DNA of 63,984 nucleotides, the filler included, from Ionaspis alba (lineage: Eukaryota): NCBI GenBank assembly GCA_964255285.1. It is 3 parts of 3 records of this genome, joined end to end, with 100 filler letters (N's around TTAATTAATTAA, not from the genome) between each part and the next. Parts side by side here need not be neighbours in the genome. Positions count along the whole stretch, not along the records: positions 44,947 to 63,984 come from CAXUUL010000275.1; 2 more parts are not named here. One strand, 5' to 3'. Of the stretch, positions 1 through 63,984 are shown piece by piece. Both the position numbers and the translations under genes were made by a program. How positions within the stretch are numbered: position 1 is the first letter of the stretch; each line of letters begins with the position of its first letter. The notes under the pieces were generated by a model. It was not told the origin of the DNA. It did not search any database and saw only the letters and a program-made list of their open reading frames with translations.

Positions 1-326
1 GAATATTGGGGGGATGGGAGGATGGTTGAGGGATGCACGGGGTGTGTCTGTCTTACTGTGGACAGAGCTCTATGAGGGTTAGATGTCAGTGTTCGTTGAT
101 GGATGAGTGGGGCCTGATCTCGAGTGCTAGCGGGTTGTATGATATGAGTCTGTTGGCTCTGGTGGTACTTTTGACAGGTTTCACAGATATCAGACATCGG
201 GCTCTTGCTCTAGTTGTCGGGCGGTACCTGGCGAGTACCTTTGCTCTGCTATCCTCGATAGTTGAACCATGTGTCTGATAACCAGAATCCCTTTTACTAC
301 TTGCTCCGTATGGCCTGATCGAGTTC

Positions 327-1494
327 TCATGTATTTGAATCTGAGCCCAACTTTGAGACCCCAGAAGCATCCAACATTGCATCCACCGACACTCCTCGCC
401 CATGCAAGACCAAATCCTTCCACACCTCATCATCAACAGCCTCCTCGTCAGCCAAAACGCTCCAATTCGGGTTCTTCTCCGCCCGATGCCACTTAAAATC
501 CTGAACCTGATCCCAGCGATTTTGCACGGACGATGGAACCGACGTATGCATCTACAACCAACCTATCAGCTTTCGCAATCCCAAGATGAGCGACAAGAAC
601 TGAAATCAAACTCATGAAAATCCATCATCCACATACCAATCCAGCCGGCAAAGGCGCAAACCGAATCCCACAACAATCCTCAATAATCGGCTGACTCCCC
701 ACATCCAAGTACACGACGCACTCTTTGCATTCATGCATCCGGAATTGCTGCGTGGCGACCAGAATCACGCTTGCTTCAACGCCGGTGATGTGGGATGCGC
801 CACTGACAAGGCCGCAGATCAGAAGGCTGTGTTTGATGTTTTTGATTGTGAGGCTTGTGAAGGGCTCGTCGAGGATTGAGCCGGCACGGAGATTGATCGC
901 GCAGGTTTGGAGGTCGAGAAGGGTGCTGGAGACTGGATTGGAGGAGGTGGGAGGGGGACGGGTGATGTGTTGGCCTGTGAGAGATTTGATGGTAATGGAG
1001 CTAGGATTCGAGAGTGAGACGTTGAGAGTGTTAGATGTAGACCCTTGGTCTTCATCCGGTGAGCCTGCTATACGCCGACTGGTGCGGGAGGTGGGTCCAT
1101 GACTCGCTGGGAGGTCCTTCACTGCAGCTGGCCTTTCCTTGCGGGCAGATTTGAATGAGAACTTGGGTTTAGGTGCTAATGTAGATTTTGTCTCCTCGAG
1201 CTTTTCACTAAGGGATTTGATGGTCTGTAGAATGTGTCAGTAACATGGATCATACGAGCGGTATCTAGGAGTAGTACTTGCTTGACCGTACAGACGCTGA
1301 TCGTAGGACGGTACGTAGGAGGAGGCGTCTTGGACCTCCTTTTGAAGACGAGCTATTTCTGATAGGCAGTGGTCGGCTGCCTTTTTCTGCTCGCCCCTTA
1401 TAGTGGAAATGTTTTTTAGGTCGTCTATTTCAGTTTGAAGTGCTGTATTGTGTCAGTGGTCTGAAACCCTCGAAGATACGAGCCTCGACCGGGG
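327..1494 (-). CDS. TBCC: Tubulin-specific chaperone C (TBCC/Cin2-like), 5' end lost in the assembly gap
   Basis: Spliced exons read LQTEIDDLKN..DHCLSEIARLQKEVQDASSYVPSYDQRLYGQ / TIKSLSEKLE..PKPKFSFK..TQQFRMHECKECVVYLDVGSQPIIEDCCGIRFAP / NRWDQVQDFKW. These match the TBCC N-domain and C-CAP/cofactor-C motifs. The first exon is presumably in the N run at 1495-1594. Confidence 0.85.
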
Positions 1495-1594
1495 NNNNNN
1501 NNNNNNNNNNNNNNNNNNNNNNNNNNNNNNNNNNNNNNNNNNNNNNNNNNNNNNNNNNNNNNNNNNNNNNNNNNNNNNNNNNNNNNNNNNNNNN
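1495..1594. other. Assembly gap (100 N)
   Basis: Run of 100 N. Confidence 0.99.
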
Positions 1595-1621
1595 TATACA
1601 CATCATGACTGCTTTCCGACC

Positions 1622-2361
1622 TCATTCTCTAGCTGGTACTTCAATGCCGTATCTTTGCCTGATCCTCTCTCGCCGCCGCTCATCGTAGCCAGGGCCATAT
1701 ATACCTAGTAGCAAGTTAGCCCGTCCATTCGTCTTTGAGCAAGGTGGTTATGCCAACGTGCCTCTCCCTTCTCCAAGTTCGTCAACAGTCTCCTGTATCG
1801 GCCTCCGTCTGTTCTTCCTCAACGCCTCTTTCCGCTCATACTCGTCGACGTTTGGGTCCTTCTCGTACCCTGTCATAACTCCTCCACCATAGTCATATAC
1901 ACCAAGCAATAGTGAGAGTCCAGCTCCATAGCCCAGTACCGCAGGGATCGTTCGGACTGAAAGAGTCAGGACGAAACAACATAACGCCGCCAGCAAAAGA
2001 CCAACATTTCAATCCCATTACTGATCCAGCCAAGAATCCTCCTATCGCCGTATTCCAGCTATCATCCTTTTCTCTGAGATTTGCCGAAGCGATTTTTGCG
2101 AACTCGTAGGTACCGCCCATGGCGGCTATGTACTCGGTCAGTACATGTATCATAGGACAGTCTCCCATGGAGGAGATTCTCACCGAAAACCCCGATCGTT
2201 CCTCCAGTCCGAGTGAAAATCCCCCAGGCGGTGACATTTTGTTTTGTGAGCGTGTTCTGGACTGCAGACACCAATGTACCAGCCCCTCCAGTTATCAATG
2301 TCGAATTGATGGCTGCAGTAATTGCATTTTTAGGCTGATACACTGCCTGCTCGGTCGCCAT
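1622..2361 (-). CDS. NDUFA11: NADH:ubiquinone oxidoreductase 21.3 kDa subunit (NDUFA11, Tim17/22/23 family), 4 exons
   Basis: Exons MATEQAVYQPKNAI..SAVQNTLTKQNVTAWGIFTRTGGTIGVF / AAMGGTYEFAKIASANLREKDDSWNTAIGGFLAGSVMGLK / RTIPAVLGYGAG..NRRRPIQETVDELGEGR / GIYGPGYDERRRERIRQRYGIEVPARE*. Confidence 0.9.
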
Positions 2362-2935
2362 GGTCTAGCAAGCAGACAGTGCTGTCAATCGATGTCTTGT
2401 CGCCCTCAGCAAACAGTTCATCTGGTGCGTTCAACGAGTGTTGTCCGCAAAGAGTGGTAGATTTGAGGTTCAAGGGAACATGCGAAGACAAGGATCTTGC
2501 GTGGAGCTACTCTACCAGAGCTTGCGCCAAGCCTGGCCGACAAACATCGGGCGGTTTTCGGATGTTGACTTCTGTTTGTCCAAAGAGATATGCAGACCAG
2601 CTTTGCATGAGAGAATCCTAGATGGGATAAGGATATTGTACCCTATACTACGCAGCTACGCCAAATGGAGCATTAGAAGCTTCCTTTAATCTTCCTCGCC
2701 CAAGGCTTGCTTCTCGATTCCAGAAATAGATGAGAACTAGTGATGAGCACGCTCGTATGAATCTCGTAGCCTGTCACTACAAGCTGCTCGAGAAATCGGA
2801 GGTCGCAATACCTAAACCTACCGCCTCCCCTTGCCATGACTTTGGAGCCTCTCTCATCAATAGCCTCAAAGCCACCAAATCACTCACGCCTCTTCTCCGC
2901 ATCGTCCTCAAGCAGAGGCCCGTCCCAGGGCAAAG

Positions 2936-5900
2936 ATGGATACAAAGCTCCGAGGAGGTAGAAATCATGAATATCAAGAACAAATCGGGTTTGAGCTGAC
3001 CCGTTTCTCACAAACAGGGAAAACACCTCCAAGATTGATACAGGACCTTAATCTCTATAACCCACAACGTCCAAGTCCCGCCTCTCACAATGTTCTCACC
3101 GACTCTCTACAGTATGATGGAACATCCCGGCCAAAGACTGCATGGAAAAGGAATATATGCAGGCATCAGTGGGCACTGAAGGAGAATCAAAGCTCCTTGC
3201 CAGCATTACATGCCGACCGTGACTCCTCGTTGTACACTGCCGCAGCCTGTTGCTGGGAATGTCGATGTCACGTGAAACTGTCGGTGGACTTCCGTGGAGA
3301 AGGGCCTGGGGTCTCTCCCTGTCCTAAGGATGGCAGGCCTCTGCACCACTTCATTCATTGCCCGAAACAGTCTTCTGGTCTTCGTAAGCTCGAAGGAAAG
3401 CTGGACGATCACTCCTGGGTAGACACGCAGTACTTTCAGTGCTCTGCTTCTGCTTGTTCTGCCCGACTCACTGTCCAAATGCAATCACCCAGACTCACGC
3501 CGGCTTGGGTGACTTTGCTCAGCAATAAATCCGAGATCGATAAACGAGCTCGAAAGGCAATGTCTGATGATCCCGAGCGTTTCGAAGGACATGCGGTACC
3601 GCCTGCTACCCAAGTTCTTATGAATCTCAGTGCGTATATTGCAAATGCTATGACCAAACCGGAAACGCGGCGCATCCTAGGCAATAACAAGAAGTGGCTT
3701 CTTTCGCTCGGCGAACCTTGTGCTGATCTGCTAGAGTATCTTGGCTTCACCCGCGTCGTATGTTCGTATGGGGCTTTCTACCTGTACCATAGTCACTGAT
3801 TACCTGCTATCAGGAGCAAGACTGGATGCCTCCTCGGCCGGATGTCCCAGCTTCCATACCCTTTGAGAATCCCTTGAACATCCTATTAGACGACGTCGAG
3901 AAAGAAATCGATGTGCTCCTTAATCAACAGCCTATTGAAGCTAAACGAATGGCAAAGATACCACTAATTTCGTCGAACATAATAGCAGAATTTGATAGAA
4001 TTTTGGGATGCACCGACTGTAAGAGCCAGCAAGCTGTGTGAGACGTTCTTTTCTGAACTTCAGCAGATAAAAAGGATACCATTTCCCGGACGGCAGACCA
4101 GACGGCAGACGATGAGCATCCGTAAGTGAGCTGTTCTTCTGATGTTTCACGATAATAACAATCCAGATTCTATGCCGGTCTGGGAGCAGTTAGAGATTTT
4201 CATGATGAGCTCCTTATTTTTGCATATGATCGGCAGGTTGAATGCGATGTAGCTAATGGCCCCTATTATCTGGAGTGCCTTCAGGGTATTGCAAAGGGCC
4301 GGGGCAGTGAAGACTTGCATACAAAAGCTCTCATTGAGTCGTCGTCCGGCAAAGTCAGCAGAAGTGACGTTCATGCCGCGTATAAGGATTTCGGTCTAAA
4401 TCCACAAGGCCCATTCCTCGATGATGATACCATTATCGGAACATTTCAGTCACGAATTGCGGACGCCCCACGACAAGAGGCCGATCTAAGACGAGCTCTC
4501 AACATCATTGGAACGCACAGAGGAAGCTCAAGGATCCAGCGATTTGCCTCCAACAGTAAGTGGTAGTGACAGATCCTTAGGGGAAAGTGGGCTATGAGCT
4601 TTAGTTGCTAATGCAACATTCAGCTGTGACCAACTACGAACAAGCTTTGACGTGGCTGAGCGCTACCGAAGATATGGACGATGCCTTTCTGTTAAGCATG
4701 TATGGCGTGAAGGTATGTCATTGACTTTGATATCTTTATGGTCCCGGCATTACCTTGGTCCTAGCGTCTCGCGTATTTTGAGAACGGTGCAAATGTTGTG
4801 TTGACATTTTCTCAACAGGTCGGTGAGAATACGTCAAACGAAGAAGTGGCCCGCAAATGTATCGCCTTAATAGCTGAAAAACGAAATAGCAATGCACTTA
4901 GGACGTGGATGGAAACCGGTCAGCTCGGAGATGTCGACATGGACTTCAGCCAAGCATATGCGCGTCTCGGAGTTGATAATAGAACCATCGACGATGACTC
5001 TATACTCGCCGCCTATCAAGTAGCTATGACTGAGACACCGTCACAAGCTAAAGAGCTTGGAAAAGCTTTGGCAGCCATAGCAAAGTCTAGGGATTCGCAG
5101 CATCTGTTGAAGCACTTGGACCAAGGCGATGATCCAAGTGATCGTCCTCTTTCAGAGTGGCCTGTCGGTCTCGACAACATAGGCAATACCTGTTACCTCA
5201 ATAGCCTTCTCCAGTTCTACTTCACCGTTAAGCCCTTACGAAATCTTGTGCTCAACTTTGACGACTTCAAGATGGACATCGAGAATCGTGCTTTTGATAT
5301 AAAGCAGGTCGGGTCTCGAAAAGTTTCTAGGAAGGAAGTTGAGCGAGCTCAAAAATGTAAGGTTTAGCAGCATACTCTTCATTAACGATCTACTAACACG
5401 AACAGTCGTGTACGAGTTGCAGAAGCTCTTTCGCAACATGATAACCGCACCGTGCCGAGACGTCAAGCCGGAACAGGAATTGGCGCGTCTCACTTTGATG
5501 AGTTCATCAACCGAAGAGTCATGGAGGCGGAAGTCAACACTTACTGGCACTAGACCCACACTTGGAGAGATAAATGGGCAACCTCTGCAAGGTCCTCTAC
5601 CGCCTCCGGATCCAACCACTGCTGGACCTGATGCTACCATGTCTGAGAACGCGATATTGAACACTGCGACCTCAAACAACAACAACGCCGACCTCCTTGC
5701 TGACATATCAAGTGAAGGCACATTGGTGGAAGGACCTGGCGCTGGGACACCTCCAAATGCTGACCTTATGGTCCTAGACTCAACAGACACGCAACAGCAG
5801 CAGCAGCAGGACATCTTGGACAATAAAGAGAATCTTGCACCAGAGAAGGTGAAACTCGATCGTCCCTCCACACCTGAGGTTCAGCTTGCACCTCTCGCAG

Positions 5901-7371
5901 AATCGTCACCATCGCGCACGAATGAGCAAGCGAAGCCGCGAAGTCCTACCAAGCCTGACGATACAGCGCAAGAAGCCCCATCAACCGCAGACACGGCGCC
6001 TGGGATGTTGCCTGGACCACCCAGTCGACCACCTCCAGTACCACCAAGACAGAAGCCTGAGGAAGATAAGAGAGCATCACTGGCAGGAGCTGAGTACGGA
6101 GCACAACAAGACGTGACCGAAGTTATTGCAAATGTCCTCTTTCAGCTACAATGTGCAATCAAACCAGAATCAGTGGACGAGTCTGGCGAGCAAATAGACC
6201 AGATCAAAACGCTCTTCTTTGGTAAGCAGAAGTCCTACATCACCAACAAACGTGATGAAATCCGAACAAAGGAGGAGTTCATCTCGGATATCAAAGTCGA
6301 CGTCGCCTCTGGGTCCCGGGACATTTATTCAGCACTTGATGGCGCATTCGATGTGCAGGAGGTCGAAGTGGACGGATCCCTTGAGCCTCAATATGCAACG
6401 ATTTCTCAGTTGCCTCCAATATTGCAGATACATGTGCAGCGAGCACAGTACAATGCTCAAACTCATACTGCGTTCAAGTCGGAGAATCACCTTGGCTTGC
6501 AGGATACGATCTACATGGACCGATATATGGACTCTTCTGACCCGGATCTGGCTCAAAGGCGTCAGGCTTGTTGGGAATGGAAAAAAGAGCTTACCAAACT
6601 GGAAGCCCGGAGAACCCAGCTCAACACAACAGAGGTACGAAACTTTGTAAGATGATTCGCAGCCTAGATACTAACAGACGGATAGTCAGGAATCGATATG
6701 CCTGAGGTACTGAGGTCCACGGCTGCATACTTGAAACAGTGTTCAACTGCCGACCCTGACGATCCCATCGAAATCGATCCTGGCTTGCTCGATAGTTTAG
6801 AAAGGGCTGCAGAAGAAGCCAAGAAGGAATTGCTTGGTAAGGTCACAGCCATCGTGGATCTGTACACGCTAACGGTTTTTCAACAGAACTGGAAGAGCGG
6901 ATAAAGTTCTTGACTTCAAGTATCACCAGCCAGTTCACCGACCTCCGTTCACTACCGTACAGTCTTCACTCCGTGTTCATTCACCGAGGAATGGTCAGCT
7001 CAGGCCATTACTGGATCTACATCCGAGACTTCGATCGCGGTATCTGGCGGAAGTATAATGACGAGTATGTACAGGAGGCGAAGGAGGAGGATATCTACGA
7101 TACACAGCCAACAATCAAACCGGCTACTCCGTACTTCCTTGTCTACGTCAAAGATGATCAACGGAAGGAGCTCGTCGATGCTGTATGCCGAGATGTCCAG
7201 GAGCTTCCGCAGGAGCCCCAGCAAGATATCATCATGGAGGATGAAGACAACAACTACGCTACTGTCCAGCCAGACCCGTGGACTGCTGATAGCTATGCAG
7301 ACGACGACATAACCAAGCCGAATGGACTCTGGAATGCAGAAAGCCAGTCTCTTCCTCGCACGGTTTGGTAA
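2936..7371 (+). CDS. UBP2: Ubiquitin carboxyl-terminal hydrolase (USP/C19), Ubp2-like, multi-exon
   Basis: Cys box PVGLDNIGNTCYLNSLLQ, QQDVTE motif, His box HRGMVSSGHYWIYI..WRKYND. Ubp2-type N-terminus GKTPPRLIQDL. GT-AG introns restore the frame at each break. Confidence 0.92.
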
Positions 7372-7794
7372 GGGAAAACTTCACATTTGCTAGATCGAGA
7401 CGTACGAGGATCTCTGTACAGCGAACGGCGACTACACTGTTAGCAGCAGGAATCGCTGGGCTGATATCAGTGATACCTCATAATGTCTACGTGCCTCTTA
7501 TTGCAGCAGCTGGGGGATGATTAGAATTATGCCACGTCCTGACGTTTTAGTGAGCCTTATTTCGAAGTGCGTGTTGCGAGGAGTTGATCATAAGCGAGGA
7601 TATTGCTTGCATAGCCTCGCTGTCCTTTCAGATGATACCAACCGCATTTGACGGCGTTGTAGCATTAAATTGCACAAAGAAGAGATGCATTTAGATCCTG
7701 GGGTCCGAATATCATGATTTTCTTTCTTGAAACAACTCGCTCATATGAATACCTACTATTTACAAATTGAGAGCATGACAGCCCGCATGATGTT

Positions 7795-8606
<812 letters not shown>

Positions 8607-8817
8607 GGTAAATTAGGAAATTCTGAAGAGCAGTCGTTAAGGTGGGAATTGTGATCAGTGTGGATCAGTGTCTCGGTCACTGAGATGGAAGTGCGCTGAT
8701 TGGTTGCCGTTGCGCTGCCGCGCTAGCGTCATGGATCGACTGAAGGCGAGTTTGAGCATCATTTTCAAGCTCTTTGCTATAATCAATCGATCAACGCTTT
8801 CAATTACAGCTACCATA

Positions 8818-9506
8818 ATGTTTCGCACAGCTCTGATCCAGTCCGCACGGTGTGTTTCGCGAGCGCCCGCGCGTTCGCAGAGCTCTGTTGCACGGTCGTT
8901 CGTCCCTAGCTTCTATACTCTTTCCTCTCGGTCGTGGCCATCTACGCATTTTCAGAGCGTCCGATGCTATTCGGCACCAGCAGGCCTAGGAAGACAGGAG
9001 GTGGAGGGCAGAATAATGGATTTACTGAGGAACTTTGACAAGGTTTGAGGAACTATGTTTTCTGTTCTAGAGATGTGCTAACTAATGAACTCTAGGTTTC
9101 TGATGCCTCCAAAGTTAGCTCCAATCCTCCCTTAAAAGTGTGTGGACGTTGGTTGCTGAAGCCCTTAGTTATCGAACAATTCACACTTCTCGAATGACCT
9201 TGGTCTGGATAGCTTGGATACCGTCGAGGTGGTAATGGCGATCGAAGAGGTATGGGCAATGTGTCAAATTCGTGTCCACTATCACTAAATTTTATGACAG
9301 GAGTTTAGCATTGAAATACCAGACAAGGAGGCAGATGCAATCCATAGCAGTAAGACTTCGTGCCGAGGAGAAGTGCTTACAACAAGAGCGCTGACGAAAA
9401 ATCCAGTCGATAAGGCCGTGGAATACATACTTGCACAACCTGATGGTCAGTTCTCTTTGCACCTACTCAGACCTTGACTACTAAACATCTCGTTCTAGCG
9501 CACTGA
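8818..9506 (+). CDS. ACP1: Mitochondrial acyl carrier protein (NDUFAB1/SDAP), 6 exons
   Basis: Spliced product has a presequence, then RIMDLLRNFDK/VSDASK/LSNNSHFSNDLGLDSLDTVEVVMAIEE/EFSIEIPDKEADAIHS/IDKAVEYILAQPD/AH*. DSL is the phosphopantetheine site. Confidence 0.95.
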
Positions 9507-10053
9507 GGCAGGCCGCTACAGAGGAATTTGAAACTATTAAAGCTGGAAACAGGGTATCTGACGTTGCAGATTCATTGTATATTCCCGCTTTGTAACTTAG
9601 TAGAACGGTGTTTTGTGCTTGTGAACTACAAAACTCGATCACCGACTATCTCAATTCTATCATGCGTGTGAATGAAGGAAAACTCCACTACTTCAAATAG
9701 AACCCATATATGAGTTGATCGTGCCGAAGTGCCAGTCCGCAGCGTATGCGTAAGGATTTATCGGAGTGGCCCGTGCACATTCATTCTGGCGTAGCGAGCA
9801 GCAAGGCCACTTTTGATACACAACGGCGATACCATTACTGACAGTATTTGCAAGGCTTATCCTGAATTCAATCACCTTCACGGTAAAAAAAGATGACTAC
9901 TACCTCAAGCCTATCGATATTCAGAAATTGAGCCCAATCCACTCGCAGACCCTCACATGTGTCTCCGCAGCATTGCACAATTTGTGGCTGCCGCCTGAAC
10001 AGGTCCATTGGGCTCATCCCCAACCGAGCAAAAACATCAACCTCCTCACACAC

Positions 10054-11308
10054 ATGGCGACAACGGGCGGCCTGACGAGGCGTCGTGGAGCTGGCGGAGC
10101 CGCCAACGGTGACGATGAAGCAGATCCCATCCGCGGAGGCTCACCAGCTCCTAGAGGCGGGCCTTCAACTGAAAGAGCACCGGAAACATCATACACAGGT
10201 GGGGAGAACGGACACAAAATCGCCTACGACCCTCAAGACATTAGTGAGAGTGCGGAGCGGAACAAACAACCCAAGTTGACGCTGATGGAGGAGATATTAT
10301 TGATGGGTTTGAAAGACAAGCAGGTTGGTGCACGAGTTGAGCAAAGGTGCTGGACCAACGGCTGATAGGGTTTTACTGCAGGGCTATCTCTCGTTCTGGA
10401 ACGATAATATTTCCTACGCTCTACGGGGGTGCATTGTCATTGAGCTGGCTTTTAGGGGTCGGGTGAGCATGCTGAAGGACTCGGCGAGACGGCGGTTTCC
10501 GTTGGCGGATAGGGTCATTGAGGTTATTGATGATACTTTGACGGGGGAGGTGCTGCTGGATGAGGCATTGAAGATGATGAAGTCGAGCGAGAAGATGAGT
10601 GTCAGTTCGTGGATCGATCTCATGAGCGGTATGTGGCACTCCTGAACTCGAAATACTTGCGTAATGCTGATATGATACCATAAAACAGGTGAAACGTGGA
10701 ACCTGATGAAGATCGGATACCAATTGAAGCAAGTCCGAGAACGTCTGGCCAAAGGCCTTGTCGATAAGGGGATTCTCCGGACAGAAAAGCGCAACTTCCT
10801 CCTCTTCGACATGGCAACGCACCCCGTAGCCGACGGGGGAGCAAAAGACGAGATCAGACGGCGAGTGCGCACACTTCTGACCAACAGAACGGTCGTTCTC
10901 CCACCCAGTCAATTCCTCCCCGAAGACATGGAATTCCGCTACATTAGGACTATCTCGATGGTATGCGCGGCTTATGCGGCCAACGTGCTGGAGAACGCGC
11001 TCTCGACCCTGGGACACGAGGCTCGGGAGAGGGCCTTCGCCCAGGTGGATGAGTTGTTGGCCGAGTACTCGCAGTGGCCGTTTGGAAAACGGACCGGTGG
11101 TTCCCAGGGTATAGGAGCTAATCTGGGCTCCAAGGTCACGGAGGAAGTGACCGGTGCCAAAGATAAGGATTTGCAATTGGAGGTGAGCTTTGAAACGCTG
11201 TGGTGCTTGTGTAACTACTTGTGCGGGACAGAAGGCTGATTGACTCTTGCAACATAGGTGGTAGCGGCATGCTTGAGTGTTTTCACGAGGCTCGATTCGC
11301 TTTTGTAG
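10054..11308 (+). CDS. VPS74: Golgi phosphoprotein 3 / Vps74 (PI4P-binding), 4 exons
   Basis: GGLTRRR N-terminus, [74 protein letters not shown], last exon [16 protein letters not shown]. Confidence 0.96.
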
Positions 11309-13464
11309 GGGGATGTCATATGCAGGGACTCTTTTTTGTCCCGTACGAGAAATGGGGAGGGGGGAATGATATTTGCAGAGCTACGGAGTCCGGGATAAAG
11401 GAGGCTGGGTCACATTTGTTTTTTCTCCCACCCCAAGCCAGATGGATTTCAAGGGTCCGCGATCTCGTCGTGGTGGTTGCTCCTGCGGCTATTGTACTTT
11501 GTATAGGGCTGCATTCTCAGGGAAAGTGCCGTGGACTGTTCCAGGCGCGATCTTGCAGCTAAAGGCTTGCGGTGAGGGAAAAGTACTACGATGGGGAGGA
11601 GGCCCAAAGCTATATCTGTGTGACTTGAGGCTGTTACCTGACTCGCGGGGAATCTGCGTCTAACTCTTCTTGCCAAGTCTGTTGCATGAATTCAAGGAGG
11701 GGTTCTGCAGCACCAATCAAATCAGCCCCCTTAGCTTGACAGATGCAGGAGCTCCGGGGCGATAATGCAGGTATCGCTGGGCTCGATCGCGATGTTCTAG
11801 CGGTTCACGTCCGTCCTTCCATCCACGACAATGCTTTGCTGCTTGTCCTTGTTCTGAGACCTGCGAGTTACGATTGATCGGGAATTGCTTGTGCGACTTC
11901 GACCAGAGTGTTTGGCTACGTGGTCAGGCCGTGGGTGGAGAGTGGGCCAATTACGTAGAGATGAATTGGGTTGACCCGAAGCCGAAGAATCAAGGGTCTT
12001 TGGTCCCCGATTTCAAATACCCAAGAAACTAGCGGGAAGTCTATCTGAGGGCGTTTTCTTCGGAGATGCTTACTGCACAAATGACATGGCAAACACAGAC
12101 GCAAGACAAAGATCTGGTGGAGTGGGTCAGATCTGGATGCATCGTGGCCGGTGGAGAAGGAGGTGTGAGGTAATGATTGGGCCGGTGTGGGACCACCCAG
12201 ATCTGCGAGATCCGGCCGGCAACTGGCTACAGATCGATCCGCCTATGATGCAAGACTTACCTCAGTTCCAGCGGGCAATTGGCTTTTGTGTACAACAACG
12301 GCGTGATACTGCTCCTGGTAGGATTCAGTAACGTACTACCAGATTCGGTGTATCCTACAATTCTCAATGGTTGCGCATTTTCTTGGTGGTGGAGTACGGG
12401 GTAGAAAAAGTTCACTCATTCTGTTCATAGCAGCTTTTTGGATTCTGGCGAGTACCCATGGCCCATTATCGTGCATCCTGCACACTTGGAGTAGCTTGCT
12501 GCTATTGGTACACTGATACATTCCATACATTTTGCGCCCTGTTCCCATACTCCATTGTCCCTATTACTACCGAGAATTGTGTCGTGGGAGCAGGCTCCTG
12601 CCACCAACGTGTCTTGCAGATTTACTCTTCGATCAAATTAGAATAATTGGTAAATCGGCAGATGAGTATCCTCCTGTTCTCACTGCATGAACCTTCAAGA
12701 AAGCCTCCTTGTGTTCTTTTTCTTCTATGCGCAAAATGTATGTAATTTACCCTGAAACGAAAATTGCCTGTTTTGCTTGCTTTGCCGATAGTCTCCTCCT
12801 TCCACACCTGATCTAGCGTCACTCGGCAATCTTCAACTCCCTGCCAATGTCGATCGATTTGGCTGCCCGCTTTCTTTTTAGCGGCCAGTAGCTTCGATCC
12901 CCTCAGTCCCTCTCGCTCTTCGGCCTTATCTCAGCCAAATCCCCATCCTTCGCCACTTTATTTCATCCTCAACTTCTATACATCTTTGCCACCAACTGAC
13001 ACGACGTGCAACAGCAATATCGTTGACAGTCAATTTCTATTACACTGTCAACCTTCTAATCACCCAATTGCTAGTTCTTCTGCTGTCAGCCAACCATATA
13101 GGACTTGAGCGGGTACTAGGCAACCAACTCTCGCCGACGAAGTAATAGCTTTGCTCTTCCTGAGATTCATAGCGCATCAGAAGATACCTCCATTGTATCT
13201 TTCTCATCTTGTCTGCTTCGATCACCCGTTTCGAAGGTCCTCCATTATCGTCGGAAGATCGCCAATAGCCTGCCTGCCTACTCGCGACGAGCGAGGTGCT
13301 TCGTTTCAGGAACCTGAAAATAATCCTCAGCTGATTTTCCTTGTGACTCATTACCAATCCGACTCAGCAACTTTGATTATCGATACCAATTCAGCTATAC
13401 TGATCGAAGTTGCGAATTCCATACCCCTCCAATACGAAAGTCTTCCATAGAGGATTGAATCATA

Positions 13465-14808
13465 ATGCCTCCCCTGAGGACGATCCCGCCTGTTAAGGCC
13501 GTCAAGACTGAAAGAACCCATGAAGAGAATCAAGAGCGGTTGGTCACTCCGGTTGCGTTCATGTGACGCTCGCTGAAGGCTAATGTTCTTGGTCTCAGTG
13601 CATACATCGCTGCATCGCGAAGAAGTGATCGGAGTCTTGAAGCTCGAGTAGAGTCTGCTCGACGAGCATCAGAAATCCATAAACGTCGGACTGGACGCTC
13701 TCTGCGTGTGACCGAGCAAGATGTCGTCAATGAAGAGATGTACGAGGAAGAAGACGACGACCTTCCACTACAATATAGACGATTAACTGCGCACCTCCAA
13801 ACTGGCTCTGCCGACTTCAATCGACGGTTAGCAGCATACCTCACTAATCACGTCGCGATGAGAAGTGCTTTGGACCAAGCCATCACAAACTCTTATGCTC
13901 AGCAATACCCGAATGCTCCGCAATTCGCACACAATGAGCAGAACATGTTCCCATCACCACTGGCGACTCAAGGCTTCATGCCCCCGTCGCAGCCACAGCA
14001 GCAACAAGGATCTATGCAATCTCCACACCCATATCGTCAATCACCTTATCCAGTTCCTGGAACTCCTGGCTATCGCCAGCAAAGCCACCACAGATCCTCG
14101 TCAATTGCTAGCCCAACAGCACAATCCCACGGCGCTGCTAGGAGTCCCACTGACCCTACGGGTTCGCATGGTAATAGGCGGATGTCTGTTCCAGCATCGT
14201 TGGCTGTCTCACCGAATACCGCGAGACCTCCGCTGGCTCCTCAACCATCCCCATCAGACTTGCAGCCGAAGGTTGCGAGTCCAGGTGGTGCCTTGACTGC
14301 TTCGCCATCACAGTCGATGCCACCTCCATTGATGCAGCAATACAACTCGTCCGCCTACCAGGATTTTGGTCCTCTTAGCACTTCGCTACCGCTAGAGTCA
14401 CAGCAGATGCTCATGGGTGCCACCTTCGATCAGAACGATCCTCTGGCCTCCATGTTCATGGCAGGCGGCCAAAACCTAGGCCAGTCATTCTTCGACTTCG
14501 GATCCGTCCCTTCTTTCTCGAAGCAGAGCAATTTTCATCCATCTTACGATGGCATGAACGCCACTCTGGCGCCAAGTGCACTTGACATGTCTCCTCCGCA
14601 CTTGAAACAGAATGATCCGGCTCCCCGTGCCACCCCACCCGCCACTACATCTCCCTTCCACCTCGACCTCAGCCAAGGTCTTGGCGACTTCAAAGGCGTT
14701 CACTATAATACATCGAACAGCTTGACTGGCAGTGGTACCGTGACCCCAGGTGATGGCGGCTGGGATGCATTCATCGATGACAACTCTTGGGCTGAGAATG
14801 CCACTTGA
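13465..14808 (+). CDS. Conserved fungal hypothetical protein: basic helical N-domain plus long P/S/Q-rich disordered tail (possible transcription regulator)
   Basis: Exon 1 MPPLRTIPPVKAVKTERTHEENQER, a short GT-AG intron, then AYIAASRRSDRSLEARVESARRASEIHKRRTGRSLRVTEQDVVNEEMYEEEDDDLPLQYRRL continuing into the 366-aa ORF. Confidence 0.8.
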
Positions 14809-15727
14809 GGTGTTCCTTCTTTTCATCAATTTCCCCCTTCCTGCCCGATGCAGAGGATGTCTTTCAGAGCACACACGGACTGGTCTTCGAAAATGGAAGA
14901 TCGAAGGATCTTCACGGACAGAAGCACACATGGGTCTTGTATCGGACGAGTTCTTCCTGCCTTAACTTTGCTTCCCGGCGTCGGACATCAATCCCGAATT
15001 GCAGCGGCGAATGCAACATTTATCGCCTCTTCTTCTTCCAGATACATTGTATCTCGAACCAAACAAACTCAACTCCACTCAACTGATTGACATTATGTTT
15101 ATGGCTTACGGTACGGACCTCGCTGACTCGGGCCTTTCCACCCTGGAATATGGGTTCATGGGATGGCTGGACGAGGGGCGGGAGACGACATGGATTTCGG
15201 CTTTTGCGGGACGGCTTTCTTGGAACAGAGGCTAGGTACAAAAGTGAAATGGACGCTGGTTAGTGATTGACGTGGTGAAAGCGGAGTTCTTCTCGTGATG
15301 GCAGTGTGGTTTTACTTAGGCTTCTCTTCTGTGAGTTAGCGAGAGTAGTTGAGGCTTTGGGCTGGAGAATCTGCTGTATGATTGCTTGGTGGTTAGCTTT
15401 AGTGATGGTCGTATTTCGGTCACTTTACGTCCTCGATTAGATATTATTATACTTGCTGCACGTGCTTGAAAATGTTAGTTTATGTTCTTACCTCTCATCA
15501 CCGTCCTCATTCTTGTAACCTCCCAGTTACATGTTCCTTGGAGTCGCCAGCTACAGCACCCTCAACTTACTACAATCTTGTTCGTTGTTATTCTCGAGCA
15601 CAGCATTTTTCTTGAGGATATTGAGCAGCCGTGTGGCATGATATACCAAGGCCTTGACGGCCCATAATTATTAATAAGGATTGGTAGTGAAATAATGTAT
15701 GAACAATTTTCGACAAGATGAGCCTGT

Positions 15728-18116
15728 TCAACGATCCAGTCCACTATCCAGCACAGCAAGCGCTCGCTCAAACACCCGCACCAGCTCTACCGTATCTTCC
15801 AACCCAACACTAAACCGGATCAGATCCGCCTCAGCCCCAAATTTAGCCGCCCACTCGAGCTCATTGTAGTGGGCTAAAATCACGAACGGACAGCTGTGTA
15901 GTGTTAGTTGACATCTAACCAATAAAAAGCAGGAAGAAAGCTTGCTGTGTAGTCATACCAAAGAGTAAAATTCGTGCCGAGACTCGGCCCCTTGGCTATC
16001 TCGATGGCATCAAAGAAAGCGATGGCATGAGCAGTGCTGTGGAAAGTGACGGAGAGGAGACCGCCATAACCGCCGTTGGGGTTGCGGTAGGCGTCGTAGA
16101 GGTGGCGGGTGGGACTGTGGAGGGGGTAGTAGATTTGCTTGACTGGTGCGAGGGAGGCTCTGTTAGTGGACCGAGATTGGATCGACGGGTATGAACATGA
16201 TAATGGGTTGGAGCGAGAAGACTTACCATGAGGAGATTTCTTGAGGACTTCGCAGATAGCTTCGGCATTGACGTTGATGCGGTCGATGCGAGTGACGAAG
16301 TCCCGGCTGTTGCGCTCCATGAAGATGGCATCTTCGGGCCAGTAGTTGTCTTCGTAGTCAGTTGCCAGGGTCTCTCGGAGAGCGGTGTAGTAGCGACTTT
16401 CGGGGTTGAGGATGCAGCTTCCATGGATCAGTAACCCCCTTTAAGGAGGCCAAAAAGAGGTACGTACCCTCCACCCATGACATTACTATCACCACTGAAG
16501 ACCTTCGTGAGACTGCTCACCACGACATCCGCAGACGGCAGGACGTGCACGTTCATGAAATTGCCAATCGTCTCATCGACGACGACTGCGAAATCATACT
16601 GGTCTGCCAAAGCACGGATCCGTTGTAGGTCCGGAGTCTTCAGGAGCGGGTTGCCCGGGAATTCGCAGAACAGAGCAAGGAATTTTTCGCCGCTTTTGCA
16701 GCGGGACTCGAGGTCGTGAAGATCAGAGGAGGAGCCATTGCCGTAGAATAGACAGCCGGGACCCCACTTCTCTAAGATCTTGAGGGTGTCTATGTATGGG
16801 AACCTAGACTCGGTCAATGATCCAATCGACACCATTAGATCCATCAACATACCCGTAGCTTATACTCTTAAACCAGCCTCTAGTCTTAAGCATCGTCTGG
16901 TGAACATTGAAAATGGAACTCATGCCGGTAGGATATAGGTAAACATCGTCTTCGGAGAACCCTTGGACGTTCCTTACGGTCTCGGTCTTGTCTGTAGCAT
17001 CAAGAGCTTCATTCAGATCCACGTTTGCTGTGAGAGATCCCGCGATTCTTCTTCGTATTGCTAACTTCGCACTTGCAGCCAGAGAGGTTTCGAGATTTCG
17101 GCCAAAACGTTCCTCCAGAAATTGCATGTAGTCTCTTTTGTCGGGATTTTCTGNNNNNNNNNNNNNNNNNNNNNNNNNNNNNNNNNNNNNNNNNNNNNNN
17201 NNNNNNNNNNNNNNNNNNNNNNNNNNNNNNNNNNNNNNNNNNNNNNNNNNNNNCGGCCAAAACGTTCCTCCAGAAATTGCATGTAGTCTCTTTTGTCGGG
17301 ATTTTCTGGTCTCATTGCACAACTTAGTACAGCTATATCAATCTTTTCAACCGAGGCTTCTCGCTGGTATCTTCGTGGTCCTTTGCTTGTGCGCTTCGTC
17401 GCCAGATGTTCTGAGCTCGAGTCATCTCGAGCTACTAGATGACCTTCTTCAAAGGCTTTGTGGCAAAACTCAGCTCGCCGGCTCGAGACTCCGTCTCCAG
17501 AGTGTTGCCAGAAAGTTTTGGCACGTTTGGCGTAGCCCTCGGGGAAAATTACTGCTGAGACAACAGTCGTGACAGCGTTGGAGGTTACTTCGCTTGATGT
17601 TTCTCCATGCAGCACCAAGTCTAGTATTCGCGGTTTCGTACTCGATGATGAAAAGTGTCCATTTGTGCTTGCTAAGCCATTGGATTGGAGAAGAAATTCA
17701 AGACATCTTTTGCTGATTATAGTGGAAGGAAACAACATGGCTTGCTCGCTTGGATCTCCATATTTCGATACAATAGCCTTTGCAAAAGCTTCAATACTCA
17801 GATGAATAAAAAATCTAAGCAGACTCAGAAAAAAATGGCTAACCCCATTGCTCTCCGATCGGCAGGACTATGTTACCTCGGATAGCCATTCTTCATTTTG
17901 CTTAAAACCCAGTCATCACCTTCCTCGTACCCTACATTGGCCTTCCATGACGGGAGTGATACACTGACAGCCTGATAGATTCAGTCTCACAGAAACTTCA
18001 AGGACGGCTTGGCCATGAAAAAAAGCAAAAACGATGTATATGATTCAAAAGGACTCAGTGGCACTCACATGCGGAGTGTCAAGAGGAATTGCCTGACCGA
18101 TTTCATTTGTATACAT
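15728..18116 (-). CDS. STR2: Cystathionine gamma-synthase (PLP-dependent, Str2/Met-7-like), multi-exon, spans a spurious gap
   Basis: Exon 1 [16 protein letters not shown], then [65 protein letters not shown]-lysine motif [30 protein letters not shown]. Confidence 0.93.
17099..17308. repeat. 55-bp direct duplication flanking a 100-N gap (unmerged contig overlap)
   Basis: 17099-17153 and 17254-17308 are identical (cggccaaaacgttcctccagaaattgcatg...gggattttctg). N run at 17154-17253. Confidence 0.95.
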
Positions 18117-18322
18117 TGTTGCTACAGAGGTCATAGCAACTGCTGTACTGCGTACGCTAGAGACGATAAATATCGTTCACATGAACCAGCTGGTGGGACT
18201 TGTAAGTATCAAAAAACCAGATGATCCGATTTCGGCAGGAAAGTTCGATGAACAACATGGCAGCAGGGATTACCATGCAGCAGCAAGGATTCTTCGACGA
18301 CGTTGGAGCTAGGCAGGCACTA

Positions 18323-18342
18323 GTGATGAGCTTAAATTTTTT
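18323..18342 (+). promoter_or_regulatory. PAC-like (GTGATGAGCT) and RRPE-like (AAATTTTTT) ribosome-biogenesis elements upstream of UTP22
   Basis: Sequence gtgatgagcttaaatttttt lies about 90-110 bp upstream of the UTP22 ATG. It resembles the yeast PAC (GCGATGAG) and RRPE (TGAAAATTTT) motifs. Confidence 0.45.
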
Positions 18343-18432
18343 GATAATGCTGAAACTAAACAATCGTCACGGGTGCTATGGAATTCGCGAATTGATGCGC
18401 TGATCGCAGAGCGGCATCGACTATTTTCTATC

Positions 18433-21400
18433 ATGGCGCCTCAAGTTCTGAAGAAGCGTAAGCTGGAACATTCTCCAGTACTCGACGAGCACGAGGAAGG
18501 AATAGAGGATTCCACAGCTGGAAGCGATAATGATTCAGAAGAGGTAGACACTGGTATAGCCGGAATGGAGAGAATATCGAACGGAACACGTCGACCAAGG
18601 GACCAGAGCTCGAAAGCCCCATCGTTTCCCCAAGCTGGCGAATACAATACCGACATGCTGCAAATGCAAATCGGCGAGCTATTGGAAGAAGTGCGACCCA
18701 AGTACGAGACCAGAATGGCTAAGGTTGAGAAAGCATTGCACAAACTCAAGCATGCGATTGAAAGCATTCCAGCTCGTGAGCCTTTGTCCGTATGTCACGA
18801 ATCCATCTCCACCAGCCAGTATATTGCCGCTGACTTTTGTGCTCTAGATTGTAGAAGCGGAGCGCAATCTCTTTGACGAGCATCAAATCGCCGTGCCTTT
18901 TCCGGAGCCACGACCGAGCAAGGATCTACAATACAAGTTGAGCTATGAAAAGCCGTCGAACATCAACGTTGTTGGAAGTTTCGCTCTACGCACGGCTGTG
19001 AAGGGAGAGGAGCCTTTGGTGATAGATCTAGCTGTCACAATACCATCAGTATGGGCCCTCTCTGCTACAGGGAATCGTCTCAACTGACGTATGGTAGACT
19101 TTGTTCCAGGAAAAGGACTACATGAACCATCGCTATTTCTACAAGAGAGCCTACTATATTGCATGCTTAGCAGGGGGAATATGCAAAAGCACAGAGTGCC
19201 ATTACAAGCTTGAGTACGAGTATCAGGATTCGAACCCTCTACAGCCGGTGCTTTTGGTCTCGCCAGTCAAGGGTATGCGCACCACTCACCTCGACGGAGA
19301 CTCAATTGACGGTTTCCAGATGGTGGTGAAGATGACTTCTCGAGCTGCAAGGCTCAAATCCGGATAGTGCCAGCCACTAGCCATGATTTATTCCCTATAG
19401 CTAAGACTCTACCTTGGAAAAGTTCAGTTCGCGCAAAGTCCATTGGAGACACCAGCTCAACTCCTTCGGCTTCTCTAACACCTCTCTACAACGCAACTCT
19501 GAGGTCGGAAAGCTCAGTGAGTTCTTATCTGAAGCTTTTGCATGCGGCATCAGTGCAATGCGAGGGCTTCAAGAACGCTTGTATGTTATGGACTGTCTGG
19601 CTGAAGCAGCGCGGCTTCGAATCAGATCTACGGAGAGGAGGCTTTGGATGGCTTGAGTCCTCGAGTCTCCTAGCTCTTTTGCTTAGAGGAGGAGGGCCGA
19701 ACGGACGACCTCTTCTCTCTACTGGCTACAGTAGCTATCAACTCTTCAAAGCATCCCTACAATTTGTCGCGTCAAGAGATTTGGTACATGAGCCAATAAT
19801 TATGTATTACGAAAGAAAAGATGACATTAAATTCTTCAAGTCGAACACTCCGATGTTCTACGATGGCGAGAGGGGAATTAACATTCTGTACAAGATGCTT
19901 CCGTGGTCATATAGAGCGGTCAGATGCCCTGCATGTTCTTGCCCTTATTGAGCTGACTTTTACCCCGGACAGCTCCGGAATGAAGCTCGAAGGACATTGG
20001 ACATTCTTGGCACAACTCTTTTTGATCGATTTACGCCATCTTTCATTACGAAGCTTGACGATGATGCTCGTCAATTCGACATGATTGTTCGGTTAGCATT
20101 CCTCTTCGAAGTGCCCGACGTAGCTGATGTATGGAACAAAGACTTCGTGTTCCTGCCTCATCAAAGCCTGCCTCTGATAGTTTAGATACCAATGATCGCG
20201 TTCTGGACTTTTGTAAGAAGGCTTACAAGGTCTTAACCACGGGCTTAGGCAATCGAGTCAACTCTGTACACTTCAAAGCTCCCCAATTGAACCCATGGTC
20301 TCTCGACGCCGAGGGCAACCCTGCCGCACAGGTACCAGATATGGTGAACATTGGGCTACTAGTCAATCCTGAAAACATCAGCCGATCTGTCGACCACGGT
20401 CCACCTGCAGAAGACAAGAAAGCTGCAGCCGCGTTCCGAAAGTTTTGGGGAGAGAAAGCTGAACTGCGCCGCTTCAAAGATGGCAGCATTCTGGAGAGCC
20501 TAATCTGGACAGTAACCCGAGGTGGCGACTCGGTCATGCATCAAATCATAAATTACGTGATAGCACGACATCTAGGCACAGAGGCTGCCGATAGCATAAG
20601 TTATGTCGCTGATGATTTCTATCGCATGCTACCTGGTCGACAATCTCATTCTCTGCCCTCATTGCTTCCATTCGAACCGTCGAATACCGGCTTCGAGACG
20701 CTGGCAAAGCAGATCCGAGAATTGGAAGGCCTTCCTCTTCAGATTCGACAGATATCAGCATCAAGTGCTAGCCTCCGCTATGCTTCGATCATACCTCCAG
20801 AACCCGGCACCAATGACGGCTCTTCTCAGCCCATGGACATGCTAATACAGTTTGAAGGATCGGCGCGCTGGCCTGATGACATTGCTGCTATCCAGAGAAC
20901 CAAAATCGCCTTCCTCCTCAAATTGGGTGACCTTCTCGAAAAAGCGACTCCTGGCACGATAACCCGCCTCGGCCTTGAAAACACCTCTCAAAAACTTCTC
21001 AATACCTCGTTCTTAGACATCACGACGCCCAACTCCCTCTCTTACCGTCTGCGCATCCACCACGATCGCGAGCTTACTCTCCTGACCCGCGATCTCAAAA
21101 CGGCTTCGACAGCACACATCCGCGAAACGACCGCCCACGCCATCTCTACCTACAAACGCACCTTTCTCCACTCCCCTGCGCACACCACTGCCGTCCGCAC
21201 TCTCTCCACCCGCTTTCCCCTCCTCTCACCCACCATCCGCCTCCTCAAACACTGGGCCTCCTGCCACCTACTCTCTCTTCACCTCTCGTCCGAACTCCTC
21301 GAGCTGCTTGTGCTCCGCGCCTTCCTCCATCCTGCGCCTTGGCCTGTCCCTGGCAGTCTGCGTACTGCTTTCCTCCGCACAATGACGTTCATCGCAAAAT

Positions 21401-22092
21401 GGAATTGGCGGTCGGAACCTCTGATAGTGGATCTCGGCGGCGAGATGACGGACAAGGACGTCGAGGCCATCAATACAAGATTCGACGCTTGGCGCAAGAT
21501 CGATCCCGCCTTGAATCGGACCGTGCTGTTCGCAGGGACGAATCTCGATCCGGATGGCTTAGCATGGACGGAGCGTGGGCCGTCGAAGGTCGTGGCGGCG
21601 CGGTTGACGTCGCTCGCAGCTGCGGCGTGTGGATTAGTGAAGGAGCGAGGGGTTGATGTGGATGTGGAGGCCTTGTTTACGGCTAGTTTGCAAGACTACG
21701 ATTTTGTGATTCGTCTAAGTGATAAAGCGAGAGGGGGACGAAAAACAAAGAAGTCGATGTTCAAGAATTTGCGGGTGGAGGGGGCGATGGATGTGGAGCT
21801 GGTGGGTTTTGATCCTGTACGGCTTTTCGTGGAGGAACTGCTGAAGATACATGGACCTAATATTGTGTTCTTCTGTGGGGAAGGGGAGAGATCGGTTATT
21901 ACTGGATTGTGGAGTCCCTCCACTGGTCCGAGAGCCTGGAAGGTTGGACTGACGTGTTCTACGGTACCAATCCACAAAGGCGATGAAGAAAACGAAGAAT
22001 CTATGCAGGTTGAGATCAACAAAACAGCGATCTTGAACAATATAGCAAGACTGGGAGGGGATCTAGTGTCGAAGATTGAGGTCAAACACTAG
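18433..22092 (+). CDS. UTP22: U3 snoRNA-associated protein 22 (Nrap family), multi-exon
   Basis: INVVGSFALRT, FQEKDYMNHRYFYKRAYYIA, VWLKQRGF, GYSSYQLFK, FRKFWGEKAELRRFKDGSILES, QFEGSARWPDD, IARLGGDLV. Confidence 0.95.
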
Positions 22093-22396
22093 GACACATT
22101 TTCGTGGATGACGTTCTATTATATTACATCCAATTTGTGCCGCTAAAAAAAGGCCCTGTTATCTATATAAAAATGCTCAGTTCCATAAAAACGTCAAACT
22201 GCTTCGCTGTAAGACGTTATCTACCTGAACGTCAGAAGCTGCTGTCCCTTCTTGCCAACTACCCTCTGCGTTGTGAACCCGCAATACCGGTCTCGGATGG
22301 ACACAACTTCGTATGTGCCCTCCTGGGAGGCTGAGATCGATTTCGAATACTCTTGGGAAATATCATGTTTCGTCTCGAGGACGACTGACTTCTTTC

Positions 22397-22496
22397 NNNN
22401 NNNNNNNNNNNNNNNNNNNNNNNNNNNNNNNNNNNNNNNNTTAATTAATTAANNNNNNNNNNNNNNNNNNNNNNNNNNNNNNNNNNNNNNNNNNNN
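22397..22496. other. Artificial scaffold linker N44-TTAATTAATTAA-N44
   Basis: A six-frame stop oligo at 22441-22452 is embedded in Ns, 100 bp in total. Confidence 0.95.
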
Positions 22497-23411
22497 CAAG
22501 GGCTAGAGACCGAGTCTCAAGTGTACCTTTCGAGGGGACAAGCAACAGAACTTGGAAACAAGAGAAGCCGAGTGGCTATTACTCTGTGCCACGGAGAAGC
22601 AAGACATCTCAGGATACTGAACATGAGACCTGCATCCATGACCTTGACTTTCCACGGGTACAGCGGTCGATGCGAAGCGGATGACAAGGATCGACCATGG
22701 CAAGACCTAGCGGGCGGAAGCCAACCGGGTAGGGCTTGGGTGTGTGATAGGTCAAAGCTGGTTAGATGATTGTTGTGTACCTGCGTCTGTAACTCCCTAC
22801 ACGCGCGAATCATGTCGCTTTCCGTTTGACAACCACTCTCTGGAGAGAGATTAGTATCATCTTCTTTGTTTCTGTACCCCCAAGCAGTCCAGTCCTCCTG
22901 CTCTACTCCATCAGCTCCATCTGTGATGATGGCAGATTGGAAGTTGGAGGGGCAGCAGCTGGACATGATTAACTTTGCTGCAGAGGAACATGGCTTCAAT
23001 CGCTGGTCATCTATCCCATGTCATGGTCAGGGTTCGGAGTGTCGAGCTAGACGCAGCAATGTCTGCCAGTATCGGTACTGGACAAACGGTGTGAGACCAC
23101 TTCCTAGAACAAGCTGTGTTATGGTTGTCCACACACAACACTCGATGTCATGGCACGAGTATCTATAACCACTAATTTCCTCTCCGTTTCATTATGGAGA
23201 ATTCTTTCTGCACTGATACTGACACTTGTAGCCCTATTGGCGCTTTCGCTTCTCTGCCCCTCCTACCGCAACCTCCCCTCGCTTTCTCTACCCAGCGCTA
23301 TTTCTCATTCACTACACTCTCTTCACTTTGTCTTCTTCCTTCCCTTCTCCTTCTCCCTCTTTATTCCCACCAAATCTCCCCCACTAATCCATCCAACGTT
23401 GTCTTACCGCT

Positions 23412-25215
23412 ATGGCACCACACTCGTTTTTCCTAATCACGCTCATTAGCAACCTCTGTGCTTTCACATTCGCACAAACTCAACACTTCTTTTCGGTGAG
23501 TGAGCTCAAGAGACGCCCAATAAACCGGCTAGAGACCTGCTGATATGAGCACAATCAAGATCCCAAGCATAGCACCGCCCACTTTGGTGATTGATACCTA
23601 CAACGCAGATCTTGCCATTGAGGCCCCAGTCTTCTTCACACCATTCCAGACCAGCCAACCAGGTCCCTTGATCTTTGACAGCAATGGGGTGAGCTTATAC
23701 TCTATGTCTCAGACAACACACTGCTAACATTTGGGGCAGACTCTCATCTGGGACGGTGCAGCCGTAGTGACGGGGTTCACGGCCCACGACTTGACTGTCT
23801 GCAACTTCAAAGGATCACCTCATCTATGTCTCGTGGACGGTACCCAGTTCAATGGCTTCCTTCGAGGCACGGGTCGAATACTCGACAACACGTACACCGA
23901 AGTCAAGTCCGTTCGTGCGGGCAACAATCAACCTGATTTAGATCAGCACGAATTCAAGGTTATCAATGGAGGAACGTCAGTCCTCACAACCATCTACAAG
24001 CAAGTATCTTTCAATGGCTCGAAATTTGGGATACCAGACGTTTCCTTTGTGACTACGGGTATAGTTCAAGAAATCGACATTGAAAGTGGTAATGTTCTAT
24101 TCGAATGGAGCTCAATAGATCATGTGCCCGTCAACCAGAGCTTAGTGTTGCCTGGCACAACTGATATTAGTGGAGACGGCAAGACTAGCGACAGTTCATG
24201 GGACTACTTGTAAGCAACTCATCTCTTAGTCGCTCCCTAGACTGTTAACACTTGCTAAATCCATTACCAACACAGCCATATCAATTCCGTCGACAAAACC
24301 GATACAGGAGACTTCATAGTCTCCGCGCGGCACTCCAAAGCCATCTACAAAATCAGCGGCCTGACCGGTTCCATCCTCTGGCAACTCGGCGGCAAATCCC
24401 CCAGCATAACCAGCGACTACGAATTCAACTTCCAACATGACGCCCGCGTCCGCGCCACCACCGATAAAACCCTAACCCTCTCCCTCTACGACAACGGCGC
24501 TGACGACAGTCCCCCACCCCCGGGCACAGACAGACCCGGCTACGAACCCACCTCCTCCGGTCTCGTCGTCATCATCGACGAATCCGCACAGACCTCCCGC
24601 CTCCTCGAGCGCTACAACTGGCCCAACCAAACGCTGTCGACATCTCAAGGCGATATGCAATTCCTCCCCAACGACAACAAACTCCTAGGCGCCGGCTCCC
24701 AGCCCAAGATCGCCGAATTCACCACCAACGCAACTGGCAACGCCGAACTAGTCTTCTCGGCGCATCTTTCCTACGACGGCAGCGGATCCGCGGCTTCGTA
24801 TCGGGATTTCAAATTCCCATGGCGAGCGTTCCCAGCCACGTTGCCCGATCTTTTTACCTATGCGCATAATTGCTCCACGAGTCCCGTGATGTACGCTTCA
24901 TGGAATGGCGCGACGGAAGTCGCGATGTGGCGTTTCAGCACTTCCAACACTACAGATAATGGGACGTTTCAGCAGGTGGGACGGTGTGTGCAGAAGAGCG
25001 GGTTTGAGACAATGGCGGTGTTTGGGGAGGAGGGGTTTGCGAAGTGGACGATTGTGGAGGCGCTGGATGTGGATGAGGGGGTTCTGGGGAGGTCGATACC
25101 TGTGAGGACGTTTGTGCCGGGGAAGGATGTGCATGGGTGTGGGGGTTTGTCGTGTGGGACTGGGGTGAATTATACAACGGCGGATAGTGTGAGTTGTGGG
25201 GGGTTGAGGAGGTGA
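23412..25215 (+). CDS. Secreted arylsulfotransferase-like (ASST family) beta-propeller protein, 4 exons
   Basis: Signal peptide MAPHSFFLITLISNLCAFTFA. Motifs GPLIFD, DQHEF, FEWSSIDHV, WDYFHINSVDK, VSARH, ILWQLGG, FNFQHDAR, SQGDMQFLPN, SYRDFKFPW, YASWNGATEV, GFET. Confidence 0.88.
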
Positions 25216-25683
25216 TGGTGGTGGTTGGTGTTTGAGTGGTTATGGAGAGGTGTTGGAAAAGGGAGGAAGGTAAGGTGGCTTGATTTATCTTGCTGGAGTT
25301 GGCTGATATGTAGACTGCTGAAGGAGTGACTCAACAACTTGTTGATCTTGTGTCGCTTTCTAGCACATTTGAGTTGAAGCAGATAGAAGGGGTTAATGAG
25401 CTGAGCTTCTTTGTGTGCTGTGTTTACTACCTTACCTGGCTTGCAACGACTCTAAACGGCTAGTTCCATGTGCGAAGATTAGACTAAGTAATGGCTAATG
25501 TCTTTCTTCCTACCATCTACCAAGTAACATGACTCTATGCAAAGCATCCAGTGACTCGTTGAAGCTGACTACTACCCAGAACCTTATGGACAATCAAGCG
25601 CTCCTCGCGAACTTCGTACAGCCCACCCTTCCCTCGATATTCAATCCCTCGGGTAATCAACCATCCCACAGCAAACAAGTACA

Positions 25684-27792
25684 CTAATCTCTCACCTCCC
25701 CAACCAAACTCACTTTCCCGCCAGCTCCACCCTCCCTCACCCCGGACGACATAACCGCCACCAACAAATCTATCGTCCTCTCCCTATGCCCATCCACCAC
25801 CGCTTCCGCCTTCACATTTCCCGCAACCTCTCCCAGGGCATCAAGCGCCACCTGCACGTTCGCTATTTTCTGTGCTCTGTCCTTACAGGGATACTTCAGC
25901 TTTTCTGACAAATGTTTCTGAGTTGGATCAGACGGCGGAAGGAGCAGCTCGACCAGCCGTGTAAGGCGGACACCATCCCTCAGCGCGGTTGCGAGATTCG
26001 TGAAAGGGTAGACGTAGCTCGCTAGTGGGGACTGGACGTAGGTCAGGGTGTAGCCCAGTCGGGTAAGAGGCCTGGTGAGGTCGGTGCTGCTGCCGGAGGG
26101 GACGAGGAGGTTTGTCAGTTGGCGGAATACGGCGGCGGAGGATTGGTACCGGGAGGTGGAGAGGAAGACTGGAGAAGGAGAGAGGGCGTAGTGGGAGGCC
26201 GTTTTGTCGAGGAGGATGAGGAGGAGTAGGCTTTGTTCCAGTGTGCGGCGGTAGGACCAGGGTGGCGTGGGGATGGAGAGGGAGGGCGAGGTAGGTGGAG
26301 TGGAGGCGTCACTGTTGAGGAGGAGGTGAGAGGAGATGAAGGATGTGATGGCGCGGGTATTGGGCATGGTGCTGATAGACGATTCTAGGATTGTGCGCCC
26401 AATGACAATTTCAAGAGCGGGACAGAGCATGCTAGGACTGTATGTTTTCGTCCAGAGATTGACGAACTTTCGTCTAATACCGATGTCATGCGGGATACGG
26501 AGGGCTTCGGTGAAAGAGCTTTTGGGGAGGCTGAGTGCGCCGTACAGGAGGGAGGCTTGAAGACGTTTGTGCAGGAATATTATCGATGGCGAGTTGTATA
26601 GCTGCTGTATGTTTTGCCGTAAGGTGTCTGGACCTGCGGTGCTGGGGGATGGGTTGGCGGCTGAGAAGATTTGGTTGATGACGGATGTGAGTGTGACTTC
26701 GTTGTCACCTAGCCAGGGATCTTCGAGCACCTCTTCCGTGAGGACGTGGTGGGTGATGGGAACAGCTGGTGCATGCGGGATTGCTGGTGTGGGAAGAGGA
26801 GCTGGTGATTTCCCAATAGTAGTTGGAACAGCGGAAGCCTGCCTTGATTGATTGGCGGGAGAGTTCCTCTCCCTCGTCAGGCGTGGTCGATGGGCTTTCG
26901 TCTGAAGATTCGGGTTCCTTGCAGGATTTGCAATAGTCTCTTGCATAACTGGAGGCTCGGTGGGACTGTTGAGTGCCCTCTTGCTCATGACGGGCGATCG
27001 CTTGTGCAAAACCTGAAAGCTTCGTGCCACCGTTTCGCCGAGCAGATTCTCCTTCTTCGTGTGGTCTCCAACGATCTCTCGTCCTGGCGGGATGTTTTCT
27101 TTCCCCGTAGCCTTTCCATATCGATCCTCTACCAAGCAGTGCTCTTGAACGGGTTTGAGAGCTGGCTGCAGAGGCACACGCTTCGGAGCTGCTGCTAGTG
27201 ATTGCCTCATCGACGAAGTTCGAGTTCGAAGTCTGCCATTGGCAAGTGCGGTGAGAGATTGTGCCAGAGCCATGTCTTGCTCGCCCGGACATTTCATCCC
27301 CGGATGAATTGTCAAGATCGTTGTATCATCTGATGGCACATAAATTGTTCTCCTTCTTGGCCCTTTTCTCACGGGATCTCGAGTCTCCTTTTGAGCCGCA
27401 TCATCGATTCCGCCATCTACTCCAATCTTCGTGGCTTTCGCCTCTCCAGTAGGTCGTGCGATCAGACCACGTAAAGGAGCCGCGTTCAAATTGTCCCTCT
27501 TTGATACCAATGTCCTATCTTTCCCTTTTTTCCTAGACTCATTTGCCCAGTTTGACGGTATCGACTCCTCCCCTTGGTCTTCGAACACTCTAACAGCTGC
27601 ATCACCTCTTGTCCGCGTCTTTCTTCTCCTAGGCGCTGCCTGACGAAATGCAGCCTGCAGGTCTCTCGTGAAGTCAAGGTTCGCAGTGTCTCCATGAAGG
27701 ATCGAATCGATCCTTACCACGCGTCCAGCGAGGAACTTGTGGGGCGAGGAAATAGGGACGGGACAAGGTGTTGTTTCGGGATAGTTCAGCAT
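25684..27792 (-). CDS. ASPM/abnormal-spindle-like calponin-homology protein
   Basis: 702-aa ORF with TTPCPVP, RRRTIYVPSDDTTILTIHPG, GKENIPPG, LHKRLQASLLYGAL and the CH-domain motifs NLATALRDGVRLTRLVELL..LKYPC..NVQVALDAL..VVDGHRERT. Confidence 0.75.
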   Translation of the reverse strand: MLNYPETTPCPVPISSPHKFLAGRVVRIDSILHGDTANLDFTRDLQAAFRQAAPRRRKTRTRGDAAVRVFEDQGEESIPSNWANESRKKGKDRTLVSKRDNLNAAPLRGLIARPTGEAKATKIGVDGGIDDAAQKETRDPVRKGPRRRTIYVPSDDTTILTIHPGMKCPGEQDMALAQSLTALANGRLRTRTSSMRQSLAAAPKRVPLQPALKPVQEHCLVEDRYGKATGKENIPPGREIVGDHTKKENLLGETVARSFQVLHKRSPVMSKRALNSPTEPPVMQETIANPARNPNLQTKAHRPRLTRERNSPANQSRQASAVPTTIGKSPAPLPTPAIPHAPAVPITHHVLTEEVLEDPWLGDNEVTLTSVINQIFSAANPSPSTAGPDTLRQNIQQLYNSPSIIFLHKRLQASLLYGALSLPKSSFTEALRIPHDIGIRRKFVNLWTKTYSPSMLCPALEIVIGRTILESSISTMPNTRAITSFISSHLLLNSDASTPPTSPSLSIPTPPWSYRRTLEQSLLLLILLDKTASHYALSPSPVFLSTSRYQSSAAVFRQLTNLLVPSGSSTDLTRPLTRLGYTLTYVQSPLASYVYPFTNLATALRDGVRLTRLVELLLPPSDPTQKHLSEKLKYPCKDRAQKIANVQVALDALGEVAGNVKAEAVVDGHRERTIDLLVAVMSSGVREGGAGGKVSLVGEVRD

Positions 27793-28307
27793 CTTCCAGA
27801 TGAAGAAGGAAGGGTATGCTCTAATAATGCATGTCGAGTTGCGGCTGAAGGATATAGTGATGCATTGTTTTTGAGGGCTTTGATGTTTGGGATGTCTAAA
27901 ACTTGAGCGTAGCGTTGCTAGGGTAACAAAGTGGACAAGCCAGCCAAGACACTCGACCTTTCTTTGAACAGATCCAATTACCTTCCAATTTTAGGCTGAC
28001 TCGGCGCTTCGAAGGAACCACGAACACGTGAAATCTCACATAGATCGTGGTGAGAATTGCATAAGGACATATATATATATCATCGAGACCAGCTCTCGGA
28101 GCCGATTTACTTTTATTTACTTCGGCAGAGTGTCTATCTAATTCCACCAGTGGAAATTTGTTCACACATGGTTCCAATTCTCGCTCATTATGCACACACC
28201 GTGGACGCCATCATATCAACAGCTGTCTCCTCAGCTTCCCTGTCTGCTACCACGCTAAACACAAAATTGCATGATCAGCCGCAAGTCAAGACAAATGTTC
28301 CCCATGT

Positions 28308-31300
28308 TTACCCCCTGAGCCCCAACTCCATACTCCCCGGTCCGAAGCTCTGACAATCCATCATATCATCTAACACTTCTCTGAAAACCTCCACCACACT
28401 TCCAACAACGCCGAGACGATTCCACTCTCCCCTCGTTCGCCAGATCTCATTCATCATCGCGCTGTACACCTGCTCCAATTGCTCAACCGAGCACGGACTC
28501 GTCTTCTCGACCAACTCATCGAAGAAACCTTGCGTGATATGATTGTCGATGATCAGTTTTGGCTGCGCTAGTGCCGTAGTTGCTACGGCAAGGGTTGGAG
28601 AAGTGTTGAGGATGGATTGGATTGTGCTGGGGTGAGGGCGGGGAAAGGCTGGGACAGGAGGCTGTGACGAGGGCTGCGAGCTGGCACCACTTGGATTGGT
28701 CTGCTGACTCGACCGGTTCGAATGGACCTCTGTTTGAAGAATGTTAGCTCGAGGACGATTGAAGTAGATAACAAAAGAGGAGACCTACCTTGCGTATCTG
28801 GAAGCTGGGAGTTTCCAGGAGGCGCAGCTGGCAGAACTTTGAGGTCAGGGCCTTCATTCTTGCCCGTCTCCTGGGTGTTGAATGGGCCAGATGAGCCGGT
28901 CATTCTCTTGTCGGAAGACGTCGTGGATGCGTCGTTACTGTACATTTGAGGATTGGATCCCTCTGCCATAGGTGTGATAGCACTCCGCTGAGATAAACTC
29001 CCAGGGTATGATAATCGCTGTTGCAAAGATGCGGGTCCACCAGTGTGGAAGTGTAAGGGCCGAGTTTGTGCTGATGGGCCGAAGGAGCTGTCCTGAGTCT
29101 CACGCTCTGTCGAAGGTCCATCATCGCTATTCGTCATACGGGTATCATCACCCTGTGTAGCTACTGATTTCGGATCGCTGTCGTGTAGATGACCTTCGAG
29201 ATTGCTCAGGTCAGAGATGCCGTTAGATAACCCGTTGGTGAGAGTACTCGGTTGCGACGGACGTTGTGGAGTGATTGGGTTGTGTAAAATTCCGTTCAAG
29301 GTAGGCTGTCCCAATACAATAGCACCCAATGACGGTTCTGTCGAGATCTCGCCATCGGTCGGAGGTACATTGGATACTATCTGTTCCGCCGGTCGACCTT
29401 CAGCTTCTGCTTGCTGTTTTGCTTTCTCGGTTTGCTCTTTCTCCCGCTCAGCTTCTCGGAGGTAGACGGCCTCGCACTCAGCCACAAGACCGGGCTCGGT
29501 GATATCGAAGTTGCCAATATCGACTTCGACATTGGCTTGTAACTCGTTTGCCTTGAGAAGACGATCTACATCTCCAATAGCCTTGGCATCCTTGGTCAGC
29601 TTCTTAATGTCGGAAAGGAAGTCTTTTGGCCGTTTGTAATAACCGTTCGATAAGCGCTTCTCTATCGTGACGGTCTCCAGGTTGTAGAAGAATTTGCCAG
29701 AAGCTTGCTCGATCAAACCATGTTCGCCACGATCATTGACACCTTTCTCGTAGGGGCGGAAAGTGGCTGCAATGCGCTGCTCGTGAGGCAGATCGGTACT
29801 GACGAGGGAAGGGTCTTCCTCGTCGTATAGGTAACGAATTTGACTTTCATCAATCACACCGGTGCGGAACTTCTTGTACTTGAGTCGCACTTGGTCCATA
29901 ATAGGCTGAATACGTAGCTTCAAGTAGTTGAGGGTCTGCCTGTCCTTTTTCTTCTGTGCTTTCAGCTCCTCCTTGGATGGTGGCTCAGGTGCCTTGGGAG
30001 GAGGTGGTGGAACAACTGCCAATTTCTCAAAGACTCGTTTCTTCCTATCTGCAGGGTTGGGAAAGTCCGCGGGCGAGGCGTTGAGGTAATCAATAACTGG
30101 CGAAAAATACTCTCTGCGAGATGTCCTGCCAGGCTTCAGCAGGTCAAACTGGTTTCGTCGTGAAAAACCAAAGAGATTCTTGATCATCCGTGGATCGACT
30201 TCCTCTTCATGGCTCTCCAACACTCCCAACAGGAGTACAGGATCAGTTGGATGCAAAGACCTTAACAAGCCAAGGAACGTCGATATAACGGCATCACCAA
30301 CTGTGGTATACCATGTGTTCACATTAGGAATGTAAATTACACTGGGTTTGTGCCGTTTGACTTCAGTGAACAGTTGGACGATTGCGGCTTCCGGAGACTG
30401 GCAGAACTTTAGCAAAGAAACCTATAGCCTAATTGGAGATAGTTACCCTCGTAGAGTCACTCAACAGTGTTGGAAGATCAAAAGCTTGGACGTGAAGGCC
30501 TTCGAAATGGTTGAGCAGTGCGCCTGCTAAGTACTGTTGACCCATTCCAGGTACACCACGAATCAAAAGTCGAGGGCGGAATACTCGAGATCGTTCAAAT
30601 TCTATTGAGGTCAGCAACAGAAAGACAATTGTGAATATTCAACCAGAACCATACCTTGTTGCATGCGCTCGGTACCCATTCCGCGATCACCTTCGGCGTC
30701 TTCGAATTCTGCCTCTTCCAATGCCGTCAATTGCTTTTTCTGAGGTAAAACATCGGCAAGAAGATTCTTGATCTCTTGGAGAGGATGGCGGAGAAGTGGT
30801 TCGATGCTTTTCGGAAGTGGTGCAGCTCCGGATGTGGCTGATCGCTCAGACGAAGGAACGATCTTTTTGATCGAGATCATAAAATCTTTGGCGGCAATGC
30901 TGATGGTTTCTGGCTTGATTTGAAGCTTCTCATTGGACTTGTATATTTGTGGATATCGTCTCTGTACGGCATTCAAGGCGGCCTCAGTACATAATGCACG
31001 AAGGTCAGCACCACCGTAGCCTTTAGTAAGGTCGGCTAATTCGTTCTTGAGAGAAGCTGGCACTGGTGGGTCCCACCCCTTGGTATGGATGTCAAGTATG
31101 GCACGTCGAGCTTCTGTGTTTGGCAAAGGAAAGTAGAATTCACGGTCAAATCTTCCAGGACGGCGAAGGGCGGGATCGATCGAATCAGGTCTATTGGTGG
31201 CGCCGATGACGATGACTTGGCCACGACCATCCATACCATCCATAAGAGCAAGGAGAGTGGAGACGATGGAAGCGTGGATTTGCTCCTGCTTGCTCGATCG

Positions 31301-33576
31301 AACAGGGGCAAGACCTCAAAGGGGCATTAGCATTGATGGATCATTTTGGCGTGACGAATCTTACCATCGATTTCGTCGAAGAATATAATACTCGGTTGAG
31401 TCTTGCGAGCTTCTTCGAATAACAAGCGGAGCTGACGCTCAGCTTCACCAACCCATTTGCTCAAGGCATCTGCACCCTTTCTCATGTAAAAGGTGACTTT
31501 CCGACCTTGCGAGCTGACACTGGACGCCAACGCTCTTGCCAGCAATGTCTTACCCGTCCCAGGAGGTCCATGAAATAGAACACCTCGGGGTGGTGTAACA
31601 TGGAAGCGCTGAAAGACTTCAGGATACAGGAGAGGTAAGGCCACCATCTCCTTCAGCTGATCAATATGTCCTTGGAGACCACCAACACTATCGAAGTTGA
31701 CATTTTGATCAACTCCTAGAGGGTCTGCGTCGGCCAAAGCCTGCTTGTCTTTGATTTTGCCCAGGTTCGCGGGAGTGCCGGCTGGTCCCTGGACCGGGTC
31801 AGCACTATGTGTTTGTGCAGCAGGAAAGAGGCCAAAGCCAGGTGGAGCTCCCGTCGTAGGTGTCATGCCGACCGTCCCACCGACTCCTTGACCGCGAGGT
31901 CGTTGCATGATGTCATCGTCACTGCTATCAGAGTCCGCTCCTCCAGCAGCGCCGACGCCACCGGGACCCCCAAGTACAGGAGGAGGACCACCAGCACCAC
32001 CGAATGGTCCATAGGTAGAGAAAAGGCTCCTCTGCCACCCCCCACCAGCACCTCCACGACCTTTCCTGGAGGGAGTGTTTGCGGATGGAGGTGCATCGTC
32101 TTCGACAGGGAGATTGAGGTCAGGACGTAATATTCGGTAGTCGACAGGTTTTCGCTTCCTCGTTTGTGGCCTATTGTCGTACAGGATTTCGTCTCGTGCG
32201 CTCCGCCGTGGGCGACCACTTCGAAGATCCTCCAGCTCCTCCGCCAACTCGTCCGCCATGTCACTTTCATGTTCATCAGAAGTCGCACCCTTTCGACTTA
32301 TGGCTCGTCCCTTGCCTAATCTCCTCGATTTCCGAGTATTGCTCCCGCTACTGTCCTCCTGCTGACTAGCTTTGCGAGGCGAGCTTACCGATGCTTCGGA
32401 ATCCGACACATTCTCATCAGCATTCTCTTCTGGACCAGGTTCGAAGTCGCTTGTATCGTCAATGCCGCGCTTTTTGCCTCGTTGAGAACTCTGAGCAGGT
32501 TGTGCATTTGCACTGGATCTGAGTGCGCGGCGTGTCGACCGGCTTGAGGGTTTCTCAAGCACCCCCGGCTTCTCCTTTTCCACACCAGATCCGCTTCGTC
32601 GCTTGCTCCGTCGAGGCTTGTTGACGATGTCTTCATCCTCATCTTCATCATCGTCCCCTTCGGCATCAGACTCGGGTACGACTGCAGCATCGTCCATTTC
32701 GACTTCATGGTCCGAGGCGTCACCTTCCATGGCGTCCTGGGTGTCAGTCGTCTTCGGCTGCTGCATATCAGGGTCGTCGTCGCTATCAGCTAGGTCATCA
32801 CGACTTGCAGCTATTTCGCGATCAATACCAAGATTACTGCGAGTCTGATTGTTGTCCTCGGGTTCTTCTTTAGTGGGCGCGGAGGATTCGTCTTCGGCCT
32901 CAAATATCGCACTGACAGGCTTCTTGACACCCTTGCCGCCTTTCACTGCCCGTTGTATGGCGCCATCTGGGCTCCTCGTTCCAGGACGTACGATATCAGC
33001 ATGATGGCCAGAATCTGTCAAAGCTATCATGGGCTCAGTGTCGTCATGAGCAATACGACTGCTTCTCCTTTTGCCACCCGAGTTTGAGTCTGCTGTTGGA
33101 GGTCTTTTCATCCCAATACTCCCACTTCTAGCACGAGTGCTTCTTCTTGTTGGCTGGGGTGTTTTGACGTTCAGCTTCACGATGAGCTTCTTCTTTTTCT
33201 TAGGTGTTCGCTTTTCTTCTGTGGATGCCTCGGGTTCTTCCACGAACGGGTCTTCGTCGTCATCGCTTTCTTCGTACTTTGCATGGGTTTGCCTAGCTTT
33301 GCGCATAGGTCGTCCTGTAAGAGGGTTCACCTCAGGTTCTGGTTCATCAACAGGAGCATCATCCTCGAATGACCCTTCGGAGAGCTCGCTTTCGCTGATA
33401 TCTTCTGAACCATCTCCACCATAGGATGTGCGTTGCTTCTTGCGGGCTGGCTTGCTGCGACGTGGTTTGGAGACCTTAGGTCCTCGAGATCGCGCAGCGA
33501 CTGCATCGTAATCAGAGTCCTCAGAATCGGACTTAAGTGGATCGAAATCCAGAGCACGTTTGCCACGACCAGGCAT
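28308..33576 (-). CDS. YTA7: Bromodomain-containing AAA+ ATPase (Yta7/ATAD2), 5 exons
   Basis: Acidic N-terminus, ALADADPLGVD, Walker A GPPGTGKT, FYMRKGADALSKWVGEAERQLRLLF, Walker B IIFFDEID, ATNRPDSIDPALRRPGRFDREFYF. Degenerate second AAA module GVPGMGQQY. Bromodomain-like IEKRLSNGYYKRPKDFLSDI. Confidence 0.96.
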
Positions 33577-34774
33577 ATTAGCGAGGACCCGGAGGCTAAG
33601 TAGGTACTAATGGTCTGCATTCAAATGAGGTCAGCTGGATTAGAGTGAGATCGTTGCGAAATAATATAGCTTACACATAGAAATGGCGAGAACCAAGGAG
33701 CGCAATTCGTACACTGTCTATCTCCTATATACAAGCATTTTGCTCGTGCAAGTCGTAGGTTCTTGCGCAAATTGATTCCCTGAGCTATTCGCTAGCTGCG
33801 AAATCGTAGGGTTCGAGCGCATTCAGTTATAGTTCCGACCACGAAATACTAGAATCTCGGCGATCAAAACGCACAAAGTAAATGGTAGACTTGATTTTCG
33901 AGAGATTTCTATCGTAAAGAGATCGTAGAAATTGTTTGGTTGATGAACAGATCAAGTTCTCGTGTGCTGCTTGCCTGGAAGAAGTTGCGGGCTGGGATGT
34001 TCTCTTAGCGCCACCACTAGCGCTATGCACACCCGCCATCAATTACGAGTAATCGACACAACAATCGTAGATTCAAGATGATCTCCAATAGCGCAAAATC
34101 ACAACTCTCGATGCCACAATAGCAACCACCATAGAGCGTGTTCTTGCAATGAACGGGTCTGTTCCGATTTAGAAGCCGAGATTTCGGTATCAATGAAGCA
34201 TTTCCAAAATCACTATGCTCCCACAAAAGCCTTCAAGTACTTCGACAATAACTACACCATCCCAGCTATCAACAGCAGGTACGCTACCGTGCTGCCGTCG
34301 GCGGCTCAAAAGCTTATCGTCGATAAGGTCGCCGCTGCCACATGGGTGGATGAGAGCCGCATCACGTGACTATGTTCGGCTGTGTATCTACTTGTAGCTT
34401 AGTCCGGCGATGCTCTGGGGATCGGAATGATGCCGGATGGATTGCTCCAAGATATGGACTCAATTTTATATCGGAGGGTTCTGCTGATGAGACATGATCA
34501 TTCATGGGTCAGGGCTGTTTCAAGACTACAACCTGCCCAACTTAGCTATCCATAGTAACTACAGAGCTACCAAAATTCGCTCTGCCAATCAGCTCCCCTT
34601 TGCCAATGACCCCATGAGCGCCTATGCTAGATTAGGTATATAACGCCAAGCAGAGATGAGGTGCTGCAGCATTGAGAAATCCACATTTTGGCAGGCAAAG
34701 CGACCAGATCGTCCTGACATCATGACCACTGTCATACCAATTTTACACGATATCCACCCAGACGCCGACCACAA

Positions 34775-36786
34775 TCACCGGATGACTCCCCATCTCTCCA
34801 TTCGCCCTCCGCCTCCATCCTCACCGACTCCATCCCTTTCTCTTTTGCCAAAACATTTCCAGAATCGTAGCGTTTCATCTCCGGCACCCGTCACTACCGT
34901 CTGACCGTCCGGGCTCATGGCGAGATAGAGCACACGATACGTGTGACCTGTGAGACTGGCGACCTGGGTCATGCTGGGATACTTCCAGATCACGATCTGA
35001 TTCTGACTGTAACCATGCGTGCTGACGATCTCGTTGCTATTCTTGCTCCAGTTCAAGTTGCAGACTTGCGACCCAGTGTCAATCTCTTGGATCATATTCC
35101 CGGTAGCTGTATTCCAGAATTTAATGCGGCGATCGGCAGTACCACCTCCAGAAGCAAGTAAGGAATGTTGATGAGGAGACCAAGCAATAGCTTTGACGGC
35201 TGCAGTGTGATCACTAAATTTCCACAAAGGAGTCTCTAATAATTTGTCCCAAACCATCAGCTTATTGTCGTTGCCACCAGAAGCTAGCTGCCCATCTTCA
35301 GTGTTCCATCGTAGACCACAGACTTCTTGCTTGTGGCCCACAAGCTTCCGAAGATACTGATCCGGTTGCCGTACGTCGCGGTGAAATATGAGACGATCTC
35401 GAGACCCCGACGTGAGGATGTGATCATTCCAGGCTAAGGCTCCTACCCTTGCTGTGTGACCTGTCATGGTCCGTAGACGACGACATCTTTCAGCATCCCA
35501 GATTTGAACAAGACCTTTATTGGTTCCTATCGCTATGTGAGACCCTCGTTGTATCCATGACACTGAAGTGACGGTATCGTCTGTCAAGTCGCAGAGCTTG
35601 GTCACACGACCTGAGGCGGAGTTCCACATATAGACGCAAGATCCTAAGCCGACACCAAGGATGTTGCTGCTACCCCAGTCCACAAGGTTAAGATAGAAGT
35701 CATCTGCGAGATCTGGAGCATCAAGAACCTTGAACGGTACTTTGCTCACTGATCTGGGTACCTTTCGCGGGCTGAGAAGTAGACTCTGGCTGTTGAACCT
35801 GACGGGCGATAGACTGTAGAGATCTGACCGCACATCTAAGTTGGGTCCGTGTCGGCTTTGGGGCGTGCGCGATGGGGTAGGATGACCCGAAATATTTAGA
35901 TGATGGCGAGGCGACACGTATGTAAAGAGGTTCTTATGCGGTGTGGATGGTGTGAGACTAGCAGGGGGAAGGGCAGATGCTGTGGTGATAGGAGGGGTCC
36001 TGCATCTTGTTGGATCGTGCATGGTGGTAGAATGGCTCGAACCAGGCCCGTTAGCATCTGGCGATAATGAAGGAGGTGTTGGTTGAGGTATCGTCGTATC
36101 GAAAAGTTCCGAGCGTAGTAGTTTTGAATATGTGCGATTCGCTTCTTCCGCTACGTCCTGTCAGCCACGAAAAGCCGTTGCCACAAACCAAGCACATACT
36201 CTTCTGAAAATGTAGCTCTCCATTTGCTGGCCTCCTCTTTGCCCTTGACGGTGTGGTAGGAGAAGCATCATCGTGCAGAAGACTAAAGCTGGCTTGTAGA
36301 TCCTGTCCTTCTCGGTTTGGTATAAATCTGTCCATAGTAAGCATTAGCCGACGTTCATCGAAACCTCTCCACTCCCTGAGGTTCCACCACCAGCAGGCCG
36401 ACAGCTTCACGAGTGGAGAGTGGAATCATATGCTGGCTTTAGCGGCCAAGCTCAACGCCCAGAGCAGAAAATTTTGTCACTTACCTATCACCATATATTC
36501 TCTGCCTCTTCCTGCTTGGGCTCCCACCCGGCGTCCTTTCCCGAGCTCTTCCAGCATCCTCGAATTCTTTCAAAGCTTTGCTCAATGCACTGGGATCAAT
36601 AGCCTCCGATCCCTCTTTTTCTCCCGTAATGAGTGTAGTTCCGCTCGAATGGTTGCGTTTTCCTGTAGCAGCTGCTGGTGGACTTGTAGTGTCTGGAGGT
36701 GAGGTAAGTGTGGGCGTTTGATGTGTCTCCATGGTCGCATAGGTCGAGGTAGATAGTTCATGTGATTCTATTGTGACTTTCGTCAT
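34775..36786 (-). CDS. CDH1: APC/C activator Cdh1/Fzr1/Srw1 (WD40), 3 exons
   Basis: C-box YGDR|FIPNR is split by an intron. KVLDAPDLADDFYLNLVDW, WD40 repeats, GAGDETLRFW, C-terminal IR tail (..GVIR*). The start codon could instead be at 36732. Confidence 0.95.
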
Positions 36787-37698
36787 TTTGAAGGAGAGTT
36801 GATTTCACGGATCTGCGCCTAGGCAGGACTCGAGTCACCAACCATACAGAAGTGTAACAACTTGTCACTGTCGTAGAGGCTTTGCGCCGCGGCGCTCTCA
36901 ATTGTTGTGGTTCCGTCGCTGCTTTGACGTCCAAGCCGTTTGCTTTCAATGCATCCTGGTGCGTGCAAACATGCGGATACGGGGAGAGCTCCTGAGCGAT
37001 GGCACACCTGAAGAATCCGAGTCTATTGCACTGATAGGAGCAGAAGGCGAAGTGTGGTCATTGATGAGACCTCGAGTGAACAGCTGATGGTGAGCGTGAC
37101 GATGATGAAAGTGAACGATCCTAAGTTTCGCACTTGGTGAAGTGAGTTTTGCCGACCGCCTGGTGGAAATCTAAATTGCTCCTTAGCAACGGATCTCGGT
37201 TTTCTAAATCAACGCAGCAGTTTTCAAGCCTGGGCAATAGAGCCTCCTTGCCTGAGGAAATGATGAAGTACAGTACACACAATAAGAATACTGTTGTCTC
37301 CCACTCAAGGTCACCCTGGCGGCCACACACGCGATGGCTGGTACCTGACCGTCAAAACATCCGCCTCGAACAGGTTAGCGCCCAAAACCCCCATCCAAAC
37401 AGTCTGTCTCAGCCCACGCGAGGGACAACACTTTGATTGGCAAGGACATGGGTTTCAAAGGCACCGGCGGCCGAAAGCTTCGTATACCGATGTCCCTCGA
37501 TATCGGTTTTAACGCTGTCCTCGTATCGAGCTTCAACATAACATTACTCTACGTACACAACTGTACGAGTTTGTTCGTCGTTGCAAGCATCTATCGCGAA
37601 AGAAAGCTCTTCGGTCCGGAGATTTAACACGGCCCGCGGTGTACATTTAGCCTCGTTGCCTCATGGCTTTCGTGGGTTCAGCCTGACGACCTCCCTCG

Positions 37699-39303
37699 AT
37701 GAGATTGAACAGCTTTACTTCGAAATCACAGATCATACAGTATCGTCTGATATCACTGCAACCATATTACAGTGCCTCCCTTTCTCGGATTGGTTTTCAG
37801 GCCTTTCGTGGATTTCGCAGTTCCAGCATGTCGAAGTCGAAGAACGAAGCCAGTGCCAAGGCTGCCAACGATTTCCTGACCTTTGTCAACGCATCACCCA
37901 CTCCATTCCATGCCGTTGACGGTGCAAAACAACGCCTAGTCAAGGCGGGATTCGAAGAAATAAGAGAGCGTGATGATTGGGCCTCAACGTGTAAGCCTGG
38001 TGGGAAATACTACCTCACCCGCAACACGTCCACGATTCTTGCATTCGCCGTTGGGAAGATGTGGAAACCTGGGAATCCAGTAGCGATGATCGGGGCTCAC
38101 ACGGACTCTCCATGTCTTCGTATCAAACCTGTCAGCAAACATCAGAGCGAGGGCTTCTTGCAAGTTGGAGTCGAAACGTATGGTGGAGGTCTCTGGCACA
38201 CTTGGTTCGATCGTGATCTGAGCATAGCGGGAAGGGCAATGGTCAAGACCGAAGGTGGCGAATTTCACCAGAAGTTGATCAAGATCGATCGTCCAATACT
38301 CCGCATCCCCACCCTAGCAATCCATCTTGACCGCCAGGAAACCTTCAGCTTCAGCAAAGAGACTCAATTATTCCCTATTGCAGGTTTGGTCGCGGCAGAG
38401 CTAGAAAGACAAGGGAAGACCGCAGAAGAAGTCAAGAGCGAAGCGGCAAAGGAAAAGGACCTGTCAGGACCTTTCAATCCTCTAAAAATTCTAACCGAGC
38501 GTCATCATCCTTACATCGTCGAGCTCATCGCTATCGAGGCCGGTGTGGATGCTGCAAACGTTGTCGACTTTGAGATAGTACTCTACGACACGCAGAGGTC
38601 GTGCATTGGCGGGCTCAACAACGAGCTTATATTCTCACCTCGGCTCGATAATCTCGAGATGTCGTATTGCAGTACTATGGGACTGATAGGCTCTTCGTCT
38701 TCGTCATCACTCGAGAAAGAGACCTGTATCCGTCTTATCTCCCTCTTCGATCACGAGGAGATTGGTAGCCAAACAGCTCAAGGCGCAGATTCCAATCTCC
38801 TACCCTCAGTTATCCGCCGACTTTCAGTCCTACCTTCAGGTGATGACTTTGAGCCAGAGACCGCTACCGCATACGAGCAGACTTTGGCATCTTCTTTCCT
38901 CATCTCAGCAGATATGGCTCATTCAGTAAATCCGAATTATGCAGGCAAATATGAAACGAGTCATCGACCGGAGATGAACAAAGGTACTGTTATCAAGATC
39001 AACGCCAACGCTCGATATGCCACAAACTCTCCAGGTATCGTTCTGATGCAGGAGATTGCTCGCAGGAAGGATGTTCCACTACAGCTCTTCGTGGTGAGCA
39101 ACGTCTCGTCCTGTGGCAGCACCATAGGACCAATGCTGTCTGCAGCATTGGGTACCAGGACCCTGGACCTGGGTAATCCGCAGCTGAGTATGCACAGTAT
39201 AAGAGAGACAGGAGGAGTCTATGATGTTGACTATGGTATCAAGCTCTTCGAGAGCTTCTTCGAGCACTTCTCCGAATTGGAGAGGAAAATATTCGTAGAC
39301 TAG
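37699..39303 (+). CDS. APE4: Aspartyl aminopeptidase (M18 family), intronless
   Basis: FVNASPTPFHAV, GAHTDSP, YGGGLWHTWFDRDL, IPTLAIHL, RLDNL, FDHEEIGS, SADMAH, CGSTIGP, QLSMHSIRE. Second in-frame ATG at 37828. Confidence 0.96.
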   Translation: MRLNSFTSKSQIIQYRLISLQPYYSASLSRIGFQAFRGFRSSSMSKSKNEASAKAANDFLTFVNASPTPFHAVDGAKQRLVKAGFEEIRERDDWASTCKPGGKYYLTRNTSTILAFAVGKMWKPGNPVAMIGAHTDSPCLRIKPVSKHQSEGFLQVGVETYGGGLWHTWFDRDLSIAGRAMVKTEGGEFHQKLIKIDRPILRIPTLAIHLDRQETFSFSKETQLFPIAGLVAAELERQGKTAEEVKSEAAKEKDLSGPFNPLKILTERHHPYIVELIAIEAGVDAANVVDFEIVLYDTQRSCIGGLNNELIFSPRLDNLEMSYCSTMGLIGSSSSSSLEKETCIRLISLFDHEEIGSQTAQGADSNLLPSVIRRLSVLPSGDDFEPETATAYEQTLASSFLISADMAHSVNPNYAGKYETSHRPEMNKGTVIKINANARYATNSPGIVLMQEIARRKDVPLQLFVVSNVSSCGSTIGPMLSAALGTRTLDLGNPQLSMHSIRETGGVYDVDYGIKLFESFFEHFSELERKIFVD

Positions 39304-39396
39304 TCTTAGCCTTATATACTTGTTGCTCTTAGTTGCGGCGCTTTCTACGAAGTATCGTACTATAACAACATACAGCCGACCTAGAAGGTCACTCAC

Positions 39397-40682
39397 CTAA
39401 TGGCCTGCAACCCTTAGATCCCCTAAGCATTCTACGTACGCCATCGGCTGCACCTTTGCGCCCTCCGCTTCCCATTCCTCTTTCTTGCTGACTCCTGTCA
39501 ACACGGCCAAAGTCCCACCTAGGCCTCCCTCAACTCCGAATCTGATATCGGTGTCCAATCGATCTCCAACCATACAAGTCCTCTTCCTATCCAGCCTGAA
39601 CTTTCCCTCAATTGCTTCCATCATGGCCTGGCTTGGCTTACCCAACGCAGTCGGTTCCTTTCCCCACATCTTCACCAACGGTGCACTCACCGCTCCAGCT
39701 CCAGGAAATAGTGTCTGCGCATTCGGCAGCGTCGAGTCAGTGTTCGTTGCCAGGAACACTGCACCTCGCCTTAAGTAATGGTAGGCAAGACTCAGCTTGA
39801 GGTAGTTGACATGGAAATCCAGACCCGCAAGGACAACGCCAACGGATGAATCGAGTGCTTCACCTGATGCTATAGCGGTATAATCGTTGGGGGACATCTC
39901 GCGCCGGAAAGAGGGATCTGTGCCGCCGATGTACGGGATAGATTCAGTGGACAGCTCGGTCTCGATGCCCGTTTCGCCGAGGACGTAGACGGTGTTTTTG
40001 CCAGGTGCGAGCCGTAAGATACGGGAGATGTAGATGGCAGACGAGTAGGATGAGCCAAAGACTTCTTCCTACGTCAGTGAAAATGCATTGGTTAGTTTGG
40101 TGCTACGAAATTAGACAGGCAGGAGAAATTGATTGGAAAGTGAAAGCTGACCACGGAGGCTGGAATACCCATACTTTCGAGCTTCTTCTTGTAGTCAGCG
40201 CGTGACTTGGTGCTGTTGTTCGTGACAAAGACAATGCGTTTGCCTGGCGACTTAGTCAACTTATTGAGGGTATGGAAAGGTCCACCGAGTAAAGGCGAAT
40301 GGCTGTGGAGAGACTACCTTTGCTTCGGAGCATTTCTAGAGTCTCCACTGTCCCATCGAAGAGGTGGTCTCCCGACCATAGAACGCCTATAGATTTTCAA
40401 ACCTTTTCAGTAACGATTCACCAATAAGGACTGGTGCTCCTTTCTTCTTCTTGTTTGTTCTGACATATGAATTTCATTTTGACTTTGCATAGCAAAAGAA
40501 CTAGGACAGACCATCGCAATCAAAGAGAAAGACCTTGCAGCTTGTCAGTCAGCTCGAGTCTGCGAGGACATTTATTATAGGAATGGGCAAAGGGGGAAAT
40601 TTGATCCATGCACCTCGAATCTATCAATGAACTCCTGTATTGCCGCTTTGTCCCCTGTCAGGTATGCAGGCTTACTTGACAT
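39397..40682 (-). CDS. PHO13: 4-nitrophenylphosphatase / HAD-IIA phosphatase (Pho13-like), multi-exon
   Basis: Spliced product MSSKPAYLTGDKAAIQEFIDRFE/VFLFDCD/GVLWSGDHLF../KRIVFVTNNSTKSRADY../EVFGSSYSSAIYI..FLATNTD..GKPS..MVGDRLDTDIRFG. Confidence 0.92.
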
Positions 40683-41122
40683 CTTGTGATAGGGATTGTC
40701 AGATCATCTACAGGGTGACTCTATGATAAGAAAACTCATCAGAATGGGAATGGACATTCCTGCTGCGGCTGATAATAACCATCGGCATGACTTGATCGGT
40801 ACGGTACTATTAGGGTTGATTAGGTGAATCACGTCACCAAGATTCGTTGTGTCTACACCCAAGTAAATATCCGGAAAGCTTCAGCAATAACGCCTTGAAC
40901 CTGTAGCCGGGGAGACCTGAGACCAAAAATACAAATACAGCCTTCTCGACAAACAAAACGTATGAAACCCACATCGAAGTTAGAAGACAGTAAAGTTGCA
41001 TTGTTATTAGTATAACTTGTACTTTGATCCTGCGCCGGCCCAATGCTCTATATAGCCCTGTGAATCTCAACGCCGATGTCTACCCGGACCGAGCCAAGAA
41101 AACAAGTCCGTAGGAGCAGAAA

Positions 41123-42877
41123 TCAGTCCTTCTTACTCTCCTTCTCCACCTTCTCCCCTTCTGACGATTCCTTTTCAGCCTCGCGAGCTTCTGCAGCTTG
41201 AGCTTCCTCCGTGCTCTGCTCCTTTGCTTCAGCCTTCCGCTGGTCTTCCTTCTCATCGATATTTGCATCGTCTTTTGGAGTAGCCCGGCCCGAATCTTTG
41301 TTTTCGTTGTTCTGTTCGTTCTCCTCCTCGATCAATTCTTGCTGCTCCTTGAGAACCTCCAGCCTCTGCTTGTTCGTAGCAGCACCCTCGGCATTGTGAA
41401 CTTCAAGCTCGATTTCGTGGAACAATTCCTCGGGTATTGAAGATAGTACAGCTTGTAATGCATCAATCTGCGAGGAGATCTCTGAGTCCTTGCCCTGAGT
41501 GTACATGAAGGCATTGCTAAGAACTAAGAGTGTGGATGGAACACCGTATTTCAGTCTAAGATCTAGCCACATCTGAAGGTCATCCCGAAGGCGAGCAGGA
41601 GACATGCCATGGGTTCGAAGTCCTCGAGAAGCGCAGGCCATTTGCAATTCTGGGACTGATAAACTTTCCACACCCTCGAATGAGATGGCACGATCGTCCC
41701 GTTTGATCTGACGCATACGATGACGAATCTGATAACGAAGCATCATGTCGGTACCAAAGGTGTTGAGGTTCATGTATCTGCACATCCCTACCAGCTGAGG
41801 TCGAGAAAGGTTGTCGAGAGTGAGGTCATCTTTGAATATTTTGCAGACCTTGATGACATCCTCGCGGGTAGGAGACTCGCCGGTAGCTCGCACTTTTCGG
41901 AAAAACTCCGCGAACTCTTCCTTCTGCGCGTTGGCAGCACTGACAGGTAGACCTGTCTCCTTCAAGGTATCGCGTAGGAAGTTGCTGACTTCCTTTCTTG
42001 TGGCTCTGAGGTTTGTAACTTTGGTGTCCTTCGACTTCTGGCCTTCGTAGGTGCTCGGTAGAAGATTGGGAAAGAGTCTTAGCGCGACAGGCAATAACAG
42101 TTCCGCAAATGGTACAATAACAAAGACCGAGAAAGGAACCAGACGACCAAGGTCCTGCACAGTACGCTGGAGTTGACGATTTTCTCTTCGGCTGAGCTCG
42201 TACCCTGCAGCCATTTTGAGAGCCAATTTGCTGCTAATGCGAACCTCGGTCCCGAGTAGTTTTGTTCCATCCCAGTAGTGTAGGACTTCCCGCTTCAGTT
42301 TTTGCCATACGCTCGATTTCTTCTGCTCCTTCTTGACTTCCGCAGACTTTGATGCTTCTCCCTGTGCGGCGGCTGACTTCTCCGCAGCCAGTTCAGAAAT
42401 ACTCATATTTGCCATGGCCTTCGTCCTCTCCACCCCGGTAGCGCCGCTCGTTGACAACTCCTTTTTGATGTCCGCAATTGTTGCGGAGGCTTCTTTGGAC
42501 ACTCGTTGGGTCGCTTCAGTAGTCTTTTCTGTGGTATCTTTCGGTAGTGGCTTCTTCGCTTGCTCTGTATTAAACCCTGGAGGTGGAAAATTGGATCCAC
42601 CACCGTTAGAGGTCGATGTGTCGGTTGCATAGGTTCGACGGGTGAGAGGAAGCGCAAGTGCTCTTATTCTGGGTGGAAAGTACTCAGTAGATTGTCGAAG
42701 TAGAATTTGACGAGTTATCAAAGGATCCAGAATTTGACGAGTTATCAAAGGATCCAGTATATACAGTCCTTTGGATTGTCAGATTCGCTTCATGATCGTA
42801 GAAACAGGCTACCTACCTCCACGAGAAAACCTCCTACCTGGAAACCCATTCCGGGCAATCCTAGCTGCTGCACTCAT
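41123..42877 (-). CDS. MDM38: LETM1/Mdm38 mitochondrial inner-membrane protein, 2 exons
   Basis: HYWDGTKLLG, DLGRLVPFSVFVIVPFAELLLPVALRLFPNLLPSTY, FKDDLTLDNLSRPQL, ACASRG. Inferred exon 1 MSAAARIARNGFPGRRFSRG (ATG at 42877) and a 48-nt intron at 42769-42816. Confidence 0.93.
42702..42757. repeat. Perfect 27-bp tandem duplication in the MDM38 5' coding region
   Basis: agaatttgacgagttatcaaaggatcc occurs twice (42702-42728, 42729-42755). Confidence 0.95.
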
Positions 42878-43393
42878 CACTTCTCAAGGTGAGAGCCGGT
42901 CGAGAAACTTGACGGGATGAGCCGGATGTGGCAGCGAACTATCTTGATAGGTATTGAAAAGAAAACAATAGTGCGACAATACTTGGGTATACGAGATATT
43001 GGAGATAATGAGTGGCGCTGTGAAAGTCCGTAAATGTTTTTTGATGATGACCTTACAGAGCCATTTGCTACACATTATTCATGTGAGACTTAGTTCCAGG
43101 GTCTATCGGACTTTATAGGACCGGCGCCCGAAAGACCGCTCGCGGAAGGGCCGACGGAGCTTTACCCCAACGACTATTCATGCCCCAGGTTGGGACCTTT
43201 GGCTTGAATATAGACTGGTGTTGTACAGTATTACCACAATGCATATATACTGCGATGACTTGAATAATACTCGCTGAAGCGATACGCTTCTCGGTCTGCC
43301 AGGAGCAGGATCTCCCTTTTCGCGGACCATCCCCCTCACTTTGCGCTCCCAGCCCTGTCTCCGCTCGGCCTCCGTACGGTCTTAGCGATCGAG

Positions 43394-44182
43394 ATGGCCA
43401 TATCCAGATTGAAGAAGGCTGCGCGCGTGATACTTGTAGGAGCACCCGGGGTTGGGAAAGGCACTCAAGCAGAGCGTCTAATGAAACAATTTCCGCAACT
43501 TTCTGCCGTGAGTTCTGGAGATCTGCTGCGAGCCAGTGTGCGGAATAGAACGCCTTTGGGTATGTCAGTGAAGGGATCAACGTCTTATCATGACAGACAT
43601 TTGAATGGCTCTAACACTTAACCAGGTCTAGAAGCGGAGAACACCATGAAAGCTGGCAATCTGGTTCCGGATGATATGATCTTGAGGCTCATCCTTAATG
43701 AGTTGAAGTCAAAGCGTTGGGTCTCCCCAAAGACATCTGTCAGCGATGCCCTCCCGGCAATACCCTCAAACGATCCATCGGCATCTTTCATATTAGACGG
43801 CTTCCCAAGAACCGCAAGCCAAGCTTCACGCCTCGATTTGTTGATACCAATCAACCTTGTCGTATCTCTTATTACCCCGATAGACATCATTCTATCACGG
43901 ATTGCATCAAGGTGGGTGCACGCGCCGAGTGGCAGGGTCTACAATACCAATTTCAATGCTCCAAAGGTCGCCGGGAAAGACGACGTGACTGGTGAGCCGT
44001 TGACTAAAAGACCCGACGACGACGAGGAGACATGGAAAATAAGATTGAAGAAATTCGACGAGACGAGTCAGCCACTTCTAGACCACTATGATAAGAAAGG
44101 AGTGTTGTGGACGGTTACCGGTAACAGTAGCGATGAGATCAGTCCGCGTTTGTTCGCGGAGTTCGAGAATCGGTTCATCTGA
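43394..44182 (+). CDS. ADK2: Mitochondrial GTP:AMP phosphotransferase (adenylate kinase 3/Adk2), 2 exons
   Basis: P-loop GAPGVGKGTQ, SSGDLLR, LVPDD, FILDGFPRT, RWVHAPSGRVYN, DDVTGEPLTKRPDD. Confidence 0.95.
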
Positions 44183-44846
44183 ATATTGCGCTTCGGTATA
44201 ACATAGGGATTTTGGACGTACACGAATGGGAGCGCCTTCCTCTGGAAATGTTTCAGAAAGCTCCAGATCATGTACATAGAATTTGCAAAAAGAGACTTCC
44301 ATGTAAAAACACGATCGAGTAAAAGTGAAACGCCATGCACCGATGAGCTGACCAGAATTGAAGTGACTATACATACTAGGGATAGAATGACGAGGTACTT
44401 GACCCGTCAATGGGATCGGGTGATGATCGCTACCTAGAACATCATCAGTAATGGTGATAGAAAAGACTTCCCGCATCGCTCTCTATGATCACCAAGCATT
44501 TGTGGCGAGATTACGATCTCCCTTGTATGACACTGGGCATCAGAGAACACATGGAAGCAAGAGAAGTTTTGGTTCTGTGGCAACCATTGTGATCGTATTG
44601 TTCCGCGCCAACATCTGAAAGATGTCGCGGTGCGTGAAGTTGTCTGATCGTACAATGTAGCAGTTGGCAAAGCATGGTCCAAGAACAATGACCCAAGCAG
44701 CAAGGTCCAAACATGACCGCAGTCGCGTCCCAGTCCTCAAACACCAGGTCCAAAACATTGACCTCAAACACAAGAACACAGTCTATAGACAACCAAGTCC
44801 ACGGCACTTTGGAACCGACCCTCCCCCGTCCTTGCCCTCCCTCCTC

Positions 44847-44946
44847 NNNNNNNNNNNNNNNNNNNNNNNNNNNNNNNNNNNNNNNNNNNNTTAATTAATT
44901 AANNNNNNNNNNNNNNNNNNNNNNNNNNNNNNNNNNNNNNNNNNNN
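44847..44946. other. Artificial scaffold linker N44-TTAATTAATTAA-N44
   Basis: Same structure as 22397-22496. Oligo at 44891-44902. Confidence 0.95.
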
Positions 44947-46096
44947 CCCCCTATCATCCCTCCCACTCCTACTCTTCCCCCTCTCCACCCTCTTCTGATG
45001 CCTCTTGGCCTTCTCGGCCTTATACTCCTTGTACCCATGATGCGTCTGCTTCGTAGTCTGCCACTTGGAATACGCACCCTTGATACTCAAAGCCGCGACC
45101 CCAATAGCAGCCACATCCTGCAACCTCGCCTTATTCTTCTCCTTCCTCGCCTCCTGCTGCGTCAACTCGCCTTTGCGGACCTGCTCGTGCCGTTTATCGC
45201 TCGCCTCCATGGAAGCGTAGACACCCGATGCCGCATGGATGGTGGCCACGGCGGCAAGACCCGCGGTCAGAAGTTCGTTGCGGATGAGTTTTTTCTTCTG
45301 GCGCTCGTCTTCCGAGGAGGAGATCACGCTGTCGCTGTCGCTGGAGCTGCTGGAGGAGTCGGGTTTCTTTTTTGTGCTGACGGAGCCGGCGTTGCTGCGG
45401 GTGGCGACGGTTGATTGCGGGACGTAGCGCGAGGGGTCGTAGTCTCGCCTGCTGTTATTGTAGTCGCGACGGTCGTCGTATCCGCGCCGGTTGTCGTTGC
45501 GCCGGCCGAGCTCGGCGGTGTCGAAGGAGCTGCGGCGGTGGACCATGCCGGGGCGGCGCCGAGGTGGGACCGAGGATTCGGAGTCGGAGGCTGAGGAGTC
45601 GGAGCGGTAGGCGGCTAAAGGAGGTTTAGTTGGATTGATGGTTGGTGTGTTGGGCGGGAGTACTCACTGCGACGAGTGACCTTGCCGTCCGTTCTACCCC
45701 GTGTGTACGCATCCTCGCGATATCTCCCTTGATCGTCGTGGAATCTTTGCGCATACACCTGATCGTTCTGTGGGTAGTTTCTGATTTTGTTGTGAGTAAT
45801 GCTGGCACGATGAGAAAGTCGGGTGGGAACAAAACTCACGATTGATCGCGGGAATCTCCGTTGTCATCATCCTCATCGTAATAGCGCTTTGGTCGTTGAC
45901 GTTCTGTTTGACTTCTGCGTGGTGGACCGTAGTCATCCGTTACCTCTTCGTAGTATTCTTGTTCGCCTCTCTTGTTCTTGCGGCCGGGTATTGGGATCTT
46001 CTTGACGGTGCGCTTTGAACGTTCGTAGATCGTGTCGTAGTTGTTGAGTAAAGCCGGAACGCCATTGAGAGCGAGATTCGCGAACTGTTCAGCCAT
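44947..46096 (-). CDS. Low-complexity R/D/S-rich protein with DUF3824-like C-terminal domain, 3 exons, 3' end cut by the scaffold edge
   Basis: Spliced product MAEQFANLALNGVP..DQS/NYPQNDQ..VTRR/TAYRSDSS..ELLTAGLAAVATIHAASGVYASME..EARKEKNKARLQDVAAIGVAALSIKGAYSKW. The family name is from memory. Confidence 0.7.
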
Positions 46097-46941
46097 GGTG
46101 GGATAGAGAAAGGCTGAGCAGGAAGGTAAAAGATCAAGGGATAGAGGTTGTCAACGGATCGCAGCGAATGTGAGAGAACACCGAGGATGTTTCACGAAAA
46201 TTGATCGTAGATTACCATGAACGTCTCGAATAGGCAAAGAGTTGAATACTGCTCAGCAAGAGGGCCAGGCAATTGATGTCCGGGTGAGAACAGAAAGTGA
46301 AGGAGTCTTTGAGCGGAAGTAATGGAAAAGGGTTGTCGGGATGGAGGGGAATTGGAGCGCCAGACTCACGAGTGCTGTGTTGGATTTGTGGATGAATTGT
46401 GAAATATGCAGCATGACGCATGACGCAAAACGCGTGCATGCAGGCCCAGTCGAGACTGAGGGGTCGTCGCAAACGTGGCGGTGAAGGAGTCGAGTCCGGC
46501 CAGGCAATACTAACTACTTCAAGTCCAGCGCCATATTCTGTCGACACGGGAGGCGCATTAAGATCACGGTCATCTGATGGTTATCGTGATGTGGGCGCAC
46601 TGCTCGATCCAGCAACCACGTCAGGATTCCTTCGGACGTGGTTGCACAGCATAGAGCATTAGACATGAGGCAAAGTCAGGTACGGAAGGATGAATCGACC
46701 ACTGGCGCTTGTACCTGTGTACCTTACATCTTCGAGAACAAGCGATTGGCATGGCGTCTATTGATGCTGATATACACGTCCGCCTGACTATGTCACCAGG
46801 CGGCAAAGGCAACATCGGCAGTTCATTTGCATTGATGGAGAGAACTATCCGCAATTCCTCTCGACACATGAGCTAGGCTGAGCACCACTCGAGGGCCCGG
46901 ACACAAGACTTATACGGTTGGTTAATCATATTGTAGGAAGG

Positions 46942-48851
46942 CTAACAAGATTCCATGGCCGAAGGCCTACTCGTGTCGACCCAAACCTCCATAATCTGCT
47001 CTTTCCCATGCTCCACTCCTTCCAGAGTAGGCGCTGGATACTGACTAGTGAGCACAACTCGCAAGGATCTGAAAGTCATATTGAGCTTCAGCAGCGACTT
47101 CAGGAACCGAGATCGGCTCTGGGCTGTTTCATCCTCCAGGCACAGGTCGATACGATCGATAATGAGAAATATCTCTTGGTTCTCATGGCTTGGCTGCCGT
47201 TCGATCATTCCCAACAGATGTTTAAGCATCTCATACACTGTCTCCGTGCGGGTACCTGCATGTTGAAATGCTTGAACAGAAAGCAAATTGAGATTATTGG
47301 AAGCAAGAACGATTTCCGGATGTGCTTGAAGGAGTTGCACTAGGACCCTCTTGAAGATGGTTAATGGGGTGAGGCGCTCTTGATCTGAACCTCCATTGAA
47401 AATGATATATGCTAGGTCAATGTTCTTTTCGAGCTCGAGAGCTTCAATAACGTCCTTGGAAAATGATGATACCCACGATGCCCCTCTCCTGTTTTGCTTG
47501 CCGCCAATCCAGAGTATTGGTCGCGGCTCGCATTGGAGCCAACCAGGGAAGTGGATCTCGTCAAGATGATTGTCCCATTGCTCCTTTGGTGTCAGACCTC
47601 GCTGCTGCTCTTCCATGAACTCTTGTTCTGGCTCCGAGTCGTGAGGCTGTGGTAACAGAATGCTTGAAATTTGCTGAATATAAAGACTTGCTTGAAATCG
47701 TGTAGAGTCTATCCAGCACGTCAATGTCGTGGCCGATATTGGATTACCTCAATGCAACTTACCTTTGATTAATGCCCGGCATGATTCAAGATCGGTTTCC
47801 AGTGCAGCAATCTTGAAGTTGAGAACCGTGGCCTGAGTGGTTACTTTTATCTGAATCTCCTTGATTGCTATAGTAGGGCCGTCAGTGGTTTGTTGTAGCA
47901 AGGAGATGCGTTGATATTAATCAACCTTCTGCAGTCTTATCAAGCGTCGCCTTAGAGTCGAGCAGCACTGTAGTGTAGCCTCTCTGGGCCAGTGTCTCTA
48001 TTCTTGCTGCATGATCACGGATCGTGTCCACGAAGTGTTGAAATCTTTTAGAGAAATCATTGATCAGACCGTCCAGGATTTTCACTACAATTGCATAAGA
48101 CAAGTATAGGATCAGTGGGGCACTATATCGAGATTTCATTCCTAGAGAGACATCTCGTTGGCTTACCTATACTCCATTTCTTCTGATAATGAAGTGCGTG
48201 TACGAGAAAATCAATAATGGCTGCAGACAATCCCTGGACCTCGGTGTCTATCTCTACTGTTGGGATCGTGCTCTTGGAGAACTTCACCTGAGAGAGTATA
48301 TCCTTGAGCTGGTCGATCTCACTCTCGAGCTTCTCCTCTATTTCTAGTTTATTGCTGACTGGCTGATAGGAGTCAGGTGTGTTTGTGCCGAGTAGGGTGG
48401 AGCATTACGTACCTGGATCAACAACAGCCCTACTAGACCCAACGCAATAGAACACTCAGGGGAGATATTTGCTTGCTTGAAAATCTCCAGGACAGGAGCT
48501 GCAAATTGCGAGAACCTGTAGACTTTCTTCCAAATTTTGCTGTGCTGTTTCTTCTTGTCAATTTCTTGTAAGTACTGCGCTATAAAATCCTCCACGGCTT
48601 TCAAGTCCTTTACTTGATCAAGGACCTGTCTTTCATTGCGGTCAAGGGTAAGATGGCGTAGGTGATCCGATGCTCTTGAGCATGCTTTGAAGGTGTTTTC
48701 TGAAAGGCTGTTGACCGCTTCGTCAGCGGCAACATTGGTGCATACGTAGATCAGGAGTTTTCGAGACTGACAAGAAACGATCTTGTATAGAGCCTGGATG
48801 TCCGACTCTCTTGAGCACTTCTTTGGCGATAACGAAGGTCTCGTTCGTCAT
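46942..48851 (-). CDS. NLR-like protein: helical N-terminal domain plus degenerate NACHT/STAND NTPase fold, no C-terminal sensor repeats (6 exons, roughly 530 aa)
   Basis: GT-AG introns join MTNETFVIAK..QDRF / LSENTF..HSKIWKKVYRFSQFAAPVLEIFKQANISPECSIALGLVGLLLIQ / PVSNKLEIEEKL..AIIDFLVHALHYQKKWS / KILDGL..RFQHFVDTI / AIKEIQ..LIK / DSTRFQ..FPGWLQCEPRPILWIGGKQNRRGASWVSSF..LAYIIF..FKRVLVQLL..IFLIIDRID..LRVVLTSQ*. The last exon has the NACHT motif layout. Confidence 0.7.
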
Positions 48852-49198
48852 TCCTATTTCTTATACTAATACCGGCAGGATTACGATAATATCAGTAGAG
48901 CGAGCCACGATTCTAGCTTTAGTGCCGCCATAAACATTGTGAGGTCCCGAGATCAAAAAGTCGGAGCGGTACAGCCATGATGATATAGATGGCACTGCCC
49001 TGTCTTCGTTTGACCGTATGTAGCTGACGGCTGTGCCACCAATCGACAGGGCCACCAATAGCTGACCTGTCAGTCCAAGTGGCAATGCTCAGCCTCATCT
49101 TTGATAGGTTGAGTATCAATGTCTATGCGTATAAGTAAGCGAGGAAGTACAATCTTTTGTTTCATTTTGTTCTCCCGAAAGCTAGATACTACAACGAC

Positions 49199-51678
49199 AT
49201 GATGGAGAATGGGGATAGCTCTGTGAGTACCAACTAAAATGGACGAGTATTCCGGCCACACTAACAAGATTAGTGCGTCTTTGAGGACAAAATCGATCAG
49301 GCACCTTCGTCACTGGATCGACACTCAGAGAAGTCTGCTCTGGAGCAGGTTGTAAATGGCGATGAACAGCAGCCAAATGGTGTAGAGGACGTAAAGCAGT
49401 CCGAGGGTGTAGGCCCGCTTCCTAAATTGCTGATAGACAGTCTGCGGGAGCTCGCCAAAGTTGCAGGACAAGCAGCAAATCTCGGCGGCTCGTATGAGAA
49501 GGAAACCGAGAACACTTCTCCCAAAGATACGGAATCAGTCGATGGCGGACCTGCGGTCTGTACGGTCAGCAATTGGGAGTCGTTCCTTCCATTCAGGCGG
49601 TATTCGGCAAACGACCAATATGTCAAACTCTCCATCCCTGGCAAAGAGGATCGAAAGACCGGCCCTATCCTGCTCAGACCAACCGACGCTCAGGATGATT
49701 ATACCGACTCGTCTTTGTTCGACATCTACTCTAGAAGGGACGACCTACCTCAGCTCGAAATCTACTCTATGTACCTACAGAGAAAGTTCCGAGACATCAT
49801 CGAAATCCCGTTGTATTCTGCGATCGCGCTCTATGCTTCATGTCTTACCATCAGTCCTCCATACGTACCCTTATTTCATCATCTAGACGAGTTAAAAGAA
49901 AACATTTTCAACGACCCCAACCTCTCAAGCAAAGACCGCAATTCCTTTCAGGCCATATGCAATTTCTTTACCTTCGCCCGGCCGCAAAAGCTTTTTGAAG
50001 ATGTGCAGAACATTATCGAAGAGGGCTTCATCATCTACAGAGAAATGTGGGCTCTCTATCGGCCTGGTGATTACGTGGTATCACACAACCCTTTAGGCAG
50101 TCTCGAGATTTCGCAGGTTTCCTCGGTCAAGTATGAAAGAGATACTTCGAGTTACCCTTACCATTATTATTGGTACGTAACAACGAAACAACTGGCGTGG
50201 ACTCAGAAAGGGTATCAGCTCGCCTCCATGAGACACAGAATCGAAAGCTTTGAAGGAGCGAAGAGAATCGTTGAGCTTGAGTTCTGTCCCATCTCTCGTT
50301 ACCCGGAAAATGAGAAGGTGAAGGAAAGGGTTTGCCAGCGCGGTAGGAATTGGAAGCAGTATTGCGAAGGACGGCCGATGGTTATGACTTACAAAGGCCA
50401 AGCTTTGTCACTAATCAGGGACTCCCGCTTCCAATCACGGCGCGACGAAGTACCAGCGATCAATACTGTCCCGGTGAGTGAAACAATTCATAGTATTTCG
50501 AGCACTCTAATAACAACATTGCAGTTGTCTGCCACTGTTATAGTGGACTCGGATGCTCGAAGCAAACTCGTCAAGCAGGCAGATATAGATAATCGCGAGG
50601 TTCAAAGATACGCAGACTCTCTTTGGCTGTCAGACAGCACGTACAGAGAATTTCCGGCCAAAGAGTTCAATGAGGAAATATATATGATATGTCCAGCAAG
50701 TATCATCGTCTTTAGTCTGGAAGATCACGGCTGGTATAGTGTGGAGACACTCAAACTCGAACCAAAGTTATGGAGACCAGCTGCTTTTGATAGACTGGTC
50801 ATCGATCCAAACAAGAAAGACATCTTGCGGCGTCTGGCCAAGACTAACCTTCTTGTGGAAGGTGCATCGTCTAACGACGTGATTGATGGCAAGGGCAAGG
50901 GAATAGTGCTGCTGTTACATGGCCCACCTGGTGTGGGAAAGACACTTACCGCAGGTACATAGGGTTCCAAGCAATTCCTTTCTTCAGCGAGCTGACCCCC
51001 ACGAATTATAGAAGTGCTCTCAGAGCTCACACAAAAGCCATTGCTCAAGGTGAACCTGGGAAGAGTTGCCAGTCAAAGCAATTGGGAGCAAGCTCTAGAA
51101 CAGGTCTTTCACAATGCCGAGACTTGGAAAGCAATCTTATTGATCGATGAGGCCGAGATTGTCCTCGAGAAGAGGACTTTCGAGCGAATGACCCAGAATG
51201 CATGGATCTCAGGTTTGGATACCCGTTGACCCCACACTCTTTTCAGGCGACTAATCTGTATTTTACAGTCTTTCTCCGCAAGCTAGAGTACTACAAAGGC
51301 TTGATCATTCTCACCACCAACCTGATAGAATGTATCGATAGTGCCTTCGAGTCGCGCATCAGCTACCCTATCGAGTTTCGTGAACTTAATGCTACGGACC
51401 GCCACCAGATTTGGACCGACTTCATCAAGAACCTAAAGATGCCTCCACCAACCAAGCGTGCTCTGCTCGAGCACGTAGATGATTGGGCAGCAGAACAGAT
51501 CAACGGACGGCAGATCCGAAACATCATCTCCATGGCCGAGAATTTAGCGCTCAGCGATGAGCATCACCCTCGCATAACTCCTGACCATGTCGAGAAGATC
51601 TTGAATGTAGTGCTGGAATTTTCGGAGTTCAATCGGAAGAGCTCTTTGAAGAAGAAGAAGGATTATTTGGCATACTGA
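49199..51678 (+). CDS. Fungal AAA+ ATPase with long N-terminal domain (DUF7025-type family), 5 exons
   Basis: Exon 1 MMENGDSS is spliced (gtgagt..ctaac..tag) in frame to the 511-aa ORF. Motifs PYVPLFHH, MWALYRPG, IESFEGAKRIVELEFCP, DVIDGKGKGIVLLLHGPPGVGKTLTAE (Walker A), ILLIDEAE (Walker B), FLRKLEYYKGLIILTTN, DSAFESRI, INGRQIRN. Confidence 0.88.
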
Positions 51679-51928
51679 CCACGGCTGGCATGAAGCTCGA
51701 GCGTTGCATATGACGGATAGAGGAGCAAAGCATAGTAGACTATTTAGGTACTATACAGCGACTTGCTAGGTTTTGTATAGACGTCAAGGGAATTGGAGCT
51801 CCAGTCACCTGATAACTCACCTCTTAGCACTAGATATGGCCACGACTGATTGACTTAGATGTTCACAACTGCGCTAGCAAGAATGGTATCTGTGCATGCG
51901 TACAAATACAACCAATATGCGCAATCCT

Positions 51929-53851
51929 CTAAATTAATGCCTGCCCCTTGAACATACCCTCCCTGACCTCTCTGACCACATCCCTCCGATCTCCTTTCCC
52001 TACAAGCACAATACCCTTTCCCCTCCTGCCCATCCGTCCGGTCCTACCAAGACGGTGAATAAAGTCGATCGTCGAATGTGGAACGTCGTACAAGATGACG
52101 TGGCGCACGGCCAGCGTATCTATCCCACGCGAGCCGAGGTCCGTAGTGACGAGGACTTTCGTATTCGGGAGAGAACGCTTTGGAGCAGGTACGGTTGGCG
52201 CACGGTGTGCAGGAACATAATTCGATCCGGAGGATGAGGCCGGAGCTGGTGCAAGAGGGGTATTGGCGATGGTTTCGGGTGTACGAGAGGTGAACGATGC
52301 CAGCAACTCGGATTGTCTTTGCTCGGGAGTGTCTCTGCTTAGCGCTACTGCATCGATGCTTTTCGACTGCAGGTATTCGGACACTTCTTGCGCCTTTTCC
52401 CGCTCGTTCACGAATACGAGGATGCGTTTGATGTCCATGGTGTCAGGCTCCCGGGTGCCGGAATGAGTTACGGTATGTTCCGCTGCTGCTTTACCAATAG
52501 ACCAGACAGTTTCGGCACAGGCGAGGAGTTTGTTGCCACGATATGGGTCCCTTTCGACATCTACTACACCGAGCTGAACACGACGAGGGATGGCGTGAAG
52601 ATTGGGAGTTACTAGTCGGCGCATGTCAGGAAAGCGTTTCTGAAGATACGCATCCAACGAGCGCGGAATGGTAGCGGAACAGAGAATTAATTGCTTCAGT
52701 GATGGTGTTGCTCTGTCGATGATGGCTGACGTGGTGGGGACGAAGGAACGGTCGAGTAAGGAATCGGCCTCATCGATGACAAGATGAGTGACGCGGGAGA
52801 GAATGTTTGGGTCCGAGTCTGCTATGCTTGAGAGGAGATGCGGTGTCGAGATCAGGAGATCGATGCCAGAGGGACTGAAAAGGCGATTGCGAATGACGCG
52901 ACCTGTATAAGACGATGATATCTGAGAGGAACGAAATTTGACGGTGTGGGAAAGAGCTTTCGCAAGGGTCCCAACCTGCGTGACAAGCTCAGAAGTAGGG
53001 AGAAGGATGATGGCACGAGGACGACCGGTCGTCGGATGTGGTTGATTGGTGAGAGGCGGGGGCTCAACATAGTAGTTGTTATTCTTTCGTTTTTGTTCCT
53101 TCTCAGCTTGCTTGGCGGCTTCCAGCTCAGCATCAATGGCTTCGGCTCTTTTGATAGCATCGAGAATTGGTAGAAGATAGGCTAGGGTCTTGCCAGAACC
53201 GGTCTCCGCTGCAATCAGGAATTGCTCCATCTCTTCCTTCTTGGCCCCGGACGAGCGCCGTTTCTTCCCCATTCCTTGTCCCAGAAAACTTGGTATAGCT
53301 AGTCGTTGTATGGGCGTTGGAGTAATATTGTCCAGTCCCAGGAGTGCCTGCGTAGCGATCGAGTCTTTTATGAGTGGTAGAAGTGCGAACTGATCAAAAT
53401 TCTCGATTTCCGAGATTTTTTCCTTGGTAGAGGTTCGATGTTTATATGACACGGGACTGAGCGTCCTCTGCATCTTCAGCGCTTTGAAAGTATCATGACT
53501 ACCTCTGTCTTGTCTTTGGGGCCTCTCTCTCCCACCAGTAGATCTCTTGATTTCTGAAGGAGACCGCCGGTCGGGCTCGCGATTTATCTGAGCTGAGCGC
53601 ATATTCATGCCACCAAAAGGACTATTCCTGCTCTTTCTCGTCGGCTTCCCGCTTGGGCTTGTATACTCGATCGGTCTGGCGACTCTGGGCGAAAGTGCCA
53701 TCCTTGAGGGAGGACGGCGACGCTGCAGCTGCGTCATGGATCTTGATGGTTGCCATGACCGTAGATTGTTCCATGAACCGCTTCTTGCTAGGAGCCGATG
53801 TTGACATATCAAGCATAAAGCTGTGCCCGAGTGCGACATTGATATGTTCAA
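51929..53851 (-). CDS. MRH4: Mitochondrial DEAD-box RNA helicase Mrh4
   Basis: Q motif PTPIQ, AAETGSGKT, LPTSEL, STP, DEAD, SAT, SRGID, HRLGRTGRMG. Basic presequence. Start codon uncertain. Confidence 0.9.
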   Translation of the reverse strand: MNISMSHSGTALCLICQHRLLARSGSWNNLRSWQPSRSMTQLQRRRPPSRMALSPRVARPIEYTSPSGKPTRKSRNSPFGGMNMRSAQINREPDRRSPSEIKRSTGGRERPQRQDRGSHDTFKALKMQRTLSPVSYKHRTSTKEKISEIENFDQFALLPLIKDSIATQALLGLDNITPTPIQRLAIPSFLGQGMGKKRRSSGAKKEEMEQFLIAAETGSGKTLAYLLPILDAIKRAEAIDAELEAAKQAEKEQKRKNNNYYVEPPPLTNQPHPTTGRPRAIILLPTSELVTQVGTLAKALSHTVKFRSSQISSSYTGRVIRNRLFSPSGIDLLISTPHLLSSIADSDPNILSRVTHLVIDEADSLLDRSFVPTTSAIIDRATPSLKQLILCSATIPRSLDAYLQKRFPDMRRLVTPNLHAIPRRVQLGVVDVERDPYRGNKLLACAETVWSIGKAAAEHTVTHSGTREPDTMDIKRILVFVNEREKAQEVSEYLQSKSIDAVALSRDTPEQRQSELLASFTSRTPETIANTPLAPAPASSSGSNYVPAHRAPTVPAPKRSLPNTKVLVTTDLGSRGIDTLAVRHVILYDVPHSTIDFIHRLGRTGRMGRRGKGIVLVGKGDRRDVVREVREGMFKGQALI

Positions 53852-54306
53852 TCCGCTCCTTCATGCAGCTCGCACTCAACCTCATCACCGTAAAATTCAT
53901 TGCTTGGCACATCTTGAATCATTAGCGCCGGCTTCAGATTGTTGTTGCCCCCTCAACGTTAGTCTGAAAACTAGGCGAGACCTGTTATGGAGCTTTAAGC
54001 TTGCACTTTCCCCTCCCACACCACTTCGCTCCCAAACACGGTGAAGCTTTCCTTCTTCAATCGCGCCGCTCATGCGAACGTTTGTTAGATGCGATCGAAC
54101 ATCTGCTACAATTGTAATACGTGCACAACAATTTCTTTTCAGGTTGGGGTTTGATATCTCATCTGACCTATCGCGATCCTTTTGTTGTTGATCCATTCCC
54201 TCTTGCATTCCTCGTGCGCTGAGCTGAGAATAGCTCAAGTCTATCATCCAATCATCGAAGAGGTGAATCTGAAAGTATTCTAGACACTATTGGGAACATC
54301 CTCAAT

Positions 54307-57300
54307 ATGTCGCAACCTGTAAGGCGCACTCAGATAGTGGCATCGCAACTACAGCTACTGACGCCGTCCACTTTCACAGATCCAGCCTTTACGAATTCAG
54401 AAGAGCTCTGTTCCTTCGTCACCCACCAAGATGAATAGCTCATTTGTGTCACGTCCACTGGCTGAGCTCAGCCCAGTGGCACAGAGGAGAAACTCTCCAA
54501 GCTACAATCTGAACGCTAAGGTAATGTCCACCAGTGCTTTTATGATTGTGGATATTGCTCACACATTGCAGAAGGCCATGTTCAACGGGGACTCCTCGCC
54601 GTTCGACTCTTCGCCCTTTGGGTCGAATTCTCCGCGTTCCTACTGGCAGAGTCGCGACTCCATATCACCGCATCGCTTCAGCATGGAGAACCGCAACCCA
54701 ATGGATGGGAGAGATGGATCGCCTTCACCGTCCAAGCGATCATCAATTGAAAACCTAAAGCGCGCTTCGCGAGTGAAGAACAGCAATATGTTCGCACGTG
54801 AGCATAAGCAAGAATACGATCCTACTTCGACTCCTGTTATTGAGAGACCTCTTGCAAGCGGTAGGCCTTTAAGCGTGCAGAAGCAAGGAACTGCTACGAA
54901 TGCGAAGGGACACGAGGGTGTGTTCAAGGATCATGACAGGGAGACTACCAAGGTTCTTGTCTACAGCCCACAAAAGTCTCCGACCAAATACGATGCTATT
55001 CCGGAACCGCAAAAGTCGCCCAATCGAGGCCAGACCTCGCCCAGCAAATCATCGCTATCCAAGAACAGCCGTTATGCGCAAGCTTTCGATCCCGAGAACG
55101 GTATGTGGTCCGAGGAGGACGAATCATTCATGGATCGTCAGCTACCCGCCGGCAAATCCCTTCATCGTCATGCCAAAAGTGTCACTTTTGATGCGGCTCC
55201 CCCGCAGATCAACGAATATGAAATGACTACTCCTGACCCCTCCTCTGTAGCATCAGGATCGCGCGAGGGAAGCTACGAATCTGGAGATGGAGACGAAGAC
55301 GAGAGCTTCGACCGTGGTTCCTCCATCGATCGCGAAGACAGTTTCGATGCTTCACTCGAGGATACCGATAAGACTCCCGTTGTTCTACCCGAAGACTGGC
55401 GCTTTATGAGTCCAGCTATTGCTAACGATGAGCTTGCTGCAACCATGGAGGATCCTTTTGATGGCGAGAAGAGTAGCCCAGCTCCAACAGCAAAGCCTAT
55501 ACCGTCCGAGCTTCGTTTGTCACCTACACGAACTGACTCGGTCAACTCTAATGGAGAGCGCCGTCCTTTACCTCCATTACCTGCTCTGGGTGTGCCTGTT
55601 TTCCCTAGAGCACGTTCGGATTCCAACAGTAGCCTAATGGCTACCGCCGAGCGCATCAATAGTTCTCCACGTAATCTACCATCTCTTCCTCGACCAGCCT
55701 CAATCTCAAAAGCAGAGCTTCAGGGAATGGGTGGATCGGCAATGTCACTTGAAGATCGACTGCATTTAATGATGATACAAGAAGCCGAGAAGCCAAAGAC
55801 ACCGGCAGAAGAGCAGCGAGAGAGACGCCTCAGACGGGCTGGCACTCGTGAAAAGTCCCCAGAGCACTGGGACGCTAAAGATAATAGAGTTGTGGTACAT
55901 GAAGATGAATTTGAGAAGGACGATGTTGCCGACCTCGGAGAGTACCAGCTACCGCCTAGGATCTCCAGGGAGTCTATTCTACGCAAGGTTAAGAGCCAGC
56001 ATTTTATACAAGACCAACTCGACTATTCTTCACCTGTGCCAAGTTCGAGCCCTGATCGTCCCATCATTGACAATCTGGATCCAGATGTGCCCCTACCTTC
56101 TCTTGAGGATCAGTCCATCATGATGGAAGCTGAGGAGCAGGTCATAATAAAGCAAGAAGAAGATCTGGAGAGCGAGATCGATGTATACTCCATTCCTGAA
56201 ATGTACCAGCACAACCCCCCGCAATCGGGTCCTACTGTGAGCGAGTTTACCAGCTATACTGCCATCACTCTCAAGTCTGGACAATCGGCTCCTCAAAAGG
56301 ATGACGACGATCAAAGCCACTATTCAACGGATTCCAACGGTGAACCTCACCTTGGTCAAGCACAAAAGTCAAATAGCGTCACTGAAGATGAAGGACCACC
56401 AACTCCTCGTGCGCAAAGCCCGGCTCGACCTAATCAGGAACAGGAGAACAAAAAGAACCATCGCATGTCGTTACCTCAATTTGCATCTATGCTTGGGGAA
56501 GACGACTTTGGTCTGAGTTTCCAGTCATACATTACTCCAAGCCCACCCGTGACCGAAGAGCCTACCAAGACTGTTGCGCAGTCCATTCGGCTGCCTGTCA
56601 CTCCTCAGGAAGAGCTTGATCCTCTTCGATTTTCAGGTCATGGATCGCCGGATCAAGAAGAACCTAAGACTCCTGAGTCAGTCATTCGTCACTCCATCGC
56701 AAGTCCCCAGCCTCCAGATTCGCCTAGTGTCCCAGAGCCGGACGCAACCATTAAAGCTTCCGGAGGAAAACTAAAGACACGTCCTTCGATCACTCGAGCC
56801 GATGTTCGTGCTATGGCTGAGACACGGAAACGAGTTAGCGATCAACACCAGGATGTCCTACTCAGTCCGAACGCCAGTGATGGCGCGGAAAGAGAGGACA
56901 TTGACAAATCTCCCACGGATGGTTCTCAGGAGGGCATCGACCAGGTCAAGCAAGTGAAGAGGAAAAGCAGCCTGATCCAGCTAGACATCCCGGTCGAAGA
57001 GCTGGATGAGGGTCTTTCGATTGGGTTGGACAAAGAATTTGATCGTGTCATAGAAGCCCAAAAGGTGGCGTTCAACTTTTCATTACAATCTTTCCAAACA
57101 TCAGGAAGATCTATTGTAGACGAACGAAATATAATGTCCTTTTCAAGGAAGTATGCTAACATTTCTACCCGAAACCAGAAAGGCTATCTGATGAGACACA
57201 ACACCAAGATGGTTGTTGCGAGCAGTGCTTCACACGAGTCTGCCACGGAAACTTCCGCTGAGGCTGCTGCTCCAGAACTGCCGCATGCTCGCGGAACTAG

Positions 57301-59123
57301 ATCAGCTGGTAACTCTCCGAGGAAAACCAGTGCCACTCAAACTTGGACAACAGAGCCGTGGAACGGGAAGATCCGGCGCAAGAGTGTCCGACAATCGTTT
57401 GGCAGCCCCCAAAAGCAGACTACGACTGGGCCCGCTCCACCACTTCCGGGGCAGGCAAGCAATGTTCAGAGTGGTCTGGACAGTGTTGCCGAAAATGAAA
57501 TCGCGCAGACTGCTGAGGATTTCGAAGAGGGGGTGGAAAGAGGTCGGTTATTCGTGAAGGTGGTTGGTGTCAAGGCTCTAGAGCTCCCATTGCCAAAGAG
57601 TGGGTATCCTGTGAGAATGTGTGGTAAGAACTTACTAACGACGATTTAGGTGAACGGTCGTATTTTGCATTGACTCTGGACAACGGACTTCATTGTGTTA
57701 CGACAGCATGGCTCGAACTTGGGAAATACGCTCCAATCAACCAGGAGTTTGAACTTGTAGTCCTCAACGACCTAGAGTTTCAGCTCACGTTGCAGACAAA
57801 GCTTGAGGAACCAAAGACAGCTCCGAAGAAGATCATCGAGTCTCCCACGAAGAGTGTGAAGACCCCCAAAGCCTCAACCTTCAGCCGAGTTTTCCAGTCA
57901 CCGAAGAAACGCAAAGAGCTTGAGATGAAGCAACAAGAAGAAGCACAGCGAGCCGCGAAGCAGAAACAGCTCGATGCACAAGCTAACAAACGCTCTGCCG
58001 AGCCCACTGCATGGGATCTTCTTCACAACCTGGTTGCGAAGGACGGTAGCTTTGCACGCTCTTACGTATGCCTCAAGGATCACGAGTCCCAGGCTTATGG
58101 TCGACCTTACACCGCTGACATGCCATGTTTCAACGAATGGGCGATGGAAGAGGTCGGAACTATGGGAAGCGCGAAGAGTCGTCGTACCCAAAACGTCAAT
58201 ACTACACAGCGGAAAGCGCCGTACCAGATCGGCAAGCTTGAGCTCCAACTTCTCTTTGTTCCAAAGCCGAAGGACGCGAAGGACGACGATATGCCCAAGA
58301 GCATGAATGCTGCCATTCGCGAACTGCAAGAAGCTGAGGCGAGGACTGATAAGTCATGGGAGGGACACTTGAGTCAGCAGGGTGGGGACTGTCCGGTATG
58401 TTCTTAGCAAATGTCCTACGTGTCTTCAGTTTGCTTATGTTACCTTAGTACTGGCGTCGTCGATTCTTCCGTCTCGAAGGATCTAAGCTGACAGCCTACC
58501 ATGAGGCTACTCGTCAACCCCGTGCTACCATCAATCTTGCTAAGGCTAGCAAGCTGATTGACGACAAATCTTCTTTGACCAAGAAAGAAGTTACTGGCAA
58601 GGGCGGCGCCAGACGCAGATCTGCCTTCGCCTCCGAGGAGGAAGGTTACATGTTTGTCGAGGAAGGCTTCCGTGTTCGCTTCGCCAATGGAGAAACCATT
58701 GACTTTTATGCCGATAGCGCCGAAGAGAAGGAAGGCTGGATGAACGTTCTAGTCGATGTCGTCGGCAAAGACGCCAAGCAAGCCAATAGCTGGACAAGCA
58801 TGGTTTTAGCAAAGCATCGCGCCAATGCCCAACGTATTGCAAGGGCCGAACAAGGACAAATGAGGCAGCCCTCCTCGGGTATGAGGTCTGCACCGCCGAC
58901 ACCAGGACCACGGCAAAGCTCGCAGCAATCATCGCAGCCGCAGCAGCACAGACCCTCCTCCAGACAGCAGCCGAGACCAAGTTCTCAGCAACAGCAGAGG
59001 TACGCTCCGCATGCAGAGACAAGGCCAAGCAGTGGAGGCAACGCACCTATGCCGGTTCAGAAGGACCCAAGACACATGACAGCGGAAGCGAGGAGGGCGA
59101 AGTCGAGGTCCATGATATTCTAG
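54307..59123 (+). CDS. BUD4: Anillin-related bud-site selection/septation protein Bud4 (anillin-homology and PH domains)
   Basis: Exon 1 MSQP, then IQPLRIQK. KSVTFDAAPPQINEYEMTTPD, GRLFVKVVGVK, TLDNGLHCVTTAW, EFELVV, GSFARSY, PH domain EGHLSQQGGDCP/YWRRRFFRL..EEGFRVRFANGETIDFYAD. Confidence 0.92.
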
Positions 59124-59664
59124 ATGTGAATTTTTCGACTGATTGATTGATACTGTATATGGAATGCGTGCAATGCTCATGAATGGAGGGAGTGCAGGAA
59201 AGGGTTCGGACTGACTTGTTCAATTGATACCTTTACTTCAATTCCTTCAAAAGCAGTACGCTAAGATGGACTTGCTTTGGTTTGGTGAGACGTGTACTTA
59301 TGGGAGCTTGTACAGAGAAATCGGTGGTCGTTTCACTTCATGTTTATAACAGCTGGAATATGCACTGATCGCTGGACTTAATTCAATATCCGTTGTTCTC
59401 ATCCTCTCCAACAACGTGACGCTCTTCTTGAACAGCTTTTGTCAAACCTAAAAGGCTCCTTCCCCGGAAACGACCTCCTCACACACACAAAAGAGCAGGT
59501 GCAGTCGAGAGCGAGACAACATCATCGTAAGCATGTTCCTCTCTTTCTCCTGGTCAGGTCTCTCTGTACAACACGCCAGTTTCGATCACACTCGTTTAGA
59601 TTCTATTCACACAATTATTTGCTATTATATCAGCCAGTATCATTCAGACACTCGTTTATTTAGA

Positions 59665-60627
59665 ATGGATGACATCGCAGACACCGGACCCGATGCTGAA
59701 GACAAACTCTATTCCCAGTACCAGACCTGTGATCATATATGGGCATGGAGGGACGAAGTCAACCGCAACCATCCTGTGTCGTGTATTCGGAACTGGCTGT
59801 CCGATGAAAACGGTATCTGGTGCCTACCAGAGAGTCGCATGACTCCTGCGCTGTTCCAGGCGCCGTACCAGGTTTCATTTCCAGAACTTTCGCCGCCTCT
59901 AACACCACATCAAATTCGAGTCTCGGCTGCTTCATCTCCTGTTATTCCGGAAGATCTAACCCCACAATACAAGTTCGTCTGGCCAAGACCCCGAAGAGAA
60001 TTGAACCACAGCTCATGGGACTTTGTCCTCCCTGAAACCATCCACACCGCTAAGGAGTTCAATAATGTATATGACGTTCTGAGTGAGCTCACCGAGAGCT
60101 TTGCAAAATATATTGGTGATTCACAGATTGAGTTGACCGCGGCTCGAATGCCTCCCTGGGAACAATACTGTGAGGAACCAGGACATAGGGAACTGTGGAA
60201 TCATTGGGAAGGAAGGACACGCCGTTATGTTGAAAGCCTCCTGGGCTTGGTCTCTCGTGCCCGTGAACTATTGATGAAACTAGCCGTGCTTGTGGTCGAG
60301 GAGATCGCAAAGGACCAGGACCAAGTTACAGGTGCGTTAAGAGCGCAGCTTAGTTCTGAGGCTAGGCTGGGATTGACCTATGTGTTCGGGATAATGCGTC
60401 GGTGGAATATGGCCTTGGATGAGACGGAAAGGGACCTTGAAGAACAGTTGGTTATTTGGCGCGGTCTTGAGGAGAAGATCCGACTTCCAGACGGCTGTCT
60501 GCAGAAGTGGAAACAAAAGAAGCTAGATCATCTCGGGTTTGGATCCAGAAAAAGCTTGCATGAGGCTTTTGGACAGGAACTGCTCAGGGTTTTTGGAAAG
60601 GATTTATTGGGGATGAGGCTACAGTAG
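59665..60627 (+). CDS. Hypothetical intronless protein (320 aa from this ATG; alternative ATG at 59533)
   Basis: Long uninterrupted ORF with a helical-looking, Trp-rich C-terminal half. No motif recognised. Confidence 0.6.
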   Translation: MDDIADTGPDAEDKLYSQYQTCDHIWAWRDEVNRNHPVSCIRNWLSDENGIWCLPESRMTPALFQAPYQVSFPELSPPLTPHQIRVSAASSPVIPEDLTPQYKFVWPRPRRELNHSSWDFVLPETIHTAKEFNNVYDVLSELTESFAKYIGDSQIELTAARMPPWEQYCEEPGHRELWNHWEGRTRRYVESLLGLVSRARELLMKLAVLVVEEIAKDQDQVTGALRAQLSSEARLGLTYVFGIMRRWNMALDETERDLEEQLVIWRGLEEKIRLPDGCLQKWKQKKLDHLGFGSRKSLHEAFGQELLRVFGKDLLGMRLQ

Positions 60628-60922
60628 GCCTGAAGGAGACAGACACAGAACGATAATGACTGTAGATCTCCTAGGCTCTGTGTACATTAGAGATATTTTC
60701 TTTTCATCCCCATAGCAGATAAGATATCTTGGATGGTCTGGACCCATGGCAGCCGAGACTGCTTGATAGTCGCACAAGGCTGAATTAGGGCAACCCACTT
60801 TTAGGGGAGCTTAACACTATGCATCATCCAGGACCTGAAATATGCCCACTCCCATTGTCAACAAACCTTGACATCATAGCGAAAACCCTTCGATAGGCCC
60901 GAGCTCCTACCATTCCACAACC

Positions 60923-63030
60923 ATGGCTGCAGGCAGCCAAGCACTAAGTTCTCTACTCAAAAAAGCCACAATCGAGGACCACGAAGAAGTGCTGAAAGCC
61001 TGCAATGCAACCCTCAAGCAGTCGAAAGGAGACTTGAACGCCCACCATGTTAAGGTCGTTGCGCTTCTGAAGCTCGACCGCTTTGATGATGTTATCCGTG
61101 TGCTGGAAGAGGGAGGCGACAAGCTCAAACAAAAGGCGCAATTGGAACACGCCTATGCACTCTACAAACTGGGAGAGCTGGAAGAAGCTCGAAGTTTGGC
61201 GAACGGCGTGAGCGATGATCGAGGTGCTAGGCATGTGGAAGCTCAGGCAGTACGTTTGCGGATTTTGCTCTCGGATGTGAAGCGCTGATCAAGTGTTCTT
61301 AGTCGTACAGATCGGAGAACTTCGCTCAGGCTGCGACCTTATATAAAACCCTCTCTGATAGCCGACAAGCAGCCATTGAGAACGAGGAGAATGACTTAAG
61401 GATCAATGCGGGTGCTACTGACGCGCAGTTGGAATGGAGAAGGCAGGGCCATCTTGTGCACAAGAAGCGAGCTGGGAGGGAGGACCTGGAGGCGTTCGAG
61501 ACAGCCTACAATGCAGCCTGTGGATGCATAGCCAGAGGGGAACTTAACCAAGGCGAGATCCTTCTCAAACGTGCCAAAGGTGAGTAAATTTAGTACAGTG
61601 CTGGAGGGTAGGCTCTGACAACGAATCTTAGATTTGTGTACGTCCTCAGAGGACCTGAATGACCAGGAGAAGATTGCGGAGCTTCTTCCAATCTCTGTAC
61701 AGCAGCTATATGTGCTAAGCGCGTTGGGCAAGATTGAGCAAGCTGAACAGCTAGCCCCGGAAATCACTCTCAACGAGTACGAGCCCCAACTGCGTGAGGT
61801 TCTGCTTGACTGACAGAACGCAGCATACCCGACCTGTCGACTCGCCACATAGCACAGATCAATCGGCTATCTACTACTCTAGAGCCCGCGAATCCTTACC
61901 TTGCCCATCGGGTACTTCACTCTAATGCTCCTTTGCCTAAGACGGACACGCTATTCCAATTCCAGGAGACCTTGCAGAAACAGAACAAGCTAACGCTTGA
62001 CCTTTTGTCGTCCAAATTTACAGGCGTGGCTGATTCCACAGCAAAGCATATATCACAGAATACTTCTCCTTCCACGTCTGCCAGCCTGAATTGTGTCTCT
62101 GTTGCAAATGCTGCGGCACACGCACAGAACCAATTGGGGAAGCTCGGACTCAAGTCCATTCTTCCTTTGTTAGAGAAACGACCGGCGGATGTTGGATTGA
62201 TAGTGACAGTTGTGCAACTCTACGTATTGACGAATAACCACGGTTCAGCAATCACGGTTTTGGAATCGTTCTTGAAACGCCTTAATGAGTCTACATCGGA
62301 AAACGATCTAGATGTCCGGTTCGCCCCTGGTCTCATTGCCATTCTTCTTTCACTTTACTCGATACAACGTCGCAAGTCTTACATCAGGACAGAGCTTGCG
62401 AAAGCAGCGTCATACTGGAGACACAAATCGAAAGCTCCAGCTAATTTGCTGCGTGCTGCCGGGTTGTCCCTCTTAGAATCTTCCAGTGAGGAAGACTTGA
62501 GCCTCGCAGGAGAGATTTTTGGCAATCTTCTCGAGCAAGACTCCAGAGACAAATTTGCCTCAGCCGGCTATGTTGCAGCGTATGCAACGACTAAACCATC
62601 GAAAGTTGAAAGTCTCGCAGGTCAACTAACTCCGGTCAATCGACTGACTTTTGGTGTCGACGTGGCGTCATTAGAGCATACGGGAATACCGCAGCTTGCA
62701 GCAGATGCCGCTACCTTACCGAGCAAGAAGCGTGCAGCCACTGAAAGCTCGAAGCCAGCAAAGAAAAGGGTCCGCGAGTCAAGAATACCAAAGGACTATG
62801 ATTCTAGCAAAGCTCCTGATCCGGAGAGGTGGCTCCCTCTCAGGGACAGGTCTTCTTATCGTCCCAAAGGGAAGAAGGGCAAGCAGAAGGCAGCAGCCTT
62901 GACACAAGGAGGCATAAACGAAAAGGGATCTGAGAACCTCAACATCTCTGCTAGTGACAGTGCGGTGAAGCCATCCAATAATGTCATTACTGGGACTTCG
63001 AAGCAGAAAAAGAAGAAGCCCAAAAAATAG
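60923..63030 (+). CDS. SRP72: Signal recognition particle subunit SRP72, 4 exons
   Basis: TPR N-terminus [41 protein letters not shown]-binding motif [34 protein letters not shown], Lys-rich tail. Confidence 0.95.
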
Positions 63031-63132
63031 AGCCAGTTTTGGCCAGTCACTCATCGTTTCGATTGCCATCCGTGCGATATGTGATTCCGTTGTCGCGGAG
63101 AGTATCGTGTACCAGCGCAAGTATTACCATGA

Positions 63133-63829
63133 CTAAGTCGCGAAAAGGGTATCCTCCTAAATCCCAATTAGCAAATCGCCAAACTCCATTACAGGTAGTC
63201 CATACCTCTCTGAGATACTCTCCTATATCCGCCTGCCTAAAAGTCGTTATCCCCGTCGGCTCCAATCTTCTAGCCTCAGCCGTGGACCTCGCCGTGACTC
63301 CGAATCCCTGTATCCAGTCAGTGTGCGGTACAATTGCCCCATATCAGCCCGGTGGACCACGCTATAGCGCTCCACATACCAAAGGCGTATCATCCATCCC
63401 CAAAACCACAACCCCCTGATGCTCCGGACAATCCTCACTCCACCTCCCCACATGAGCCTTGACCACATTGCCCCCGTAGAGAAAAGGCATCTCCCCATTC
63501 GGCTTCACCCACACCTTGTATCGCGCATGCGGCGCAATGATATCCAGCGCCGTGATGTGCATTCTGAACTTTCCCGTCTTGGTAAATTTTCCAAGGCATG
63601 TGCCAAGAGAGAGAAGATTGGGGCGAGCGATAGAAGTGGCGAGGTTGGCGAGAGAAAGCCGTACGTAGTAGACTCGGGAAGCGTGCAAGCGGAAGACATG
63701 GCGGTCTGGGGGGTGGCTGTCTGAAGAGGTAGAAGCCGGGGGTTCGATGAGATGATTCAGGGAGCGCCCGGTATAGTTTGCGAGTTTGGAGAAGAGGGCT
63801 TGAGTCTCACTTTCCGTGAGTGAGCGCAT
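63133..63829 (-). CDS. NIP7: 60S ribosome biogenesis protein Nip7 (PUA domain), 3 exons
   Basis: MRSLTESET..KLANYTG, LGTCLGKFTKTGKFRMHITALD, KVWVKPNGEMPFLYG, PL/GFGVTARST..FRQADIGEYLRE/EDTLFAT*. Confidence 0.96.
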
Positions 63830-63984
63830 GGTGGCAGCTGCAGCACTGGAATTGTAATAGCGGAGGCTTAGGGGTAGAAGTATTTACTGTATGGTTCGAC
63901 GGAAAGATATCGGATATCTTCGCTACGCTATTAGCGTTTTCACAAACCGTGCATTTTCTTGGCGCTCAACTTTGCTCTTTGCCC

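Follow-up and report, generated by a model that had tools for sequence, protein, structure and literature searches.

Fungal NLRs that join a Goodbye-like/DUF7708 N-domain to a NACHT core were reportedly a subject of the 2014 work of Dyrka et al. Goodbye-like domains have been described as MLKL/HeLo-related four-helix bundles and as the commonest N-terminal effector class of fungal NLRs (Wojciechowski et al. 2022, PMC9815663). For Sordariales, an NLR survey defines its subject as the combination of a nucleotide-binding domain with a canonical C-terminal domain and counts 13 head-to-head pairs among 225 two-NLR clusters, all of them NLR-NLR (PMC12258605). Bacteria provide precedents of another kind, in which an AAA+ chaperone is paired with an inactive STAND protein; the MoxR-vWA-iSTAND systems have three components and are centred on a MoxR-clade AAA+ ATPase and a vWA protein (Kaur et al. 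2020, PMC7159879).

Here, we set beside these systems a gene pair of Ionaspis alba (assembly GCA_964255285.1), contained in a window of 63,984 nucleotides, that is, the whole stretch of DNA that was analysed. A minus-strand gene (46942-48851; 533 aa, 6 exons) for an NLR-like protein without P-loop or sensor, hereafter the pseudo-NLR, faces a plus-strand gene (49199-51678; 754 aa, 5 exons) for an AAA+ ATPase. The initial annotation had described a divergent, cleanly spliced pair with intact frames and ATGs 347 bp apart, and this description holds: introns are GT..AG in nine out of nine cases across both genes, and the models agree with NCBI-annotated proteins of a second lichen fungus, Xylographa bjoerkii, namely MMC18_002499 (P0002) for the ATPase and MMC18_002500 (P0003) for the pseudo-NLR. 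Our leading reading, to which we give about an even chance, is that of two intact, lineage-restricted genes from catalogued Pezizomycotina families, which were inherited as neighbours and most likely work separately. The features of the minus-strand gene and of the spacer, a possible common promoter region, are as follows.

46942-48851, minus strand: pseudo-NLR gene, 6 exons, 1602-nt coding sequence, 533 aa, stop codon 46944-46942 (span 46942-46944)
48851-48772, 48707-48413, 48362-48167, 48084-47926, 47867-47763 and 47708-46942, minus strand: exons of the pseudo-NLR gene
47981-48511, minus strand: DUF7708 region (Goodbye-like helical N-domain), exons 2-4, split by introns
47044-47565, minus strand: NPHP3_N (NACHT-type nucleotide-binding core), entirely in the last exon
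47467-47514, minus strand: place of the degenerate Walker A, WIGGKQNRRGASWVS = LWIGGKQNRRGASWVS, without GK[ST]
47140-47169, minus strand: Walker-B-like strand FLIIDRIDLC, D and R invariant in alignment A1
48852-49198: spacer of 347 bp between ATG 48851 (minus) and ATG 49199 (plus)

The five introns of the pseudo-NLR gene (GT..AG) measure 50-82 nt, and its product runs from a DUF7708 helical N-domain through a long helix (~100 residues) into a P-loop-less NACHT-type core. With 533 of 533 residues aligned to P0003 with zero gaps at 59.5% identity (65.7% in the N-half, 52.6% in the core), the gene is intact and constrained. Exon 3 alone matches DUF7708 (PF24809) in Pfam with 34.3 bits (cut-off 25), as do residues 93-225 of P0003 with 58.3 bits; the coordinates given above were obtained by placing these residues by hand on the window exons via the gapless alignment. 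No paper naming DUF7708 or PF24809 was found in a full-text literature search.

The core was recognised as NPHP3_N (PF24883) by Pfam, with 45.5 bits against a cut-off of 24.8 (E 1.2e-11; residues 48-221 of 46945-47706, minus). Its predicted structure (pLDDT 85.8, pTM 0.86) has five strands and matches the folds of Avs3 (Z 12.4; rmsd 4.6 over 214 aligned residues), BrxC (11.9), Cdc6/ORC (~11), MalT (9.6), NRC2 (8.9) and Apaf-1 (8.0). On the strength of this model, the core is of the STAND/ORC-Cdc6 type, which is in line with the STAND-type fold proposed at the outset for the minus-strand protein. The notion of an inactive NACHT partner survived in part: P-loop and sensor are missing while a core is present, but the "NACHT layout" was overstated, NPHP3_N being all that is left. 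G-x4-GK[ST] is absent from the pseudo-NLR, the place reading GGKQNRRGAS, and in FLIIDRIDLC a hydrophobic strand is followed by an invariant D, with a putative Mg role, directly before an invariant R. The chain stops ~66 residues past this Walker-B-like motif, a stretch in which the model has two further strands and short helices only, and the winged-helix (HETHS) arm is missing. Nor did Pfam detect ANK, WD40 or TPR repeats in the pseudo-NLR at E <= 0.1, with no sequence remaining to carry them. Devoid of P-loop, winged-helix arm and repeats, the protein would thus be expected neither to cycle nucleotides canonically nor to sense ligands through repeats. Compared with the Goodbye-like/DUF7708-NACHT receptors (Wojciechowski et al. 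2022, PMC9815663), the pseudo-NLR has the same PF24809 class and PF24883 core, yet it lacks G-x4-GK[ST], the winged-helix/HETHS arm and the ankyrin/WD40/TPR repeats and is only ~530 aa long. Under the Sordariales definition, proteins of this type would go uncounted (PMC12258605).

These losses extend beyond the window. Among 1.84 billion representatives, 104 relatives were retrieved at E <= 1e-3, from Sordariomycetes, Leotiomycetes, Dothideomycetes and Lecanoromycetes, some of which bear the UniRef names "Goodbye" or "NWD NACHT-NTPase N-terminal". A canonical Walker A (G-x4-GK[ST]) is missing in 102 of them; the two exceptions, both long proteins with ankyrin repeats, rank among the weakest matches. 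The pattern W-h-x-G-x(5-9)-W-[VLM]-[ST], as found at the degenerate Walker A of the window protein, occurs in 55/104 relatives and the motif hhhhDR[ILV][DE] in 75/104, and 15 diverse relatives show no variation at the Trp, Asp-Arg and Thr positions. Sixteen relatives reach at least 420 aa, and 14 of these measure 424-618 aa; nine of these 14 stop 57-82 residues past the Walker-B-like motif, compared with ~66 in the window protein. Judged from sequence, the missing P-loop and sensor are therefore a shared trait of a small Pezizomycotina family rather than a peculiarity of the window.

This pattern also bears on whether the minus-strand gene could be a functionless, decaying remnant of a full-length NLR, which we consider highly improbable. 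Such an origin would account for the missing P-loop, winged-helix arm and repeats, and a related metagenomic copy does contain in-frame stops. However, a remnant would hardly be expected to keep its 533-aa frame unbroken and its five introns clean, or to retain an equal-length, gapless alignment to the Xylographa orthologue, invariant residues across diverse relatives and an end point common to most of the short ones.

The plus-strand gene encodes a poorly conserved N-terminus, a DUF7025-bearing N-region, an AAA domain and AAA_lid_13, in this order, with motif labels assigned by reading against the AAA consensus.

49199-51678, plus strand: AAA+ ATPase gene, 5 exons, 2265-nt coding sequence, 754 aa
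49199-49222, 49274-50473, 50525-50954, 51012-51212 and 51269-51678, plus strand: exons of the ATPase gene
50009-50299, plus strand: DUF7025 (PF22942), 53.9 bits vs cut-off 27, E 2.2e-14, exon 2 residues 246-342
50909-51357, plus strand: AAA (PF00004) core, exons 3-5
50921-50944, plus strand: Walker A GPPGVGKT
51137-51157, plus strand: Walker B LLIDEAE
51310-51321, plus strand: sensor-1 TTN within LTTN
51340-51357, plus strand: Arg in SAFESR (Arg finger)
51385-51639, plus strand: AAA_lid_13 (PF23232, fungal AAA+ lid), 35 bits vs cut-off 27, E 2e-08
51502-51522, plus strand: NGRQIRN, a sensor-2-like stretch inside AAA_lid_13

Its four introns (GT..AG) are 51-57 nt long and all splice junctions read through as in P0002, to which the protein is 52.2% identical overall and 73.5% over residues 521-754, the region of the AAA domain; this gene, too, is intact and constrained. 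PF00004 is split over two exons in the window (16.5 + 19.5 bits); in P0002, where the match is unbroken, it gives 59.5 bits. The motif set is complete, as originally claimed, with the four motifs listed above all lying at 50921-51357, and by its best-matching family (PF00004) the protein is a classical-clade AAA. A MoxR assignment was considered and rejected: in P0002, AAA_5 stays below its cut-off (21.2 vs 22 bits) and no MoxR-type family is listed. PDB sequence matches were to VAT and Afg2 (~1e-9). The set of AAA, DUF7025 and AAA_lid_13 recurs in 24 of the best 30 Atlas hits, and the window ATPase has all three above cut-off, directly or via its orthologue; its neighbour gene is the sole feature distinguishing it from other fungal DUF7025-AAA ATPases (PF22942 + PF00004 + PF23232). 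A full-text literature search found no paper naming DUF7025, PF22942, PF23232 or AAA_lid_13. Within the PADLOC defence library, the AAA domain matched best IetA (E 4e-11), the AAA+ ATPase of the IetAS anti-phage system, and TRIP13 (E 5e-10). We rejected an IetA identity, as the score for the NCBIfam model IteA_antiphage fell far short of its cut-off (31.3 vs 510 bits), i.e. generic AAA similarity; besides, unlike in IetAS, a protease partner is absent at the window pair.

As a pair, the two genes resemble the MoxR-vWA-iSTAND systems in that an active AAA+ ATPase lies next to a STAND-type NTPase that is inactive and bears an N-terminal effector/adaptor domain (PMC7159879). The likeness, a P-loop-less NACHT-type core following DUF7708, is one of design, and the window ATPase differs by belonging to the classical clade (PF00004) and residing in a eukaryotic host. 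Nor did any vWA family match at E <= 0.001 among the 17 large ORFs around the pair (25.7-63 kb), and the analogy does not extend to membership in these systems. Like plant head-to-head sensor/helper NLR pairs, the window pair is divergent, has a short spacer and includes one NLR-type gene; unlike them, it has only one NLR-like partner, itself without sensor and switch. Pfam found no NACHT or NB-ARC above cut-off in the plus-strand protein, a DUF7025-AAA ATPase rather than an NLR, which speaks against counting the pair among the paired NLRs.

The surroundings of the pair comprise CDC20, an M18 aminopeptidase, LETM1, adenylate kinase, a DEAD-box helicase and SRP72, with a helicase (DEAD + Helicase_C) located downstream of the ATPase; such housekeeping neighbours fit an old syntenic block. 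The pair itself consists of non-housekeeping genes in these housekeeping surroundings. The upstream gene is interrupted by two N gaps. None of its three minus-strand ORFs (44947-45663, 45839-46150 and 46215-46580) matched a Pfam family at E <= 0.1, which leaves its description as "DUF3824-like" unsupported. Both genes of the pair are slightly AT-richer than their flanks (GC 0.45-0.48 vs 0.50-0.54).

Because the best named relatives of both proteins are encoded by consecutively tagged X. bjoerkii loci on a single contig of 211,636 bp, gene adjacency has been conserved at 52-60% protein identity. Retention in a single related fungus may simply be plain synteny. That the only strong named relative of either gene lies in one and the same genome hints at a common, patchy distribution. 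On L002, the sole metagenome contig with sequence on either side of a pseudo-NLR relative, an ATPase is absent from the 1,262 bp upstream and the 1,554 bp downstream; this copy, however, is decayed (two in-frame stops) and makes a poor test.

For separate function of the two genes, we counted that the DUF7025-AAA family is large, with many clusters having no stated partner, and that the pair sits in a housekeeping block. Against it count the adjacency kept in X. bjoerkii despite the sequence divergence, the strong named relatives of both genes in one genome, the non-housekeeping nature of both in housekeeping surroundings, the slight AT-richness shared by the two and, suggestively, the complementary pairing of a motorless pseudo-NTPase with an active motor. 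A functional two-gene module, as put forward in the initial annotation, is possible, if doubtful: the spacer would drive co-transcription, and the AAA+ ring would bind the pseudo-NLR via its DUF7025 N-region and assemble, disassemble or restrain pseudo-NLR oligomers, replacing the lost nucleotide-driven switch, with the Goodbye-like N-domain as output. The head-to-head arrangement, the consecutive Xylographa orthologues, the single genome that supplies both best named relatives and the conservation of a pseudo-NTPase that is not decaying are all consistent with such a module, as are the bacterial precedents, by analogy (PMC7159879), and the IetA and TRIP13 matches. Yet the adjacency, for which synteny may be explanation enough, is backed by a single further genome, the IetA similarity is generic and the flanks of the metagenomic copy, poor test though it is, lack an ATPase. 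Moreover, the pseudo-NLR family spans four Pezizomycotina classes, as opposed to three ATPase proteins listed at E <= 1e-20 in a word-indexed search (the Xylographa orthologue, the window protein itself and a third that shares 27% identity).

We think it fairly unlikely that the pair is conserved as a eukaryotic "motor plus inactive STAND" unit, in which the AAA+ remodeller would switch the pseudo-NTPase in trans. Quite unlikely, in our estimate, is co-regulation without interaction, whereby a single stress or non-self response would switch on the two genes through the spacer and the products would act on separate targets; the short divergent spacer, the conserved adjacency and the ties of both kinds of family to conflict or stress functions would agree with it. 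If, as we favour, the two genes work separately, the pseudo-NLR might be a nucleotide-independent scaffold or adaptor, whose core and long helix could mediate oligomerisation or docking onto canonical DUF7708/Goodbye-NACHT receptors, whereby the MLKL-related N-domain would be presented or withheld. The plus-strand protein would be a ring-forming protein remodeller with a fungal DUF7025 N-region, catalytically competent by its motifs, and adjacency would reflect inherited synteny and, at most, common transcription control.

If the ATPase is a true partner, the pair would be the first case in eukaryotes to parallel the bacterial AAA+/inactive-STAND systems; if not, these are two ordinary lineage-specific genes within a syntenic block. 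A "motor plus inactive STAND" unit, if true, would give the bacterial AAA+/iSTAND conflict systems a counterpart in fungi and imply a new control mode for an NLR-type executor with an MLKL-related, Goodbye-like death/effector domain. Fungal NLR surveys require a nucleotide-binding domain plus repeats, so that a conserved family lacking both P-loop and sensor falls outside their reach. With its ~530-aa members in four Pezizomycotina classes and an invariant Trp and Asp-Arg at the former nucleotide site, this family is a clear example of how an immune-type switch has become a pseudo-enzyme, and could serve as an adaptor, decoy or brake on canonical receptors.

Both exon models of the divergent pair are supported by annotated proteins of Xylographa bjoerkii, and the coordinates and anatomy claimed for the pair in the initial annotation hold. 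The minus-strand gene (the pseudo-NLR) comprises six exons and five GT..AG introns of 50-82 nt, giving a 1602-nt CDS and 533 aa, and the plus-strand gene (the ATPase) comprises five exons and four GT..AG introns of 51-57 nt, giving a 2265-nt CDS and 754 aa. A 347-bp spacer separates the two start codons.

Exon models of the pair
48851-48772, 48707-48413, 48362-48167, 48084-47926, 47867-47763, 47708-46942, minus strand: pseudo-NLR, ATG at 48851
49199-49222, 49274-50473, 50525-50954, 51012-51212, 51269-51678, plus strand: ATPase, ATG at 49199

Aligned to its annotated X. bjoerkii orthologue (P0003, 533 aa), the pseudo-NLR showed 59.5% identity and zero gaps. The ATPase was 52.2% identical overall to its own annotated orthologue (P0002, 722 aa), identity rising along the protein from 23.5% in the first 100 residues through 45.5% in residues 101-520 to 73.5% in the AAA part, and the P0002 sequence was continuous across every modelled splice junction.

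Within the pseudo-NLR, Pfam recognised DUF7708 (PF24809; 34.3 bits from a single exon, 58.3 in the orthologue) and, at 45.5 bits versus a cut-off of 24.8, the nucleotide-binding half of NACHT, NPHP3_N (PF24883). The last exon was modelled confidently (pLDDT 85.8, pTM 0.86) as a five-stranded core, whose best structural matches were STAND and ORC/Cdc6-type cores (Z-scores: Avs3 12.4, BrxC 11.9, Cdc6/ORC about 11, MalT 9.6, NRC2 8.9, Apaf-1 8.0); these matches therefore bear out the STAND-type fold initially proposed for the minus-strand protein. The expected P-loop place reads WIGGKQNRRGASWVS and the Walker-B place FLIIDRIDLC, and the C-terminus follows about 66 residues past the latter, without a winged-helix arm or repeats. 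The full-length model of P0003 (pLDDT 84.2, pTM 0.56) runs from an all-helical N-terminal half through a ~100-residue helix (197-296) into the core; a Foldseek search with it returned nucleotide-binding-core matches only (E ≥ 1.5e-3) and none for the N-domain.

Judged from the sequences of its relatives, the missing P-loop and sensor are a family trait rather than decay. Searched exhaustively, 1.84 billion representative proteins yielded 104 relatives at E ≤ 1e-3, of which 53 reached ≤ 1e-10 and 14 reached ≤ 1e-30. G-x4-GK[ST] was present in two of the 104, both long ankyrin-repeat NLRs (E about 1e-5), whereas a replacement motif, W-h-x-G-x(5-9)-W-[VLM]-[ST], was found in 55 and hhhhDR[ILV][DE] in 75, many of the remaining sequences being exon-sized fragments outside the motif places. 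Sixteen relatives are at least 420 aa long; 14 of them span 424-618 aa, and in nine of these 14 the C-terminus lies 57-82 residues past the DR motif. Invariant in the family alignment of 15 diverse sequences (A1) are W44, W56, W66, G69, W78, D85, L126, D184, R185 and T220. DUF7708 and NPHP3_N co-occur in 13 of the 30 nearest Atlas clusters (representatives of 522-597 aa, all Ascomycota). The degenerate loop falls into two sub-types in alignments A1 and A4, namely Q-N-[RKN]-[RF]-G-x-S-W-V-S in the window's clade and S-G-N-Q-D-[ST]-W-V-T in a clade rich in Sordariomycetes.

Named relatives of the pseudo-NLR by class
Sordariomycetes: Annulohypoxylon, Immersiella, Podospora, Apiospora, Seiridium
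Leotiomycetes: Phialocephala, Claussenomyces
Dothideomycetes: Viridothelium, Trypethelium
Lecanoromycetes: Xylographa

The ATPase carries DUF7025 (PF22942; 53.9 bits) and AAA_lid_13 (PF23232; 35 bits), with AAA itself (PF00004) reaching 59.5 bits in P0002. GPPGVGKT, LLIDEAE, TTN, SAFESR and NGRQIRN follow one another in the expected order; their motif labels follow the AAA consensus. By sequence, the closest solved structures are VAT and Afg2 (about 1e-9), which therefore places the ATPase in the classical AAA clade and not with MoxR, and the AAA_5 match stayed below its cut-off. Matches in a defence library (IetA 4e-11, TRIP13 5e-10), alongside NCBIfam IteA at 31 bits versus a cut-off of 510, are best read as generic AAA likeness only. 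A phage family annotated as 'ATP-dependent protease', phrog_29662, scored better than these (E 2.5e-31 to 2.1e-39, with P0002 and the further query P0110). Besides, an Atlas cluster with AAA in 100% and DUF7025 in 57% of its 143 members is 60% viral (Uroviricota). By domain content, the DUF7025-AAA architecture thus reaches beyond fungi. Scanning viral_contigs with alignment A5 gave 0 matches, and scanning genome_contigs with P0110 gave one generic AAA match only, in a Chlorobiota MAG (L003), in whose genome a search for PF22942 found none, nor did the 14 control genomes give any match. A word-indexed protein search for the ATPase listed three proteins at a strict E ≤ 1e-20, a threshold that leaves out more distant ATPase relatives. 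A second AAA gene (window 30611-33606, minus strand) has an N-region of ~675 aa without a Pfam match, followed by an intron-split AAA and AAA_lid_3; the ATPase was rejected as its paralogue, as this gene has AAA_lid_3 and lacks DUF7025, and it is probably a housekeeping AAA of a different type.

For the pseudo-NLR and the ATPase alike, the best named relative is from X. bjoerkii, where the locus tags are consecutive (MMC18_002499, ATPase; MMC18_002500, pseudo-NLR) and share the same longest-contig figure (211,636 bp). Since the proteins are 52-60% identical, adjacency has outlasted sequence divergence. Gene order around the pair is CDC20, M18 aminopeptidase, HAD hydrolase, LETM1, adenylate kinase, the pair, DEAD-box helicase, anillin/PH protein and SRP72, and these neighbours are housekeeping genes. 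A horizontally acquired island was rejected, the GC content of the pair being merely 0.02-0.06 under that of its flanks. The label 'DUF3824-like' given to the upstream gene found no support, because its ORFs (44947-46580, minus strand) had no Pfam match at E ≤ 0.1; two 44-base N gaps (44847-44890 and 44903-44946) interrupt this gene. On the other side, a 1095-aa open frame without a Pfam match (54362-57646, plus strand) and exons with anillin-homology and PH domains (57628-59123, plus strand) probably form a single long anillin/Bud4-like gene.

A metagenome scan with the seven-sequence alignment (A2) reduced 61 pattern matches to two loci, L001, which is too short for flanks, and L002; the same alignment found 0 relatives in viral_contigs and genome_contigs. 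The flanks of a broken pseudo-NLR copy on L002 (1,262 bp upstream, 1,554 bp downstream) contained no ATPase, no match up to E ≤ 10 rising above chance. In this copy (1263-2998), two Gln positions of the relatives are in-frame stops (1986-1988 and 2711-2713), a Trp that is invariant elsewhere is missing (RENSEN versus RERWEN), and no introns interrupt exons 2-4. It looks decayed, and was possibly retro-copied or altered by C-to-T mutation; given the two stops and the missing Trp, it is a poor witness on linkage and carries little weight either way. Among three DNA runs of one study, one was identical to the window, of which it is probably the source, and one contained identical low-depth pieces. 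In the third, run X3 (window 44947-56000), pieces 95-99% alike match both genes and the spacer at low depth, which suggests a close relative also carrying the pair. Over the neighbouring helicase and anillin-like genes, this run also contains sequence of a fungus further removed (roughly 80-85% alike). On linkage and expression the three runs carry no weight.

Bacterial MoxR-vWA ternary systems, as the initial annotation correctly stated, include a class whose third component is an inactive STAND protein, according to the accessible text of the source (PMC7159879). The locus in the window falls short of two of their three defining features: its ATPase is not of the MoxR clade, and no match to a vWA gene came up among the 17 large ORFs scanned around the pair. 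Nor is this a plant-type NLR pair, because one partner alone is NLR-like. The original observation is confirmed and its interpretation supported in part: the anatomy of the two genes stands, and membership in either known class does not. The accessible part of a Sordariales survey counts 13 head-to-head NLR pairs among 225 two-NLR clusters; its NLR definition requires a canonical C-terminal domain (PMC12258605), so that the pseudo-NLR family would go uncounted. Full-text literature yielded no mention of DUF7025, DUF7708, PF22942, PF23232, PF24809 or AAA_lid_13, and the term 'AAA ATPase' was absent from the fungal NLR/Goodbye literature found by full-text search, whose supplementary tables, possibly holding neighbourhood data, lay outside its scope.

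How the two proteins relate can be read in several ways. That they form a module, the ATPase providing in trans the switch that the pseudo-NLR has lost, is favoured by the adjacency kept in X. bjoerkii, though plain synteny might account for it as well; the absence of an ATPase on L002 speaks against it, with the little weight owed to a broken copy. Modelled as a complex without controls or supplied alignments, the X. bjoerkii pseudo-NLR at full length and residues 85-480 of its ATPase neighbour scored 0.00 with a mark of 0.34, a result that counts neither for nor against contact. On balance we regard such a module as rather unlikely, and co-regulation of the two genes without contact between their products as more doubtful again. 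That the pseudo-NLR is a dead remnant is scarcely credible, as its missing motifs are common to the family. We lean, with about even confidence, towards separate functions. The pseudo-NLR would then be a nucleotide-independent scaffold or adaptor, assembling via its core and long helix, that presents an MLKL-related Goodbye-like domain (Goodbye-like domains being related to HeLo/MLKL bundles in the available text of PMC9815663) and may co-assemble with canonical DUF7708/Goodbye-NACHT receptors. For the ATPase, this reading proposes a remodeller that forms rings and acts on other substrates; the adjacency of the two genes would be inherited.

Either way, the solid result is a conserved, NLR-derived protein family without P-loop or sensor, one member of which adjoins an AAA+ ATPase gene in two lichen-type fungi, head-to-head in the window. 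As both sub-types of the degenerate loop are well conserved, the one-time nucleotide site of this family seems to have acquired a new function.
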